Made by a program: the position numbers and the translations under genes. DNA of 57,622 bases from a virus (lineage: Duplodnaviria > Caudoviricetes), in IMG/VR virus record IMGVR_UViG_3300015360_000048, positions 1 to 57,622 of that record. The stretch is one strand, 5' to 3'. Each line of letters starts with the position of its first letter. Positions within the stretch are counted from its first letter, which is position 1. The notes beneath the pieces were generated by a model. It was given only the letters and a program-made list of their open reading frames with translations, did not search any database and was not told where the DNA came from. Of the stretch, positions 1 to 57,622 are shown in pieces.

Positions 1-102
1 CCAGGCGATGACTCGGGCGATGACTCGGGCGATGACTCGGGTGATGACCCAGGCGATGACTCGGGTGGCAACGGTGGTGGCAAGGGCGGCAAAGACAAGT
101 AA
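1..102 (+). CDS. 3' end of a CDS with low-complexity (GDDS)n/Gly-rich C-terminus; truncated by window edge
   Basis: Frame 1 reads PGDDSGDDSGDDSGDDPGDDSGGNGGGKGGKDK-stop; 12-bp unit GGCGATGACTCG repeated about 5 times. Confidence 0.6.
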   Translation, partial: PGDDSGDDSGDDSGDDPGDDSGGNGGGKGGKDK

Positions 103-123
103 TCTTTCCAACCAGTCATAAAG

Positions 124-150
124 ATAGGGGCCTTAATCGGCCCCTATTTT
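124..150. terminator. Probable bidirectional rho-independent terminator
   Basis: ATAGGGGCC-ttaatc-GGCCCCTAT hairpin followed by T-run, between convergent genes. Confidence 0.75.
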
Positions 151-155
151 ATTCA

Positions 156-2108
156 TTAAACGATTTCACAACCACCTGGGCCTGAACAGGCCAATTCTTG
201 AGAAGAGGTCGTTGTATCTTCTTTCTCATATTCAGCCAATTTATTCCAATCTACATCTTTTGGCATTTTAGCGACTAGCGCATCGTATTCTTCCTTAGAG
301 CATTCCTGATATGGTGCTTGACGATAACTATGATCGTCCATAGGGAAGAATGAAACCCCTGATAGATACTCGAAGTTCTTATAGACCCAAGCACCCACTT
401 CAAGCCATTCGTTTTCTTTTACAGAGATACTAATCGAAGGCTTATGTTCACACCAATACATCTGATAGGTTTTCCAAATTTCCAAGTGTTCTGTTGCTGA
501 GAGATCTTTTCTGAATACTGCTCCCTTAGGTGCTTTAACCGGAAACGAGAAAACGTTATTATATTCCGGATGCATTACATCATCTTCAACTGGAAACCCC
601 ATCTCTGTCATCATCTTTGACAAAGGATCTTTCTTATCTGAACGTGCTGTTCTAATATAATACTGTGAGTGTCTTGCGTGTATGCCTGAGGCGGCATCTA
701 CTAGCTGTGACACTGTGCCTGAAGGTTTAACGGCTGTGATTGCTGTGGATGTTGGAATACCCAAAATCTTAGCGAATTCAGCATTTGTCTTAATAGCCAC
801 CTTACGCATTTCAGTAAGCCAGTCTTTAAGAGCTTGTACTCCCTTTGAACCGTTCAACACGGCATTGTCCATGATTCCAGTTAATGAAACGCCAAGAAGT
901 CTTTCTTCCTCTGTATTATGTTTCCATTTCTTAGATAGATAACGGAAGTGCGTCAACGTGGATTGGAATGTTCCAAGGATTGTTGCCGCTCTAACTTTTT
1001 CCAAAAGTGTTTCAAGAGTGTCTTCTGCTCTTACGACGACTTCTGTTAGATTGCAGAACTGTTTATCTCTTAGGATGATTTCAGAACACGGATTAGTTCC
1101 AAAGTCGTGATCAACATCTCTCATGACAGCCGATGATTTCATCAAGCTCTCTCTGAATGCGTTAGATCTGCCTACCTGTCTTTTAGATGAATCTCTTGAG
1201 AAGATACCACGTTCACCAGATTTTGATTCATAAAGTGAAATCCATTCTTTGAGGAACACCCCAATTTCAGGTTTGTCTGTATAGACTGCTGAGTTGTTAG
1301 CAATCGATCTTTGTGGTTGTGTTGTCCACCATTGACCTGACTTACATTCTCTCATACGTTCGTCAGACAAATTGGAAAGCGAGATCAATGCAGAACGACG
1401 AACGCCGCCCGACACTACGGTAGCTCCGATCATGCATATAATATCATGGCATTCCAAAGATGTTAGTTTCCGGCCAGCCGCGTTCTTAAAGACTTTAATA
1501 CAGAACCTGAACAAGTCTTCTAGAGGTTTTGGTCCTGAAGAACGCCCACCAAATGTCTTGAGTTTAGATCCTGCTGGCCTAACCTTTGATAGATCCCAAC
1601 GAGCCATCTGCCCTGTGTAAAGCAATGAGATTAATTCTTTCAATGCTTTCGCCCAACCTATCTTGCTGTCGCCAACAATGATGGTAGAGTCTGAATCAAA
1701 AAACTCCTCAGCAATTTCTGGGAGTTTGTTTATGAACTGTCTTTCTACGGAGAAGCCTACCCCGGTACCATTCATTAAAACAAAAAGAATTTCATCAAAT
1801 ACTCTGATATTATCAATCGCGACATAGCTACAATTATAGGCGCAGGTTGCATCTCTTTCTAAGGCCGGCCCAGCGGCCATCAAAGCTCGCATTGAAGGCA
1901 TGACCTTGAGACTGTAGGTTTGGTCACGCAAAGACTGAATCATTTTTGGATTAGAGTAACCGTGATTCTGTTTGAGATATCCGCTCATGTATTCGTAGTA
2001 TCTATCTACGGTCTCGTCCCAGGTTTCTCTTCTATTCTTTTCTTCTGTCCATTTTGAGTAGCGGCTGAGATGAATGTACTCTTGGTACTGGGTGGGTAAT
2101 ACGGACAA
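156..2108 (-). CDS. nrdJ: Class II (adenosylcobalamin-dependent) ribonucleotide reductase, monomeric RTPR type
   Basis: MPSMR, AYNC, GTGVGF, GGVRRSA, TNPCSEI, CNL, VKPSGT, EHKPS and C-terminal CSGPGGCEIV; no small subunit adjacent; TTG start. Confidence 0.9.
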   Translation of the reverse strand: MSVLPTQYQEYIHLSRYSKWTEEKNRRETWDETVDRYYEYMSGYLKQNHGYSNPKMIQSLRDQTYSLKVMPSMRALMAAGPALERDATCAYNCSYVAIDNIRVFDEILFVLMNGTGVGFSVERQFINKLPEIAEEFFDSDSTIIVGDSKIGWAKALKELISLLYTGQMARWDLSKVRPAGSKLKTFGGRSSGPKPLEDLFRFCIKVFKNAAGRKLTSLECHDIICMIGATVVSGGVRRSALISLSNLSDERMRECKSGQWWTTQPQRSIANNSAVYTDKPEIGVFLKEWISLYESKSGERGIFSRDSSKRQVGRSNAFRESLMKSSAVMRDVDHDFGTNPCSEIILRDKQFCNLTEVVVRAEDTLETLLEKVRAATILGTFQSTLTHFRYLSKKWKHNTEEERLLGVSLTGIMDNAVLNGSKGVQALKDWLTEMRKVAIKTNAEFAKILGIPTSTAITAVKPSGTVSQLVDAASGIHARHSQYYIRTARSDKKDPLSKMMTEMGFPVEDDVMHPEYNNVFSFPVKAPKGAVFRKDLSATEHLEIWKTYQMYWCEHKPSISISVKENEWLEVGAWVYKNFEYLSGVSFFPMDDHSYRQAPYQECSKEEYDALVAKMPKDVDWNKLAEYEKEDTTTSSQELACSGPGGCEIV

Positions 2109-2136
2109 TTTTATTTCCTTTTTTCTTATTCTTGAT

Positions 2137-3138
2137 TTATATTTTGAACCAACCAGAAAGTGCGAGACGCAACCTCATTCCTGAATGGGTATTTTCGTTG
2201 ATTATTTGGGTAATTTTTTCAGAAGTCATGCCGCCCTGGATCATCTTATTGATATCTTTATATCCGACATCTTCTGGCCATACGCACATATTCCATCCCT
2301 CTTCAGCAATCTTCTTCATCCGATGCTTGAGTTCCCGATTTCTCGGCTGGTTGTCAAAAATGATTATGGTGTTTTCTTTTGCTATGAGATCTGTGAGCTT
2401 CGAGAAGTCTGCTCCTGACACTGCTAATGAGTTATTCAAAAACATGCTGTCAAATGCCCCCTCCGTAACGAATATTTTTTTCTGCAGATCTATATTTTCC
2501 AAATTGTATATGAGTGGTTCATTTTCGGTTCGTAACATATTTATATATCTGAGTTTGGATTTATAGATGGCCCGGGTGTTTATGCCAACTATATTTTTCG
2601 CCCTATTTCTGATTGGTATGATTATCCGGGGTTCGTTATGAAATTTGATTTCTTCATACTTTGGGAACTCCTTCTTGAGGGTGTTCAAATCTTCAAGATA
2701 GAAGAGATCTGTCCACTTCTCTTTTGGTATCTTTCTATCTTCTAGATATTTAACCGCGGTATCATCTGCTGGCAGATTCGATATTCTGGTCGCCACCATA
2801 TCCAAGAACATGGTGCTCGTCTGCTTTACCGGCTTCGCAACATAGACGAATTCTTTCTTCTCAGGCGTTCTGTCTTTGTAGCGTTCAAATGAATATTCTT
2901 TGAACAGCGTTGGATTGAGATTTCTTAAGGCATTAGTGAACGTCGTACCATGGCCGCAATTGTGGCAGCGATAGAAATACTTCTGATCGCGCATGTAAAT
3001 ATACCCCCTTGACCTTGTGGTGTTCGTTTCCGAATCCCCACAAAATGGGCAGCTGAAGTTATAAAGGTTGCTATCTTTTTGCTTAAAATTTCTCAGCGAC
3101 TGGCCGAGAATGGCGATGTATTTTTTTTCTAACCACAT
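2137..3138 (-). CDS. gp61: DNA primase (T4 gp61-like)
   Basis: N-terminal Zn finger CPFCGDS...CHNCG; TOPRIM EGAFD, FDNQPRN, KDIN. Confidence 0.93.
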   Translation of the reverse strand: MWLEKKYIAILGQSLRNFKQKDSNLYNFSCPFCGDSETNTTRSRGYIYMRDQKYFYRCHNCGHGTTFTNALRNLNPTLFKEYSFERYKDRTPEKKEFVYVAKPVKQTSTMFLDMVATRISNLPADDTAVKYLEDRKIPKEKWTDLFYLEDLNTLKKEFPKYEEIKFHNEPRIIIPIRNRAKNIVGINTRAIYKSKLRYINMLRTENEPLIYNLENIDLQKKIFVTEGAFDSMFLNNSLAVSGADFSKLTDLIAKENTIIIFDNQPRNRELKHRMKKIAEEGWNMCVWPEDVGYKDINKMIQGGMTSEKITQIINENTHSGMRLRLALSGWFKI

Positions 3139-3184
3139 TATTTATCATCATAGAATATACGATCTTCAATAATTAATCAAGAAA

Positions 3185-3691
3185 TTATTCAGCAGATGGA
3201 GCTTTTACTTCGAAAATTTCTGAATTGAGTATGACCTTTATAGGTGCGAGTCCTTGGCCGCGATCAATGTCCATCAAGAGTGAAATTCTATATGTTCCAG
3301 GAACGTCTGGCTTACACTCTGCGCCAACGAAATCTTTCAGAAGCAAAGAGCGTTCAATTCTTATGTTTGATACTTTATATGTTTCTTTGATGTTTCTTAC
3401 GCATTCTGTGATGAGAGATTTATCAATGAGTGTCTGAACTCTGATGCTGGTTTCTGATACGAAATCTCTGTAAACAACCCTGTCGTAAATCATCCCGATT
3501 TCATCTTCACCGACAACATAATCTGCAACGGCGAGCTGTGCTACTTCATACCATTTTGAAATGTCTTCATTTTCGAGGACGCTCTTCTTATAGTAGAAGA
3601 TAGCGTTCACCAAAAGAACGCAGATGAAAAAGGCTATGGTAAATTGGAAAAGATGTGATTTCATTTGTGCAAGCACTTTAAAGGTAAGCAT
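3185..3691 (-). CDS. Hypothetical protein with N-terminal transmembrane segment
   Basis: Hydrophobic LFQFTIAFFICVLLVNAIFYY followed by a soluble domain with two further Cys. Confidence 0.6.
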   Translation of the reverse strand: MLTFKVLAQMKSHLFQFTIAFFICVLLVNAIFYYKKSVLENEDISKWYEVAQLAVADYVVGEDEIGMIYDRVVYRDFVSETSIRVQTLIDKSLITECVRNIKETYKVSNIRIERSLLLKDFVGAECKPDVPGTYRISLLMDIDRGQGLAPIKVILNSEIFEVKAPSAE

Positions 3692-3696
3692 TTTAT

Positions 3697-3975
3697 TTAT
3701 CCTCCGATGCGGATCTTTATATACTTTGCAACGAATTCAGTAAAAGTAAAGTAGGCGCCAAGCATGACCCCAATCCAAATGACAATATTCTTCGCCGCCG
3801 AGCCAAAATAGCCTATAGCCGCGAAGCTCTTATATAGTTCTACCACTTTCTTAATGACGGCTATTTCATCATCATTAAAAGTAACGGTCTTCTCTTTCTT
3901 TTCAAGAAGTGTTTCTAGTTTTTTGAGAGCGGCCAGCTCTTCATCTGAGAAAATATTTGTTTTTGGATCTGACAT
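3697..3975 (-). CDS. Small membrane protein (holin-like topology)
   Basis: Charged N-terminus, hydrophobic IVIWIGVMLGAYFTF, basic C-terminus. Confidence 0.55.
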   Translation of the reverse strand: MSDPKTNIFSDEELAALKKLETLLEKKEKTVTFNDDEIAVIKKVVELYKSFAAIGYFGSAAKNIVIWIGVMLGAYFTFTEFVAKYIKIRIGG

Positions 3976-3978
3976 GGT

Positions 3979-4608
3979 TTAATGCCTTCTAAAATACATC
4001 ATCGCCCCAGTCTTTGAGTTCTGTAGGATGATATTGGATTTAGGGTTTTTCTTCGCATATTGTTTAATTTCTTCGCCCACTTCGTCTTCACCAACGTAGT
4101 TCTTATAGCGGGAGTATTTAGGTCTGCCAAATCTTGACTTCCATTGTGTTTCATGATCTACTTGGAAAACCTTAGTGCCAGCAAATGAGTCATTGGAGTT
4201 TATGCCGGCGATGTGACCACCTACCGTTGCATTTGCTGCGGCATCTTCTGTCATCATTTCTGGGGTGACTTGATCCCAATACTCTTTCATGAGCAGGAGG
4301 AATTCGTCTGTTGCTAATTCTTTTTCGTGATAGTTGTGCCCTTCCTTGATAAGGAGCAGAGCTGAAGCGAAAGTAACGAGTCTGGTATTGCCACCTGGAA
4401 CCTTAGCTAGAATTTGTTTGATGTTTCTGATTAGAACATCAAACATCTTAAATGATCTATTTTGTTCTTCTGTACGAAATGCCTTGGCAATCAAGATGTT
4501 TCCGTCTTCGTCGATAACACCTGTCTTAAATGCTTTCCATTGATTGAATGGGAGCGTCAATCTTCTTACAAAATTATAGATCAGGAATAGATCGATTACA
4601 CCTGCCAT
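3979..4608 (-). CDS. Conserved T4-like hypothetical, probable virion protein
   Basis: N-terminal LTLPFNQWKAFKTGVIDEDGN pattern familiar from T4-like marine phages; MTE/DAAAN resembles a prohead-protease site. Confidence 0.65.
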   Translation of the reverse strand: MAGVIDLFLIYNFVRRLTLPFNQWKAFKTGVIDEDGNILIAKAFRTEEQNRSFKMFDVLIRNIKQILAKVPGGNTRLVTFASALLLIKEGHNYHEKELATDEFLLLMKEYWDQVTPEMMTEDAAANATVGGHIAGINSNDSFAGTKVFQVDHETQWKSRFGRPKYSRYKNYVGEDEVGEEIKQYAKKNPKSNIILQNSKTGAMMYFRRH

Positions 4609-4823
4609 TTCTTAACCTCTTCTTTTATATCCTCTAGACGGTCTTTCCAGACAGGAGCGATCGCTGTTCTGGTCAACTCATCTGTCGAAGCCAATGCTTC
4701 TTTTGCCAATGTAATGGCGAATTTCAATTTAGCAAAGTTCTCATTTACTTCTTTCAATTTATAGATCACTTTGACGCCGTTGGTGATATTTGCTTCTTCC
4801 AAGAAATCTTTAAACTTATCCAT
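4596..4823 (-). CDS. Small probable internal head protein
   Basis: N-terminus MDKFKDFLEE resembles the T4 capsid-targeting sequence MKTYQEFIAE. Confidence 0.5.
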   Translation of the reverse strand: MDKFKDFLEEANITNGVKVIYKLKEVNENFAKLKFAITLAKEALASTDELTRTAIAPVWKDRLEDIKEEVKKWQV

Positions 4824-5212
4824 TAGGCCCTCATCACTGCATCTGGTGACATGAAGTTCTTTTTTCTCATTACAGTCTTAGCAGACATCTCAATCATGCC
4901 GGTCTGCCGATTCCAGTCTATTGCAACTGGTGAATTGATATCTGACGCCATGTCTTTTAGAACAACTTCCGCCCCGGCACTCATCTTGAGTTTATTACCG
5001 TTCTTTTGAAACTGTTTATTGAATAACGAAACTAATTCTGAAACTGTAATTTGACGGCCATTTCTAGGGTCATTCACCCGATCTAGAAAGTGTCTTGTAA
5101 ACTCAACATCTATACCAACCATCTTAAAGAGCTGGTCAGCATATTTTTCAATTGAGTTCAGGTCGTTCTGTGTGACCTCTTGCTCTTCTCTGAGAAAAGA
5201 TCTAAGTGACAT
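4823..5212 (-). CDS. Probable internal head protein
   Basis: N-terminus MSLRSFLREE (CTS-like); FTRHFLDRVNDPRN and KTVMRK motifs. Confidence 0.55.
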   Translation of the reverse strand: MSLRSFLREEQEVTQNDLNSIEKYADQLFKMVGIDVEFTRHFLDRVNDPRNGRQITVSELVSLFNKQFQKNGNKLKMSAGAEVVLKDMASDINSPVAIDWNRQTGMIEMSAKTVMRKKNFMSPDAVMRA

Positions 5213-5213
5213 C

Positions 5214-5504
5214 TCATTTCTTTCCTAGAAGGCTTGTGTCTTTAGCATTGATTCTAGAAGCCATATCTTTTGATTTAATTGCGAGCTGTCTTGAGAACTG
5301 TTCTTTCTGTTCTTTGTCGTCAGTCTTGTTTATGTGATTATGAACGTTATCTAGTGCATCGATAAGATCCACATATTCCTGCTGAACTTCATACATTAGC
5401 TCCTGGAATTTTGATCCAGTCTTCTTGTCTGGTTCTTCAATCAACAGACGTTGCAACTTAATGGAGCCGTCTAAGATTGCCTGAGCTAATGGATCTTTTC
5501 TCAT
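5214..5504 (-). CDS. Small helical protein with shared N-terminal leader; paralog of 5504..5752
   Basis: MRKDPLAQAILDGSIKL; EQKEQFSRQL aligns with EQKTQFSSQL. Confidence 0.6.
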   Translation of the reverse strand: MRKDPLAQAILDGSIKLQRLLIEEPDKKTGSKFQELMYEVQQEYVDLIDALDNVHNHINKTDDKEQKEQFSRQLAIKSKDMASRINAKDTSLLGKK

Positions 5505-5752
5505 TAGAATCTCGATTTAATCTTTGATTTCACCTTGTTTAGTTGAGATGAGAATTGAGTCTTCTGTTCTCCGTTGCCCAGCCGAGACACGACAATTTCA
5601 GCTTTCTCAACAGCGTTAATCAATTCTTCATAAGCTGATTGAACATCAGACATAGCACCTTGAAATGCCTGCCCTGATCTTGGGTCTACTGCCTCTTTGT
5701 GGAGTTTAATTGCTCCAGAGCGAAGGTCGTCGATTAGTTTATTCGTTCTCAT
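5504..5752 (-). CDS. Small helical protein with shared N-terminal leader; paralog of 5214..5504
   Basis: MRTNKLIDDLRSGAIKL; stop/start overlap with neighbours. Confidence 0.6.
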   Translation of the reverse strand: MRTNKLIDDLRSGAIKLHKEAVDPRSGQAFQGAMSDVQSAYEELINAVEKAEIVVSRLGNGEQKTQFSSQLNKVKSKIKSRF

Positions 5753-5916
5753 TACTTTTTGCTTCCTTTTGTGATAGCCTTCATAATAGAATCTGACATA
5801 TCTGCGTCGAGTTTATTATTGCTGGCTAGTTCTTCTTTCTTGATGAGATCTTCTGCAACATTGTTGAATTTAATCTTACCACTAAAAATATCATCCGCTA
5901 ATACATTCTTTTTCAT
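5752..5916 (-). CDS. 54-aa protein with shared N-terminal leader (not in ORF track)
   Basis: Manual translation MKKNVLADDIFSGKIKFNNVAEDLIKKEELASNNKLDADMSDSIMKAITKGSKK; fills the gap between neighbours exactly. Confidence 0.6.
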   Translation of the reverse strand: MKKNVLADDIFSGKIKFNNVAEDLIKKEELASNNKLDADMSDSIMKAITKGSKK

Positions 5917-6318
5917 TTAACCGTTTCCTTTTTGGATTTCTCTAATTTTCTGTATAACATGAGCATCTAGAATAATGTCCTTGGTTACAACGACGTTTCC
6001 TTTGGCGCCCACATTCTCAATCAGTTCAGAAGCAAAACCTAATGAAATAAGAAAAGGCATCAAACTTCCTAAATATTCACCGAGTTTCAATATCAACATT
6101 TTTGTGCAGGCCCGAGCTTCGAACACATTAAATAGAATCACCAAATGGTTGACTATCAGTTGCTCTCTTAGGACACCCTTCGTATGATAGGAATAAAACA
6201 ACTTCTTCAAGTATTTTATTCTGTTCAAATCTTCTTCAAATTCCTCTGTCGAAGTACACGATGGGTTGTCATAATGCCGTGCCGCAAATATAATATAATT
6301 TTCGTTCGTCAGAACCAT
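5917..6318 (-). CDS. Conserved T4-like phage hypothetical protein
   Basis: LTNENYIIFAARHYDNPSC..EEFEEDLNRIKYLKKL..LIVNHLVILFNVF pattern common in T4-like phages. Confidence 0.7.
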   Translation of the reverse strand: MVLTNENYIIFAARHYDNPSCTSTEEFEEDLNRIKYLKKLFYSYHTKGVLREQLIVNHLVILFNVFEARACTKMLILKLGEYLGSLMPFLISLGFASELIENVGAKGNVVVTKDIILDAHVIQKIREIQKGNG

Positions 6319-6324
6319 CTCGAA

Positions 6325-6654
6325 TTAACTTATAACCTTGAATAATATTCTATCTCCTTGATCTTGATAAAGATCCAATCCAGGGTATTCCTTTCTTTTA
6401 AATCTTCCAAGCAGAGCTGCCATCCACAATTTTTCATCATCTTTCTTATTGAATTTTACCACAGCCATGCCGTTTCTGTTTGGTTTACCACCAACTTCTG
6501 GCCCAACGATAGACATGTTATAATCTTTCATCATCTTTTCTAAAGACTTCATCCCTTTTGAATTTGGATCCAAATGAGGTTCGGAGTTTTCAGAGAGTGA
6601 AATGGTACCCTTGAAAATGTCTTCGGCCAAAGTATCTTTCTTAATCTTAATCAT
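6325..6654 (-). CDS. Small protein with shared N-terminal leader
   Basis: MIKIKKDTLAEDIFKGTISLSE; AGGAG RBS. Confidence 0.6.
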   Translation of the reverse strand: MIKIKKDTLAEDIFKGTISLSENSEPHLDPNSKGMKSLEKMMKDYNMSIVGPEVGGKPNRNGMAVVKFNKKDDEKLWMAALLGRFKRKEYPGLDLYQDQGDRILFKVIS

Positions 6655-6662
6655 TTTGCTCC

Positions 6663-7076
6663 TTAGAAGCTACTGAGTGCAGTTCTTTTAAAGGTTGTGT
6701 TTGAGGTTCTAATATAGAGATAACTTGAATCCCAAGCTATCGTTCCTGTCTTATATCCCGTCACAGTGGAGTTGGCTGGCGTAAAGCTCCCTGCAATAGT
6801 GATTTTATTGTTTGATGTAGTGAAAGAATTGACCTTAGTGATTCCCGAAATGTTCACGTTAGCAGTGATATAAGTATTCGAGGATTGCACGTAAACGTTC
6901 CCCTGCATTGTCGTCGTTCCCTTGAACGTGGTGTTCGATGGGAGCTGTGCAATGAGCGAACGCAAAGTAATCTTCTTAGACTGAGGGGAGCCTGAGGGAT
7001 CATCTATGATTAATAGAAGATCTTCTCCAGCCGGCACCGACAAAGTCTGTAATTCAGAGATTTTCTTTGATGGCAT
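6663..7076 (-). CDS. Virion structural / fibre-like protein
   Basis: SKKISEL..GEDLLLIIDD..SKKITL N-terminus and GTIAWDSSYLYI..KRTALSSF C-terminus typical of phage fibre/decoration proteins; S/T/N-rich. Confidence 0.6.
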   Translation of the reverse strand: MPSKKISELQTLSVPAGEDLLLIIDDPSGSPQSKKITLRSLIAQLPSNTTFKGTTTMQGNVYVQSSNTYITANVNISGITKVNSFTTSNNKITIAGSFTPANSTVTGYKTGTIAWDSSYLYIRTSNTTFKRTALSSF

Positions 7077-7080
7077 TGTA

Positions 7081-7626
7081 TTAGGCCGTTACTGTTACAG
7101 AGCCGGCGTTGTTAGAAATTGGGCCATTGATTACCAATACAACGTTTCTAGCACCTGTGTTGGTTGATTTCAAGCTGATTGCCGTCGCTGTAGAGTTTGC
7201 TACGGTCTGCGACTGGATCTTGAATGTGCCCACGCCTGCCGCCTTCCAACGAACCATCAGAGTGTTATTAGCACCTCTAACTGTAGTTGCTGTTGATCTA
7301 GCGATCATGTTGTTACCGCCGGCGGTGTTAGCAACTGTAATTTTGACGTTACCTGCGGCCCACTTCATTGGTTCTGAGAACGAAATATATGTGTTCACGA
7401 AACTACCGTTGACGGTTGATCTGGTTGAATGCCACATATCTGTGACTTTGGCTGTGTTGAAATTGCTTGTGTTTGATAGCTGAGCGAGAGGGATGAGAAT
7501 TTCGTCCTTCGATCTTGTGCCAGACTTAATACGTCTGACGAAGCCTTTATTGGTAACGATGACGTTACGCTTTTCCTTGCCCTTGAGGTTCTTAGGAAGG
7601 AACGTGGTTTTATTCCATAGTGCCAT
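7081..7626 (-). CDS. Virion structural protein (beta-rich, Ig-like C-terminal part)
   Basis: MALW start, T/N/A-rich beta-strand pattern; directly downstream of a late promoter. Confidence 0.55.
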   Translation of the reverse strand: MALWNKTTFLPKNLKGKEKRNVIVTNKGFVRRIKSGTRSKDEILIPLAQLSNTSNFNTAKVTDMWHSTRSTVNGSFVNTYISFSEPMKWAAGNVKITVANTAGGNNMIARSTATTVRGANNTLMVRWKAAGVGTFKIQSQTVANSTATAISLKSTNTGARNVVLVINGPISNNAGSVTVTA

Positions 7627-7697
7627 TTTAGTGTCTCCGCTTTTCGATTGTTGATGGGTTACGAGTAAATCTACTCAACATGATATAAGTTCAAAGT

Positions 7698-7705
7698 TAT
7701 TTATA
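7698..7705 (-). promoter_or_regulatory. T4-type late promoter (TATAAATA)
   Basis: Exact TATAAATA on minus strand upstream of the 7626-to-3185 gene run. Confidence 0.8.
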
Positions 7706-10700
7706 AATTTTCCACTATCGCATTCCAGTAGGTATAGAGGCCGTCTGGATCGTCTCTCATGAGCTCTTCTGTGTCTGGAATGTGAGCTGTGATTGCAATT
7801 GGTTCAATATCTGTCTTGACCCATATTTCAGGTCCAAGTTGACCGAAACCAACACCGATTCTATCATCCCCGGCGAATCTTTGAATGAATTCATCGAATG
7901 GAACCATCTCTCCTCTGAACGGTACTAGACCATCGAAGAAGATATAATTTGCTGTGAATTTGTCATTTCTTGATTCTTTGAAGAAGCTCTTGAAGCTTTC
8001 TGTCTTTGGCTTTGGTGTAGTGACGTATTGAGCCATGAGAGTCTTGACTTTTTCAGTTTCTACCAGCATCGTTCTATAAGCTCTCTTTAAGTGTAGTTGC
8101 TTACGTGGATTCTTGATGCAGTATTCTTCTGATCTGATAGAATCAGTTCCTGTGCCAGCAGCTGAATAATCTACTCCCTCTGTCCCGACATACGCATCCA
8201 TTTCTAGAATATAACCAATCAGATTGTGCCTTCTGCTGAATCCAGAATCTCCTATGTATTGAAGAGCCTTGTCGATGACCGGGGAAGTATAGACGCCTTT
8301 TCCTAGCATCTTTCCTGTAACTGCCACGCCGCCGACTGAGCTCTGCATGATTTTGAAACCAAATCGTAGAATCATATTAGCTGCGATCGAACCAGTTCCA
8401 TGATAGAGTGGTGCCATCTTTGTGGCCGCTTTTTCTGCCATCCACTCCTTCAATTCTTCGTTCATTAGATCGATTTCGAATATGTCGAGAACCCAAGGAG
8501 CAGAGTTGCCATGGCGGCCATTGCATTTCGAAAAAAGGTCAAGAGTTGCCTGGTCAAGCATTTCTTGATTCGTCGCTACCTTTGTGATCTTAGGTGGTGG
8601 AATTGCTACGCGTGTGTTTTCATATTTCTTGATGTTTAGATAGTAATCATCCTTCTCATCTCGGTAAGGCTTAATCCCGGCATCTTTGAAGTTGATTTCA
8701 AAGCTATTAAATTTCAAGATTTCAGTCATCGACTGGGGCGTAACCTTAGTTTCAAACGGGATAGGGGTATTTTCTTGCAGGCCCGAAATGTTCTGCAGAA
8801 GCAATGAGCTCTGGAGGATGTGATCGATAACCTTACCAAGACGGCTCGTGCCTTTGTTATTCGTCTTCAAAGAATCGATTACTCTAGAGAAGTATTTCTG
8901 TCTTTCAGGCTCCGTAAGATTTGGATTATTCTTCAAAGACATGTAATATTCGTCGACACCTGTTTGTTCAATCAGCTTGTTGAATCTTGTAATTTGAGAC
9001 CATTGATGTTCTCTTGAGGCTATACATTCAGCATATATAGAAGGATCGGGGATAACAGCAAGTTTCTTATTAAAATCTTCTAAATAATAGACGTCGTGAG
9101 TTCTTTTCTTCCATTCCTCTATAATTCGTGCTTTCAAAAATGCCTTATCAATGGAAAGGGATTCTGGATCGTTAGAATAAAGATGAAGTGTTTCATGAAA
9201 ATCTAAACTTTTAACATAATATATACCAGCATCTGAATTTAGCAACCTTTTGAATACTTCTTTAAGAGCTGGGTCGGTATTAATCCACATCGTGAACTTT
9301 TTAAGAAAGTTCCCGACGGTGATTCTCACGAGTGCTGGATCCACACCGAAAACATTCGTTGCTTGATTTTCTATTTCTAGAATATACTCTAACAGTAATC
9401 TTTTCTGAATGTCTTTAGGTACATTAGTTTTGTCTTGAAGAACACCAAGGAAGCTTTCAGGCCAGCCCCGTGATCGTGTGAAAATGCTAGTAATAGCCAT
9501 TGGAATGAATGTTCGGCAGATGTAGTCGTCTGCCAAAGGCGGTAATGGCTGTCCTGTGGTAACCAATCCCTTAAACATCTTATTTAGAAGATCTGATACA
9601 ATATCAAACTTCAGCCCTGGGGTATTCTTTAAATACATAATCCAAGAATTGATATAGTTCGGATTTCCCATCGCCTTTTCAGGTACGAAATTCACATAAT
9701 AACCAGATAGCGCTTTCATTTGACCTTCGATATAGAACCAAGGGCCAACCTTAGAATATATGATGTCAAGCATGACACTAATTTCCCGATTTTGTGTAAG
9801 ATAATTGATGTCTTGTTCGATGAAAGCGGTGTGATATTTTAATAGATAATCATGCTCTTTAGCAATATAGTCTTGCATGAAATCAATGGCTTTATCAAAA
9901 TCTTCTTTTACGATACCATCCAAATAAGAATAATTTATAGTGATGAATGATGTCAAATATGTGTATTTCATATTCTCGCTTTCGAAAAAGCCAGGATCTG
10001 CGAAGATACCGTTAGCAAAATCTTGGATTAGGAACGCCCAATAATGGGCGCGGATGGGGGCCCGCGGATTTAATGCCCCTCTCATCATCGTTCTGGCTTT
10101 TTCATCACCAAGTTTTTCTCTTAGAACTTTGTATGAAGGATATCCCATCTTTATTAGCATCGGAAGATCTCTTTTTATAAGTAATGCCGAGACTATTTCA
10201 GCTTCGTCTACTTCGAAACCAGCTTTCTTCTTTTGAAAAGCATCGAGATCTGGCATAAGTCCACATTCTTCAATCCAGCCATTTCTTATATATTTTGTAA
10301 CCATTTCTTTTTTGGGGCCGCTGATCTCTTCAAAAGTAAGCTTTAGTGAAGATCTAAATTTGTTAGCCCCAGCCATTTCTGCTACGGCTTTAGCTTTGAA
10401 CATAGCTCTTTTAGCAGCATCTGATTCTGGAATGAGATCAAGGAAAAGATTATAAATCGCTAACGATGAAGTATTATTATACATCTTAGTTGAAAAGATG
10501 GCTTCTAGAAACTCTGTTGAATATTTCATCTTGTTCTTTAGAAGTATCTTTCCGCAGTGCCTCGCCAACCAAGCAAGAAAGGTCTGATCGTCTTTAACGA
10601 CGGTCTTAAGAATTCTGATCATAGTCTTTTCTTCAAGAGTATGATCCCATCTGCTCGCCCCAGAAGCCATCATGAGAGAGTTTATAATCTCGACGATTTG

Positions 10701-11786
10701 AGGGAATGCTATTTGTGGGAACATATCTAGAAGATAGTTTATGATCTTCTCATCTTGATCTGATGTGCCTGCATAAGGAACATCTTTAAAAGGTTCTTCG
10801 TTAAGGCCTTGCATTTCTGAAACAACATAAGGTTGAACAGCATTCTTATAAGGCTGGGAGAAACCACCGAATGACGATTTACCAACAAGTGCTAGCATGC
10901 CTGCGACTAGATGCTGTTTGACAGCTCCTTTTTCAGAGCCAGTACGATGATGTAAGAATACCGCGTCAAAAACATCTTTATCCTTTCCTGATAGAGCAAA
11001 AGAGAACATGGCAAGAGGTCCTAATGTTTCACGGAATATTGACCCTGCCGAGAAGGATAAGGATTTTTCTGCTCTATCGGCTTGATTGTTGACAGCAGCT
11101 ACCGACAGCTCCCAGTTCGTCTTAGGTTTCTGAATGGTTGGAGTAGGTGGAGCTACGACCGCAACGTTCTTGGTTAGGACGGCTGCTTTTACTAGAACTG
11201 AACCTGTAGAAGAAGGAGACGCTGGAATATCTACCTTGGCGGCATTCTTCATGAGCATGTAGATTCTTTGAAAATCGGCGCACGTCTTCTTGATACGAGC
11301 AAGCGGGAAGATGATCGCGGCCATTTCGCTCAAACTCTTTTTCTTTTCAATGAACGGCAGAACCACTTGCTGGAATACGATCGCCGAACCACGAGCCGTT
11401 GCTATTGGAGTCTTAGCCAATAGGGCTCTGATCAGATCATCTTTGATGACAAGATCTTGCTTTGTTTTCAATAGATAGAGGAATTTCGTAAATTCATTGG
11501 TAAAGGTCATATTCAAGAAGTTTTTGTCAGCCATCGCTTTTACCGCAATAGCAAGATCGTGTGATTCGTCTGTTATTTCGGCGATTCTGGCTTTATCTAA
11601 TTGCTTGAAGTAGAGGAACAAACGATTGTCTCCTGGATGGCTTTGATAAAGGCTTAGGAAGCCTAAGAGGTTCATCCAGAACGCATCTTTAATCCCATCA
11701 TCATTTGCCAAGAACTCAGCCTTTGTGACAGATAATGTATTATTGGTATTTTTTTTGTTGAAGTAAAGAGAGTTTTCTTTAAGCAT
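7701..11786 (-). CDS. Large Alt-like protein with a C-terminal PARP-type (H-Y-E) ADP-ribosyltransferase domain
   Basis: LYHGT...GFK...GKMLGKGVYTSPVIDKALQY...ILEMDAYVG...SEEYCI; 1361 aa; late-promoter operon. Confidence 0.7.
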   Translation of the reverse strand: MLKENSLYFNKKNTNNTLSVTKAEFLANDDGIKDAFWMNLLGFLSLYQSHPGDNRLFLYFKQLDKARIAEITDESHDLAIAVKAMADKNFLNMTFTNEFTKFLYLLKTKQDLVIKDDLIRALLAKTPIATARGSAIVFQQVVLPFIEKKKSLSEMAAIIFPLARIKKTCADFQRIYMLMKNAAKVDIPASPSSTGSVLVKAAVLTKNVAVVAPPTPTIQKPKTNWELSVAAVNNQADRAEKSLSFSAGSIFRETLGPLAMFSFALSGKDKDVFDAVFLHHRTGSEKGAVKQHLVAGMLALVGKSSFGGFSQPYKNAVQPYVVSEMQGLNEEPFKDVPYAGTSDQDEKIINYLLDMFPQIAFPQIVEIINSLMMASGASRWDHTLEEKTMIRILKTVVKDDQTFLAWLARHCGKILLKNKMKYSTEFLEAIFSTKMYNNTSSLAIYNLFLDLIPESDAAKRAMFKAKAVAEMAGANKFRSSLKLTFEEISGPKKEMVTKYIRNGWIEECGLMPDLDAFQKKKAGFEVDEAEIVSALLIKRDLPMLIKMGYPSYKVLREKLGDEKARTMMRGALNPRAPIRAHYWAFLIQDFANGIFADPGFFESENMKYTYLTSFITINYSYLDGIVKEDFDKAIDFMQDYIAKEHDYLLKYHTAFIEQDINYLTQNREISVMLDIIYSKVGPWFYIEGQMKALSGYYVNFVPEKAMGNPNYINSWIMYLKNTPGLKFDIVSDLLNKMFKGLVTTGQPLPPLADDYICRTFIPMAITSIFTRSRGWPESFLGVLQDKTNVPKDIQKRLLLEYILEIENQATNVFGVDPALVRITVGNFLKKFTMWINTDPALKEVFKRLLNSDAGIYYVKSLDFHETLHLYSNDPESLSIDKAFLKARIIEEWKKRTHDVYYLEDFNKKLAVIPDPSIYAECIASREHQWSQITRFNKLIEQTGVDEYYMSLKNNPNLTEPERQKYFSRVIDSLKTNNKGTSRLGKVIDHILQSSLLLQNISGLQENTPIPFETKVTPQSMTEILKFNSFEINFKDAGIKPYRDEKDDYYLNIKKYENTRVAIPPPKITKVATNQEMLDQATLDLFSKCNGRHGNSAPWVLDIFEIDLMNEELKEWMAEKAATKMAPLYHGTGSIAANMILRFGFKIMQSSVGGVAVTGKMLGKGVYTSPVIDKALQYIGDSGFSRRHNLIGYILEMDAYVGTEGVDYSAAGTGTDSIRSEEYCIKNPRKQLHLKRAYRTMLVETEKVKTLMAQYVTTPKPKTESFKSFFKESRNDKFTANYIFFDGLVPFRGEMVPFDEFIQRFAGDDRIGVGFGQLGPEIWVKTDIEPIAITAHIPDTEELMRDDPDGLYTYWNAIVENL

Positions 11787-12367
11787 TAGTCTATATCTTT
11801 CTCATCAGGGTTTATGATAATTTCTGTCTTATTTGGAAGTTCATCTTCAGGCTCTGGAACCTTCTTTGCCTTGCCTTCTGGTTTCTTTTCTTTATCTTTT
11901 TCAGTGGCGGCGGGAGTCGATGCTGCGTCTTTGGCAAAAGGATTGGCTTGATTTGGATGTGGTGCTGATCTATCAGTAATGGCAACATCTTCTGTCAGAG
12001 GAGTTTTGAGAAGACTTGCAACGAAATCTTTGACATATGAGAGCTTATCTTTGTAGGAAATTACCACAAAGCCATTCACCTTCATAGGAACGCCATCATA
12101 AGTGAAGAAATAGTTTTGTTGATTGGGTTTGCCGAAGAACTTCGCTAGCATACCGCCGGTCACGTCCTTTGGGAGTTCCATGCGTGTTAGCGGATCGGGT
12201 TTGGAGAATAGCTTGTCTCCGTCATTGAATACTTTTACATCTGGACCAACGGCCTCAGATTTGAAGGCTTTCACTACCTTGCTGACTAATTTGATTGCAT
12301 CTTTTTCTTTATCAAAGATATCGTTCTTTTCATCAATTTTTCTTTGTTTATCGCGGAAGTCAGACAA
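11786..12367 (-). CDS. Hypothetical late protein
   Basis: First gene after late promoter 12399; LTE/D site then a P/K/E-rich tail; TTG start. Confidence 0.6.
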   Translation of the reverse strand: MSDFRDKQRKIDEKNDIFDKEKDAIKLVSKVVKAFKSEAVGPDVKVFNDGDKLFSKPDPLTRMELPKDVTGGMLAKFFGKPNQQNYFFTYDGVPMKVNGFVVISYKDKLSYVKDFVASLLKTPLTEDVAITDRSAPHPNQANPFAKDAASTPAATEKDKEKKPEGKAKKVPEPEDELPNKTEIIINPDEKDID

Positions 12368-12398
12368 GTAGAATCCCCTTTTCGTATTGGTTTCTACT

Positions 12399-12406
12399 TA
12401 TTTATA
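12399..12406 (-). promoter_or_regulatory. T4-type late promoter
   Basis: Exact TATAAATA in the intergenic gap. Confidence 0.8.
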
Positions 12407-12412
12407 AAACGA

Positions 12413-13129
12413 TTAGACGAGTTTTAGGATGTCTTCGGGTGTATCGACGCTGCCAGGAGCAGGGCCGTCTACGCTGACTAGATTGACCTTCATGCCATTA
12501 TCTAAAGCTCTTAGCTGCTCCAAGCCTTCGTCAATCTCTCTGATGGTCTGAGGGAACATGACAAACTTCTCCAAGGCATCTCGAGTATAAGCATAGACAC
12601 CGATATGATGCCAGAACGGCTCGTTATGGTCTTTCATAACCATTCGACGGAAATCTGTAGCTTTAGAATATCTTCTCATATCTAATTCTTCTGAGAATGC
12701 CTTGACAACGTTTCTGTTGTCGATCTCATCGTTGTTTAAGATAAGAGTTACAGGAGTAGCAATCTCTACATCATCATGAAGACCAGACAAAGTCCAATCG
12801 ATAATTTCAGGATCTATGAATGGAATATCGCCCTGTACGTTCACAACTTCAGTGAAGAGTTTTGTTGGATCATAAAGAGTGATGGCAGCATGAACTCGTT
12901 CAGTTCCTGAGTTGAGAGAAGAATCTGTCATAACAACTTCTCCGCCCAATATCTCTATTGCCTCTTTGATTTCGTCTGAATCAGTTGCTACAATGACTTT
13001 GCCTATTTTTGTCTGTTTGCATCGCTTCCAAACGTGGGCAATCATAGGAATTCCTTCGATCTGTGTCATTGGTTTATTTGGAAATCTTACCGAAGCCTTT
13101 CTTGCGGGGATTACGATTATTGAATTCAT
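12413..13129 (-). CDS. kdsB: 3-deoxy-manno-octulosonate cytidylyltransferase (CMP-Kdo synthetase)
   Basis: IPARKASVRFPNKP, VATD, SGTER, VNVQGD.P, HIGVYAY, LEQLRAL, VDTPED. Confidence 0.88.
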   Translation of the reverse strand: MNSIIVIPARKASVRFPNKPMTQIEGIPMIAHVWKRCKQTKIGKVIVATDSDEIKEAIEILGGEVVMTDSSLNSGTERVHAAITLYDPTKLFTEVVNVQGDIPFIDPEIIDWTLSGLHDDVEIATPVTLILNNDEIDNRNVVKAFSEELDMRRYSKATDFRRMVMKDHNEPFWHHIGVYAYTRDALEKFVMFPQTIREIDEGLEQLRALDNGMKVNLVSVDGPAPGSVDTPEDILKLV

Positions 13130-13568
13130 TCTTGATTATTTCCTCATATGTGTTTTCGGTATCCGTTGTATAGATTACCTTCTTAATACCAAAAGCGACA
13201 ATGGCTCTCATACATCCAGCACAAGGCTTTGCCTCGCCACAAACATCTTTTCTTTTTCCTTTTACCGTCGTGAAGATGGTAGGGTCTTTTCTTGCTCTAG
13301 CAATATAGAGTGTGCAATCATTGAGTTGTTCAACGTTCAATGTATAGAGAGCATTCTTGATGGCATCCACTTCAGCATGCAAGGACACCGCATGGTGATT
13401 TTTAGAATAGTATGCCATCAAGGGATGCGTCTTGGTTTGGTTATAGCCGATAGTCAGCATATTGTTTTGATAAACGATAGCAGCAGCCATTCTGCTTCCC
13501 GAGACGGGCTTGACAGTAATAGCTTTATCCATGACGATTTTAAGATTTCTCAAATGCCGCTTGTTCAT
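13074..13568 (-). CDS. Zn-dependent cytidine/dCMP deaminase-family protein
   Basis: HAE and KPCAGC Zn-binding motifs, GIKKVIYT. Confidence 0.8.
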   Translation of the reverse strand: MNKRHLRNLKIVMDKAITVKPVSGSRMAAAIVYQNNMLTIGYNQTKTHPLMAYYSKNHHAVSLHAEVDAIKNALYTLNVEQLNDCTLYIARARKDPTIFTTVKGKRKDVCGEAKPCAGCMRAIVAFGIKKVIYTTDTENTYEEIIKNEFNNRNPRKKGFGKISK

Positions 13569-13569
13569 T

Positions 13570-14088
13570 TCAACTCAATGCTATTTTGACGATCCGCTTT
13601 AGTTTTGTTGTAACAGATTCCGTTACGTCTTCAACAAAGTCTTCGATCTGGATGCGATCAAATTCAATATCAAAGTTTGGAAGGGGAATAGCTTTAAGGT
13701 CTTTTGTCGTATCCCATTTATAAGAAAGGGTCACGTGCGGTACGAAGTCTGGGAAGTTAGGAACGAGTTTATTCCCTCTCTCAAACGTGTATCTAATTCC
13801 TTCAAGTCTCATCCCCTGATCTTTTACGATAATGACTGGTATGTCTGCATTTGCTCCAAGCAAAGCCAATGCTCTTGGCTTGCATGAAATAATGGTAGAT
13901 AGATATGCGCTCCCTCTTCCAATCCCGGACTTGTTAGTCGAAACCATGATCGTTAGATGAAAGGAAAATGGATTTCCACCATATCCTTTGGAAATGTCAA
14001 AGCCATTTTCCGTGGCATATTTGTTTAGTCGTAGTTGGCAATCGTCTGTTGGGATAAGACCCACATAGACTCTTTCTTGTTCTGCCAT
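13570..14088 (-). CDS. 2H phosphoesterase, Acb1/T4 gp57B-like anti-CBASS nuclease
   Basis: Two HxT motifs: FHLTIMVS and FPDFVPHVTLSY; size fits Acb1. Confidence 0.72.
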   Translation of the reverse strand: MAEQERVYVGLIPTDDCQLRLNKYATENGFDISKGYGGNPFSFHLTIMVSTNKSGIGRGSAYLSTIISCKPRALALLGANADIPVIIVKDQGMRLEGIRYTFERGNKLVPNFPDFVPHVTLSYKWDTTKDLKAIPLPNFDIEFDRIQIEDFVEDVTESVTTKLKRIVKIALS

Positions 14089-14093
14089 ATCGG

Positions 14094-14285
14094 TTAAGTA
14101 TTATTCCTTCCTATTCTCGAATAGCCAAGAAGGAACGCAGGTGTGTCCCCTCTAAAGCCTATGCCTTTATTGAAATCATTCAAACGAACTTGCACCTTGT
14201 TTTTATCAGCATCAGAGTATATGACATAACCAGTCTTATCCTCTACCACTTCCCAATCGGCGCCATTCTTCTTACATCTATACAT
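14094..14285 (-). CDS. Small hypothetical protein
   Basis: 63 aa, coupled to helicase stop; GIGFRGDTPAF motif. Confidence 0.55.
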   Translation of the reverse strand: MYRCKKNGADWEVVEDKTGYVIYSDADKNKVQVRLNDFNKGIGFRGDTPAFLLGYSRIGRNNT

Positions 14286-15679
14286 TAACTGAAACCTTCA
14301 AAATTGTTGCCTTGCTGTTTGATAGCCGCGAGCAAACCATTCGACACAGGAGCTCCCTGTGGTAGAGCGGAAGGATCGTAACTAATTCCTTTGAGGGGAT
14401 CGTTGACATTTGAGAATTGCATCTTCAATCTGTCGAACCCAACTAAGAATTTCGGTATTCTGTTTTTATCATCATATCTTGATTTCAATTGCTTTATCAG
14501 CATTTGATTTTGTGAGATCAATTCGTCTGACGAAATTAGTGCTGCAATCCAATCCGCTGTAAAGTTTACACCAAACGATTCAGATATGTCTTCCATATTT
14601 GGATCTCCGTTTGTTGCCCCCATTCTATTGAACTGACTTGCCGATACAATTGGAACTGCTTCTTCTACTGCCAGCCCTCTCAACTCTTCTGAGATTGATT
14701 TGTTGTAAAGATAAGTATTCGAAAGCGTTCCTGGTTTTATTCTAAACGATGTCATAATATTCAAGTAATCGATATATATGATCTTTGGTGTGAAGTTCTT
14801 CTTCAACCTTAGTTCATTCAAAAGATTCTTGACGTGTCCCACATGAGCTGCCCCTGTAGGGTACTCCTTAGTAATTAGTTTACCGAGCGTTCTCTTTTTG
14901 ATAGAAGACATCTTATCGAAGAACATTTTTTCAGATAACAACATCAAATCATCAAACGTGACGTTCATCAAGTTGGCGTCGATACGTTTTGCGATTTCTT
15001 CTTCGGCCATTTCCAAAGAGATATACAATACGTCATCACCTTCCATAAGATTCTGTGCTGCCAAGAAACACATCAAAGCGGATTTACCACCATGCGTTGC
15101 CGAGAGAAACAGATTCAACGTCTTCTTTGAGAAGCCGCCTTTGGTCACTTTGTTTAGAAACTCTAGACCTAGTTTGACCTTCTCTTCTTTTCTGTGATAG
15201 TATTCAAACCTTTTTTCAGCGTCTTCGATATAATCGTGGCCTACTGATTTATTGAATGAAACTGCCAATGCTTTTTGTACGATGTCCGGGATTGCTCCAG
15301 ACGTGAGTTTTGATTCCCCCTCAATGATTGAGATGCTCTCATGAATTGCGTTCTCGATCGCTCGCTGTTTACAGAAATCTTCTGTAGTCGTTATCAGCCA
15401 GTCAATCTGCGGCAGTTCATAGTCTTCTTTGAACTCACCAAGTGTCTTATCAATATCCCCGATTACATTCTCTTTGATAGTCTTGTCGTTTGACAGTTCT
15501 ATAAAGAGTGCTTCAATTGTTGGGCAGACATTATATTTGCCCACGAATGCCCTGACGTGCTTAAACAGATCTTTCTCAGATTGCTTTGAGAAATATTCTT
15601 CTTCAATAAACGGTAGGACTCTTTTGGTGTATTCTTCGTTCTTTATTAAATTCCTTAGAATTATATCGGACGTGTGCAA
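14285..15679 (-). CDS. gp41: Replicative DnaB-like helicase (T4 gp41)
   Basis: Walker A variant SATHGGKS, ISLEMAEE, IDYLNI, SEELRGLA, SASQFNR, ISESFG; TTG start. Confidence 0.93.
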   Translation of the reverse strand: MHTSDIILRNLIKNEEYTKRVLPFIEEEYFSKQSEKDLFKHVRAFVGKYNVCPTIEALFIELSNDKTIKENVIGDIDKTLGEFKEDYELPQIDWLITTTEDFCKQRAIENAIHESISIIEGESKLTSGAIPDIVQKALAVSFNKSVGHDYIEDAEKRFEYYHRKEEKVKLGLEFLNKVTKGGFSKKTLNLFLSATHGGKSALMCFLAAQNLMEGDDVLYISLEMAEEEIAKRIDANLMNVTFDDLMLLSEKMFFDKMSSIKKRTLGKLITKEYPTGAAHVGHVKNLLNELRLKKNFTPKIIYIDYLNIMTSFRIKPGTLSNTYLYNKSISEELRGLAVEEAVPIVSASQFNRMGATNGDPNMEDISESFGVNFTADWIAALISSDELISQNQMLIKQLKSRYDDKNRIPKFLVGFDRLKMQFSNVNDPLKGISYDPSALPQGAPVSNGLLAAIKQQGNNFEGFS

Positions 15680-15688
15680 TTAGTAACC

Positions 15689-16783
15689 TTATTCTTCTGA
15701 TTGTTCTTCTACTTCTTCTGTTTCCGCTTCAATCGGTTCTCCGCCTAAAGGAACCACATTTTCAACTGCAACTACATCCTCTAATCCTTCACTAGAACCC
15801 AACGAGAATTCCTTCTTCGCCGCGGCATCCAACTTGTCTAGGATGTCCTTAGTATAATACTTTTCAGGTTCTTGTGCTAGTTCTTTTTCCCATCTTTTCG
15901 AACCATCGGGCATCACATAGCGATTACCGACACGCACGAAAATACCATACTTCAAAGCCAATGGGAGTAAGCCAAAATAACGTTCAAGTCCGTGTTCGAA
16001 GTTTGCACGGAGTTCAACAACTTTCTGTTCTTTGGAGAAACGAGACTTCTCCATCTTTGCACGAACGATATTACCGATAACGTCTGTGCCTTCTCTATCT
16101 TTCTTTTTTGTAAGAGAGACGATATTGGAAGCGGCATAAGCGATACCACCACCACCCGACATTGCTCTAGTTGGAACGTATGCACCGATCATCTGATATG
16201 TGTGATTCGTACAAACCAAGGGAATGCCCAACATGCCGAGTTTCAAAGTAATTGTTCTGAAGATAGAACGAATAATTTGTTGCTTCGTCATATCTCTAAC
16301 GTCTTTGCCCTCTCGAGCGTCGTTAAGTTCCTTTGTTGTCGGCATGTTTCCTAAAGAGTCAAGAACAACCATCACTGGAGGCCTGACCTTTAGTTTTTCA
16401 TACCCATCGATGAAGCCTAGAATCTTTGTTCTAAAATCCTGCAATGTTTCGGGAAACTGTATTTGAATTCGGGAGATGTCAATCCCACGACCTGCTAGTT
16501 GTTCCTCATCAAGGGCATATTCGGTATCAAAATAAATGACACCACCGGTTGGAAAATCCATCTGGAATTGTTTCACTGCAGACATAGCAAAGAAGCTCTT
16601 ATAAGTTCCTTGTTCACCTGCTAGTGCCGTCACTCTATTTCCAGCAAACCCACCGTAGATGGAGGCTGAAAGTAGAGCGTTTAAAATATATGAGCCAGTG
16701 TCAATGAAACTGGTCGTCGCTGGAATGGTCTCGCCCTTTTGGCCAAGGGAGTTCATCATTTCCAAAAAATTATTATCTTCCAT
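15689..16783 (-). CDS. uvsX: RecA-like recombinase
   Basis: DTGSYILNALLS, GEQGTYKS, YFDTE, LDSLG, NHTY, SGGGG, KSRF. Confidence 0.92.
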   Translation of the reverse strand: MEDNNFLEMMNSLGQKGETIPATTSFIDTGSYILNALLSASIYGGFAGNRVTALAGEQGTYKSFFAMSAVKQFQMDFPTGGVIYFDTEYALDEEQLAGRGIDISRIQIQFPETLQDFRTKILGFIDGYEKLKVRPPVMVVLDSLGNMPTTKELNDAREGKDVRDMTKQQIIRSIFRTITLKLGMLGIPLVCTNHTYQMIGAYVPTRAMSGGGGIAYAASNIVSLTKKKDREGTDVIGNIVRAKMEKSRFSKEQKVVELRANFEHGLERYFGLLPLALKYGIFVRVGNRYVMPDGSKRWEKELAQEPEKYYTKDILDKLDAAAKKEFSLGSSEGLEDVVAVENVVPLGGEPIEAETEEVEEQSEE

Positions 16784-16792
16784 TTATATCCT

Positions 16793-17071
16793 TTATGATC
16801 TTGTTAGTTTCAACAAGTCTTTAATCTTTTCTTCTAGAACAGGCTTGCGGTTGGGCCAATTTATTCTTGGCTTATCTGCTGTCTCGAGAAGGTTCACTAA
16901 CAAGGGCATAATCAATTCTTCAACTTGCTTTAGTTTTTCTTTGTGCGACAATTCTGTATCAGCCTTCACTGTCGTAATTGTCTTCTGGAAATCTTCGTCG
17001 CTTTCGCTAGTAAATCCAAAATCTTTCTTGTTATTGTATTGCGCGATGACGTCTTTTATATCTACGGCCAT
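16793..17071 (-). CDS. Hypothetical protein (probable start MAVDIK at 17071)
   Basis: ATG overlaps the gp43 stop; DFGF and INWPNR motifs. Confidence 0.55.
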   Translation of the reverse strand: MAVDIKDVIAQYNNKKDFGFTSESDEDFQKTITTVKADTELSHKEKLKQVEELIMPLLVNLLETADKPRINWPNRKPVLEEKIKDLLKLTRS

Positions 17072-19584
17072 TATTCGAATAGACTCTCTACATTTGCTTC
17101 TGGGGCCACCGACCAACCGATGGCATCTGTTACCCCCTGCAATGGAAACAAGAATGCCTTATTCCATTGTCCTTCATAATCAATGTAATCGTGAAGTCCA
17201 AGATCTTTTGACAAATGAGTTGTAAACCCGATCACATCTTCTTGAACTAGGTTTGGAAGTTTCAACTGTACGAATTTAATCTTGTCGCCTTCATAGATAC
17301 GTTCATAGTCTTCTCTGCTTTTGTCTTTAATCAGATTGTTGTAAACCAAAGCCGCTCTCACATGCATTGGAGTTCCCTTGGTATAAATCGTCAATGGGTC
17401 TGAATATTTCGACAATCCTTTTACACCAATCGGAGAAGCAATGTCTTCAACTGATATTGCATTGAATTTAATTCTTTCTTCATCAATGAAATTGAACAAC
17501 GTTTCTTGATCTTTGTGCATAATAATCTCAAACGATTTGTTCAACAAATCTTTGCAATGCCCAGGGGTCGTCGATCTAATAGCTTCAATTCCTGTAACTT
17601 CAAGTTTTGGTGTGGCGTATCTTGTTCCTTCTTTATCCCAGATAGAACAGATGTATCTTTTCTTGGCCTGCCACAAAGCCTTATCACAAATCTTTTCACG
17701 TTTCATGATCATCTTCTGTTCATAAGAGTTCATAAAGCCATGAAGCTCTTGGAACCATTCTTCCAATTTAGGTTGAACTTTATCTCTACAGAAGCGATGC
17801 AAGAACTCTACAATTTTGAGAGGTTCTTTTAACCCGGTCTTGACAACGAGTGTCTTAAAATCCACCCATACCGAGTCTGTATCAGATGCGATTATATAGT
17901 CTTTTCCAGAAGTTTTCAACATATCGTTCAGATATTCGTTTAATTTCCGAACAACATATCTGATTGTCACCTGCCCCGAAAGTGTGATTGCTTCACCAAG
18001 AACACGATCGTAAAACCTAAAGCCTGCATTTGATAGGGAGCCATATAAGGCGTTAAGAGCGATCTTATAATTCATCTGGAAGTTTTTGAACACTGTGATC
18101 TTCCGTTTGATTTCTTTTAGATCTTCTGGAGTTGCTGTGTCTTTTACCTTTTCAGCGTATCTTTCAAGTTCTAACTGCTGATCTTTGTAATCTTTTCTTC
18201 TAATGAAATACGACTCAGTGATTGTTGCAATGAAACTGCGTTTATCTTTTCTGAACATTGCCCCGTTTGCTGCTAACGAATAATTATTCTGTCTGATATA
18301 GCTATCAAGCCCTGCTTCCATCTGTAGTCCAATCATACGATTCTGTTCTGGCTCATCAACTTTTCTAACAAGTGTTTCAGGTCCGATGTTGTATTGCATA
18401 ATCAATGACGGATACAGAGAAGTCAAATCCAATGATACTGCCCAATCATACAATCCAGGCACGGCCTCTCTTACCGCACCACCTGCGATCTTTTCAGCCT
18501 CTGCTCCAGTGTGTCTACGTTTTGGAACGATTACTTTTCTTTCTAGAAGGAAATTGTAAATGATCGCATCCCAGATTCTTGTCTGTTTGAAAACGTCAAT
18601 AATATTGATCTTCGCCGACATAGCCATGTTCACAGCCAAGTCAATTAAGTTTTCTGATTCCTCAATCCTTACGATAAGCCCGACGTCGTTTATATTGTAA
18701 TCAATGAAGAGTTTGAAGTCTTTCTTATAAAGATCGTTCAACCCCTTGAACTGGGAATAGTCGGTTTTTGCTTCACCGAGAACTTCAACTGCAACTGAGT
18801 TCAATTTGAAGTTTTCTGGTTTCTTGTCGGAGAACTTTTTAAACAGTGGAAGATAATCGAGAATAACCAACCCAAAAATATCATAGGCATTCACATCGCC
18901 TCTCATTGTAGGGATGATTCTTTTCTTTAATATCTGCCAAGGTGAAAGTTTACGAGCCCAATCCTTCCCGATAGTTCTTGTGATTCTGTTTACAAGATAT
19001 GGTACGTCGTACTGCTCAATATTCCATCCAGTTATGATATCAAATGCAAGCACTTGCCAAAGCTGGACTAACTTGGTCAGCAGATCGTTTTCGTCTTTAC
19101 ATTTGACATATCTTATATTTTTTTCAGTCGAAGTATAATCCTTCAAGCCCAAGACATAATATTGACCCTTCAAGTATATCGCGACCGAGATCACGGCTTT
19201 GTCTGCCTTGTCTACGTCACCATAACCACCTTCAGAGTCTGTTTCGATATCGATGTATGCTAATCTGATTGTATCAAAATCATATTTGACTTCGCCTTTA
19301 AAATAATCGGCGATAAACGAATATTTCCAATCGGTCATGCCGTGGTATTTAAAATTGGAAACGTTCTCGTATTTGCGAATGAAATTGGAGCATTCAGAGA
19401 TGCTGCCTGGTTGGAACGCTTCTAGCGGCTCGTCTTGAATTGACTTGAAGCCTGCGTTCATCTTTTTGGAAGGAAGGTAAATAGTAGGGCTGAACTTTAT
19501 TTCTTCTTTAAACGGCTTCCCGTCTTTATAGCCTCTACATAAGACGTTGTCGCCGACAACATCTACGGTCGTGAAAAAATGCAA
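17071..19584 (-). CDS. gp43: Family B DNA polymerase (T4 gp43)
   Basis: Exo DIETD, GWNIEQYD, YNINDV; Pol DLTSLYPS, KIALNALYG, SDTDS, KKRY; C-terminal clamp-binding VESLF; TTG start. Confidence 0.96.
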   Translation of the reverse strand: MHFFTTVDVVGDNVLCRGYKDGKPFKEEIKFSPTIYLPSKKMNAGFKSIQDEPLEAFQPGSISECSNFIRKYENVSNFKYHGMTDWKYSFIADYFKGEVKYDFDTIRLAYIDIETDSEGGYGDVDKADKAVISVAIYLKGQYYVLGLKDYTSTEKNIRYVKCKDENDLLTKLVQLWQVLAFDIITGWNIEQYDVPYLVNRITRTIGKDWARKLSPWQILKKRIIPTMRGDVNAYDIFGLVILDYLPLFKKFSDKKPENFKLNSVAVEVLGEAKTDYSQFKGLNDLYKKDFKLFIDYNINDVGLIVRIEESENLIDLAVNMAMSAKINIIDVFKQTRIWDAIIYNFLLERKVIVPKRRHTGAEAEKIAGGAVREAVPGLYDWAVSLDLTSLYPSLIMQYNIGPETLVRKVDEPEQNRMIGLQMEAGLDSYIRQNNYSLAANGAMFRKDKRSFIATITESYFIRRKDYKDQQLELERYAEKVKDTATPEDLKEIKRKITVFKNFQMNYKIALNALYGSLSNAGFRFYDRVLGEAITLSGQVTIRYVVRKLNEYLNDMLKTSGKDYIIASDTDSVWVDFKTLVVKTGLKEPLKIVEFLHRFCRDKVQPKLEEWFQELHGFMNSYEQKMIMKREKICDKALWQAKKRYICSIWDKEGTRYATPKLEVTGIEAIRSTTPGHCKDLLNKSFEIIMHKDQETLFNFIDEERIKFNAISVEDIASPIGVKGLSKYSDPLTIYTKGTPMHVRAALVYNNLIKDKSREDYERIYEGDKIKFVQLKLPNLVQEDVIGFTTHLSKDLGLHDYIDYEGQWNKAFLFPLQGVTDAIGWSVAPEANVESLFE

Positions 19585-19611
19585 ACGTTAATTGTCCTTT
19601 GATTATTCTAC

Positions 19612-19640
19612 ATTATAACGTATTGCATTCATTTCATCAA
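19612..19640 (-). promoter_or_regulatory. sigma70-like promoter for gp43
   Basis: TTGATG-17 nt-TATAAT. Confidence 0.6.
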
Positions 19641-19816
19641 TTAGAATCTAAGAAATTCTTAGCGTCTTTTGCTGTAAGTTTTCGACCTAGATTCTTTTCT
19701 AGTATATCGAAGTCTTTTCTGTATTCGGTTTCCATGTGTCTTAGGAAACCGTTTCTGTCACCTGATGGCGACATAATTGCTCTGAGTCCTTCCCAGAGTA
19801 GTGCGTGTCTGAACAT
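19637..19816 (-). CDS. 59-aa hypothetical protein (not in ORF track)
   Basis: AGGAG RBS then MFRHALLWEGLRAIMSPSGDRNGFLRHMETEYRKDFDILEKNLGRKLTAKDAKNFLDSN. Confidence 0.5.
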   Translation of the reverse strand: MFRHALLWEGLRAIMSPSGDRNGFLRHMETEYRKDFDILEKNLGRKLTAKDAKNFLDSN

Positions 19817-19890
19817 AATATCTCCTGTTCATAAAACATAAAACAGAGAGGCAGAATTACCCCTCTGCTTATGTCAGGTTAATTCTTCAA

Positions 19891-20370
19891 TTATTCTTGA
19901 AGTAGTTTTTTGGCGGGTGTGGTAGCGGGCGTTTCATCATTGATTTCAATCTTCTTAGGCTTTTGATCCTCTGGGACAAGGCGCTCCAGGGTGAGCTTCA
20001 AAATACCGTTCAATAGTTCGGCGTTTTTGACCTCGACGTGATCCGCAACTTTAAAATTTCTTTCGAAGTTACGTTCCGCAATTCCTTTGAACAAATAGTT
20101 CTGATCAGGCGCTGGTTGATTTCCAGACTCGAGAGAGCCCTTAATCTTTAACAGACCTCCTTCAATAACTATTTCAAGATTAGATTTACCAAATCCGGCA
20201 ACTGCCATTTCGATCTCGTAAGTATTGTCGTTTTTCTTGACGATGTTGTAAGGTGGGAATCCCAAGGCCTTAGAAGTTAGTGCCGACATCTTTCCGAAAT
20301 CAGCGAGTAGGTTCTCAAAGCCTACGGTTCTTGGGAGAAAGGTTGAGAAAGTGAAAGGATCGTTATTCAT
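19891..20370 (-). CDS. Small heat-shock protein (Hsp20/IbpA family)
   Basis: VGFE, FPPYNIVK, YEIEMAVAGF, YLFKGIAERNFERNF, AELLNGIL, PKKIEI. Confidence 0.92.
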   Translation of the reverse strand: MNNDPFTFSTFLPRTVGFENLLADFGKMSALTSKALGFPPYNIVKKNDNTYEIEMAVAGFGKSNLEIVIEGGLLKIKGSLESGNQPAPDQNYLFKGIAERNFERNFKVADHVEVKNAELLNGILKLTLERLVPEDQKPKKIEINDETPATTPAKKLLQE

Positions 20371-20376
20371 TTATTG

Positions 20377-20393
20377 CCTCCATTTAAGCAAGG
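20377..20393 (-). promoter_or_regulatory. ROSE-like RNA thermometer over the hsp20 RBS
   Basis: Minus strand CCUUGCU-UAAAU-GGAGG: UUGCU motif able to pair with the SD, with a bulged G. Confidence 0.5.
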
Positions 20394-20427
20394 TTTTATT
20401 CGTGACCCATAATTGGCATCACAGTTG

Positions 20428-20435
20428 TATTTATA
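20428..20435 (-). promoter_or_regulatory. T4-type late promoter (hsp20)
   Basis: Exact TATAAATA. Confidence 0.75.
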
Positions 20436-20461
20436 ACAGATATTTGTGAAAATATCAAGAA

Positions 20462-20493
20462 GGAGATAAGGGGAATTTCTTCCCCTTATCTCC
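20462..20493 (-). terminator. Terminator hairpin after the TROVE-like gene
   Basis: Long perfect inverted repeat GGAGATAAGGGGAA / TTCCCCTTATCTCC; weak U-tract. Confidence 0.65.
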
Positions 20494-20516
20494 AGCCGGC
20501 CCTACTAAGTCGCGGT

Positions 20517-21935
20517 TTATTCCCAGATGTTGTAGCGGTCTACCATGATTGTTTCCAACATGACGCTCTTTGGCGAGAAGTTTTCCAACGTGTCTGCCAA
20601 GACGCTTTTCAAGATCGCAGGCGAGAATCCGGAGATCAACGCCGTGTTGTCGTCGTGCACAGTCACTGGCTGGTTCCCTTGACGGCCGCTTACATTCCAG
20701 AACACAATCTTTGGAAGTTTGTATCCTGAAGCTGCATATTTTGCCTTGATCGACGTGTAGTTTGTCGCATCAGGTGTCTTTGAGCACTGGTTAAATTCCA
20801 TGTCTGAGATTACCAAGATCATCTTTGGCATATCAGCTTCTGGAACTGTGTTGGTTTTTGCAAACTCTAGAACGTTCTCGAAAGCCGCCTCTAGGTTTGT
20901 ACCCATCGCCCAATGTGCTTGACGCATAGCGTTTATCTTTTCATAAACGTTTGCCCCAGTCAATTTGATCAATTCTGCTGTTTCTGAGAAGGAAAGCATA
21001 ATGTCGTGGTATGCACCTTTCTGCTTGTCAGCAGTGTACATCCCGATTGAAAGTGCGACGTCCATTGGTGTCAACCCCACGCCTTTGCTCACGACGTATC
21101 CCCCGCCCATAGACCCTGAGACGTCAACCATTGGCAAGATCATGTTGTCTCCTAAGAAATCAGGCAACGCTTTCCACTGTTCCAAGGAAGCAGTGATGTT
21201 GCCGTGATTCATAGACTTTAGGACATCATATGGATAAACGGCAGTAGCATTCATCTTCACACCTGCAACTCCCTTTTGGAGAGAAGCTAGATATTCAGTG
21301 TAGCGTACCGTGTCACGGCGGCCGAAAGCCTTCTGATAACGTGCAGAAGCCACGGAAGGTACATGCGAGTAGTTGATTGATGTCCAATCCTTCGCACACA
21401 TCTTCTGTTCAACTGTGGTTCTCAAACCAACGATGGTTTTTCTCCATCTCTTTGGCGTCCATCCCATGAACGTGCGCAATTCATATGCTAGCTTGCCCTG
21501 GACAGGCATCCACTTTGCAGCGATTGCATTCTTCGCATTGATCTGGTTCTTGATTTCTTCAAATGCCAATTTCTTAGCATAGTCAGTTGTGAAGATCAAC
21601 AAGTCATCCCAACGGCCGTATTCGGCCCATGCTGGGATCAACAATTTCAATTCGGTTGGGTATTGGTTTTCGATGTGGATCAAGATCTTACGTGTCGTTT
21701 CACGCTCACCAGCTCCGCCACGAATGTCACGTGCCCACATCAAGATACGCAAAGACAATTCCTTGTCTTCAGTATATGCTTCTGTGAAAGATCTCGTGAA
21801 GTCCATGTTACGGGTTCCGATGATACCGAAAAGGTCGACTAGCTTGCTGGTCGAAGAAAGATTGGTCGCCGCCTCGTTTGCAGTCTTCCCCAAGTTCTTC
21901 GTTGCATCGAGTTTAGATGTGAATACGTTCGTCAT
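20517..21935 (-). CDS. TROVE/Ro60-like helical domain plus vWA domain protein (DUF2828-type)
   Basis: RDIRGGAGER, YGRWDDL, AAKWMP, VEQKMC..W..INYSHVPS, MIDAS DVSGSM, TNLEAAF, ISDMEF, IVFWN, SGFSP. Confidence 0.8.
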   Translation of the reverse strand: MTNVFTSKLDATKNLGKTANEAATNLSSTSKLVDLFGIIGTRNMDFTRSFTEAYTEDKELSLRILMWARDIRGGAGERETTRKILIHIENQYPTELKLLIPAWAEYGRWDDLLIFTTDYAKKLAFEEIKNQINAKNAIAAKWMPVQGKLAYELRTFMGWTPKRWRKTIVGLRTTVEQKMCAKDWTSINYSHVPSVASARYQKAFGRRDTVRYTEYLASLQKGVAGVKMNATAVYPYDVLKSMNHGNITASLEQWKALPDFLGDNMILPMVDVSGSMGGGYVVSKGVGLTPMDVALSIGMYTADKQKGAYHDIMLSFSETAELIKLTGANVYEKINAMRQAHWAMGTNLEAAFENVLEFAKTNTVPEADMPKMILVISDMEFNQCSKTPDATNYTSIKAKYAASGYKLPKIVFWNVSGRQGNQPVTVHDDNTALISGFSPAILKSVLADTLENFSPKSVMLETIMVDRYNIWE

Positions 21936-21960
21936 TTTACGTCCTCTTTCGGTTTAATTT

Positions 21961-22147
21961 TAACAAGTTGGTTAGAAAAAGATAATCTCATTAAGGGTTA
22001 ATTCCCTAAAAGTATTATCCGACCTTTTTTGCTCGACATCTTGCTTTTCACTGGATGCCTTGGACGCTATCTTTATACCATAAACGGAGCCTTCGAAGAG
22101 GCCGATGTTGCTCCTGCTGAATATGATTTTATTGCAGAACCCAACTT
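21961..22147 (-). ncRNA. Array unit 7 (long, multi-hairpin insert)
   Basis: AAGTTGG/CCAACTT stem, TTCTGCAA motif, GTTA tail; internal hairpins. Confidence 0.55.
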
Positions 22148-22154
22148 TATTGTA

Positions 22155-22276
22155 TAACAGACTCAATTTTTAACCGCTCTGACCACTGAGCTACTTCCCC
22201 GTAAATGGTGGGGAAGAGAAGAATCGAACTTCTGCCTGTGCATTATAATTGCATTTCTTTTTGCTGAAATGAGTCT
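22155..22276 (-). ncRNA. Array unit 6: YrlA-like RNA containing a circularly permuted tRNA-like module (anticodon arm UAU)
   Basis: AGACTCA/TGAGTCT stem, TTCAGCAA; TGCA-ATTATAA-TGCA, T arm AGAAG-TTCGATT-CTTCT, CTTCCCC-ACCA-TTTAC-GGGGAAG, D arm GCTC-AGTGGTCA-GAGC. Confidence 0.8.
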
Positions 22277-22286
22277 AAAACTAAAG

Positions 22287-22339
22287 TAACAGATTTCCTT
22301 TTTGCGTGACAAGCATTTTTTGATTGATGAAAGAAATCT
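22287..22339 (-). ncRNA. Array unit 5 with Asp(GUC) anticodon-like stem-loop
   Basis: AGATTTC/GAAATCT stem, TTCATCAA, TGC-TTGTCAC-GCA. Confidence 0.65.
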
Positions 22340-22362
22340 AAATTCAGAGTAGATTAATGTAA

Positions 22363-22438
22363 AATCAGACTCTGTTGGTTTTCGTTAAGACTGATTTTGG
22401 TCAGTTTTTTTGAAATTTTTAGTTGCTGAATAGAGTCT
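22363..22438 (-). ncRNA. Array unit 4
   Basis: AGACTCT/AGAGTCT stem, TTCAGCAA, internal ACTGA-CCAAAA-TCAGT hairpin. Confidence 0.65.
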
Positions 22439-22446
22439 TAATTCTG

Positions 22447-22501
22447 TAACAGGTTCGCTTTTTTGTGTTTGAAACAAATTTTTGATTGCCGCAGGGAACC
22501 T
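22447..22501 (-). ncRNA. Array unit 3 with Leu(CAA) anticodon-like stem-loop
   Basis: AGGTTC/GAACCT stem, TGCGGCAA, TTTGT-TTCAAAC-ACAAA. Confidence 0.65.
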
Positions 22502-22536
22502 TAAAGTCGTTGCCCGTTCGGGCGAATTCAATAGTT

Positions 22537-22598
22537 TATCGGGGTCGTATTCCCCTTCGACGGGGAACTTTACCATTTCTTGTTGCTAAAACGACCCT
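22537..22598 (-). ncRNA. Array unit 2
   Basis: GGGTCGT/ACGACCC stem, TTTAGCAA, internal TTCCCC-GTCGAA-GGGGAA hairpin. Confidence 0.62.
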
Positions 22599-22606
22599 AA
22601 TATGGT

Positions 22607-22664
22607 TAACAGACTAACCTTTGCTCTTTGTTCAAAAAAGATTTTTGTTTGCTGTAAGTAGTCT
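22607..22664 (-). ncRNA. Array unit 1 with Ser(UGA) anticodon-like stem-loop
   Basis: AGACTA/TAGTCT stem, TACAGCAA, TCTTT-TTTGAAC-AAAGA. Confidence 0.65.
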
Positions 22665-22674
22665 TGAATAACGT

Positions 22675-22703
22675 ATATTACAATGAAATCAATGTGTTGT
22701 CAA
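22675..22703 (-). promoter_or_regulatory. Strong sigma70-type (early) promoter for the RNA array and TROVE-like gene
   Basis: TTGACA-17 nt-TAATAT; predicted start site a few nt before unit 1. Confidence 0.8.
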
Positions 22704-22710
22704 CACCTTT

Positions 22711-24114
22711 TTATGATTTCATCCACTTTGAAGCGTTTTTTCTGATGCCGTCAAACGACTGTTCACGAACAAGCTCAAAGTTCTTGTAAACTGGCTTCAG
22801 AAGGTTCGTTTCTTCTGTTGCCTCTTGTTCTTTAACAGTTATAAACGATTCACCATCATGAATCAATGCCAATCTACCTCTTTTTGAAACTTTCTTGTGA
22901 TCGGTGATTGGATCCTTGTAGACATCCTTTTCTTCACCATTGATTGTGATGGATGATGCCTTCATCGCGAACCTGATGGTATCGCGATCTACTTTCTGGA
23001 GAAGACCGCCGCCCATGCCGAATGCCATGTTTTCAGTAGAAAATCCATTGCTGTTGAGGCGTTCGATGATCTGCTTGATAATATCTGGTGTGCAGCCGTC
23101 GCCCTGAATAACCCGAACGTGAGGGTTGAGAACTTTGTAACCCTTTGAGTTCACGGTGTAGCCGAACTTGGTGGCCAGAAGCATCACAACTTCATTTGGT
23201 GTGGTTACTGGGTTTCCCGAATCTGGACGAACGACCAGTGTTCCGTTCCTTGCAAGAACCTTTTCACGGAGGTCTTCGCCCCAGATTCCAGAAACTGCTG
23301 TCCACAGATCATAAGAGTCTGAGACGCAAGCAATGATTGGATTGTCCTTGTATTGATCGAGCATATTTTCATACGCTTTGCGTTCACCATCACGGCCCCA
23401 GGCAGTGATTGTTGAGTGTTCAGAAGCCGGTATGCTGAAACCCGGGAAGTTTTCGTATGGATAGTAGGCCTCAATGGCTTCAAGAGCTTCGACAGTATCA
23501 GTGCCCATGAAGTTAACCAAGTGTGACATCCCGCCCAATGCTGCGGCTTCAAAGCTGGTTGCGCCTCTCGCCCCGAAATCGTGAAGCTTAAAGTTGATTT
23601 CATTCTCGGGGTTGTCACAGGTCTTCAAGAGGCTGTCCCAAATGATTTCCTTGACGCCGAGTGAAATCGTCGCCACTGTCGTTGGATACCAAATTGCCCG
23701 CATCAAAGCGGTTTCAATCCACGACGTCAACCAAGGGAACTCAGGATCTGTGTTGTGAACCTGGACCAAGACGTTGCCGACAGGAAGGATTGTACCTTCT
23801 TCAACGGCTGTAATTTCAAGAGGTAGTTTGCCGCCGTAACGATGGAACATTGCCTTCCATCCTTGGATGTTGAAAGGGACACCATGCTGGTTGTAAAGCC
23901 GATCTGCATATTCGATCTGTCTTGCTGTAAACCCAGGCAAGATGTATTCTTTGATGAATGCCTGCAGGCCGAAGAACAAAGTCTTGTCGTGCTTGCCGCC
24001 GGTTCTGGCTTCGATATAGGAAGACACTCGGGTCGTTCCTGGTGGGTACTGCTTGAAGTGCGATGTCTTGTAGCTGTCAACCGAAGTCAATAGTGATTTC
24101 TTTAACGTAGTCAT
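22711..24114 (-). CDS. nadV: Nicotinamide phosphoribosyltransferase
   Basis: DSYKTSH, FFGLQ, WYPTTVAT, LHDFGARG, GTDT, SIPASEHS, VSDSYD, VRPDSG, QGDG, FGMGGGLLQ. Confidence 0.93.
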   Translation of the reverse strand: MTTLKKSLLTSVDSYKTSHFKQYPPGTTRVSSYIEARTGGKHDKTLFFGLQAFIKEYILPGFTARQIEYADRLYNQHGVPFNIQGWKAMFHRYGGKLPLEITAVEEGTILPVGNVLVQVHNTDPEFPWLTSWIETALMRAIWYPTTVATISLGVKEIIWDSLLKTCDNPENEINFKLHDFGARGATSFEAAALGGMSHLVNFMGTDTVEALEAIEAYYPYENFPGFSIPASEHSTITAWGRDGERKAYENMLDQYKDNPIIACVSDSYDLWTAVSGIWGEDLREKVLARNGTLVVRPDSGNPVTTPNEVVMLLATKFGYTVNSKGYKVLNPHVRVIQGDGCTPDIIKQIIERLNSNGFSTENMAFGMGGGLLQKVDRDTIRFAMKASSITINGEEKDVYKDPITDHKKVSKRGRLALIHDGESFITVKEQEATEETNLLKPVYKNFELVREQSFDGIRKNASKWMKS

Positions 24115-24118
24115 GATT

Positions 24119-24162
24119 GCAAAAACTCCTTTTGCGTTTTTAGGTGAAGTCTTTCTTCACCT
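24119..24162 (-). promoter_or_regulatory. Two-hairpin leader of nadV (G-AAAGA-C loop hairpin plus SD-containing hairpin)
   Basis: AGGTGAAG-AAAGA-CTTCACCT then GCAAAA-GGAGT-TTTTGC just before the ATG. Confidence 0.55.
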
Positions 24163-25181
24163 TAGATTAAAGTCTGAATGATGTCCCAATGATCTTCAAA
24201 AAGGTCATCAGAACGTAGTTCTGATAGTTTGACCCATGCTGCTTTGTCTGCATCATCGGCTCCTCTCACGTCTGGTAGCCCCACATCTGGCAGACTGTTC
24301 AAATCCATCAAGTATGCTTGTGTGATTGTCCGACCGCGTTCAGAGCGGAAGGGCGCATCAAATGTTCTTGTCTTTGTAATTTTGCCACGAAGTAATGCCT
24401 GTGGCAATTTGATTCCTGTCTCTTCTTTGAGCTCACGAATCATTGCATCTTCAAGGCGTTCATCAACTTGAACGAAACCACCTGGTAAAGCCCACAATCC
24501 CTTCCCGGGATCTGCACGACGCCTTACTAAAAGAATGTGTGCTGCCTTGATAAGTACCACATCAACCGTCTGGAAAAATGGCGGATAGGGAGCTGCTTCC
24601 CATTGCTTCTTGTAGTTCTTGATGAATGTGTTTTGAGCAATGAGATCATAATAAACCTTATTGTTATTCCGCAACCATTCTTCAAGATAAGCATTGGTTT
24701 CTTCGGTCAACTGTTCAGGTGAGAATGAATAAAGTTTTTCATCAAACATTCTGTCTCTGATTTGTGTCGCCGACAAAATCACCTGCTGTGGTACATCAAT
24801 TGATTCCCAATAGGGGAACATCTTCAAGTAGAATGAACTGCGATCTTTACTGTGACCGATGACCCCAATATTGGCAGTTTTAGAATTCACAACCAATCGA
24901 TCAATTGAGGCGTGAAGTTCAGACAACCATTTGGTGTCGTCGTAAATCCAGTCTGGATGATAAATGAAATGAAGTCGTTGGCGATCATGTTTATCAAAAT
25001 TCCACATGATCATTTCCATGCGCTCTGAAGCATTCCATGGATTGCGGCCACTGCGGGCACGGTTAGCTCCGCCTAATACGATGATAACGTTCTTCGAAAG
25101 CTCTAATGCTTTTTGAACAACGCTGTGATGGCCTTTGTGGTATGGTTGGAATCGTCCAATAAAGATGAGATAGTCAAACAT
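24162..25181 (-). CDS. Bifunctional NMN adenylyltransferase / ADP-ribose pyrophosphatase (NadM-Nudix, NatV-like)
   Basis: FIGRFQPYHKGH, RNPW, SATQIR; Nudix box GGFV..E.LEDAMIRELKEETG; RSERGRTIT, GADDA, FEDH. Confidence 0.92.
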   Translation of the reverse strand: MFDYLIFIGRFQPYHKGHHSVVQKALELSKNVIIVLGGANRARSGRNPWNASERMEMIMWNFDKHDRQRLHFIYHPDWIYDDTKWLSELHASIDRLVVNSKTANIGVIGHSKDRSSFYLKMFPYWESIDVPQQVILSATQIRDRMFDEKLYSFSPEQLTEETNAYLEEWLRNNNKVYYDLIAQNTFIKNYKKQWEAAPYPPFFQTVDVVLIKAAHILLVRRRADPGKGLWALPGGFVQVDERLEDAMIRELKEETGIKLPQALLRGKITKTRTFDAPFRSERGRTITQAYLMDLNSLPDVGLPDVRGADDADKAAWVKLSELRSDDLFEDHWDIIQTLI

Positions 25182-25225
25182 AGCAAGCTCCTTGCTAAAA
25201 AGTTACCAGGGGTCTTTCTCCAGGT
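25181..25225 (-). promoter_or_regulatory. Two-hairpin leader of the nadM-Nudix gene, same design as the nadV leader
   Basis: ACCTGGAG-AAAGA-CCCCTGGT then TAGCAAG-GAG-CTTGCTA overlapping the ATG. Confidence 0.55.
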
Positions 25226-25284
25226 GTGATGTATGGCATCACTTATAACCTTACTTATAACATAGAACTTGAAAGAATATCAAG

Positions 25285-25794
25285 TTATTCTACGAGCTGC
25301 GAATAGTAAATGTGAGCGCCTACCGTCTTACCCTTGGCACCCTTCGACCACTTCGGAGTAATTCTTTTTTCATGATAAAACTTAGCGCCTTTTGTTGTGT
25401 CACCGTGCACTCCACGCAATGTTCCCATCACAGTGATTAAGATACCCGTAAGACGCATTTTTTCACGACGTCCTGCTGGTGTTACATCATCTGAGAGGTC
25501 ATCGAAGTAACATGAAAACTGCTTAAAGTCTCGTGCTACGCCACAAATTGAAGTTGACCAGCGCTTCTTCTTATCTTTCGTGCGGTTGATCATCACGTTC
25601 GTTATCGCAATCCACTCTTCGCGATTTTGACCACGCGCTTCGTGCCAAACTGTTTGAGCCGCACAGAACACATCGCGTTCAGTGTAAACACCTGCATCAG
25701 CATGTGAGTTAAACAAAGAACCCACCATTGACATTACCTTTATTGTCATCCCACTCATAGCCATCTTAAAGTACCACCTTTTGTTAAGTCCCAA
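25285..25794 (-). CDS. Cell wall hydrolase, SleB/Hydrolase_2 family
   Basis: CAAQTVWHEARGQ, NVMINR, SICGV..QFS, TKGAKFYH..PKWS, VGAHIYY. Confidence 0.85.
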   Translation of the reverse strand: MGLNKRWYFKMAMSGMTIKVMSMVGSLFNSHADAGVYTERDVFCAAQTVWHEARGQNREEWIAITNVMINRTKDKKKRWSTSICGVARDFKQFSCYFDDLSDDVTPAGRREKMRLTGILITVMGTLRGVHGDTTKGAKFYHEKRITPKWSKGAKGKTVGAHIYYSQLVE

Positions 25795-25863
25795 TATGAA
25801 TATGATAACACATTCTAGAAATATAACAATTGGAAACGGTGGGTTGAGTTACTCAAAAGTAAA

Positions 25864-25886
25864 CCCCGGAACTAGCTGTTCCGGGG
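25864..25886 (-). terminator. Rho-independent terminator downstream of regA and the candidate ncRNA
   Basis: CCCCGGAAC-agcta-GTTCCGGGG followed by TTTT on the minus strand. Confidence 0.75.
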
Positions 25887-25943
25887 CTTGATATCTTGAT
25901 AAAAATATCTTTACATACTAGGTTCTACATTAGAGCCTTCAGT

Positions 25944-26035
25944 TTGCACCAGACAGCTCAATCGTTACGCCCGTTCTTAGCGCCACTGGTTTAATTGATC
26001 CGCAACGGGGAAGCATGATCATTCGGTGGGTGCAA
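25944..26035 (-). ncRNA. Candidate structured ncRNA of unknown class
   Basis: TTGCACC/GGTGCAA closing stem; two internal hairpins with complementary loop segments CCCGTT and AACGGG. Confidence 0.4.
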
Positions 26036-26051
26036 TTACGAGTAGTCCTAA

Positions 26052-26543
26052 TTACGCTACCTTTGGAATTGCTTCCTCAGGCATTCTCTTCTTTCCAATG
26101 CTATACTTCGGAATCAAAGTCCACTGGTCTTTCTCTTTAAATGAAAGAACTTTAATCTTCGAGAGCGGGCACGTCAGTTCAGTTGTTTTAACTTTATCGA
26201 CTACTTTAATCAAGTCCCATTCTGAGAGAAGATTGGCAATTGTATTTCTACGTGCTTTATCTTCTTCTGAGAAGTTTGTTGGTTTGCCGTCAAGCATAAA
26301 CAGTTCCTTGAAATGAACTAGATAATACTTTTCCTTCTTGTGTAAGATATGACAACTCTGATAAAGCTCATGTTTCGAGGATGAAGCGACACCGATACGG
26401 GTCAATGTTTCTTTCACTTTCAAGAAGTTATCCTGTAACGGCAAAGAAATTTCCACCATACTATCGACAATAACTTTCTGTCTTTCTTGAGATCTTAGGT
26501 ATTCTTCAGTTTTGTCTGAATTGTTATCCATTATTTTATCCAC
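26052..26543 (-). CDS. regA: Translational repressor RegA
   Basis: DNFLKVKETLTRIGVAS, LYQSCHILHK, YYLVHFKELF.LDG, RRNTIANLL.EW. Confidence 0.95.
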   Translation of the reverse strand: MDKIMDNNSDKTEEYLRSQERQKVIVDSMVEISLPLQDNFLKVKETLTRIGVASSSKHELYQSCHILHKKEKYYLVHFKELFMLDGKPTNFSEEDKARRNTIANLLSEWDLIKVVDKVKTTELTCPLSKIKVLSFKEKDQWTLIPKYSIGKKRMPEEAIPKVA

Positions 26544-26943
26544 CTTTGTCTATTTTCTGTATGATGTCGTCAATCTGTTCTTCTGTGAGAACCTTCATGA
26601 TGTGCCTCATCTTCCGTGGATTGCATCCACAAGCCATGCACAAGGCTTTAATGTGTTCTTCTCCGTATTCTTTTTCAGCTTTATCGCGTCTAAACCAACG
26701 CTCTGCTTTCGCGATCGTGTTATAGAGGAAATCATAATGCTGCTTGTTCGTCAAACCCTGCAACTGGTTGGCTTCATTCGCCAACATGATGCTATTAACG
26801 AAATTTGAGAAATACAAGTTTATGTTTCTTTGAACATATTCTTTATTGGAAGGCATATCATCTTCAGTCTTAATATGGCCTTTCTTCTGACCAATGCTAT
26901 TGATAATATCCCAATGGGTCCATTCCTGTGACATTAGTAGCAC
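26536..26943 (-). CDS. gp62: Clamp loader small subunit (T4 gp62)
   Basis: Position between gp44 and regA; ANEAN..HYDFLYN..RWF pattern, C-terminal KGG. Confidence 0.8.
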   Translation of the reverse strand: MLLMSQEWTHWDIINSIGQKKGHIKTEDDMPSNKEYVQRNINLYFSNFVNSIMLANEANQLQGLTNKQHYDFLYNTIAKAERWFRRDKAEKEYGEEHIKALCMACGCNPRKMRHIMKVLTEEQIDDIIQKIDKGG

Positions 26944-27887
26944 GACGCCATAATTTCAACCAACATAGCGGTCGTGTTGATTTCAATATGTGAAACCGTC
27001 GATGCTTGATGGTCGTATCTGTTCATGATCAACAGAAGGTTGGGCTGTTTGCTAATGTCAAGTTTTGCTGTTAGCTGAGTGTAAAGCTCTTCCAAGAAAC
27101 TCGAGAAGTCAAGGTCTGAGTTATCTCTAACCCATTTTCTCATTCCAGTGAAATCTTTCTTGGCTAACTGTTCTAGTAGCCTATCGAGACTGACCATTTC
27201 GATCTGAACCAAGATTCCTGAATCAATACGCTTACCGCCTTTTGAGTAACGCTGTAATTCGCTGATACATTTTCTTAAATCTGGATAGAACTTTTTATAG
27301 ATTTCAACCACTACTTTGGGATCATGATCAACATTTTCTGTTTTAAGAATATATAGGAGGCGCTCGACCTGCTGTATTTTCAAGGCTGCTGATTCCTGAG
27401 CCGTGATATTTGCAAAGTTGAAATCTATTGTTGAAAGCCTTGACTTCAGTTCCTTGATAATCCGGTTCGGATAATTGCAAGTTAGAATGAAACCACAGTT
27501 CTGGGAGAATTCTTCGATGAAGTTTCTAAGAGCTGGTTGAATCCATAACTTGTGAAGATAATCTGCTTCATCCAAGATAACGTATTTTCTACCGTGCCCC
27601 TTCAAAGTTACCGTGGAAGCGAAGTCTGTAATTGAAGTTCTTAAAACATCAATACCAGCATTCAACGATCCATTGATAACCATAAACTCTGCATCGAGAT
27701 CTTTCATTGCAGCTTTAGCAATGGTCGTCTTGCCAATACCAGCTGAACCGGTAAGCAAGAGATTTGGTAAGTAACCACTTTGAATAAAGTTCGCGAAAGT
27801 CTCTTTTACCGTGTTTGGCAAAGCGACATCGACAATACTTCTAGGACGATATTTTTCCGCCCATAGTACATCTTCTAAAATTTCCAT
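26934..27887 (-). CDS. gp44: Clamp loader AAA+ subunit (T4 gp44)
   Basis: LWAEKYRP, GSAGIGKTT, LDEADYL, QPALRNFIEEFS, SRL. Confidence 0.95.
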   Translation of the reverse strand: MEILEDVLWAEKYRPRSIVDVALPNTVKETFANFIQSGYLPNLLLTGSAGIGKTTIAKAAMKDLDAEFMVINGSLNAGIDVLRTSITDFASTVTLKGHGRKYVILDEADYLHKLWIQPALRNFIEEFSQNCGFILTCNYPNRIIKELKSRLSTIDFNFANITAQESAALKIQQVERLLYILKTENVDHDPKVVVEIYKKFYPDLRKCISELQRYSKGGKRIDSGILVQIEMVSLDRLLEQLAKKDFTGMRKWVRDNSDLDFSSFLEELYTQLTAKLDISKQPNLLLIMNRYDHQASTVSHIEINTTAMLVEIMASCY

Positions 27888-27891
27888 TCAA

Positions 27892-28566
27892 TCAAGCCTC
27901 CAAGAATGAAGGCTTCTTGACCGATGGAATAAAGTATTTCAATTTTCTATTTTTGGAAATAAAACAAACGAACATCTTATCTGTGAAGTGTACATCGTAA
28001 TCATCCCCGAGCATTGGGAGATTCAAAGCTGAAAGAACATATCTGAACTTCTTTGTTGTCGGCCCTAACTCATACATGGCACCATCAGAATCAGATTCCT
28101 TTGTGTCCATGGTTCTTACAATCATCTTTTCACCGTCACCTTCAAACGAGAGTGAATCTTGATTATAAATTGAATTTGCTTTGATTACCGTCTTGAGAAG
28201 ATCCTTATCCATTGAAATTTGCATAACAATCTCACCTGGGCTCAATGCCTTGTCTAGAGGTGGATGCTTAATAAGGATTGGATTACAGAACTTAAATGTT
28301 GCATCATGAGTTCCTTCTTTTAGAAAGACCTGTGAATCTGAAAATTCAACGTCTGGTGTATTGAACAACGAAAAGATCCCTAGGAATTTGTTCAGGTCAT
28401 AGATACCAAATTGTTTTGGGATCTCTTCGTCGATCTCGGCTTCGGCGTATATACCGCCGGTTGGAGATAAGAGTTTTTGTGTTTTGCCTTCTAGAAACAA
28501 AATAGATTTATTGATCGTCGCAAAGTTTTGTAGAATTTCCAGTGAGGACTGGCTGAATTTTAGCAT
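27892..28566 (-). CDS. gp45: Sliding clamp (T4 gp45)
   Basis: LEILQNFATINKSI, FGIYDLNKFL; synteny. Confidence 0.92.
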   Translation of the reverse strand: MLKFSQSSLEILQNFATINKSILFLEGKTQKLLSPTGGIYAEAEIDEEIPKQFGIYDLNKFLGIFSLFNTPDVEFSDSQVFLKEGTHDATFKFCNPILIKHPPLDKALSPGEIVMQISMDKDLLKTVIKANSIYNQDSLSFEGDGEKMIVRTMDTKESDSDGAMYELGPTTKKFRYVLSALNLPMLGDDYDVHFTDKMFVCFISKNRKLKYFIPSVKKPSFLEA

Positions 28567-28862
28567 TAAGTATTATCATCCTTTTTAGGTTTCATTTTGT
28601 CTAAGCAGTACATCGCCATTATTCCAAAATGTATTATTTTCAATAGGTCTTGTCTGTTGTACCCCTCTTTAAGACCAAATCTGTCGGCATATTTCATTGC
28701 ACTGCTTGTGCTGAAATACAGACCTCTGAGGGGAATCTTGGAAATTAGTTCAAAAGTTTGAACCGAATTATCATTGTTACTATAATGTTTTCTGTAAGTA
28801 GAATCAATGTAATTCTTTAACTCTTCAAGAATTTCTGCTTCTTTAAATTTATAATCGACCAA
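28566..28862 (-). CDS. Conserved hypothetical (DUF3310-like)
   Basis: YKFKE..ILEELKNYIDSTY..HYS, KYADRFG.K.GYNRQDLLKIIH; TTG start. Confidence 0.6.
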   Translation of the reverse strand: MVDYKFKEAEILEELKNYIDSTYRKHYSNNDNSVQTFELISKIPLRGLYFSTSSAMKYADRFGLKEGYNRQDLLKIIHFGIMAMYCLDKMKPKKDDNT

Positions 28863-29768
28863 TTACTTTTTCAAGCCTTTCAATTTTGATGGATCGGCTG
28901 TTAATGACACACCTGCTGCGGCGAGTGCACTAACATTTCCTTTGAACGAATATGAACCGATGTGGTTCAAAGTCATCCATGGACAAACCCAAACCTTACC
29001 ACCAGCTTGTCGAACCATCTGACAGAACATATAGTCTTCCGAAAGTAATCTTTCAGTTTTTGGATCTACTTCTACTGGGAAATAATTATGGATATATCTA
29101 ACGCCATCGAAATCTTTGTTCCGGGCGTGATCGGGTTTGTATTTTCGTTCAGGAAACTTCTTCTTAAATTTTTCAAAAGTTCCACGTTGAATCATCATAA
29201 ACCCAGTCCCCGATTCAAATACTTCAAGCGGCTGGAATAGATTCACTTCTGTTCCTGGCTTCATAGGAAGGCAATTGAAAACGAAATCTCCAACGAAATC
29301 TTCTAATTGGAAAGGGTTCTGATCAGCAAAGCCTTTGTTGACAGCCACCATAACCTTTTCCCACGAGATATTCTTCTTGGGATACGGGCCACATATGATG
29401 TCTTTATCTCCGCCTGGATCGGCAAGATTCAAAAGAGCTAAGACGTTTACGGGATCAAACTCAATATCAGAGTCGATGAAGATCATATGAGTAAACTCTT
29501 CGTTTCTCATAAACTCATCGGCGCAATAGTTTCTAGCACGCTGAATCAAAGATTCATTAAACATGCAATAGAACTGCATGGGAATCTTATGGCGTTCGCA
29601 AAGAATTGCTAGATTTACTAGAGACTGGGTATATTGACCAGTGCACATCCCGCCATACATTGGCGTGACAACTAGGAGTTTATATTTTCTTAATTTCTCT
29701 ACTGAAATGGCCATTTCAGGGACCCCTTCTTGAGGTCCCTGTTTAAGCTTCTTATCTTCTAAATTCAT
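28863..29768 (-). CDS. GT-A fold glycosyltransferase-like protein
   Basis: TPMYGG, ESLIQRARN, FIDSDI (DxD), GPYPKK, GTGFMMI, LSEDYMFC, LNHIG. Confidence 0.72.
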   Translation of the reverse strand: MNLEDKKLKQGPQEGVPEMAISVEKLRKYKLLVVTPMYGGMCTGQYTQSLVNLAILCERHKIPMQFYCMFNESLIQRARNYCADEFMRNEEFTHMIFIDSDIEFDPVNVLALLNLADPGGDKDIICGPYPKKNISWEKVMVAVNKGFADQNPFQLEDFVGDFVFNCLPMKPGTEVNLFQPLEVFESGTGFMMIQRGTFEKFKKKFPERKYKPDHARNKDFDGVRYIHNYFPVEVDPKTERLLSEDYMFCQMVRQAGGKVWVCPWMTLNHIGSYSFKGNVSALAAAGVSLTADPSKLKGLKK

Positions 29769-29779
29769 TCATTCCTTTA

Positions 29780-30721
29780 TTAAGGGGCCTTGGTGCCATT
29801 AAATGGCCGGAAGTTCCCCATCTGGAGATCTTCCATCGCCTTCTTCTTGAGTCTTTCTTGTTCTGCTACTGACACCGGCGAAATCGCGTTGAACATCTGC
29901 ATAAAGCTGTCCTTCGTGTGCGTTGGGAATCTGTTGAAACACATTTCCAATGCCGTTGTTTCTTCGCCCCATATCGAATACGCCTTCAAAATGTGAACAA
30001 GTCTACGAGTTGAAAGTGTGAATTCTTGGTTCCCAACCTTGTGGGATGTCCGAATCTTATTCGCCAACTCAATAATGTTGTTGACGAACGTTTCTTTTCC
30101 TTTGATCTTCAGTGTCTCACAGTTGTTCAAAAGAATTCTTGTTTCCAACTGAACTGAAGGATAGTTGATTTCGAACGTGAGCGGGAAACGTTCCAGGAAC
30201 GCTTCGTTCAAGCACTGTGTACCGATAAACGAGCCTGTGTCATCCCCCAAGCCCTTGGTATTTGCCGTCGCCGTGATTTGGAAACCCTTGGCCGGCGTGA
30301 TCCATTCCTTGGTCCGCTTCACATAATAGCCGCGACCTTCAATAACCGACTGCAAACACATAATCTTCGTTGGGCTTGCCAAGTCTACTTCATCGAGAAG
30401 AAGCATTGCCCCCTGTTGCATCGCCTTAACAACCGGCCCATGCTCGAAAACAGTGTTGCCGTCTTTCAACCGATAACCGCCCATCAAGGCGTCTTCATCA
30501 GTTTCAATTGTCAAGTTGACACGAAACATTTCGTGCTTACGTTCTGCACAACACATTTCAACCATCATTGTTTTGCCGGCGCCCGAAGGTCCAGTAAACA
30601 GAATTGGATAAAACATGCCGCTGGCACCGACCATTAGCAGGTTCTTGTAGTCTTGAGTTGGAACAAAGTGCTTGTCCCATTGTGGTATTACACCACAAGT
30701 CTCATCGGCGCCTTCAATCAT
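29780..30721 (-). CDS. MoxR/CobS-like AAA+ ATPase
   Basis: GPSGAGKT, RVNLT.ETDED.LMGG, LLDEVD, ATANTKG, LNEAFLERF, STRRL. Confidence 0.88.
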   Translation of the reverse strand: MIEGADETCGVIPQWDKHFVPTQDYKNLLMVGASGMFYPILFTGPSGAGKTMMVEMCCAERKHEMFRVNLTIETDEDALMGGYRLKDGNTVFEHGPVVKAMQQGAMLLLDEVDLASPTKIMCLQSVIEGRGYYVKRTKEWITPAKGFQITATANTKGLGDDTGSFIGTQCLNEAFLERFPLTFEINYPSVQLETRILLNNCETLKIKGKETFVNNIIELANKIRTSHKVGNQEFTLSTRRLVHILKAYSIWGEETTALEMCFNRFPTHTKDSFMQMFNAISPVSVAEQERLKKKAMEDLQMGNFRPFNGTKAP

Positions 30722-32583
30722 ATTACCTTCCTTTTCACTTTTGACATAGTCTCTATCATCTTCTCAATAAACATATTACTATTAGAAGCTGAAGAAAACA
30801 AGTTTTGATTTACCTTAAACGTTGCTGTCGTCCCATTATATTCTTCTAATATCTCAATCTTTGTATTATGCGTAATATCGAAGTTGAAAACGTTGCATCC
30901 CAGGCGCTGCCTCAAGATTTCATACAGTGCCGGCGTATTGTCACCTCTTGATCCATCTTTACGAGTGGTTGTATGTGTGATACGTGTCCGTTCGTCTACG
31001 ATGTAATCATAAACGTTTCCACAAGTGCATCCGCCGTCTGTAAGGAAGATGCAGTTGAGAACGTCGATAGCATATCTTGCTTTCATCTCTTCACCAATCT
31101 TCTTCACATAATTTACTGAAGTCGACAGTGGAGTTCCACCCAAGTCTGAGAACTGTGTAAGTATTTCGAGGTTTTCTCTGTTCTTCTGCAATGTAAATTC
31201 GCTGCTGAAGAATTCGATCATACCAAATTTGCCTTGAGCAAAGTGCGTGTCTTTGATCGTCTCTGCTTTGCCATAAATATCGGAAAAACCAAACACCTTA
31301 TAGGGAACTCTGAGCCGTTGGCAAAACTGCGTCAGCTTGTAGGTGTACTGCATAACTGAACTGAATATGCCGCTCATTGAACCGCTGCAATCAACAACCA
31401 TAATGAAACCATGGTTTTTGTTGTCGTGGGTGATAACGTTCTTTGAAAAGATTTTGTCGTCGAACATATACTTGTGCAAAGCATTCATATCCAACTGACC
31501 TTTTTGAACTTCGTAGATTCTGGCCATGTCACGTGCCTTCATCTTACGTTCAAACACCGAGGCCATATAATTGACATAGTCCCTGTTCGTCGCTGCCAGT
31601 TTTGAATCTCTGGAGCGGTTCTTGAGCACTTGAGACAACGGCACAATGAAATCACGCCAATTCGTTGGATCCTTCATGTAGAGGTATTTCTTGTTATAAT
31701 TGTATGAAGGAGTCATCCGTTCTGATTTGTTTGCTTTAGACTGTACATCAATTGGTGTGGAGCCGGTAATGATCTTTTCAAGTTCCTTACCGAGTTCCGA
31801 GTTAGGGTCGACATCCATCTTGATGCCTTTAACTTCACGTCCGTTAACGTCGTAGAACTTTCCGTCCTTACCTTGCTTGACAACCGAGAAGCCCATGAGC
31901 TTTTGGCTCTGTGCATACAGTTCTTTTTCTTCTTCCTTGAACTGTTCAAACAAACGTTCGGCGATGTCAATGACCTGAGGGAACGTTTGCACGTCTCTGA
32001 TCTCCTGTACGATCGCTTCGTCTTTTGCTTTGAACTGCACGTTGAACGGATTGTCCAGCGGCGAAGTTTTGAAATATGTATTGATCAAATCTGGAAGCGA
32101 GCGTTCCTGCAACGGCTTCGCTGTTGGATCCTTCATACGGAAGAAGTCTTTTTCAACCATAATGTCGGTGATACCTTTGATGTACCACTTCTGAGTCCCT
32201 GGATACTTTCGTTGTACTAGCCGATCAATACGGCAATCTTCAACAATGTTCAGGATGGACTGAAACAATTGCTGGTCTTTTTCTGGTTTGGATTTGATAG
32301 TCTTCAACCACAATTCACAGTCAGTCCAAATTGCATGGCTGACTTCGTGGGTCAATAAGAAATTGAAAGTATCTGGTTCAACGTCCCAGTCGGGAACAAA
32401 AATCGTTTTGGATTGGAGATCAATAAAGGCCGTGTCAATAGTATCTTGAACCTGAACATAGAGGTTCTCAGAAGACAATATCTTCGCGAACGTGCTTCCG
32501 TAGGAAACGCTAAAAGGCTCACGCTTACGGTTAGTTGGCGATATACTTTTCTTCTCTGGTACTAAGATTTGAAAGGCCATCAA
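30718..32583 (-). CDS. Metallopeptidase-like (HExxH) plus vWA domain protein; partner of the MoxR ATPase
   Basis: HEVSH, NIVEDCRID; MIDAS DCSGSM, GGTPL, FLTDG. Confidence 0.82.
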   Translation of the reverse strand: MMAFQILVPEKKSISPTNRKREPFSVSYGSTFAKILSSENLYVQVQDTIDTAFIDLQSKTIFVPDWDVEPDTFNFLLTHEVSHAIWTDCELWLKTIKSKPEKDQQLFQSILNIVEDCRIDRLVQRKYPGTQKWYIKGITDIMVEKDFFRMKDPTAKPLQERSLPDLINTYFKTSPLDNPFNVQFKAKDEAIVQEIRDVQTFPQVIDIAERLFEQFKEEEKELYAQSQKLMGFSVVKQGKDGKFYDVNGREVKGIKMDVDPNSELGKELEKIITGSTPIDVQSKANKSERMTPSYNYNKKYLYMKDPTNWRDFIVPLSQVLKNRSRDSKLAATNRDYVNYMASVFERKMKARDMARIYEVQKGQLDMNALHKYMFDDKIFSKNVITHDNKNHGFIMVVDCSGSMSGIFSSVMQYTYKLTQFCQRLRVPYKVFGFSDIYGKAETIKDTHFAQGKFGMIEFFSSEFTLQKNRENLEILTQFSDLGGTPLSTSVNYVKKIGEEMKARYAIDVLNCIFLTDGGCTCGNVYDYIVDERTRITHTTTRKDGSRGDNTPALYEILRQRLGCNVFNFDITHNTKIEILEEYNGTTATFKVNQNLFSSASNSNMFIEKMIETMSKVKRKVI

Positions 32584-33131
32584 TCAATCCTATTGTTCAT
32601 TTTGTATAACATTCCTGCCTTATATATAACAGGAAATTTGTGCTTTGTCAATTTTCTTACCAACAATTCTAACTTTGGCCGACTAGATCCCCAAAGAATA
32701 GTCTTGCCTTGTAAATGTTCGTATTCGTGCTGAAAGATACGAGCTGTGAGATCTTCGTATTTTTCAGTTACAGTTACTCCATCCCAGGTTTCATAACGAA
32801 CTTTAACCCATTGGGCCCTGAAGACTGCTCCCTTAATTCCCGGGAGTGAAAGACATCCTTCTTCCATAATTGAAAGATTCGGTGATTGATCAATAATTCT
32901 GGGATTGAAGGCGCCCACGATATTATCTGGATCATGCCAAGCACCCATTATAAACATAGAATAAGGCATACCAACCTGATTAGCTGAGAGGCCAACGCCT
33001 TCGAGCTTAATCAAGGTTTCTTTCATCATATCATATAAGTGCTGAGGATTTATTGGGGGTTCAGCGAAATTAAATCTGGTAGCAGGGGTGTAAAGTCTTT
33101 CGTCATCATACGAAATCATTTCTAAAGGCAT
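32580..33131 (-). CDS. def: Peptide deformylase
   Basis: GVGLSANQVG, NP, EEGCLSLPG, ARIFQHEYEHLQG. Confidence 0.88.
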   Translation of the reverse strand: MPLEMISYDDERLYTPATRFNFAEPPINPQHLYDMMKETLIKLEGVGLSANQVGMPYSMFIMGAWHDPDNIVGAFNPRIIDQSPNLSIMEEGCLSLPGIKGAVFRAQWVKVRYETWDGVTVTEKYEDLTARIFQHEYEHLQGKTILWGSSRPKLELLVRKLTKHKFPVIYKAGMLYKMNNRID

Positions 33132-34846
33132 TATGATTCTTTCATTGTCGAGAAGTTTGATTGCTTCTCGAATTTAAGTATGCGATCGAACTTGTCGATC
33201 ATTAGTTCTTTATGGCTGATGACAAATGTGTTTGTGTCATTGAGTGTATAAAGTATTTTCATGAGGTCGTCAACACCTGTTCCGTCCATAGATGAATCAA
33301 AAGTCTCATCTAGAAACAATAAATTAGTTGACATCGAATTTTTCTTTTTGGCTACTGCACGCCAAGCAAAAAGGATAGCAAGATCGATTCGTTGCTTTTC
33401 TCCTTGGGAGAAGTTTTCATAAGAGAAGTGATCTCTGTGTCTCGACTTGATATGTTCTTTAAAGTTCTCGTCCAACTCGAAGTTCACGTAGAAATTCATA
33501 TGCGATAAATATTCATTAATCAATGCGTTCATATATGGAATATAGCTCTGGATGACTTTGGTTTTGATGCCATTATCTTTCAATAACATATAAGCAGCGT
33601 TTTCACTCTCACGCTTGTTGACGTATTTATCTTTCTCGGCTTGGTAGGTGTTAGCAGCACCTTGAGCAACGGCATATTTTTCTTGAAACTCATCGACGTT
33701 GTCGTCGCTGGCCATATCAACGTTAGCGAAATCCTTCTCAATCTTTTCAATGTATTTCTGATTGATATGTACATCAGCTCTTAAACTCGAGATGTCATTC
33801 TGAAGATGGCTGTAATGACCCGTCAGTTCCATTGACTTCTCTTGAATTTTGTTCAACTGTTCTAGTTTAGGTGTTAGACCTCCGATTTGTTCTTTGACGG
33901 AATTTTCCGAATTGGAAAGAATGGCCAATTCACGATGTTTAAACTCCGATTGCATTGATTGTCGGCAAGTTGGGCATTCATCGTGGTCTGTGAGGAATCT
34001 AATTTGGTCCCTGAGTTTTTTATCTTCACGCCTCGCAGAATTAAGTTGATCTTCGATGCCGTTACGTTTTCCAAGAGCATCTGATAGGCGTTTGATTTGC
34101 CCTGAGAACGTATTACATTCGGTCTGAAGTCGTAGTATTTTTCCTTCGCTTTCAGTAATCTTTGCTCTGTGCTCTTCAACATCTTTCTTATAATCCATTT
34201 CTTTGAGTTTTTTGTTAGCAGAGATCTTACCCATCATGCTCTTCATGACGTTTGCTTTTTCTGATTCAACTAGAATTTTGTTGTCTAAGGTGCTGATATA
34301 TTCTTTAGTTTCTACAATCTGTGATCTTAGCAAGATGTTCATCTTTGAGAACACTTTGATGTCTAACAGATCTTCAATAATTTCGCGTCTTGCGCCGGCT
34401 GTTAGACGCATGAACGGAATGTAATTGTTTGATCCCAAAACAACGATCTGTCTGAATGAATTGAAATTCAGTTTCAAGACGTTCTCTTCTATGTATGCTT
34501 GATAATCTTTCTGATGTGCTGTTTGGCTGAGTAAATCTCCATCCATATAGATTTCAAAAATGTTTGGTGCGATTCCACGTTTGACAACATAGTTCCGCCC
34601 ACGTGTTTCAAACTCTACTTCAACCTCAAGACCTTTCTTGTTGATACTGTTTACAAGCAAAGGCTTGTTGATACCGCCAAAGTCTTTTCCAAACAAAGCA
34701 AAAGCTAAAGCAGAAATGATTGTAGTCTTTCCTGCTCCGTTTTCTCCGGTTATAACAGTTCTTTGGCATGCGTCAAGTTTCAATTCAATTGGATGATTGC
34801 CTGCTGACAGATAGTTAGAATATTTGATTCTTTTAAATTTTATCAA
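33131..34846 (-). CDS. gp46: Recombination endonuclease ATPase subunit (T4 gp46, Rad50/SbcC-like)
   Basis: GENGAGKT, CPTC hook, FSQGEKQR, LDE, ISH. Confidence 0.95.
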   Translation of the reverse strand: MIKFKRIKYSNYLSAGNHPIELKLDACQRTVITGENGAGKTTIISALAFALFGKDFGGINKPLLVNSINKKGLEVEVEFETRGRNYVVKRGIAPNIFEIYMDGDLLSQTAHQKDYQAYIEENVLKLNFNSFRQIVVLGSNNYIPFMRLTAGARREIIEDLLDIKVFSKMNILLRSQIVETKEYISTLDNKILVESEKANVMKSMMGKISANKKLKEMDYKKDVEEHRAKITESEGKILRLQTECNTFSGQIKRLSDALGKRNGIEDQLNSARREDKKLRDQIRFLTDHDECPTCRQSMQSEFKHRELAILSNSENSVKEQIGGLTPKLEQLNKIQEKSMELTGHYSHLQNDISSLRADVHINQKYIEKIEKDFANVDMASDDNVDEFQEKYAVAQGAANTYQAEKDKYVNKRESENAAYMLLKDNGIKTKVIQSYIPYMNALINEYLSHMNFYVNFELDENFKEHIKSRHRDHFSYENFSQGEKQRIDLAILFAWRAVAKKKNSMSTNLLFLDETFDSSMDGTGVDDLMKILYTLNDTNTFVISHKELMIDKFDRILKFEKQSNFSTMKES

Positions 34847-35886
34847 TCTTCAAGTTCATTTGCTTGTTTGTAAAGATCCTTCATCATAAAGATGAGTTTT
34901 TCTTTATCTATGCTTTCGTTGTTTAAGGCTTTGACTGAGTTCTCAATAAAAGCCATTGTGTCTTCAATCTTTGAATCCATCTCAGGAAGCTCATCAATAG
35001 CAAACCCTTCGTCTTCAATTAAGACGTTGCAGACTTTACGTTTGTTGATATCTTCAATAAATGCTTCAAACTTAGCAGGGTCTGATTTATTCTTTACGAT
35101 GACCCGCACGTAGCAATTGGTCAAATCTTCTTCAATATGTGGGTCGTATTTTACATCATCATATTCATAACGCTTGAATGTCTTAAACGGGTTAGCCATG
35201 AAGTTGATATCCATCGTATCTGTTTCAATAACGTGAATACCTTTTTGGTTTCCGTAGTCAGACCAAGACATTTCATAAGGACAGCCGAGATACATAATGT
35301 CGCCCTGAGTTGCTCTATGATGAAAATGCCCTGTAAAGATTTTGCTATAGTTCTCAAAAATCTTGCGGTCAATACCTTCTTCTTCTACGTGACCTCTCAT
35401 ATGTTCACATCCGTTAATTTCTAAATGGCCAAAAATGTATTGGGTTTTGTCTTCAGCGATTGTGTTGAAGGTAGAGGTTTGATTTTCTGGGTTGATCCAA
35501 GGCACGAACAAAACCTTACGACCGGCTAGGTCAACGTAGGTTGCTTGTTCATAAATCTTGAAGTCATAATCCTGTAGCAGAAGCCGTGGTGAGTTGACGT
35601 CATTGGTGTCTTTGTAGAAGGTGTCGTGGTTGCCTATTATAATGTGCATCTCAATACCAGCTCTTTTGACCTTGTCAAAGAACATGGTACGGGCCTTTTC
35701 AAACGTGGCGAAATTCACAAACTTGCGTCTGTCAAACACATCGCCCAAATGGATGATGGTTTTAATGCCTTCAGCTTCGAGATAAGGGAAAAAGAATTCC
35801 GAAAAATACTTATCAAAAGATTGTAGGAGTGTGACACTGTCGTTGCGATACCCAAAATGAGTATCGGTGAGTAATGCTATCTTCAA
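34843..35886 (-). CDS. gp47: Recombination endonuclease nuclease subunit (T4 gp47, Mre11-like)
   Basis: TDTHFG, GDVFDRR, GNHD, GHLE, GHFH; TTG start. Confidence 0.95.
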   Translation of the reverse strand: MKIALLTDTHFGYRNDSVTLLQSFDKYFSEFFFPYLEAEGIKTIIHLGDVFDRRKFVNFATFEKARTMFFDKVKRAGIEMHIIIGNHDTFYKDTNDVNSPRLLLQDYDFKIYEQATYVDLAGRKVLFVPWINPENQTSTFNTIAEDKTQYIFGHLEINGCEHMRGHVEEEGIDRKIFENYSKIFTGHFHHRATQGDIMYLGCPYEMSWSDYGNQKGIHVIETDTMDINFMANPFKTFKRYEYDDVKYDPHIEEDLTNCYVRVIVKNKSDPAKFEAFIEDINKRKVCNVLIEDEGFAIDELPEMDSKIEDTMAFIENSVKALNNESIDKEKLIFMMKDLYKQANELED

Positions 35887-35907
35887 TTATTATTCCTTAT
35901 TTCATAC

Positions 35908-35936
35908 ATTATAAAGGATTTCCACGTTTCGTTCAA
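35908..35936 (-). promoter_or_regulatory. sigma70-like promoter for the gp47 operon
   Basis: TTGAAC-17 nt-TATAAT. Confidence 0.6.
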
Positions 35937-36109
35937 CGGTTTCTAAAGTCGTAAATTTCCAATTGGAATTCTTTTAATATACCTTCAATTTCTTCATGAC
36001 AATCAGCTAAGGCAATCATATAGTTCTTGCGTATACTCTTAGGAGTATTCTTATCTCTGATATTTTTGATGTAATATTTAATCTGTTCTGGGAGTTCTGT
36101 TCTTTTCAT
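35933..36109 (-). CDS. 58-aa hypothetical protein between gp55 and gp47 (not in ORF track)
   Basis: MKRTELPEQIKYYIKNIRDKNTPKSIRKNYMIALADCHEEIEGILKEFQLEIYDFRNR; fills the gap. Confidence 0.5.
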   Translation of the reverse strand: MKRTELPEQIKYYIKNIRDKNTPKSIRKNYMIALADCHEEIEGILKEFQLEIYDFRNR

Positions 36110-36659
36110 CTTTCTTCAACTTTTTGGCTTTTAAGCCTGCTTCAAACTTTTGGATGAACTCTACCATCTTTTCCCGGGAATGTTCGCTGTATTTCACTTC
36201 TGATGCCGCATACACTGTGGCGTCATGACCTTGCGTGTCTGCGGTAAACTCAAAAATTTCAGTGTTCTCAATTGCTTTGTATTTTTTATATAGATTTTTC
36301 TTTTCTTCCTGAATTCTGCGTAGGAACGCAAAATAGGAAACCTTCGTAAAATATCCGAAGGGGTTTTTTGACTTATTGGGATCGAAATTATACATATATT
36401 TCAGGCAGCAATAAACTGCATCTGATTTCATATTATCGAGAAAAATGTAATTTCTAAATCGATCGAGATTGCCTAGATTGTCTGCTAGCTTAACGAAGCA
36501 GTCTCCTAGGTAATTTGATACTCTTGGACTTTCAATTCCCTTTGTCTTATTTTCTTGGCAGACATTCCAATATTTCATAATCTCTTCGTAGAACTTGGCA
36601 TTGTCAATATAATGCTTTGCTGTAGATGCTTTCTTTGTTGCCGGTTTTTTATCCGTCAT
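36078..36659 (-). CDS. gp55: Late-transcription sigma factor (T4 gp55)
   Basis: HYIDNAKF, YLGDCF.KLA, FRNY, NFDP.KSKNPFGYFT..YFAFLRRIQEEKK. Confidence 0.93.
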   Translation of the reverse strand: MTDKKPATKKASTAKHYIDNAKFYEEIMKYWNVCQENKTKGIESPRVSNYLGDCFVKLADNLGNLDRFRNYIFLDNMKSDAVYCCLKYMYNFDPNKSKNPFGYFTKVSYFAFLRRIQEEKKNLYKKYKAIENTEIFEFTADTQGHDATVYAASEVKYSEHSREKMVEFIQKFEAGLKAKKLKKDEKNRTPRTD

Positions 36660-36674
36660 ACTGGGGTAACCCTC

Positions 36675-38159
36675 TTATTGAATTTTTATCTTGTGAATTT
36701 TATAATCAAATCTCTGTTCATTATAAATCCGAATACGTTCGAAGAAATGCTTCAACGAATAATTCTTATAGCTGCCATGACTCATATCGTCTGATATGTC
36801 AAACAGGGTACAGAACTCCTTCTCAGAGTTCAGTCGTAGGCCTCTACCTATTGATTGGAGGTTTCTAATTCTACTTTTAGAAGGTGAGGCGAATATGATA
36901 TTATTTATATTTGTGATGTTCACGCCTTGAGAGAACGTACCGTAAGACGCAATGATGATGCTGTTGTTATTGGCTTCGATCTGTTGACGATATTGTTCAC
37001 GAACCTCAGACTTTACACCACCGTGAATATAGAAGACTTGCTTATCATCATTCGTCTTACCACGAATCATCGCATCTAATATTTCCCCATGCTTTTCAAC
37101 ATAGAGGTAGAGAATGAGTGTATTTCCTTTTAGGGAACAAGCTAGATTGGAAATGAAGTTGTTACGCTTTTCATTCTCAATTAGGTATTGGATTTCTTTT
37201 TGATAGATTCTCGGAACCTTCTTTGAAGTGATAGGATCAAAGTTTAAGATTAGGCACTGGATCTTTAGCTTGGAAAGATACCCCTGATCCATAAGTTCCT
37301 TTGTATCAACAACAGATTCGACTAGCCCAAACAAACCTTCGAGAACGAGCTTGTTTACATTCGTGCCATCTAAAGTTCCTGTAAAACCGAATCTGTATTT
37401 AGCATTGATTGAGGTTTCCATAATTTGGATAAGACTTTTGGCTTTAGCACCATGTGCTTCATCAACAATAACAAATTCAAACTGTTCAAGCCATTCAGGA
37501 TCTTGATTGATGATGCTCTGCCAAGTTCCAATAACAACCTGGTTCAAGTTCTCTTTTGAAGATCCGCCCATAAACTTAGAGCAATTTAGTGCTACGTTCC
37601 AATCATCATCGTTCTTTGAATAATCCATAAAGTCAGAAAACATTTGTTGAACTAGACCTGTCGTTGGCACGATGAGTAGAGTCTTTGTGCCGTACCATCT
37701 AATAAGAGAATAGATTGAGAGAGATTTACCTGAACCTGTAGGTGAAAGAATTGTTGCTCTCTTCTTACGGATGCAATGAGCAATGTTCTTGACTTGATAT
37801 TCTCTTGGCTTAACTGGGATTTTTATTTCTTTGAGGAACTCGACAATTTCTAAGAGCGAGACTTCATCTTCGAGCTCTTGAACTTGATCCCTCAAACGAT
37901 ATTCGCGTTCTTCGCAGAACTTTTCTATATAGGGAATCAATCCCTTATAGATCATTTTAGACTTTATATTATAGAGTCTGATTTCGCCTGTCCATCGGCC
38001 ACTCTTGTAGAGTGGATTGAACTGATACCCTGGAACCTTGAAAGTGAAAAACTCTCGTATTTCTCTCTCAATTCCTTGGTCTGAAGTTAAATGAATATAT
38101 GATTCATTTAACGGCGTGATAGTTACGGTGTTGTATTCGATGTCTCGTCTTTTCTTGAC
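36675..38159 (-). CDS. uvsW: UvsW SF2 helicase; reading frame extends 68 codons upstream of the tracked ATG
   Basis: PTGSGKS, IVPTT, DEAH, GFTGT, LQSIGRGLR; upstream in-frame LNESYIHL..REFFTFKVPGYQFNP.YK.GRW.GEIRLY is the UvsW N-terminus; start codon uncertain. Confidence 0.9.
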   Translation of the reverse strand, partial: VKKRRDIEYNTVTITPLNESYIHLTSDQGIEREIREFFTFKVPGYQFNPLYKSGRWTGEIRLYNIKSKMIYKGLIPYIEKFCEEREYRLRDQVQELEDEVSLLEIVEFLKEIKIPVKPREYQVKNIAHCIRKKRATILSPTGSGKSLSIYSLIRWYGTKTLLIVPTTGLVQQMFSDFMDYSKNDDDWNVALNCSKFMGGSSKENLNQVVIGTWQSIINQDPEWLEQFEFVIVDEAHGAKAKSLIQIMETSINAKYRFGFTGTLDGTNVNKLVLEGLFGLVESVVDTKELMDQGYLSKLKIQCLILNFDPITSKKVPRIYQKEIQYLIENEKRNNFISNLACSLKGNTLILYLYVEKHGEILDAMIRGKTNDDKQVFYIHGGVKSEVREQYRQQIEANNNSIIIASYGTFSQGVNITNINNIIFASPSKSRIRNLQSIGRGLRLNSEKEFCTLFDISDDMSHGSYKNYSLKHFFERIRIYNEQRFDYKIHKIKIQ

Positions 38160-38323
38160 TTATTCTCTTTCTCATAAATGAAGCGTGCAAGTTGTTCTGC
38201 ATCCAATGTCGGAACTGGATAATTGTTGTTTATAAGGTAATTAGCTAGATCGTAATAGTAATCTTTCCCACGGTCTCCCCATGGAGTTGGTTCTGAGAGA
38301 TTGCTATAAACAATCTCTCTCAT
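38123..38323 (-). CDS. Small hypothetical protein
   Basis: 66-aa ORF coupled to the uvsY stop, overlapping the uvsW frame. Confidence 0.45.
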   Translation of the reverse strand: MREIVYSNLSEPTPWGDRGKDYYYDLANYLINNNYPVPTLDAEQLARFIYEKENKSRKDETSNTTP

Positions 38324-38751
38324 TACAGTTGTCCCCCGGTAAATTTAGCCCACTCAATGAAATTCTTCAAGTTGAATGAACGCTGGTTGATTGAGCCTAA
38401 TGCTTCTTTTAGAAAGAGGACGCTTTCTTCAATGAGAGCAATTTCTAAGTTAGCAGTGATAAATTCACTATCTGTTTCAACCCTTTTAGTGATAGCATTT
38501 GTTCCGAGCTTTAACTGGAACGGTTCTCTGCCTATATCTCTTCCATCTACGCTTCCCTCAAAGTATTGAGTCAGCTTTAATTCGACTTTCTTTCTCTTCT
38601 CGATCGAGCGTTTATAACGCAATCTTTCAGTAGAAAGGAAGTTCAGGTACTTAGAATGTAGCATAGAAATCTTCAAACACTCTTCGTCAATCTTAGAGTG
38701 ATCTATAAAGGAATCAATCTTCCATAGATCCTGGTAGTCAATTATTGTCAT
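38323..38751 (-). CDS. uvsY: Recombination mediator UvsY
   Basis: W..DS.ID, LHSKYL, R.F.LKN.IEW.KF..G C-terminus. Confidence 0.88.
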   Translation of the reverse strand: MTIIDYQDLWKIDSFIDHSKIDEECLKISMLHSKYLNFLSTERLRYKRSIEKRKKVELKLTQYFEGSVDGRDIGREPFQLKLGTNAITKRVETDSEFITANLEIALIEESVLFLKEALGSINQRSFNLKNFIEWAKFTGGQL

Positions 38752-38780
38752 TATTATCCTATAATATCCGTTATTTCTGT

Positions 38781-38809
38781 ATTTTACAGGTTTTTTGAAG
38801 AAAAATCAA
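38781..38809 (-). promoter_or_regulatory. sigma70-like promoter for uvsY
   Basis: TTGATT-17 nt-TAAAAT. Confidence 0.55.
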
Positions 38810-38985
38810 GTTTTTCTATTTTTATCTTGACATTGTTCTTGACATCGTGTAAAAAGGTACTTGATGAGTGGCTAATAGAAGATTAGACACGAAGCAAGGA
38901 CACTGTTAAAGAACTTAAACAGACGGCGTAGTTAAAGAGTTTAAACAAAGCAACTTAAACGGCATCAATGAATAGTTGCGTCTGA

Positions 38986-39522
38986 TTAGGTAACTTCGAT
39001 TTCATAGTTCGTATAATTAAAAGCCGCCGTAGCATTCAGTACACCATTATCAGTGTTGTCGAAATCGAGCCCTGTCAAAGATATGGGCATCATTTCTCTA
39101 AAGAATATATTAACATTTTTATTGGAAGAATTCGTTAACGAAATCAACGTGGCGTCAGAAAAAACGCTGTAGACGTTCTTGTTCTGCAGACGATTCTTTG
39201 CTAGGTTATAAGGAACGAACTCTTTCTCTGGATCAGATGGTGAGGTTATACCTGCTAACCAATGGAAAACTTCATTATAGTTCTTGAGGTCTTCGTCGAC
39301 TCTGAAAGATAGTTGGAAGGCTTCGAATGTTAATTTGGTCGAACCCACATAAAGTCTGTTCACAGCGTTCGGGATTTCAACAGCATTCTGGCTGATACCG
39401 GGAAGGTTCATAGAAGATGAAAAGAACTGCACGCTTGGGAGCTCCAAGAAGACCAATCTAAATTTGTCTTTATGCAGGTTATTTACATTTTCGGGATTGT
39501 TTCTTAAAGTGTCTTCGGCCAT
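38986..39522 (-). CDS. gp3: Tail completion / tube terminator protein (T4 gp3-like)
   Basis: N.L...KFRL..ELP.VQFF..NLPGIS, F.VDEDLKNY.EVF.W, SDATL, F..MPISL.GLDF, A.FNY; late promoter upstream favours the MAEDTL start. Confidence 0.8.
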   Translation of the reverse strand: MAEDTLRNNPENVNNLHKDKFRLVFLELPSVQFFSSSMNLPGISQNAVEIPNAVNRLYVGSTKLTFEAFQLSFRVDEDLKNYNEVFHWLAGITSPSDPEKEFVPYNLAKNRLQNKNVYSVFSDATLISLTNSSNKNVNIFFREMMPISLTGLDFDNTDNGVLNATAAFNYTNYEIEVT

Positions 39523-39536
39523 GTTTCCTCTCAAGG

Positions 39537-39544
39537 TATTTATA
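39537..39544 (-). promoter_or_regulatory. T4-type late promoter (gp3)
   Basis: Exact TATAAATA. Confidence 0.8.
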
Positions 39545-39552
39545 CTTTAGAG

Positions 39553-39581
39553 TTGACTTTGCCCTTACATCAACGTATAAA
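39553..39581 (+). promoter_or_regulatory. sigma70-like promoter for the plus-strand CCA...CysRS operon
   Basis: TTGACT-17 nt-TATAAA. Confidence 0.65.
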
Positions 39582-39597
39582 TGAACTCTAGAGGTTA

Positions 39598-40953
39598 GTG
39601 ATGTTTACAACTGAAAAGGTACCAAGTTATGCTCGTAAAGCTCTCGACATCATTGTTAGGGCTGGCTTCGACGCTAGGTTTGCTGGCGGATGTGTCCGAG
39701 ATACTCTTCTCGGGGTTAAACCTCAAGACTGGGATGTTGCTACAGATGCTACTCCTGATATTGTCACCGAGATTTTCACCGCTAACCAGATTACCGTCAT
39801 TCCAACGGGGCTTGCTCATGGAACTGTGTCAGCTCTTATAGATGATTTTTTGGTTGAAATCACCACCCTGCGCAAAGATGTTAAAACAGATGGTAGACAC
39901 GCAAAGGTCGAATTTGTTTCAGATTGGAAACAAGATGCACTGCGTCGTGATTTCACAATCAATGCTCTGTATGCAGATCATAATTGCATCATTCATGATT
40001 ATGTAGATGGCGTCTCAGATCTCGCTCTGGGAAGACTGAGGTTTGTAGGTGATGCCGAACTCAGGATTAAAGAAGACGCCTTGAGGATGATGAGGGCTCT
40101 GAGATTTATCCTAAACTCTAAAGATGGGTTTAATCTGATTCTTGATTATGAAGCCCTTGAGATTATTGAAAAACATGCAAACCTCATCAAGAACATTTCA
40201 AAAGAAAGAATATGGTCTGAGCTAAAAAAAGCACTGATCGGTCTCTGTAATATTGTCGAAAGAGATATGACCGACGAAACTGTTCCTGTTAGCCAAAGAA
40301 CTGATCAGTTTCAAGCAAATGATTATATGTCACGGGTCGTTGGCACCCTGATGAGATTGATTGGTATCTCAACTGATATTGAATTTACTATGAGAGGCTC
40401 ACAGATAGAACTGAAGAAAATAGTCAATCATTGGTTTCGGATGAAAGATAAATATCTAAAAATCAATGGAAAGCAAAGACACCCAGAGATGCTGATGCTG
40501 GCGCTGATCATGAGATTTGGAACTGATAAAAAATATTATACAAATTTCGTCTATCAGGCGATGGCGCTAAAGCTGAAGATGTCAGCTAAAAAGAAGATGG
40601 AGCTGTGCAGGTTTGATTCCCTGTTTAACATCGCACCTCATACGCCATCAGATGTTGATATGATTAATGGCGATTTTAATAGAATCGTTTGTGATTCTCT
40701 ATATCTTGCTCATGATCTCCATGAAGCAAGTATTTTTATCAACATTCGTGATGACATGCCTTATACTCTGCCAGAAGACACCCTGCCTTTTGATGTTATA
40801 GCAAAAGATGTCATGGCTGAAGGAGCACGTGGCTCAGATATTTCAAGATGGATAGAGAAGCTGCGTTTCAGCTGGTCAAGAAGTAAGGGAAGAAAGACTA
40901 AGACTGAACTAATCGAAGAATATAAATTGGGTTCTAAAACAGAAAGAGGCTAA
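39598..40953 (+). CDS. cca: tRNA nucleotidyltransferase (class II CCA-adding enzyme family)
   Basis: GGCVRD, DWDVAT, EITTLR.D...GRH, DALRRDFTINAL, RIKEDALR..RALRF, SKERI; divergent C-terminal half. Confidence 0.85.
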   Translation: MMFTTEKVPSYARKALDIIVRAGFDARFAGGCVRDTLLGVKPQDWDVATDATPDIVTEIFTANQITVIPTGLAHGTVSALIDDFLVEITTLRKDVKTDGRHAKVEFVSDWKQDALRRDFTINALYADHNCIIHDYVDGVSDLALGRLRFVGDAELRIKEDALRMMRALRFILNSKDGFNLILDYEALEIIEKHANLIKNISKERIWSELKKALIGLCNIVERDMTDETVPVSQRTDQFQANDYMSRVVGTLMRLIGISTDIEFTMRGSQIELKKIVNHWFRMKDKYLKINGKQRHPEMLMLALIMRFGTDKKYYTNFVYQAMALKLKMSAKKKMELCRFDSLFNIAPHTPSDVDMINGDFNRIVCDSLYLAHDLHEASIFINIRDDMPYTLPEDTLPFDVIAKDVMAEGARGSDISRWIEKLRFSWSRSKGRKTKTELIEEYKLGSKTERG

Positions 40954-40954
40954 G

Positions 40955-41176
40955 ATGATCGTTGCGATTGGTAGTAAGAACTTTGACTGGCAATATGGGG
41001 ATAATAACAATCTCATAATCACCAAGGCCGATGGGGCGACTTTGTCTCCGACTTTAACTGAAGTCACAGGCTATACCGACGAAGTGATGGCGAAGATGCG
41101 AACTACTGGTGCATGGCGGGTTACGCCTGCTCAGGTAGCTGCGTGGATTCGTAACAATGTAGCAGGAGTGAATTGA
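40955..41176 (+). CDS. Hypothetical protein
   Basis: 73-aa ORF packed in the operon. Confidence 0.55.
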   Translation: MIVAIGSKNFDWQYGDNNNLIITKADGATLSPTLTEVTGYTDEVMAKMRTTGAWRVTPAQVAAWIRNNVAGVN

Positions 41177-41177
41177 T

Positions 41178-42347
41178 TTGAAATATTTTCTTAAGAGTGG
41201 TTCTCGGTTCACTGTAACTGATGCCGAGGCACTGACGTTCCATGAAGAATTGCCAGTTGGAAACTATATGATCCAACAAGATCCTCAATCGGGAACTTTG
41301 TTTCTGTTATGTGTTGACCCATTCCAAACCGTGAAGAAAGTTTACGGCGGGTTGAATCAGAAGGCAAAAAGAATCTATAACACATTCACCCAGCGTGACA
41401 ATTCCACCGGTGTAATTTTGAACGGCGAAAAAGGATCGGGCAAAACTTTGCTGGCCCGAAATTTGTCAATCTTAGCGGCGAAAGATGGCATCCCAACGAT
41501 TATTATTACTGAGCCATGGCACGATGACCAATTCAAGAAGTTGATTCAAGACATCAAGCAGCCGTGCATTATTTTGTTTGACGAGTTCGAGAAAGTATAT
41601 CACAAGCGGGAAACCCAGACAGACATGCTTACACTTCTCGATGGCGTTTACCCAACGAAGAAAATGTTTGTGTTGACCTGCAACGATAAATACGCAATTG
41701 ATTCTCATATGCGTAACCGGCCAGGCCGTGCTTTTTACATGATCGACTTCAAAGAATTGGAGATGGGCTTTATCAAAGAATATTGTGAGGCAACCCTGAA
41801 CGATAAAAGCCATATCGAATCGCTGTGCAATTTGTCTTTGGTGTTTGATGCTTTCAATTTTGATATGCTCAAAGCTATTGTTGAAGAAATGAATCGCTAC
41901 AACGAATCCCCTCAGGACAGCATGAAGATGTTGAACGTGAAGCCCGAGTATAGCAACGACCGTACCGAATATACCGTGACGGCGTTCGAAGGTCAGCGTA
42001 AAATGAAGCCTATAGAATACTATCCTCTTGAATGGCGTGGCAATCCACTTATTGGTCAATTTGAGTTCCATGTATATCAGAAAGACGAAGCTGAAACGCC
42101 GGCTGAAGATTCATTGGACGCATTGCTCAACACGGCTCCGAAACTGAAAAGGTCATCGAGGAAAAGACTCGCACACGAAGATGAAGAAGATAGTGATTAT
42201 CTTTTCTATAAGCAACTTCATCCCAAGCATATCACAAGTCTTGATCCAAAGGAAAAGAAGTTTGTTTACAGAATTGAAGGTTCTGAATACACCTTACATC
42301 TCACACAGGCGAAAGAGGAGGCATATGATTATATGAAACTGATTTGA
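41178..42347 (+). CDS. AAA+ ATPase
   Basis: GEKGSGKT, LFDEFEK, LTLLDG, LTCN, NRPGR. Confidence 0.85.
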   Translation: MKYFLKSGSRFTVTDAEALTFHEELPVGNYMIQQDPQSGTLFLLCVDPFQTVKKVYGGLNQKAKRIYNTFTQRDNSTGVILNGEKGSGKTLLARNLSILAAKDGIPTIIITEPWHDDQFKKLIQDIKQPCIILFDEFEKVYHKRETQTDMLTLLDGVYPTKKMFVLTCNDKYAIDSHMRNRPGRAFYMIDFKELEMGFIKEYCEATLNDKSHIESLCNLSLVFDAFNFDMLKAIVEEMNRYNESPQDSMKMLNVKPEYSNDRTEYTVTAFEGQRKMKPIEYYPLEWRGNPLIGQFEFHVYQKDEAETPAEDSLDALLNTAPKLKRSSRKRLAHEDEEDSDYLFYKQLHPKHITSLDPKEKKFVYRIEGSEYTLHLTQAKEEAYDYMKLI

Positions 42348-42841
42348 CAGTACAAAGAATTCTATTTTTAGATATGGATGGCCCAGTCATTAATACACCT
42401 TGTCTATTTTTACACCCAGGAGCTTCCATTCGCCGAGAATGTTTGAACACAGGTGCCTTAGGTTATATCAAACGCTTCTGTAATATTTCTGGAGCCAAGG
42501 TTGTTACCAACTCTATGCACAATTACGAAAACATTCCAGACTCTCTTGTTCGTAGAACATTGAAATATGACTTGATTGACTGGGGCTTGCCTGCAAAAAT
42601 TTTCCATGACGATTGGAGAACAGAGTTCGGGAAAGACGCATCGCATAATCGTCTAACGGCCATTCATCAATGGCAAGCCCATAATGGACCTGCTGATTGG
42701 GTTTGTTTTGATGACGTACATTTTACAGAAGACAAACGTCTAATCCTAATTGATTTTGATAGAGGCATAGACCACTCTGCTTATAGAAAAGCGTTGAAAG
42801 TTTATGGATACAGGCAGGTGCCACTCTGGCTAGGAGATTAA
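42344..42841 (+). CDS. HAD-superfamily phosphatase (RNA-repair-associated HAD-like)
   Basis: ILFLDMDGP (DxDG), VVTNS, WVCFDD. Confidence 0.7.
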   Translation: MTVQRILFLDMDGPVINTPCLFLHPGASIRRECLNTGALGYIKRFCNISGAKVVTNSMHNYENIPDSLVRRTLKYDLIDWGLPAKIFHDDWRTEFGKDASHNRLTAIHQWQAHNGPADWVCFDDVHFTEDKRLILIDFDRGIDHSAYRKALKVYGYRQVPLWLGD

Positions 42842-44251
42842 ATGAGAAGCGACGAAGAAAGAGAAAGCGAAAGACTTCGTTTCTATAATACATTAACAAA
42901 CTCTGTTGAGCCTTTTGTTCCGATTGAGCGGAGCAATATTCGAATGTATGTTTGCGGGCCAACTGTTTACAATAACATCCATATTGGAAACGCCAGACCT
43001 GTTGTGGTTTTTGATTTACTATATCGTCTTCTAAAATGGGTTTATGGTGAAGACAATGTTACCTATACCAGAAACATAACTGATATAGACGACAAAATTT
43101 CAAATATTGTTAAGACTCAATCAGGACATGCTCCCTATTTCGACCTTCATAAAAAAGCTAAAGAATTCACTGGTGGCTTTATCCATAGTTTCAATATAGA
43201 TTGCATTGCACTTGGATGTTTGCAACCGAGTTATACACCAAAGGCGAGCGATTTTATTACTGATATGCAAGTAATGATAAAAACTCTCATAGAAAAAGGT
43301 CATACTTACGAAAAAGGGGGCAATGTCTATTTCGCCGCAGCTAGTTACCCGAAACATGGTTTGCTCGCTGGTCGAGATTTTGAGGCTACAAAAGTTGCGC
43401 GCATCTCAAAAGATCCAGACAAAAGGCATCCAGCCGATTTTCTTCTTTGGAAACATTCTGTTCCAGATAAAGATTTCGCCTATGATTCTCCTTGGGGCTG
43501 GGGTAGACCAGGTTGGCATATTGAATGCTCTACAATGGCAAAGCATTTCTTAGGCCCCACATTTGATATTCACGGCGGTGGACAAGACCTAATTTTTCCA
43601 CATCACGAGAATGAAATCACCCAATCTTGCTGCGCCAACGACACCGACAAGATGGCAAGATATTGGTTGCATAATGGTTTTGTTACTGTGAACGATAAGA
43701 AGATGTCTAAGAGTGATGGGTCAATGATCACCATAGCTGATCTTATGGGTTCGACTAAATTTGCCGGGCAAATTTGGGATGGGCAAGTTCTTCGCTGGCT
43801 TCTTTTAAGATCCCATTATAGGCACCCTCTAAACTTTTCCGCCGAAGTTTTGTTTGATGCACAGAGATCTTTGCGAGAATTATTCTTCCGCTGCCGCTTA
43901 ACTCATGGCGTTGGGGTTAGAAGAAGACATGTCGCGGTAGACATAGAATTCATTATGGCTCTATCAGATGATTTGAATACGCCAAGAGCAATTGCTAGAC
44001 TCTTTGCAATAACAGATTCTTATAGGATAGGTGATGCGCTCTTGCTGATGGGATTTAATCCAGCCCAACCTTTAGGATCAAAAGACAGTGAGGAAGATGT
44101 CATTCAGAGCCTAATCGTTCAAAGAAATTATGCACGACAAGAAAAAGATTGGAAAGAATCAGATAAGATTCGTGACGTACTCGATAAAATGGGAATCAAA
44201 GTGAAAGATTCTGTAACTGGAAGTTTAAGCACTTGGGAGAGAGTAAAATAG
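42842..44251 (+). CDS. cysS: Cysteinyl-tRNA synthetase
   Basis: MYVCGPTVY, HIGNAR, NITDIDDKI, DFLLWK, GRPGWHIECS, DIHGGG.DL.FPHHENE, KMSKS, DDLNTP, R..AR..KDW..SDKIRD.L. Confidence 0.94.
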   Translation: MRSDEERESERLRFYNTLTNSVEPFVPIERSNIRMYVCGPTVYNNIHIGNARPVVVFDLLYRLLKWVYGEDNVTYTRNITDIDDKISNIVKTQSGHAPYFDLHKKAKEFTGGFIHSFNIDCIALGCLQPSYTPKASDFITDMQVMIKTLIEKGHTYEKGGNVYFAAASYPKHGLLAGRDFEATKVARISKDPDKRHPADFLLWKHSVPDKDFAYDSPWGWGRPGWHIECSTMAKHFLGPTFDIHGGGQDLIFPHHENEITQSCCANDTDKMARYWLHNGFVTVNDKKMSKSDGSMITIADLMGSTKFAGQIWDGQVLRWLLLRSHYRHPLNFSAEVLFDAQRSLRELFFRCRLTHGVGVRRRHVAVDIEFIMALSDDLNTPRAIARLFAITDSYRIGDALLLMGFNPAQPLGSKDSEEDVIQSLIVQRNYARQEKDWKESDKIRDVLDKMGIKVKDSVTGSLSTWERVK

Positions 44252-44541
44252 ATCTCTATGAAGCTACGTTGAAAGCGTTTGAACGTTATGCTAGAATTCT
44301 TAGCAATATGGGATATGAGCCATTCAACAAAGCAGAAGTAGATGCATGCCATTTCAATCATCTTCTTTGGATGTGCGATGAATGCATGAGAACTATCTTA
44401 ACAGAAGAGCGATGGACGATAGACAAATATAATCGATGGCTTGGTTTTGTCCAAGGTGTTCTGGCAAGCAAGGGCGTTATCGATGTGAATGAAGAACGTG
44501 ATATAACAAGGGAGTGGTTTCGTGGTAAAGAGAACACCTGA
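44233..44541 (+). CDS. Hypothetical phage protein
   Basis: HLLWMC..KYNRWLGFVQGVL..EERD.TR. Confidence 0.6.
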   Translation: MGESKIDLYEATLKAFERYARILSNMGYEPFNKAEVDACHFNHLLWMCDECMRTILTEERWTIDKYNRWLGFVQGVLASKGVIDVNEERDITREWFRGKENT

Positions 44542-44680
44542 AGAGCTCGCAGAGCTGGTCGATAAGTATGTCGGTATATATGTCGACGCTCGGAGCAGAA
44601 TGAACCAAGCCAAGAAAGAATACGAAGAAGCCAAAAGATGGCTTGCACACGAAATGCGAGAATCAGCAAAAAATTAGTGC

Positions 44681-44708
44681 TTGACATCTTTCGGGAAATG
44701 TTTATATT
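44681..44708 (+). promoter_or_regulatory. sigma70-like promoter
   Basis: TTGACA-16 nt-TATATT. Confidence 0.55.
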
Positions 44709-44714
44709 AGTTAT

Positions 44715-45002
44715 ATGAACAACGGAGAACTTGAGATGAAATCCCAAACAATCAACACTTGCCGCTTCAACAAAAGCAACGAAGACGGTGTCTTAACTTT
44801 CTCGAAAGAGCTCAGCACACTTGAAGGGAACGGCTGGATACACGGCAGGCCTCATCAGATCACATTGGAATCTGAAAAGACTAACCAATTGATTTTGTTC
44901 GTTTGCACAGACGTCATTCGTGATGCAGACCAAGATATCGCCGGTTGGGTCTATATTAACCCGAACTTCCCAAAAATGACAATTAAGATTTGGAACGATT
45001 GA
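44715..45002 (+). CDS. Hypothetical protein
   Basis: ORF after promoter; GGAG RBS favours the second Met (MKSQ). Confidence 0.55.
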   Translation: MNNGELEMKSQTINTCRFNKSNEDGVLTFSKELSTLEGNGWIHGRPHQITLESEKTNQLILFVCTDVIRDADQDIAGWVYINPNFPKMTIKIWND

Positions 45003-45149
45003 GGTAAAGCATGGACGATAAATTTGGGGTGAACGGAAGAGCAAACAAGCAAGCGCTCATATCAAAGGGATATTGAACGCCTTTAGTTTCTAAGGAGTCG
45101 TTGTGTTACTAAGACGTATCATATCAGTCTTTAATGTAGAAGGCATCTC

Positions 45150-45449
45150 ATGAAAAAGAAAGATTTCACAAAAGCATCTATAGGCAAAATCTTCTATATG
45201 AAGACTGGAAAATATAGACGCTTGAATAGTGCAATGTATGTTGAAGAAAACATTGTTGCTCTATGGGAAGATCAATACGGTGAGTGTGGTTGTTTGTTTG
45301 AATCTTTTGCTAGCATAGCAGATCATATGGTCAAACCTTTTGAACACAAGCTCGACGAGTTAAAAGACCTGCACAAAATTCTTGAATATTTTAAAACGCG
45401 TCCTCATTCTGAAATACTCGTAGCATTCTCGACCGCTTTCGATCAATAA
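45150..45449 (+). CDS. Hypothetical protein
   Basis: 99-aa ORF ending at the terminator. Confidence 0.5.
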   Translation: MKKKDFTKASIGKIFYMKTGKYRRLNSAMYVEENIVALWEDQYGECGCLFESFASIADHMVKPFEHKLDELKDLHKILEYFKTRPHSEILVAFSTAFDQ

Positions 45450-45471
45450 AAAAGAGGGCCGAAGCCCTCTT
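45448..45471 (-). terminator. gp23 terminator with cUUCGg tetraloop
   Basis: Minus strand AAGAGGGC-TTCG-GCCCTCTT followed by a T-run. Confidence 0.85.
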
Positions 45472-45493
45472 AATTTATTTCTGTAAGACTTGA

Positions 45494-46861
45494 TTAGATC
45501 AAGTTCTTTACGGCGAACAATCTGTAATAGTTGTTCTTTTTGTTTACGTGGATCAAGCCATCTGCTGCGGTTGTAGCGAAAGGATGTGCTACCATGCCGT
45601 AACGTGTCTTGAAGCCGATCTTTGGCTGGAATGTGTTTTCGCCAACTGCTCTGTACATCTGAAGTGGAATGTATGGGCAGTAGAAAATACCAGCGTCAAA
45701 CGGTGAGGAACCTTTGTAACCAACGGTTACGAACTGGTTGCCTGATGTTGAATCAAAGTATGGATCGATGAACACTTTGTACTGTCCGAAGAGAGTACCA
45801 GCGAATGTGTTGCCGGTGTCATCAACTTCTAGTCTTTCGTTGCTCATTGCTGAACTGTAATCCAAGAAGCCTGCCATTCTAAATGCCGATGCTACGTCTG
45901 AGGAGCAGAGGATAAAGTTGCCCTTACCACGTCTGGTCGCTTTTGAGATAGCGTTGGCTTCACGTTCTACCTGGAACAATAGACCCTTGAACTTTTCAAC
46001 CAACCAACGACCGTTTGAATCGACGTCTAAGTCGAAGTAACCAGCGGTTTCAACGTTCTGTTGAGCGCCAATTGTTGCGGTCATGTAAATCGATCTAATA
46101 ACCTGTCTGTTGATTTCCGCTAGGATTTCGCTTGACAAGATGTTAGCCAATTCGGATTCTGCATCCAAGTTGTGAACTGCTTTCAAGTCCTGTGCGATTT
46201 CGTGAGTGTATTCAGCTTTCAATGCTCTGCTTGTTGCAGTCACTGAGATCTTTTCGATGCTGAAAGCCATTTCGTTGAATCTGTTTGAAGAAGCATCACC
46301 CAAGGCTTCACTTGCTGCGGTTGACATACCCTTACCAAGTAGGTAGGATGTGTTACCAACGGCAATGATGTCTGATGGGTCAGCGCCAGTGTGTGCACCT
46401 GATGCTGTAACGGAAGCGGTGTTACCACCAGCCGAAGCTGCGAATGTGGTGTTGGCTTCGTTAAATAGTGCTTCTACGCCAGTCTGAGTGGAGTATCTGC
46501 TACGAAGCGCGAAAATCAAACCAGTAGGCATGGTCATTGGCTGTACGCCGCAAACATCATAAGCCATAAGGTTTGGCATCGATCTACGAACAAGTGAGAT
46601 CAATACTGGATCGTAGATGTCTACGTTACCTGCAGACGCCGTGGAGCTTGAAGCGCCCATTGCGTTTGATGGTGCCGCTTCCAAAAGGTAGGACAATGAA
46701 TTTGTTCTATCTCTGGAAACTGTTTCCATATTCGACTTCAATTGGTTTTCCAAAAGAACAGCCGTTGTAGATCTCTTGTGCGCATCTGGAATGGCTTTGA
46801 GATCATCGTGATCTAAAACTGGAGCCCATTTTTCCAAAAGGCCGTTAATATCATATTCCAT
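45494..46861 (-). CDS. gp23: Major capsid protein (T4 gp23)
   Basis: LLEKWAPVL, LLENQ, DPVLISLVRR..PNL.AYD.CGVQPM..PTGLIFA, SRALKAEY, LLFQVEREAN, FYCPYIPL, FQPKIGFKTRYG. Confidence 0.98.
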   Translation of the reverse strand: MEYDINGLLEKWAPVLDHDDLKAIPDAHKRSTTAVLLENQLKSNMETVSRDRTNSLSYLLEAAPSNAMGASSSTASAGNVDIYDPVLISLVRRSMPNLMAYDVCGVQPMTMPTGLIFALRSRYSTQTGVEALFNEANTTFAASAGGNTASVTASGAHTGADPSDIIAVGNTSYLLGKGMSTAASEALGDASSNRFNEMAFSIEKISVTATSRALKAEYTHEIAQDLKAVHNLDAESELANILSSEILAEINRQVIRSIYMTATIGAQQNVETAGYFDLDVDSNGRWLVEKFKGLLFQVEREANAISKATRRGKGNFILCSSDVASAFRMAGFLDYSSAMSNERLEVDDTGNTFAGTLFGQYKVFIDPYFDSTSGNQFVTVGYKGSSPFDAGIFYCPYIPLQMYRAVGENTFQPKIGFKTRYGMVAHPFATTAADGLIHVNKKNNYYRLFAVKNLI

Positions 46862-46882
46862 TTTTATACTCTCCTTGTTTCT

Positions 46883-48259
46883 TTATTTTGTCTTATTTAT
46901 AGTTTTGTTTGGTTTGCCACTGCCGAGTAGTCTCGATATCACATCAGCGTATTGCTGACCTTCTGAGAGCATAGCTTTGGTTTCTTCAACTGCGGCAGTG
47001 ATTGGTTCATCGTCTGCATCAACTGAAGTGATGGTTGTTTGTTCAGTAAAGTAAGAATCCTTAATTTCCTGAAGTTTGCTGGAATATGTATCTTCGGAAG
47101 TGAAGTCTACACTTTCGGCCAAGGTTTTGAACTTGTCCTTTTCGTTAGCCGAGAGGCCACCCGAACTTTCTGAAATGAGCTTTTCTTTCTTCATTTCTGT
47201 TAGTTCGTCTCTTAGATTCAAGTTAGCATTGATTTCTTTGTCTAACTTTGCTTCTAGTAGTTCTGCCTTTTCAGCCAATTTACCGAGAACATCTACCTTC
47301 TGGTCGTTGATATCAACATAGTGTTCGGTGAACAATGTCTTTAGACCAACGAAGAATGATTCAGCTAGTTCAAGTTTCATGCTCTTCTGAGCAGGCACCT
47401 TGTTAGCAGTCCACCATTCGGTGATAACTTTGTCCATATAACCGTCGACTTTTTCGACCATTAGTGTGTCATACTTGTCTTTGAAAGCGTTAATTTGCTT
47501 CGTGAATTTAACCTGCAAGTCTGCTTTCTGCTCCGCAACCACCTTGTTTGCTACTGTTAGAACAGCGGCTTCAAGGATTGTCTTTGTCTTGTCTTTGAAT
47601 TTGTCGGTGATGCCTTTTTCGCCATTGAATAGAGCAGCAATGTGTTCGGAAAGATTAATGTCTTCCTTCTTTACTCTCTTTTCAATTTTGATTTTGTCTT
47701 TTTCGAGTTCGGCGTCATCTTCTTCGATTTCGTCATCTTCTTCAAGGTCATCTTTCTTAGCGTCAGCTTCTTTCTTCAAACGCTTAGACTCTTTCTTCAT
47801 ATCTTCGTAGTCATCTTTCTTAGCGTCAGCTTCTTTCTTCATATCTTCGTAGTCATCTTCTTCAAGGTCATCTTTCTTAGCGTCAGCTTCTTTCTTCAAA
47901 CGCTTAGACTCTTTCTTCACATCTTCGATGTCTTTTTCATCGTCTTCAGCAAATTCCTTTTCGTCGTCCTTTGCGTCAGCTTCCTTACGAAGCTTCTTGG
48001 ATTCCTTGGTTACATCTAGACCTTTTTCGATCTTTGAATTGGAAGAAGCAACGATGTTTTCGTCTTCTACTTCCTGGTCTTCCTTAACCATATCTTCTTT
48101 GTCTTTCATATCAGCTTCTTTCTTCATTTTCTTTTCGAGCTGAGCTTTCATGTCGAAATCAGTCTTTCCGTCGTTGCCGTCGGGATTAGACGCTTTTTCT
48201 TCAAGAACAGAAGTCGATCTTTTAACCGACTTTTTGATGGAATCCAAAATATTTGACAT
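46883..48259 (-). CDS. gp22: Prohead core scaffolding protein (T4 gp22) with repeat-expanded N-terminus
   Basis: C-terminal half FKDKTKTILEAAV, VDGYMDKVITEW, ESFF.GLK.LF.EHY; position between gp21 and gp23. Confidence 0.88.
   Translation of the reverse strand: MSNILDSIKKSVKRSTSVLEEKASNPDGNDGKTDFDMKAQLEKKMKKEADMKDKEDMVKEDQEVEDENIVASSNSKIEKGLDVTKESKKLRKEADAKDDEKEFAEDDEKDIEDVKKESKRLKKEADAKKDDLEEDDYEDMKKEADAKKDDYEDMKKESKRLKKEADAKKDDLEEDDEIEEDDAELEKDKIKIEKRVKKEDINLSEHIAALFNGEKGITDKFKDKTKTILEAAVLTVANKVVAEQKADLQVKFTKQINAFKDKYDTLMVEKVDGYMDKVITEWWTANKVPAQKSMKLELAESFFVGLKTLFTEHYVDINDQKVDVLGKLAEKAELLEAKLDKEINANLNLRDELTEMKKEKLISESSGGLSANEKDKFKTLAESVDFTSEDTYSSKLQEIKDSYFTEQTTITSVDADDEPITAAVEETKAMLSEGQQYADVISRLLGSGKPNKTINKTK
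46894..46901 (-). promoter_or_regulatory. T4-type late promoter (gp23), inside the gp22 3' end
   Basis: Exact TATAAATA about 35 nt before the gp23 ATG. Confidence 0.8.
47730..47995 (-). repeat. Intragenic tandem repeats in gp22 (KKESKRLKKEADAKKDDLEEDD)
   Basis: Identical blocks starting at 47761 and 47881 (CGTCAGCTTCTTTCTTCAAACGCTTAGACTCTTTCTTCA) plus partial copies. Confidence 0.85.
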
Positions 48260-48299
48260 TTAGCTGTCTCCTATACGTTTTAAAAATTTTATCTCTGGT

Positions 48300-48307
48300 T
48301 ATTTATA
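48300..48307 (-). promoter_or_regulatory. T4-type late promoter (gp22)
   Basis: Exact TATAAATA. Confidence 0.8.
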
Positions 48308-48310
48308 TGT

Positions 48311-48988
48311 TTAGAGTTTTTGAAGGAACTTTTGGAACAGGGCGAGAAAGGCCTCTTCTTTTTCTTCTTTCAATTGGCCGTACTCTCTAGTGATTTCATC
48401 AGCCTTAGCTTTTAGTCTGAGCTGTTCTTCTGCTAGCCACGTACCGTCTTCTCTCATTGCCCATTCAATACCTTCTACAAGGTTATTGAGGAATGCGTCT
48501 GGAGCTGAAGGATCGGCAACTATATCGCCGGCTGTGATAAAGAAGAAGTCATCTTGAATGACGCTTGAACCTCTGACAGTCTTTGTAGAACCTAATCCTC
48601 TAGAGGAGATGCCCAATGTGCATCCTTCATCCATGAAGTTCTTGATTCTCTTGCCGTGTTCATTATCCATAATCTTGGCTCTACCGATCCAGTTAGAACC
48701 TTCTCTGGTGAGCTCAGTGATGAGATGTGAAGCGCGGGAAAGATTTAGGTTTGGTGTGTTAGGATGGTCGAGTTCACCGAATGCTCTTCTCTTATTGATA
48801 AATGCTTCTCTGTAAACTTCGACTGCATTCTCGATAACATCTGAAGGATAGATTCTTCCGTTTCTGTTTTGTAGGTCAGCTTGGATAAATACACCTTCAA
48901 TATAGTAATTCTTGACGCCAGGAACCTCACCGTCTTCCTTTAAGAAGTTGGTTTCTGAGAGTTCGTTTATTTCTCGTAAGAGTTTCAT
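48311..48988 (-). CDS. gp21: Prohead protease (T4 gp21)
   Basis: YIEGVFIQA..NRNGRIYP, GELDHP, GISSRGLGS, DIVADPSAPDAF. Confidence 0.96.
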   Translation of the reverse strand: MKLLREINELSETNFLKEDGEVPGVKNYYIEGVFIQADLQNRNGRIYPSDVIENAVEVYREAFINKRRAFGELDHPNTPNLNLSRASHLITELTREGSNWIGRAKIMDNEHGKRIKNFMDEGCTLGISSRGLGSTKTVRGSSVIQDDFFFITAGDIVADPSAPDAFLNNLVEGIEWAMREDGTWLAEEQLRLKAKADEITREYGQLKEEKEEAFLALFQKFLQKL

Positions 48989-49019
48989 AGATAGATTTAT
49001 CCTTTAATAATTTCACATT

Positions 49020-49027
49020 TATTTATA
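49020..49027 (-). promoter_or_regulatory. T4-type late promoter (gp21)
   Basis: Exact TATAAATA. Confidence 0.78.
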
Positions 49028-49033
49028 AAATCT

Positions 49034-49330
49034 TCAAAGATGCCAGAGATAGTAGGCTGCGAAGCCACCAAGTATCGGAGCACCCCATTCCATAATGCGA
49101 TGGAATGTCCAAATGTTTTTATATCCACTAAGTCTGCCCAGATTTCCTTCTGTTTTCTTATCATAATGTTGTGTAGCTTCACGATCGGGCCAGAATATGG
49201 TATTTAGAATCAAAAGAACTGTAGCTGGATCAAAAATCTTCGCACATAAAAAGAATGATACAGCAAGAACCAAATGTAGTGGCCAGCCGTCCCAATTATC
49301 TTTTAGGTATTCTTTTAACTTCTCGTTCAT
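49034..49330 (-). CDS. Small membrane protein (probable start MNEKLK)
   Basis: Three hydrophobic segments; ATG overlaps the upstream stop. Confidence 0.5.
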   Translation of the reverse strand: MNEKLKEYLKDNWDGWPLHLVLAVSFFLCAKIFDPATVLLILNTIFWPDREATQHYDKKTEGNLGRLSGYKNIWTFHRIMEWGAPILGGFAAYYLWHL

Positions 49331-49758
49331 TAAGCACAGTCCGCACACTTCTTATTGTCTGGAGAATCTACAATCTCACCGCCGCAATCTTCGCAAACTT
49401 CAGCTGCTTCTGCTGTCATACGATCGAGCATTGTGTTGAGAATGGTGTCATCTTGTTCTTGCGATTGGTCTTGTGCGTCTGCTGCGGCTTTCTTCTTGAT
49501 AACCGTATTAGAAACTGCATCTCCAACGGCAGCAAGATGCCCTGGAGATTCCATTGATTCAGCTAAGTCGGGGTATCCACCTTTGCCTTCAGTCAGCTTT
49601 TTTTTCGTGGCCTGAAATAGTGCATCACCGACCTTGGTCTTTTCCAAGTCGTAGAAAGCAGCTTTCTTATCGTTTAACGATTCTTCTACATGCTTCATGA
49701 ACTCAAAGGATTTCCCCTTGGCCACATCTTTAAGCATTTTCTTTATTCCATTTCCCAT
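49330..49758 (-). CDS. Probable prohead core protein (gp67-like position)
   Basis: Directly after portal; amphipathic helical N-terminus, LTE/LAE protease-type sites; C-terminal Cys pairs. Confidence 0.5.
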   Translation of the reverse strand: MGNGIKKMLKDVAKGKSFEFMKHVEESLNDKKAAFYDLEKTKVGDALFQATKKKLTEGKGGYPDLAESMESPGHLAAVGDAVSNTVIKKKAAADAQDQSQEQDDTILNTMLDRMTAEAAEVCEDCGGEIVDSPDNKKCADCA

Positions 49759-51356
49759 GTGATTCTATCCTCTTTTTCTTCTGCTTTGTCTGCATTTTCT
49801 ATTTTCTTTGGCGATGGTTTCTTTTGTATATCTAGATTTCCATTCGCGCCGATTGGATTTCCGCTTTCATCAACAAGTGGATTCTCTTCATTTTCTTTAG
49901 TCATTTCGTCCAGAAGCTCATCCCACTCTTCTTCTGAGATTTGTAGGATGTTCTTTCTAACCCAATTTCTAGAAACAAACTTACCAATCAATGGCGATAC
50001 GGCTTCGAATGTTGTGATTCTCTGATTCCAGATTTCTGACCATTTGAATTCTGTGAAGAAGTTATCTTCTAGGAAGTCAAACGATAATTCCTGCTTCATC
50101 TCTTCCCATTCTTTAAGAGTCAAGACACCCTTAATAACCAACTGGTCACCTAGGATGTTTTCAAAGAGATAAGAGAAACGCTTTCTTAGTCTTGAGATGA
50201 ATTTACCAAAACGCAATTCGTCTCTTGTGATTTCTGATGCTCTGCCAAGATTAAAGTTCTGGGACGATTCCAAACGTGAAACTGGAACCTTTAAGGCTTC
50301 ATACAGTTTCTTCTTAAAATATTGAACGTCGTCCATCTGGCCAAGGTTACCACCTTCAGCTAGAACGTCGACCGTTGTTCCCTTACCGTCTCTCTTTGCA
50401 AACCACAAGTCATCAAGCATAGACATAAATCTACGTCTGTCTTGAACTTCACCAGTGGTTACATCGTATTGAATCTTCTTAGTCATGCGGTTCATTGTTT
50501 CTTGCATGAACTGCTCCGCCTTCTGCTTAGGAAGCATTGGAGGAATTTCTACGTTGAATACTCTCTTTTCAGAAGCTCTGGCTAGACGGTAGATAACTAC
50601 GGAGTCTTCCATCATTCTCAATTGGTTGAATGGTTTAATTGATTCTTGAAGATGAGATAAAACAACGGTATTCGTAATATCCAAAATGCCCGAGTGCACG
50701 TAAGTGATCGAGTCTGGGGCAATCTTCAAACCTTCTGGATGTGTGGTTTGTATGCCATTTGGATTGTAGATATAGAACTCATAATATTTCTTATTTACTT
50801 CGGTACCTGAGACGAACTTTTTTGATTTACGTTTTACTTCGTCTCGTACCTTCTTGATCTTTCTAGGATCAATATTTCTTAATTCTTTGATGCCCTTCTT
50901 AGGGTCTTTTGTGTCGATTACTTTGTGATAATAGAGTCTGCCATCAACATACCATCTTCTAAAGATTTCATAGCAATCGTTTTTGAAGTTGAGCATCTTT
51001 AGGATGTTATCAAATTCGCCTCTGATTTGCTTCTGCACGGCCTCTGAAATGTTAGTACAGTTTTCCATATTAAGTTCGACTGGGACAACATCTTCGTCGT
51101 AAGAGAAGGCTTCATTGATAATGTCATCAATTGCCTTTTCGATTTCAGGCTGTGCTGCAATTTCACGATATTTAGATATAAGAAGTATTTCGTCTTTTGG
51201 GGCGGCATCTGAGTTGATACCATAAGAAACGAAACCATTAGTGGATAAGTCAAACGAGCCATCTTGATTTGCATCTTCGACGAACGTTTGGACGGATTCT
51301 TGTTTACCTTCGTCTTCTTTCTTTTGACGAATTATGCTGTACCCAAAAAAATTCAT
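49743..51356 (-). CDS. gp20: Portal protein (T4 gp20)
   Basis: KYREIA..PEIE.AID.I.NEA, FRRWYVDGR, IDPRKI, NQLRMMEDSVVIYRLARA, LYEALKVP.SR, EITRDELRF.KF. Confidence 0.97.
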   Translation of the reverse strand: MNFFGYSIIRQKKEDEGKQESVQTFVEDANQDGSFDLSTNGFVSYGINSDAAPKDEILLISKYREIAAQPEIEKAIDDIINEAFSYDEDVVPVELNMENCTNISEAVQKQIRGEFDNILKMLNFKNDCYEIFRRWYVDGRLYYHKVIDTKDPKKGIKELRNIDPRKIKKVRDEVKRKSKKFVSGTEVNKKYYEFYIYNPNGIQTTHPEGLKIAPDSITYVHSGILDITNTVVLSHLQESIKPFNQLRMMEDSVVIYRLARASEKRVFNVEIPPMLPKQKAEQFMQETMNRMTKKIQYDVTTGEVQDRRRFMSMLDDLWFAKRDGKGTTVDVLAEGGNLGQMDDVQYFKKKLYEALKVPVSRLESSQNFNLGRASEITRDELRFGKFISRLRKRFSYLFENILGDQLVIKGVLTLKEWEEMKQELSFDFLEDNFFTEFKWSEIWNQRITTFEAVSPLIGKFVSRNWVRKNILQISEEEWDELLDEMTKENEENPLVDESGNPIGANGNLDIQKKPSPKKIENADKAEEKEDRITWEME

Positions 51357-51386
51357 GGTTTACCTGTTCTTTCTGAAAGGGGCGCC

Positions 51387-51938
51387 TTAGATGGCGCCGC
51401 CTGCGTTTCCTGTAATCGAGGAATCGTCTGTGATCCAGTAATCTACCGAGAAAGTAACCTGGAATGTTTGAACTTCATCAGTGCCCCAATCTAGGGAGGT
51501 TTCACCGATTGCAGTTGGCCAGAGACCAACCATCTTATAAGTTCTGAGATCGCTATTGCCTTGGCTGATTGCTGTAACTTCAGCAACCGACTTGTAAAGA
51601 GAAGGTTCAGAAGAAGGCAGTCTACGAGTGTTGCCTTCTGGGCTGTTGATAGCATTGTGCCATTCTTCCATAGCGTTCTTGATTCTAAAATCTTCATCGC
51701 TGTAGATTGTAACTGTCCAATCTTCGTAGTTCTGAGTTACACCGGCAACCTTAATGGCACGACCGAAGTATGAAAGAGAGATTGGATTGATTGTTCTTTG
51801 TGGAAGCGTTGCTGCTCTGCACATAAATGGTAGAGTGCTGTCTGCAATGCCATTGACAGGGTTTGTCAATTTCACACGGAACAGGTCTGCTCTGGCGCCG
51901 CCGAACTTCATTGCTGATCTAAATTCGTTGATATTCAT
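51387..51938 (-). CDS. gp19: Tail tube protein (T4 gp19)
   Basis: GGARADLF.V, F.CRAATLP, YFGR.IK.AG, WTVT..DEDF, G.WP...L.W, F.VTF.VDYW. Confidence 0.94.
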   Translation of the reverse strand: MNINEFRSAMKFGGARADLFRVKLTNPVNGIADSTLPFMCRAATLPQRTINPISLSYFGRAIKVAGVTQNYEDWTVTIYSDEDFRIKNAMEEWHNAINSPEGNTRRLPSSEPSLYKSVAEVTAISQGNSDLRTYKMVGLWPTAIGETSLDWGTDEVQTFQVTFSVDYWITDDSSITGNAGGAI

Positions 51939-51964
51939 CTTTTAATTGACTCCTGTTATTTTCT

Positions 51965-51972
51965 TATTTATA
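51965..51972 (-). promoter_or_regulatory. T4-type late promoter (gp19)
   Basis: Exact TATAAATA. Confidence 0.8.
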
Positions 51973-51985
51973 ACGATTTCTTGGA

Positions 51986-52414
51986 TTATTTCCCGCACCA
52001 CCATTTGTAGGCTTTGACTCCGTCCATGCCAAGTAGACGATCACCATCTAGAACAAGCCATGATTGTCTGCTTGTTACACCATTGCTACCACCATCTGGA
52101 TGGGTGTATGAAATGCTATAACTATGTGAAGCCATTTTACCTGTTTCTTTGTTCTTGGCGATTAAAATATCGAATTCACCATTTTTGAACCAAAGGCTCA
52201 TCGCGCCTGAAAATTTGACAACTCCTGAGAAGCTCACAGTATTCTCGCCCGAGCCCCTAGCTGGACCGACACTGGTCACTTGGAGATCATATTGTTTGCT
52301 CAAGACTGATTTAATCTTGGCTACGTCTTGAGTTGTCAAGACGTCTTGATCATCGTCACCTTTGCCTTCTTTTAGAACTGCTTTTTCTAAATCTACAAAT
52401 TTCTTGAATGACAT
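51986..52414 (-). CDS. Hypothetical, probable head-packaged protein (start MSFKKF)
   Basis: CTS-like MSFKKFVDLEKAVLKE; SYTHPDGGSNG motif; ATG overlaps the TGA of the upstream remnant. Confidence 0.5.
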   Translation of the reverse strand: MSFKKFVDLEKAVLKEGKGDDDQDVLTTQDVAKIKSVLSKQYDLQVTSVGPARGSGENTVSFSGVVKFSGAMSLWFKNGEFDILIAKNKETGKMASHSYSISYTHPDGGSNGVTSRQSWLVLDGDRLLGMDGVKAYKWWCGK

Positions 52415-52572
52415 CAACCGTTTCCTTTTCTTCTTTGCCAAGCAGCTTTTAAAACTAAGCTCTTGTGCAGTTTCATTTCGGGTGTCTGCTTAACTGATTT
52501 CTTTGCATTGACTTCAGCCGAGTATTTCTTCCCTATATTAGCTAGACTAATATTTCTTCTGTGTTCAGCTAA
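52414..52572 (-). pseudogene. Start-less remnant of NUMOD3-type homing-endonuclease DNA-binding repeats
   Basis: LAEHRRNISLANIGKKYSAEVNAKKS...KAAWQRRKGNG*, preceded by an in-frame TAA; no start codon ahead of the repeats. Confidence 0.55.
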
Positions 52573-52583
52573 TTATGTTACTT

Positions 52584-54506
52584 TTAGCCCCCAAATTTTC
52601 CAACGATTTCGGAGAACTCTACGCCAGTTCTTGTTGCTACGAAGTTCAATCTAATGAATTCTGCAACTCTCGCTGGCTTAATGTAAATATCACCAACCAA
52701 TTCGTTTCTATCAATAACTTCTGGTGTGTTGTTTGAATCGTCGCAAACAACTAGGAAGTCATAAATACCACGACGACCTTTGATGTCTCTTAGGTACGGT
52801 TCGACCATGTTACGGAACTGAGCTCTTGTAAATTCGTCGTTGAATTCGAATAGCAAGTATTTAGAAGCTCTGGAGATCGCTTTTTCAAGAACGATAAACA
52901 ATCTACGGACGTTAATACGATCGAATGCCGATGGCTTCGAAAGTAGTGTCTTCTGTCCGAAGAGAACCGTGCCGTCGCCGGGTGAGGTGAAGACTGGGTT
53001 TACGTTGTTCTTGTATAGATAATCTCTATCTGCCTGACTTGGGCTCCAAGCCAATTTGAAGATGTTCTTGATCTGGCCTCTGTTGAAACCAGCAGCAGCC
53101 CACCATGCATCTCTTTCTTCGTCAGTCTTTACGTGTATACCGCCGATGTCTCCGTTCATTGGAAGATAACGATATACGTCGTTGTAACGATCGTATTGAT
53201 ATTTCCAGTTGTTATCCAAAGCCGCATAAGAGGTGACAGGCAAGGTGTTTCTGAAGTTGACAACGTCAACTGCTTCATCACCTGCGTTGTTTACGCAATA
53301 TGCTTTTGGTGGAGAGAAGAATGCTACGCAATCCATTCTTGGTTCGCAGATGTTATTGATAATATGCGAGGCCACTGTTTGGTTTGCTGCGGCACCAATG
53401 ATAATAGAAACTTCAACGTCGTCCTTGTTACTGAACAAGTTGAACCCTCTAATTCTTTGTGCATTGCCGATAGCTGCGCCATCTTTACCACCTACCAACG
53501 AAGTGTTGATTGGTAAGGCATAAGCACCGAAGGCACTTACCTTAGTCGCTCCAATGTTTGTTACCAAACCTGAATGACCACTCCAATAAATGAACTTCGA
53601 TCTTTGTCTGATCTGTTCTTTGTAATAGTTCAGAGTACCGTCATCTAGCTTTGCGTCACTAGCTTTTGAAACTTTGTCGTAAACTTCTAGAATCGTGTTA
53701 CGCTGCCCTGTCCATTCACCATCTTCGTCAATTACAACGATGTGCATTTCATCATTTGTACCATTCGATACAGTTGCTGAATCTGAGGTTCCTGGAGCTA
53801 CACCAACTTCGTTATACCATTCCCAACGACGTGCTACTGAGGCCTGTGCTGATGCACCGACTACGTGTCTTGTCGTGGTTGTGGCTGAAGTGTTAGAAAC
53901 GATTGTTGAAACCTTTAGAGTTTCGTTTGCAATTACGATCAAATCGCCTACTGTCAACTGTGTGGTGAACAATGTAGAAACACCAGTAATCGTTGAACCG
54001 TTAGCTGAAACCGACATTGTGCCAGTCAAGGTAGACTGGAAGGCAGCAGCTGAAGGGCAAATCGAAACTCTTAGTGAGTTACCCATTGCTCCTGGATATT
54101 TAGCAATCCAACCACCTGTTCCGTATGTAGACTGGAGTGAACCGTCTGCGTACTGGGTGTCGTATTGATCTTCGTTCTTTACCAAGAAGCCGCTTGAGTT
54201 AGCAGCGGTTGCGTTCTTAGCTCTGAGCGATGTGTTTGCGTTTTCTTCATCAACAACACGAACAACCCATAGCTTGTCGCCGTATGCCAAGAAGTTAGCA
54301 GCGGTGAACCAATCTTCAGCATTGGTTGTGTTTGGCTTCCAAAATTGAGAAGCTAGTTCTGTTTCTGAGTCCGTCAACATTCTTTGATTGACAGGCCCCC
54401 ATTGGAACATGCCGGCAAAACCGCCTTCAGTCGTTGAGACGCCTGGTACGATATTCGTAAAATCAAACTCGCGGACTTTCACGCCGGGTGATAGCATTGT
54501 GGCCAT
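52584..54506 (-). CDS. gp18: Tail sheath protein (T4 gp18)
   Basis: LSPGV.VRE.D, FQWGP, FTAANFL.Y, WKYQYD.YND.YR..P.NGD, AGFNRG, LFGQKT, FDRINVRRLF, FEFND.FTR, IYIKPAR. Confidence 0.97.
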   Translation of the reverse strand: MATMLSPGVKVREFDFTNIVPGVSTTEGGFAGMFQWGPVNQRMLTDSETELASQFWKPNTTNAEDWFTAANFLAYGDKLWVVRVVDEENANTSLRAKNATAANSSGFLVKNEDQYDTQYADGSLQSTYGTGGWIAKYPGAMGNSLRVSICPSAAAFQSTLTGTMSVSANGSTITGVSTLFTTQLTVGDLIVIANETLKVSTIVSNTSATTTTRHVVGASAQASVARRWEWYNEVGVAPGTSDSATVSNGTNDEMHIVVIDEDGEWTGQRNTILEVYDKVSKASDAKLDDGTLNYYKEQIRQRSKFIYWSGHSGLVTNIGATKVSAFGAYALPINTSLVGGKDGAAIGNAQRIRGFNLFSNKDDVEVSIIIGAAANQTVASHIINNICEPRMDCVAFFSPPKAYCVNNAGDEAVDVVNFRNTLPVTSYAALDNNWKYQYDRYNDVYRYLPMNGDIGGIHVKTDEERDAWWAAAGFNRGQIKNIFKLAWSPSQADRDYLYKNNVNPVFTSPGDGTVLFGQKTLLSKPSAFDRINVRRLFIVLEKAISRASKYLLFEFNDEFTRAQFRNMVEPYLRDIKGRRGIYDFLVVCDDSNNTPEVIDRNELVGDIYIKPARVAEFIRLNFVATRTGVEFSEIVGKFGG

Positions 54507-54540
54507 TTTTAAGACTCCTTCTATGACTTAATCTTTCAAT

Positions 54541-54548
54541 TATTTATA
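54541..54548 (-). promoter_or_regulatory. T4-type late promoter (gp18)
   Basis: Exact TATAAATA. Confidence 0.8.
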
Positions 54549-54605
54549 AAAAAGGATGATTTAGAAGCTCGTCAGAATGGGCTTCAGATTTATAATAAAT
54601 AAACG

Positions 54606-54866
54606 ATGGAGGAAATTAAGAAACCACGCAATAAATCAGGAATGTTTGGCAAAAGACACTCTGCCGAGACTAGAAAGAAGCTATCTGAGAAGGCCAAATC
54701 ATATAAAAGCCCCAACCCAAACGGGCATTCAACCGGTACAAAGAAGAAAATCTCCCAATACAGGAAGAACTCGGTGTGGATTCATAAGGGAAATACAGAA
54801 AAAAGCGTCTTAAAATCAGAATTAATCTTCTGGGAAGATGCTGGTTGGTTGAAAGGAAGACGTTGA
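54606..54866 (+). CDS. NUMOD3-motif protein lacking a nuclease domain (homing-endonuclease remnant)
   Basis: MFGKRHSAETRKKLSE, HSTGTKKKISQ, WIHKG...GWLKGR. Confidence 0.65.
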   Translation: MEEIKKPRNKSGMFGKRHSAETRKKLSEKAKSYKSPNPNGHSTGTKKKISQYRKNSVWIHKGNTEKSVLKSELIFWEDAGWLKGRR

Positions 54867-54891
54867 CAAGTTCATAAAGTTCATTTATAGT
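54863..54891 (+). promoter_or_regulatory. sigma70-like promoter
   Basis: TTGACA-17 nt-TATAGT. Confidence 0.7.
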
Positions 54892-54899
54892 TTGGTTAT

Positions 54900-55271
54900 A
54901 TGTGGAGCATGAGCATGCTAAATTCTGAGATAGTCCAATTTAACGTTCAACGTAAAGCGGCCATCATCGCAAAATCCAAGTTCGTTGGAACGCCCAAGAT
55001 ACGGGAACAGTTCGTTGTTCGTTGTGATTCGAAGCGACCTTTCGACTCAAAGGCAATCAATCGTCATACAGGCCAATTCGAAAAAGGTGTCGTGGTAAAT
55101 TTTCAAGATCTCTCAGGCAACCTAATTGTTTGGTTTGCTAGTGCATCCACTGGCGAGCTTGAAGTCGGTAAGTATTATGTCGTTGAAGGCAGCGTCAAAG
55201 ATCATATGCCTTCAATAAAATGGGGCAATCAAACCTTAATTAATCGTGTCAAAGTGATACATGAATATTGA
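54900..55271 (+). CDS. Hypothetical protein, OB-fold-like
   Basis: FVG, F.D.SGN.IVWF.S, G.VK.H, QT.INRVK pattern. Confidence 0.55.
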   Translation: MWSMSMLNSEIVQFNVQRKAAIIAKSKFVGTPKIREQFVVRCDSKRPFDSKAINRHTGQFEKGVVVNFQDLSGNLIVWFASASTGELEVGKYYVVEGSVKDHMPSIKWGNQTLINRVKVIHEY

Positions 55272-55857
55272 AGATGTATATTCCATATCCCATTCTCAGT
55301 TGCGTATTCTTATGCAGATACTGACGAACGGGAAGCAGAAAGACTTCTTCCGGGATGTCTTCATAGCCAGTAATTTGCCAAGATGCGAATGGCTTCGCCA
55401 AGGCATGCTTGAACCAGACAAAGATTCCTGCCCAGAAGAAAACTTTATCTTCTGCACTCACAGTTTTCAGTATCGGCATTTTGAGGATCACATAAACTCG
55501 TGTCAGCAGATTGGCCGTATCGCAAGACCAGAAATTGTCAACCAGGATGAAAGGTCAGTGCTTTTGTTTCGCACTGACGAACTCAAGAAAGAAATAACTG
55601 GTTTCGCACATCAGGAAACAAAGCATGCCAAAGCAGCGTACGCAAAACGCATGGAAGAAGCCATCAAGTTCAAGCTCTTGGCAATGCCAGTGAACGATAT
55701 CAATGATATTAAATATCTTCTGCCAGATCGGCGTCTGTGGAACATATATCATTTCCATTCTGATATCTTCTTATATTCAGGACATTCAATCGCGGCCACT
55801 CAGGATTTTCAATGGGAGCGTGATTACTCAGCTTCAAGAAGGTGGGATTTCAAGTAA
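55261..55857 (+). CDS. Hypothetical protein
   Basis: 198-aa ORF overlapping the previous gene. Confidence 0.55.
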   Translation: MNIEDVYSISHSQLRILMQILTNGKQKDFFRDVFIASNLPRCEWLRQGMLEPDKDSCPEENFIFCTHSFQYRHFEDHINSCQQIGRIARPEIVNQDERSVLLFRTDELKKEITGFAHQETKHAKAAYAKRMEEAIKFKLLAMPVNDINDIKYLLPDRRLWNIYHFHSDIFLYSGHSIAATQDFQWERDYSASRRWDFK

Positions 55858-55888
55858 AGAAGACATTTACTTTCCTTCAAGAACCTGT

Positions 55889-55896
55889 TATAAATA
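55889..55896 (+). promoter_or_regulatory. T4-type late promoter in front of tmRNA
   Basis: Exact TATAAATA 5 nt before the predicted RNA start. Confidence 0.7.
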
Positions 55897-55900
55897 ATAT

Positions 55901-56130
55901 GCAGTTGACGTTTGTATAGGTTGAGATAGAAATTCAAGACTCGGGGGCAGTACCCGACGCCTCCACCATTTATGGGGGCGACATAGGATCGATTGGGTTT
56001 ATTAAGGCTTTCTAGAGTTTACTGCAAAAGACTAAATGGAGCACATAACGTGAACCATGAATTCGAGTACGCGCAAGCCGCGTAAGCGAACTTCGGGGAG
56101 GCCCTCTGCCTAGCAACAGAAGTGAGGGCA
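55901..56130 (+). ncRNA. ssrA: Permuted two-piece tmRNA (alphaproteobacterial type)
   Basis: Acceptor piece ...GACTCGGG-GGCAGTA-CCCGA-CGCCTCC-ACCA (ends 55968), TTTAT linker, coding piece GGGGGCG (G3-U70 Ala pair) ACATAGGATCGA; tag frame 56038-56085 GAHNVNHEFEYAQAA*; 3' GCCCTC..CCTAGCAACAGAA..GAGGGC stem. Confidence 0.9.
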
Positions 56131-56137
56131 CTAATTT

Positions 56138-56698
56138 TTGTTAATGGAGTCCAATTTGACCAGCGAAACCCACAAAGCATTTACCAGAACCCAGATCGAT
56201 AAGTTTAATGTGGCCGTTGAACAGGCGACCAAGATTTGTGAATCTGATGAAATCATTGACTGGTTGGCCCAGCATGGCGTACCAAAAGAGTTCTCTGAAG
56301 AACATCTGTGCCGTGCAGACAGCAATATCTTTTACATCTTCATCAATCCCCCAAATGAAAAGTTCGAACGGAAGAAGCCAATTTACTTCTTCAGAAACGA
56401 AAAGATCAATGAGTTTTTGATCTACGTCAAGAATTCGGTTCATACAAAGGATTTAGATCTTGAAAGCATGAAAGCTACCAGCACTGGTACGCTCACTTCT
56501 CACTTCTGCTTTGTAAACGGCATGGTGAAAGACATCTCTTCGGCGAATGTTTACTTCCAATTCGTGAACCAATTGTGCTTCTACTCGTTCAAGGAAAAGC
56601 AGTATTATTTCCCTGACGCTGTTATGTATGATGTGGTAAACCGTGAAAAGATCAAAAACCCATTGTTTGATCCGAAGACGGAAAAGATAGCTGCCTAA
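56138..56698 (+). CDS. Hypothetical protein ending in KIAA
   Basis: 186-aa ORF right after tmRNA. Confidence 0.55.
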   Translation: MLMESNLTSETHKAFTRTQIDKFNVAVEQATKICESDEIIDWLAQHGVPKEFSEEHLCRADSNIFYIFINPPNEKFERKKPIYFFRNEKINEFLIYVKNSVHTKDLDLESMKATSTGTLTSHFCFVNGMVKDISSANVYFQFVNQLCFYSFKEKQYYFPDAVMYDVVNREKIKNPLFDPKTEKIAA

Positions 56699-56733
56699 CC
56701 ATTTCAATTTATCTCCAGCCTTGGTATTATGAC

Positions 56734-57462
56734 GTGAAATTATCACACCAACAAGCGATAGAAGGTTTCGTACGCATCCTACGTTCGTTTGCTGAAACCC
56801 CTTTAATCAGTTCGAATTTCCCAGAAAGTATTGATAAGCTGCCAGTTGTTTTTTCTGGAGGCATAATCAATATCCTAGGGGATACGAATTTTGGTGATAT
56901 AGATATGTTCGTCTATAAGCCAGAAGTTTTCTCACCTTACGGTTCAGCGTGGGAAAACTTCAGGGCAAATCAAGGAAGCACTCTTACGATGAATAACACG
57001 CCGGTGGGCGATATGAATTCCCCTCTATTTGTTTCGAGAACGTTTAAGAGCCTGAATTTAGAAATCAGGCAAGAACATAGATCTGGAATGCTGCGCTGGC
57101 AAGAACAAGCGAAGCTAAATGTAATCATTCCAGATAGATATATCCATCCACTGGAAATCGTGGCCAATTTCGATTTTGCGAATATCCAATGGTATTATGA
57201 TGTTGGTAAAGACGAAATGCATATGCCAGATTATGTTTTCGAGGCTGTAATCAACAAACGCTTAGAAGTTGGGAATCATTACAGATTCAATCTTCCAGGT
57301 GAGGAACCACAAAGAATTAAGCGCATTCTAAAATATGAACGCCGTGGCTACAAACTTTCAGATGCTATATGCAATTATCTTGGAAAGAATCAAGGGATTG
57401 TGAATCTTGTCAGAGAAGATGAAAAAAGAGTAATGAGAAGAATGATAGAGCCAAAGCCATGA
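56734..57462 (+). CDS. Putative pol-beta-superfamily nucleotidyltransferase
   Basis: VFSGG..., GDIDMF, IVANFDF, RILKYERRGY. Confidence 0.55.
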   Translation: MKLSHQQAIEGFVRILRSFAETPLISSNFPESIDKLPVVFSGGIINILGDTNFGDIDMFVYKPEVFSPYGSAWENFRANQGSTLTMNNTPVGDMNSPLFVSRTFKSLNLEIRQEHRSGMLRWQEQAKLNVIIPDRYIHPLEIVANFDFANIQWYYDVGKDEMHMPDYVFEAVINKRLEVGNHYRFNLPGEEPQRIKRILKYERRGYKLSDAICNYLGKNQGIVNLVREDEKRVMRRMIEPKP

Positions 57463-57622
57463 ATAACTGGCAACCGATTGAAACAGCGCCGAAGGATGGC
57501 ACCGCGATTTTAGCTGTCGATGCGCTAACCCAAGACACTCACGCGGTGGTTTACTACGAGGAACTGCGTCCGGGGGAGATTTATGTCTGGCATGTGACAG
57601 ACACGACCATTGCGTATCATAG
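57459..57622 (+). CDS. Hypothetical protein (DUF551-like N-terminus), truncated by window edge
   Basis: MNNWQPIETAPKDGTAIL... Confidence 0.6.
   Translation, partial: MNNWQPIETAPKDGTAILAVDALTQDTHAVVYYEELRPGEIYVWHVTDTTIAYH

What the first reader, a model, noticed from the sequence alone, without database searches (positions are those of the whole stretch)
22239..22641. Array cargoes are tRNA anticodon stem-loops with different anticodons: possible decoy library against anticodon nucleases
Seen (minus strand): right after the GCAA + A-rich linker, four units carry a hairpin with a 7-nt loop having U at position 33 and A at 37. Unit 1 TCTTT-TT[TGA]AC-AAAGA (Ser, 22625-22641); unit 3 TTTGT-TT[CAA]AC-ACAAA (Leu, 22462-22478); unit 5 TGC-TT[GTC]AC-GCA (Asp, 22303-22315); unit 6 TGCA-AT[TAT]AA-TGCA (Ile, 22239-22253). 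The other units have weaker, unstemmed U-NNN-A words at the same place (unit 2 T-GGT-AA, unit 4 T-TTC-AA plus a 6-nt-loop hairpin ACTGA-CCAAAA-TCAGT, unit 7 T-CAT-A), which could be chance in AT-rich DNA. Established: several anti-phage effectors (PrrC, RloC, PARIS AriB, VapC-type toxins) cut specific tRNA anticodon loops. Inference: early-expressed, Ro-stabilised anticodon mimics could act as decoys or inhibitors of such nucleases, or titrate synthetases/modification enzymes; the array would be an expandable set of specificities.
Basis: partly seen in the sequence, partly recalled or inferred. Interest (0 to 1): 0.92.

Follow-up and report, generated by a model that had tools for sequence, protein, structure and literature searches.

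The report
Anticodon-loop mimics on phage Ro-type RNAs
A T4-like phage carries a row of small RNAs beside a Ro-like RNA-binding protein gene, and many of them display hairpins that copy the anticodon loops of different tRNAs, so they may bait enzymes that cut, repair or modify tRNAs.

Summary
The four hairpins lie exactly where stated. They exceed chance in the window: 4 of 5 units against 0.86 expected, P about 0.0015.

The units belong to a conserved RNA family: a 7-bp terminal stem, UUNCAGCAA, a variable insert, the 3' stem, then CUGUU. They lie next to genes for a Ro60-fold DUF2828/VWA protein. All 97 model hits in 99 sources are on the gene strand, often between tRNA genes.

- 24 of 56 short units have a stem of at least 4 bp with a 7-nt loop, U33 and A37. 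Shuffles give 2.2.
- 15 of 33 distinct such loops equal real anticodon loops of tRNA genes in the same loci; about 2.9 are expected.
- A34 is almost absent, and the triplets differ within every multi-unit locus.
- Unit 6 is a complete circularly permuted tRNA mimic.

Anticodon stem-loop mimicry is therefore supported. The decoy function is untested, and tethering for tRNA repair is a serious rival.

Caveats: the hairpins are thermodynamically marginal, only 1 of 9 units in named cultured phages is strictly anticodon-like, and there is no expression evidence.

No description turned up in my literature searches. The frame also resembles Dictyostelium Class I RNAs, but below the Rfam threshold.

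The parts
22675..22703 (-). Sigma-70-type promoter TTGACA-17-TAATAT. The predicted start falls about at the AAG that opens unit 1.
   Evidence: Consensus scan, 10 of 12 matches. Positions. This is a pattern match only.
22606..22664 (-). Unit 1: terminal stem AGACTA/TAGTCT, motif TTACAGCAA, anticodon-like hairpin TCTTT-TTTGAAC-AAAGA (22625-22641, triplet UGA), 3' CUGUU.
   Evidence: Model R1 53.4 bits, R2 57.4 bits. Rfam Class I RNA 26.8 bits, below threshold. Hairpin confirmed.
22535..22599 (-). No anticodon-like loop.
   Evidence: Sequence and fold. Not found by R1 or R2.
22446..22501 (-). Unit 3: stem GGTTC/GAACC, CTGCGGCAA, anticodon-like hairpin TTTGT-TTCAAAC-ACAAA (22462-22478, triplet CAA).
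   Evidence: R1 53.9 bits, R2 33.9 bits.
22362..22438 (-). Unit 4: stem AGACTCT/AGAGTCT, ATTCAGCAA, hairpin ACTGA-CCAAAA-TCAGT (22390-22405) with a 6-nt loop. Not anticodon-like.
   Evidence: R1 31.7 bits. Rfam Class I 26.5 bits..
22286..22339 (-). Unit 5: stem AGATTTC/GAAATCT, TTTCATCAA, weak 3-bp hairpin TGC-TTGTCAC-GCA (22303-22315, triplet GUC).
   Evidence: R1 44.6 bits, R2 33.9 bits.
22154..22276 (-). Unit 6: the frame encloses a circularly permuted tRNA mimic. In order: anticodon-like arm 22239-22253 (UAU), T arm 22217-22233, acceptor hairpin closed after ACCA 22194-22216, UA, D arm 22176-22191.
   Evidence: R1 27.5 bits. Rfam YrlA 24.6 bits (threshold 69) and a partial tmRNA tRNA-like-domain hit. 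Fold z-score -2.92 with the T, acceptor and D arms in the minimum-energy structure. Coordinates.
20517..21935 (-). Gene for a 472-aa DUF2828 + DUF7788/VWA protein with a Ro60 fold. It is the presumed protein partner of the units.
   Evidence: Pfam. AlphaFold2 model with pLDDT 71. Foldseek top 12 matches all Ro60, TM up to 0.55. No PDB match by sequence.

Best explanation
The 22154-22664 stretch (minus strand) encodes a co-transcribed row of small RNAs of one conserved family.

Each RNA has a constant 'handle': AAG, a 7-bp terminal stem, single-stranded UUNCAGCAA, the 3' stem strand, then CUGUU. I infer that this handle is the binding site for the Ro60-fold DUF2828 protein encoded just downstream.

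Each RNA also has a variable insert taken from the tRNA tool-kit.
- Units 1, 3 and 5 carry an isolated anticodon stem-loop mimic (UGA, CAA, GUC).
- Unit 6 carries a whole circularly permuted tRNA mimic (UAU).
- Unit 4 carries an unrelated hairpin.

Shown: the family, its link to the gene, the fold of the protein, and the statistical and comparative reality of the anticodon-loop signature with varying triplets.

Inferred: the RNP presents anticodon loops to proteins that read anticodon loops. The leading candidate is competitive bait (decoy) for host anticodon-loop nucleases during infection. Different units would cover different tRNA specificities.
For: Family and linkage.
- Model R1: 26 of 26 hits and 63 of 63 hits at E <= 0.01 lie on the strand of the DUF2828 gene, directly up- or downstream of it.
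- Model R2: 97 of 97.
- Search blind to the insert: 133 gene-strand hits against 19 opposite-strand hits.
- The terminal stem is 99.2% paired, with compensatory changes at 7 of 7 pairs. The inner stem is 88.9% paired, with changes at 5 of 5 pairs. Slid controls give 32-47% (the alignment was fitted to the model).

Anticodon signature.
- 24 of 56 units against 2.2 in shuffles. 18 of 42 units outside the model seed. 32 of 120 against 5.3.
- In the R2 alignment, 34 rows have a 7-nt loop: U33 in 32 of 34, A37 in 29, A38 in 32, C or U at position 32 in 28, A34 in 1.
- Real tRNA genes of the same loci (186 distinct arms): U33 100%, A37 89%, A38 83%, C or U at position 32 98%.
- 15 of 33 distinct loops equal a real anticodon loop. 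Chance is about 0.088 per loop, P about 3e-8. 20 of 22 triplets are real anticodons.
- The stem is 5 bp in 24 of 40 such hairpins.
- The loops match real ones while the stems differ from every real arm by 3-10 of 17 positions.
- Triplets are all different within 8 of 8 multi-unit loci.
- Orthologous units differ only at position 34: UGA against CGA, CAU against UAU.

Context.
- The units sit between tRNA genes.
- RtcB or an RNA ligase lies next to the gene in phages A511 and CBB.
- The window itself encodes a CCA-adding-type enzyme, an RNA-repair HAD domain, CysRS and a tmRNA.
- The Bas63 Ro60-like gp130 counters a defence system (PMC11482910, passages read).
- AriB recognises the anticodon stem-loop (PMC11464382, passages read).
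Against: - There is no evidence that the RNAs are made, bound by the protein or folded as drawn.
- The isolated hairpins are marginal, 0 to -1.4 kcal/mol.
- Roughly half of the short units lack the signature: 32 of 56 by the strict rule. Unit 4 of this window lacks it.
- In named phages only 1 of 9 units is strictly anticodon-like: HY02 0 of 3, A511 0 of 3, CP81 0 of 1, the Staphylococcus phage 0 of 1, Aegeus 1 of 1.
- The units are phylogenetically related, so the shuffle tests overstate independence. A deliberately coarse one-per-cluster test gives 7 of 54 against 2.46, reached by 1 of 500 shuffles.
- Nearly all triplets end in A or U, as expected from A+T-rich inserts, so the 'library' covers only part of the code.
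- UUU (Lys), the anticodon that I recall as the best-known nuclease target (PrrC), appears in only one loop type.
- Many anticodon nucleases need modified bases, which these RNAs may not carry (established knowledge, recalled).
- The one defence that a Ro-like gene is reported to counter (ppl) is predicted to act on DNA.
Confidence: 0.5

Rival explanations
1. Adaptor for tRNA repair or quality control. As with Y RNAs, the insert tethers the Ro-like protein to tRNA-handling enzymes (RNA ligase RtcB or Rnl, CCA-adding enzyme, PNPase, modification enzymes), or gates its cavity. The RNP would service or clear damaged tRNAs. The anticodon-like arm is a docking site, not a decoy.
For: - The protein has the Ro60 fold.
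- Y RNAs tether Ro60 to PNPase, and YrlA mimics tRNA (PMC4201824, passages; PMC12135203, passages).
- ROT/TROVE proteins with a tRNA-like partner are described as an RNA-repair platform in jumbo phages (PMC7824862, passage).
- RtcB lies near the gene in A511 and an RNA ligase lies next to it in CBB.
- The window holds a CCA-adding-type enzyme and an RNA-repair HAD domain.
- Inserts range from nothing to whole tRNA mimics.
Against: - A docking site need not keep seven loop letters identical to real anticodon loops. It need not avoid A34, nor differ in triplet between units of one phage.
- No repair gene lies next to the array in this window. The nearest is about 17 kb away.
Confidence: 0.25
2. 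Evolutionary leftovers. The units arose from tRNA genes inside phage tRNA arrays. The anticodon-like hairpin is inherited sequence with no present role as an anticodon mimic. Only the handle, and some hairpin, is selected.
For: - The units are interleaved with tRNA genes.
- Some units keep D, T and acceptor arms.
- About half of the units have other hairpins or none.
Against: - The loops stay identical to real anticodon loops while the stems have diverged from every real arm (3-10 of 17 differences). Decay should hit both.
- Stem pairs change by compensation.
- A34 is avoided although the inserts are 41-47% A.
- Triplets are distinct within loci, 8 of 8.
Confidence: 0.12
3. Kissing-loop or antisense specificity. 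The U-turn loops present three to five bases for fast pairing with an RNA target, such as a tRNA anticodon or an mRNA. They would steer the Ro-like protein to chosen RNAs.
For: A 7-nt loop with U at position 2 is the classic U-turn used by antisense RNAs and by anticodon-anticodon pairing (established knowledge, recalled). The triplets vary while the flanks are fixed.
Against: - Read as codons, several triplets are stops (UGA in several units, UAG), which have no cognate tRNA.
- The triplets fit the anticodon repertoire instead: 20 of 22.
- The avoidance of A34 is an anticodon rule, not a codon rule.
Confidence: 0.08
4. Chance hairpins in A+T-rich spacer DNA.
For: The stems are short and A-U rich. 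The predicted free energy is 0 to -1.4 kcal/mol. Per-unit chance of the weak form is up to 0.26-0.30 in units 1 and 6.
Against: - Window-only P is 0.0015-0.003.
- Family-level enrichment is 6- to 20-fold over shuffles.
- Many loops are identical to real anticodon loops.
Confidence: 0.02
5. Unit 6 is a permuted tRNA gene that is processed into a working tRNA-Ile(UAU).
For: All tRNA arms are present in permuted order, with ACCA after the 3' acceptor strand. The phage fragment has no tRNA genes.
Against: - The handle would have to be excised between positions 26 and 27, and no known bacterial pathway does this.
- The anticodon stem has 4 bp with a mismatch.
- In other phages related units close the acceptor stem with a tetraloop and lack CCA.
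Confidence: 0.03

Closest known systems
Bacterial and phage Y RNAs of the YrlA type (Rfam RF02553) with Ro60/Rsr
   Same: - Small RNAs encoded within a few kb of a Ro60-fold gene and on the same strand.
- The 5' and 3' ends pair in a terminal stem.
- The insert mimics tRNA. Unit 6 has T, acceptor and D arms, and several units occur per locus.
   Different: - The handle motif is UUNCAGCAA / CUGUU, not the GNCGAA described for YrlA.
- Scores are far below the Rfam threshold: 24.6-41.2 bits against 69.
- The protein is DUF2828, not Pfam TROVE, and has no sequence match to solved Ro60 structures.
- Most units carry only an anticodon arm. That is the very part that YrlA replaces with its Ro-binding stem.
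Dictyostelium Class I RNAs (Rfam RF01414)
   Same: - AAG start, short terminal stem, adjacent CUUACAGCAA-type motif, variable middle, CUGU end, about 60 nt (PMC7919456, passages).
- Apart from tRNA-related families, it is the best-scoring Rfam family on short units: 3 in the window (26.8, 26.5 and 23.4 bits) and 2 in locus L005 (32.5 and 25.5 bits).
   Different: - All scores are below the threshold of 41.5.
- Class I RNAs are reported as unique to dictyostelids. They have a DUSE promoter and an RRM protein partner.
- Whether Dictyostelium has a DUF2828 protein could not be tested here.
Phage-encoded tRNAs that neutralise tRNA-cleaving defences (for example T5 tRNA-Lys against PARIS AriB)
   Same: A phage RNA with an anticodon arm, encoded in tRNA arrays, acting in the conflict over tRNA cleavage. 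AriB recognises the anticodon stem-loop (PMC11464382, passages).
   Different: Those are complete, functional, cleavage-resistant tRNAs that replace the host tRNA. The units here cannot decode, because there is no acceptor end or elbow in units 1, 3 and 5. They could act only as ligands.
Thermus phage phiLo Ro60 with Yrl1 and Yrl2
   Same: A phage Ro60-fold protein, and the best structural match to this protein (TM 0.53-0.55). Y-like RNAs are encoded upstream of its gene, and the authors propose a role in escaping host defence.
   Different: The Yrl RNAs carry the CGAA motif and a stem-bulge-stem form. No anticodon-like insert is described.

Membership tests
tRNA anticodon stem-loop (as a structural mimic) | 5-bp stem closing a 7-nt loop | tested here: met
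   Units 1 and 3 have 5 bp and a 7-nt loop. Unit 6 has 4 bp and unit 5 has 3 bp. Family-wide, the stem is 5 bp in 24 of 40 such hairpins, and loop lengths 7 and 9 are enriched about 2-fold over shuffles.
tRNA anticodon stem-loop (as a structural mimic) | U33, purine 37, pyrimidine 32, A (or C) 38, and no A34 (except ACG) | tested here: met
   Window loops: UUUGAAC, UUCAAAC, UUGUCAC, AUUAUAA. Family: U33 in 32 of 34, A37 in 29, A38 in 32, C or U at position 32 in 28, A34 in 1. A32 is commoner than in real tRNAs.
tRNA anticodon stem-loop (as a structural mimic) | Stable folding, and recognition by tRNA-directed enzymes | not testable with these tools
   Predicted free energy is 0 to -1.4 kcal/mol for the four hairpins alone. 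There are no probing or enzyme data.
tRNA gene (RF00005) | Cloverleaf recognised by tRNA finders | tested here: not met
   ARAGORN finds 0 genes in the window. Rfam gathering finds no tRNA.
YrlA / Y RNA | Encoded near a Ro60-type gene and on the same strand | tested here: met
   The array ends 218 nt upstream of the gene. 97 of 97 model hits are on the gene strand. The protein has the Ro60 fold.
YrlA / Y RNA | Rfam RF02553 gathering score, and the GNCGAA Ro-binding motif | tested here: not met
   24.6 bits against 69. The handle carries CAGCAA instead. The motif definition comes from PMC4201824.
YrlA / Y RNA | Bound by the Ro protein | not testable with these tools
   No RIP or EMSA data. No RNA run is listed.
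Dictyostelium Class I RNA (RF01414) | AAG start, 6-bp stem, 11-nt motif ending CAGCAA, about 60 nt, CUGU end | tested here: met
   Units 1, 4 and 5 align end to end with the model. Feature list from PMC7919456.
Dictyostelium Class I RNA (RF01414) | Rfam gathering score of 41.5; dictyostelid genome with a DUSE promoter | tested here: not met
   The best scores are 26.8 bits (window) and 32.5 bits (L005). This is a phage with a sigma-70-type promoter.
Decoy of anticodon nucleases | Binds or is cut by an anticodon nuclease and protects host tRNA | not testable with these tools
   No known family of this kind turned up in the searches. Function is inferred only.

The most novel reading that the evidence does not exclude
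A widespread ribonucleoprotein family that I found undescribed.
- A Ro60-fold DUF2828 protein pairs with 'CAGCAA-handle' small RNAs.
- Their exchangeable inserts form a programmable set of anticodon-loop baits. Each unit is tuned to one tRNA specificity, and the set complements the phage's own tRNA genes. The phage uses them to blunt tRNA-targeting immunity.
- The same handle in Dictyostelium Class I RNAs would make those long-unexplained eukaryotic RNAs members of this Ro-like RNP family.
Probability: 0.25. Interest if true: 0.92.

Novelty: new variant of a known kind. Interest (0 to 1): 0.8.

Why it matters
Ro60 with Y RNAs is a classic RNP whose function is poorly understood. Phage tRNA arrays are now seen as counter-measures to tRNA-cleaving defences.

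Here the two meet. A Ro-fold protein sits beside small RNAs that carry bare anticodon arms with different, tRNA-true triplets. No paper that I could find describes this handle or isolated anticodon-arm inserts.

The handle RNAs occur next to a gene family with more than 7,600 relatives in public data. They occur in tractable phages: Felixounavirus of E. coli, Listeria A511 and a mycobacteriophage. The hypothesis can therefore be tested directly with known anticodon nucleases.

Several database 'hypothetical proteins' overlapping these units are probably RNA genes. The resemblance to Dictyostelium Class I RNAs offers a concrete lead to their unknown partner.

Tried and rejected
- Tandem Repeats Finder: 0 arrays. 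The units share a frame, not overall sequence.
- Expression: no RNA holder is listed for the stretch, only three DNA metagenome runs.
- Sequence-profile search of solved structures: 0 hits at E <= 1. The Ro60 link rests on fold comparison only.
- ESM Atlas: only viral DUF2828 clusters.
- The search for homologous proteins listed only close, unnamed relatives, so I could not tell whether Dictyostelium has a DUF2828 protein.
- Avesson et al. 2011, on the protein partners of Class I RNA, is not held.
- Model R1 found no unit at E <= 1 in the KVP40, CBB, Izhevsk or Aegeus loci. R2 later found one in Aegeus. By eye the Izhevsk spacer holds three handle-like units. KVP40 and CBB remain without a unit.
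- Single-linkage clustering of inserts at 70% identity merged most true units, because the inserts are low-complexity and A-rich. It is therefore only a very conservative control.
- The MAFFT alignment A3 of 22 units put several loops out of register. I replaced it with the model-based alignment A5.
I do not treat it as a unit.
- The first version of the shuffle script timed out and was rerun.
- Supplements of the papers cited were not read.
Full report
WHAT IS THERE

The window is a 57.6-kb fragment of a T4-like phage. It encodes gp23, gp20, RegA, a clamp loader and UvsY.

Between a NAMPT gene (22711-24114, minus strand) and a 472-aa gene (20517-21935, minus strand) lies 775 nt with no convincing ORF. 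Read on the minus strand it starts with a TTGACA-17-TAATAT promoter match at 22703-22675.

It then holds five units of one design:
- (A)AG, then a 6-7-bp stem strand;
- N-UU-N-CAGCAA;
- an A-rich linker, a variable insert, and a second A-rich linker;
- the complementary stem strand, then CUGUU.

Tandem Repeats Finder sees nothing. Only the frame is shared, not the overall sequence.

THE OBSERVATION

With a stem of at least 3 bp, a 7-nt loop, U at loop position 2 and A at position 6, 4 of the 5 units qualify. Dinucleotide shuffles of the same inserts give 0.86 on average (P = 0.0015). With at least 4 bp the count is 3 of 5 against 0.30 (P = 0.003).

Caveats:
- Alone, the hairpins are predicted at 0.0, 0.0, -0.4 and -1.4 kcal/mol.
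- Unit 4 has a 6-nt loop (22390-22405).

THE FAMILY

The downstream protein is DUF2828 + DUF7788/VWA. A profile of it matches no solved structure by sequence. An AlphaFold2 model (pLDDT 71) has Ro60 structures as its 12 best Foldseek matches. These include Thermus phage phiLo Ro60 (TM 0.53-0.55), Deinococcus Rsr, and Xenopus and human Ro60.

I fetched 90 viral loci with homologues. I built a covariance model of the frame from 14 units that I picked by frame and length.
- At E <= 0.01 it finds 26 units and 63 units. Every one is on the strand of the gene and directly beside it. 81 are distinct.
- A second model that adds the inner hairpin finds 97 matches in 99 sources, again all on the gene strand.
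- A search that ignores the insert (stem complementarity plus the motif plus a G after the stem) gives 133 gene-strand hits against 19 opposite-strand hits.
- On the model-fitted alignment the terminal stem is 99.2% paired, with compensatory changes at all 7 pairs. The inner stem is 88.9% paired, with changes at all 5 pairs. Slid controls give 32-47%.

Units also occur in E. coli Felixounavirus HY02, Listeria phage A511, a mycobacteriophage, a Campylobacter phage and a Staphylococcus phage. By eye they occur in Bacillus phage Izhevsk too.

In many loci the units lie between tRNA genes with spacers of 5-8 nt. 227 tRNA genes occur in 44 of 93 loci, all on the gene strand.

ARE THE INSERTS ANTICODON ARMS?

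Enrichment:
- Among 56 distinct short units, 24 have a stem of at least 4 bp with a 7-nt loop, U33 and A37. The shuffle mean is 2.2 and the maximum is 7 in 500 shuffles. With at least 5 bp the count is 16 against 0.74.
- Leaving out the 14 seed units, 18 of 42 qualify.
- In the insert-blind set, 32 of 120 qualify against 5.3. None of the 18 opposite-strand noise hits does.
- A very coarse one-per-cluster control still gives 7 of 54 against 2.46, reached by 1 of 500 shuffles.

Features that I did not select for also follow tRNA rules. In 34 aligned 7-nt loops, position 32 is C or U in 28, position 38 is A in 32, and position 34 is A in 1. The inserts themselves are 41-47% A. The 186 distinct real anticodon arms of tRNA genes in these loci show C or U at position 32 in 98%, U33 in 100%, A37 in 89% and A38 in 83%.

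Comparison with real tRNA genes in the same loci:
- Of 33 distinct anticodon-like loops, 15 are identical in all seven letters to a real anticodon loop. Chance is about 0.088 per loop, P about 3e-8.
- 20 of 22 triplets are anticodons used by those tRNA genes.
- The stem is 5 bp in 24 of 40 hairpins.
- The stems are not copies of real arms. They differ by 3-10 of 17 positions, mostly in the stem. The loop is therefore what is kept.

Variation between units:
- Within loci that hold two or more such units, the triplets are all different (8 of 8).
- Orthologous units differ only at position 34: UGA against CGA, CAU against UAU.

Larger inserts:
- Unit 6 of the window is a whole tRNA in circularly permuted order: anticodon arm (UAU), variable region, T arm, 3' acceptor strand with ACCA, a loop, 5' acceptor strand, UA, D arm.
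- Another locus has a non-permuted D arm, anticodon arm (GCA) and T arm set inside the frame.

AGAINST

- Roughly half of the short units carry other hairpins or none.
- In named cultured phages only 1 of 9 units is strictly anticodon-like.
- Triplets ending in C or G are rare.
- No RNA data exist for this stretch.
- Related units are not independent samples.

HOW IT LIKELY WORKS

Shown: a conserved handle linked to a Ro-fold protein gene, and inserts that copy tRNA parts, most often a bare anticodon arm with a tRNA-true loop and a variable triplet.

Inferred: the handle binds the protein, and the RNP displays anticodon loops to proteins that read them.

A decoy role against anticodon-loop nucleases fits several points:
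- the phage context;
- the embedding of units in tRNA arrays;
- the finding that AriB of PARIS recognises the anticodon stem-loop (PMC11464382, passages);
- the report that the Ro60-like gp130 of Bas63 counters a defence system and sits beside tRNA genes (PMC11482910, passages).

An adaptor role in tRNA repair or quality control fits the known Y RNA logic. It also fits the RtcB or RNA-ligase neighbours in A511 and CBB.

A weak hint is that unit triplets avoid the anticodons of tRNA genes in the same locus. 3 of 30 are shared against 6.95 on permutation, P about 0.03.

COMPARISON WITH KNOWN FAMILIES

The closest kind is the YrlA-type Y RNA, but its defining motif and its Rfam threshold are not met.

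Apart from tRNA-related families, the best-scoring Rfam family on the short units is the Dictyostelium Class I RNA. It hits 3 units in the window (26.8, 26.5 and 23.4 bits) and 2 in L005 (32.5 and 25.5 bits). All are below the threshold of 41.5. Its published features match the handle: AAG start, 6-bp stem, 11-nt motif, about 60 nt, CUGU end (PMC7919456, passages). Homology is not shown.

My literature searches found no description of this handle or of isolated anticodon-arm inserts. Only open-access papers and preprints are covered, and no supplements were read.

VERDICT

The decoy function remains open.

Noticed in passing
window 22610-22663, 22366-22437, 22290-22338 (minus strand); L005 758-814 and 523-580: Short units match Rfam RF01414 (Dictyostelium Class I RNA) end to end, at 23-32 bits against a threshold of 41.5. 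The shared features are an AAG start, a short stem, CUUACAGCAA and a CUG(U) end. Class I RNAs are published as unique to dictyostelids.
   Followed up: partly
window 39598-44251 (+): A cluster of tRNA-related genes: a PolyA_pol/CCA-adding-type nucleotidyltransferase (39598-40953), an AAA/nSTAND ATPase (41178-42347), an RNA-repair 'Swiss Army Knife' HAD domain (42344-42841) and a cysteinyl-tRNA synthetase (42842-44251).
   Followed up: partly
window 55862-56132 (+); L059 about 273-661: A phage-encoded two-piece (permuted, alphaproteobacterial-type) tmRNA, above the Rfam threshold.
   Followed up: no
window 7701-11786 (-): A 1361-aa protein with a PARP catalytic (ADP-ribosyltransferase) domain near its C-terminus.
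   Followed up: no
window 22711-25181 (-): NAMPT plus a bifunctional cytidylyltransferase-like/NUDIX gene directly upstream of the array, i.e. an NAD+ salvage pair. That such pairs counter NAD-depleting defences is recalled, not tested.
   Followed up: no
L093 (Listeria phage A511) 2498-3049: A ROOL RNA match (87.5 bits, threshold 99.1) lies between tRNA genes and the Ro-like gene. An RtcB ('tRNA splicing ligase') lies 1.3 kb downstream.
   Followed up: no
L098 4475-4618, L099 2858-2995, L100 4510-4599: Small 'hypothetical protein' CDSs annotated in the GenBank records of phages Aegeus, CP81 and S-CoN_Ph3 overlap model hits for the handle RNA. They may be RNA genes called as proteins.
   Followed up: partly
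30 anticodon-like units in loci that also hold tRNA genes: Unit triplets coincide with an anticodon of a tRNA gene in the same locus in only 3 of 30 cases. Permutation gives a mean of 6.95, P about 0.03. The loci are partial and related, so this is a weak hint of complementarity.
   Followed up: partly
L003 1410-1484; L004 1672-1767, L074 340-431, L081 327-418, L024 5094-5185, L017 4919-5010: A tRNA with anticodon CUA (an amber-suppressor type, labelled Pyl by ARAGORN), and unusually long (90-96 nt) tRNA-Ile(UAU) genes in several related phages.
   Followed up: no
L012, L013, L015 (contigs labelled GVMAG): DUF2828 homologues at 26-28% identity on giant-virus metagenome contigs. No handle RNA was found beside them at E <= 10.
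   Followed up: no
window 22512-22599 (-): A divergent unit-like element (stem GGGTCGT/ACGACCC, TTTAGCAA, G+C-rich 6-nt-loop hairpin) is followed by a small GCCCG-AAC-GGGC hairpin. Neither model recovers it.
   Followed up: partly
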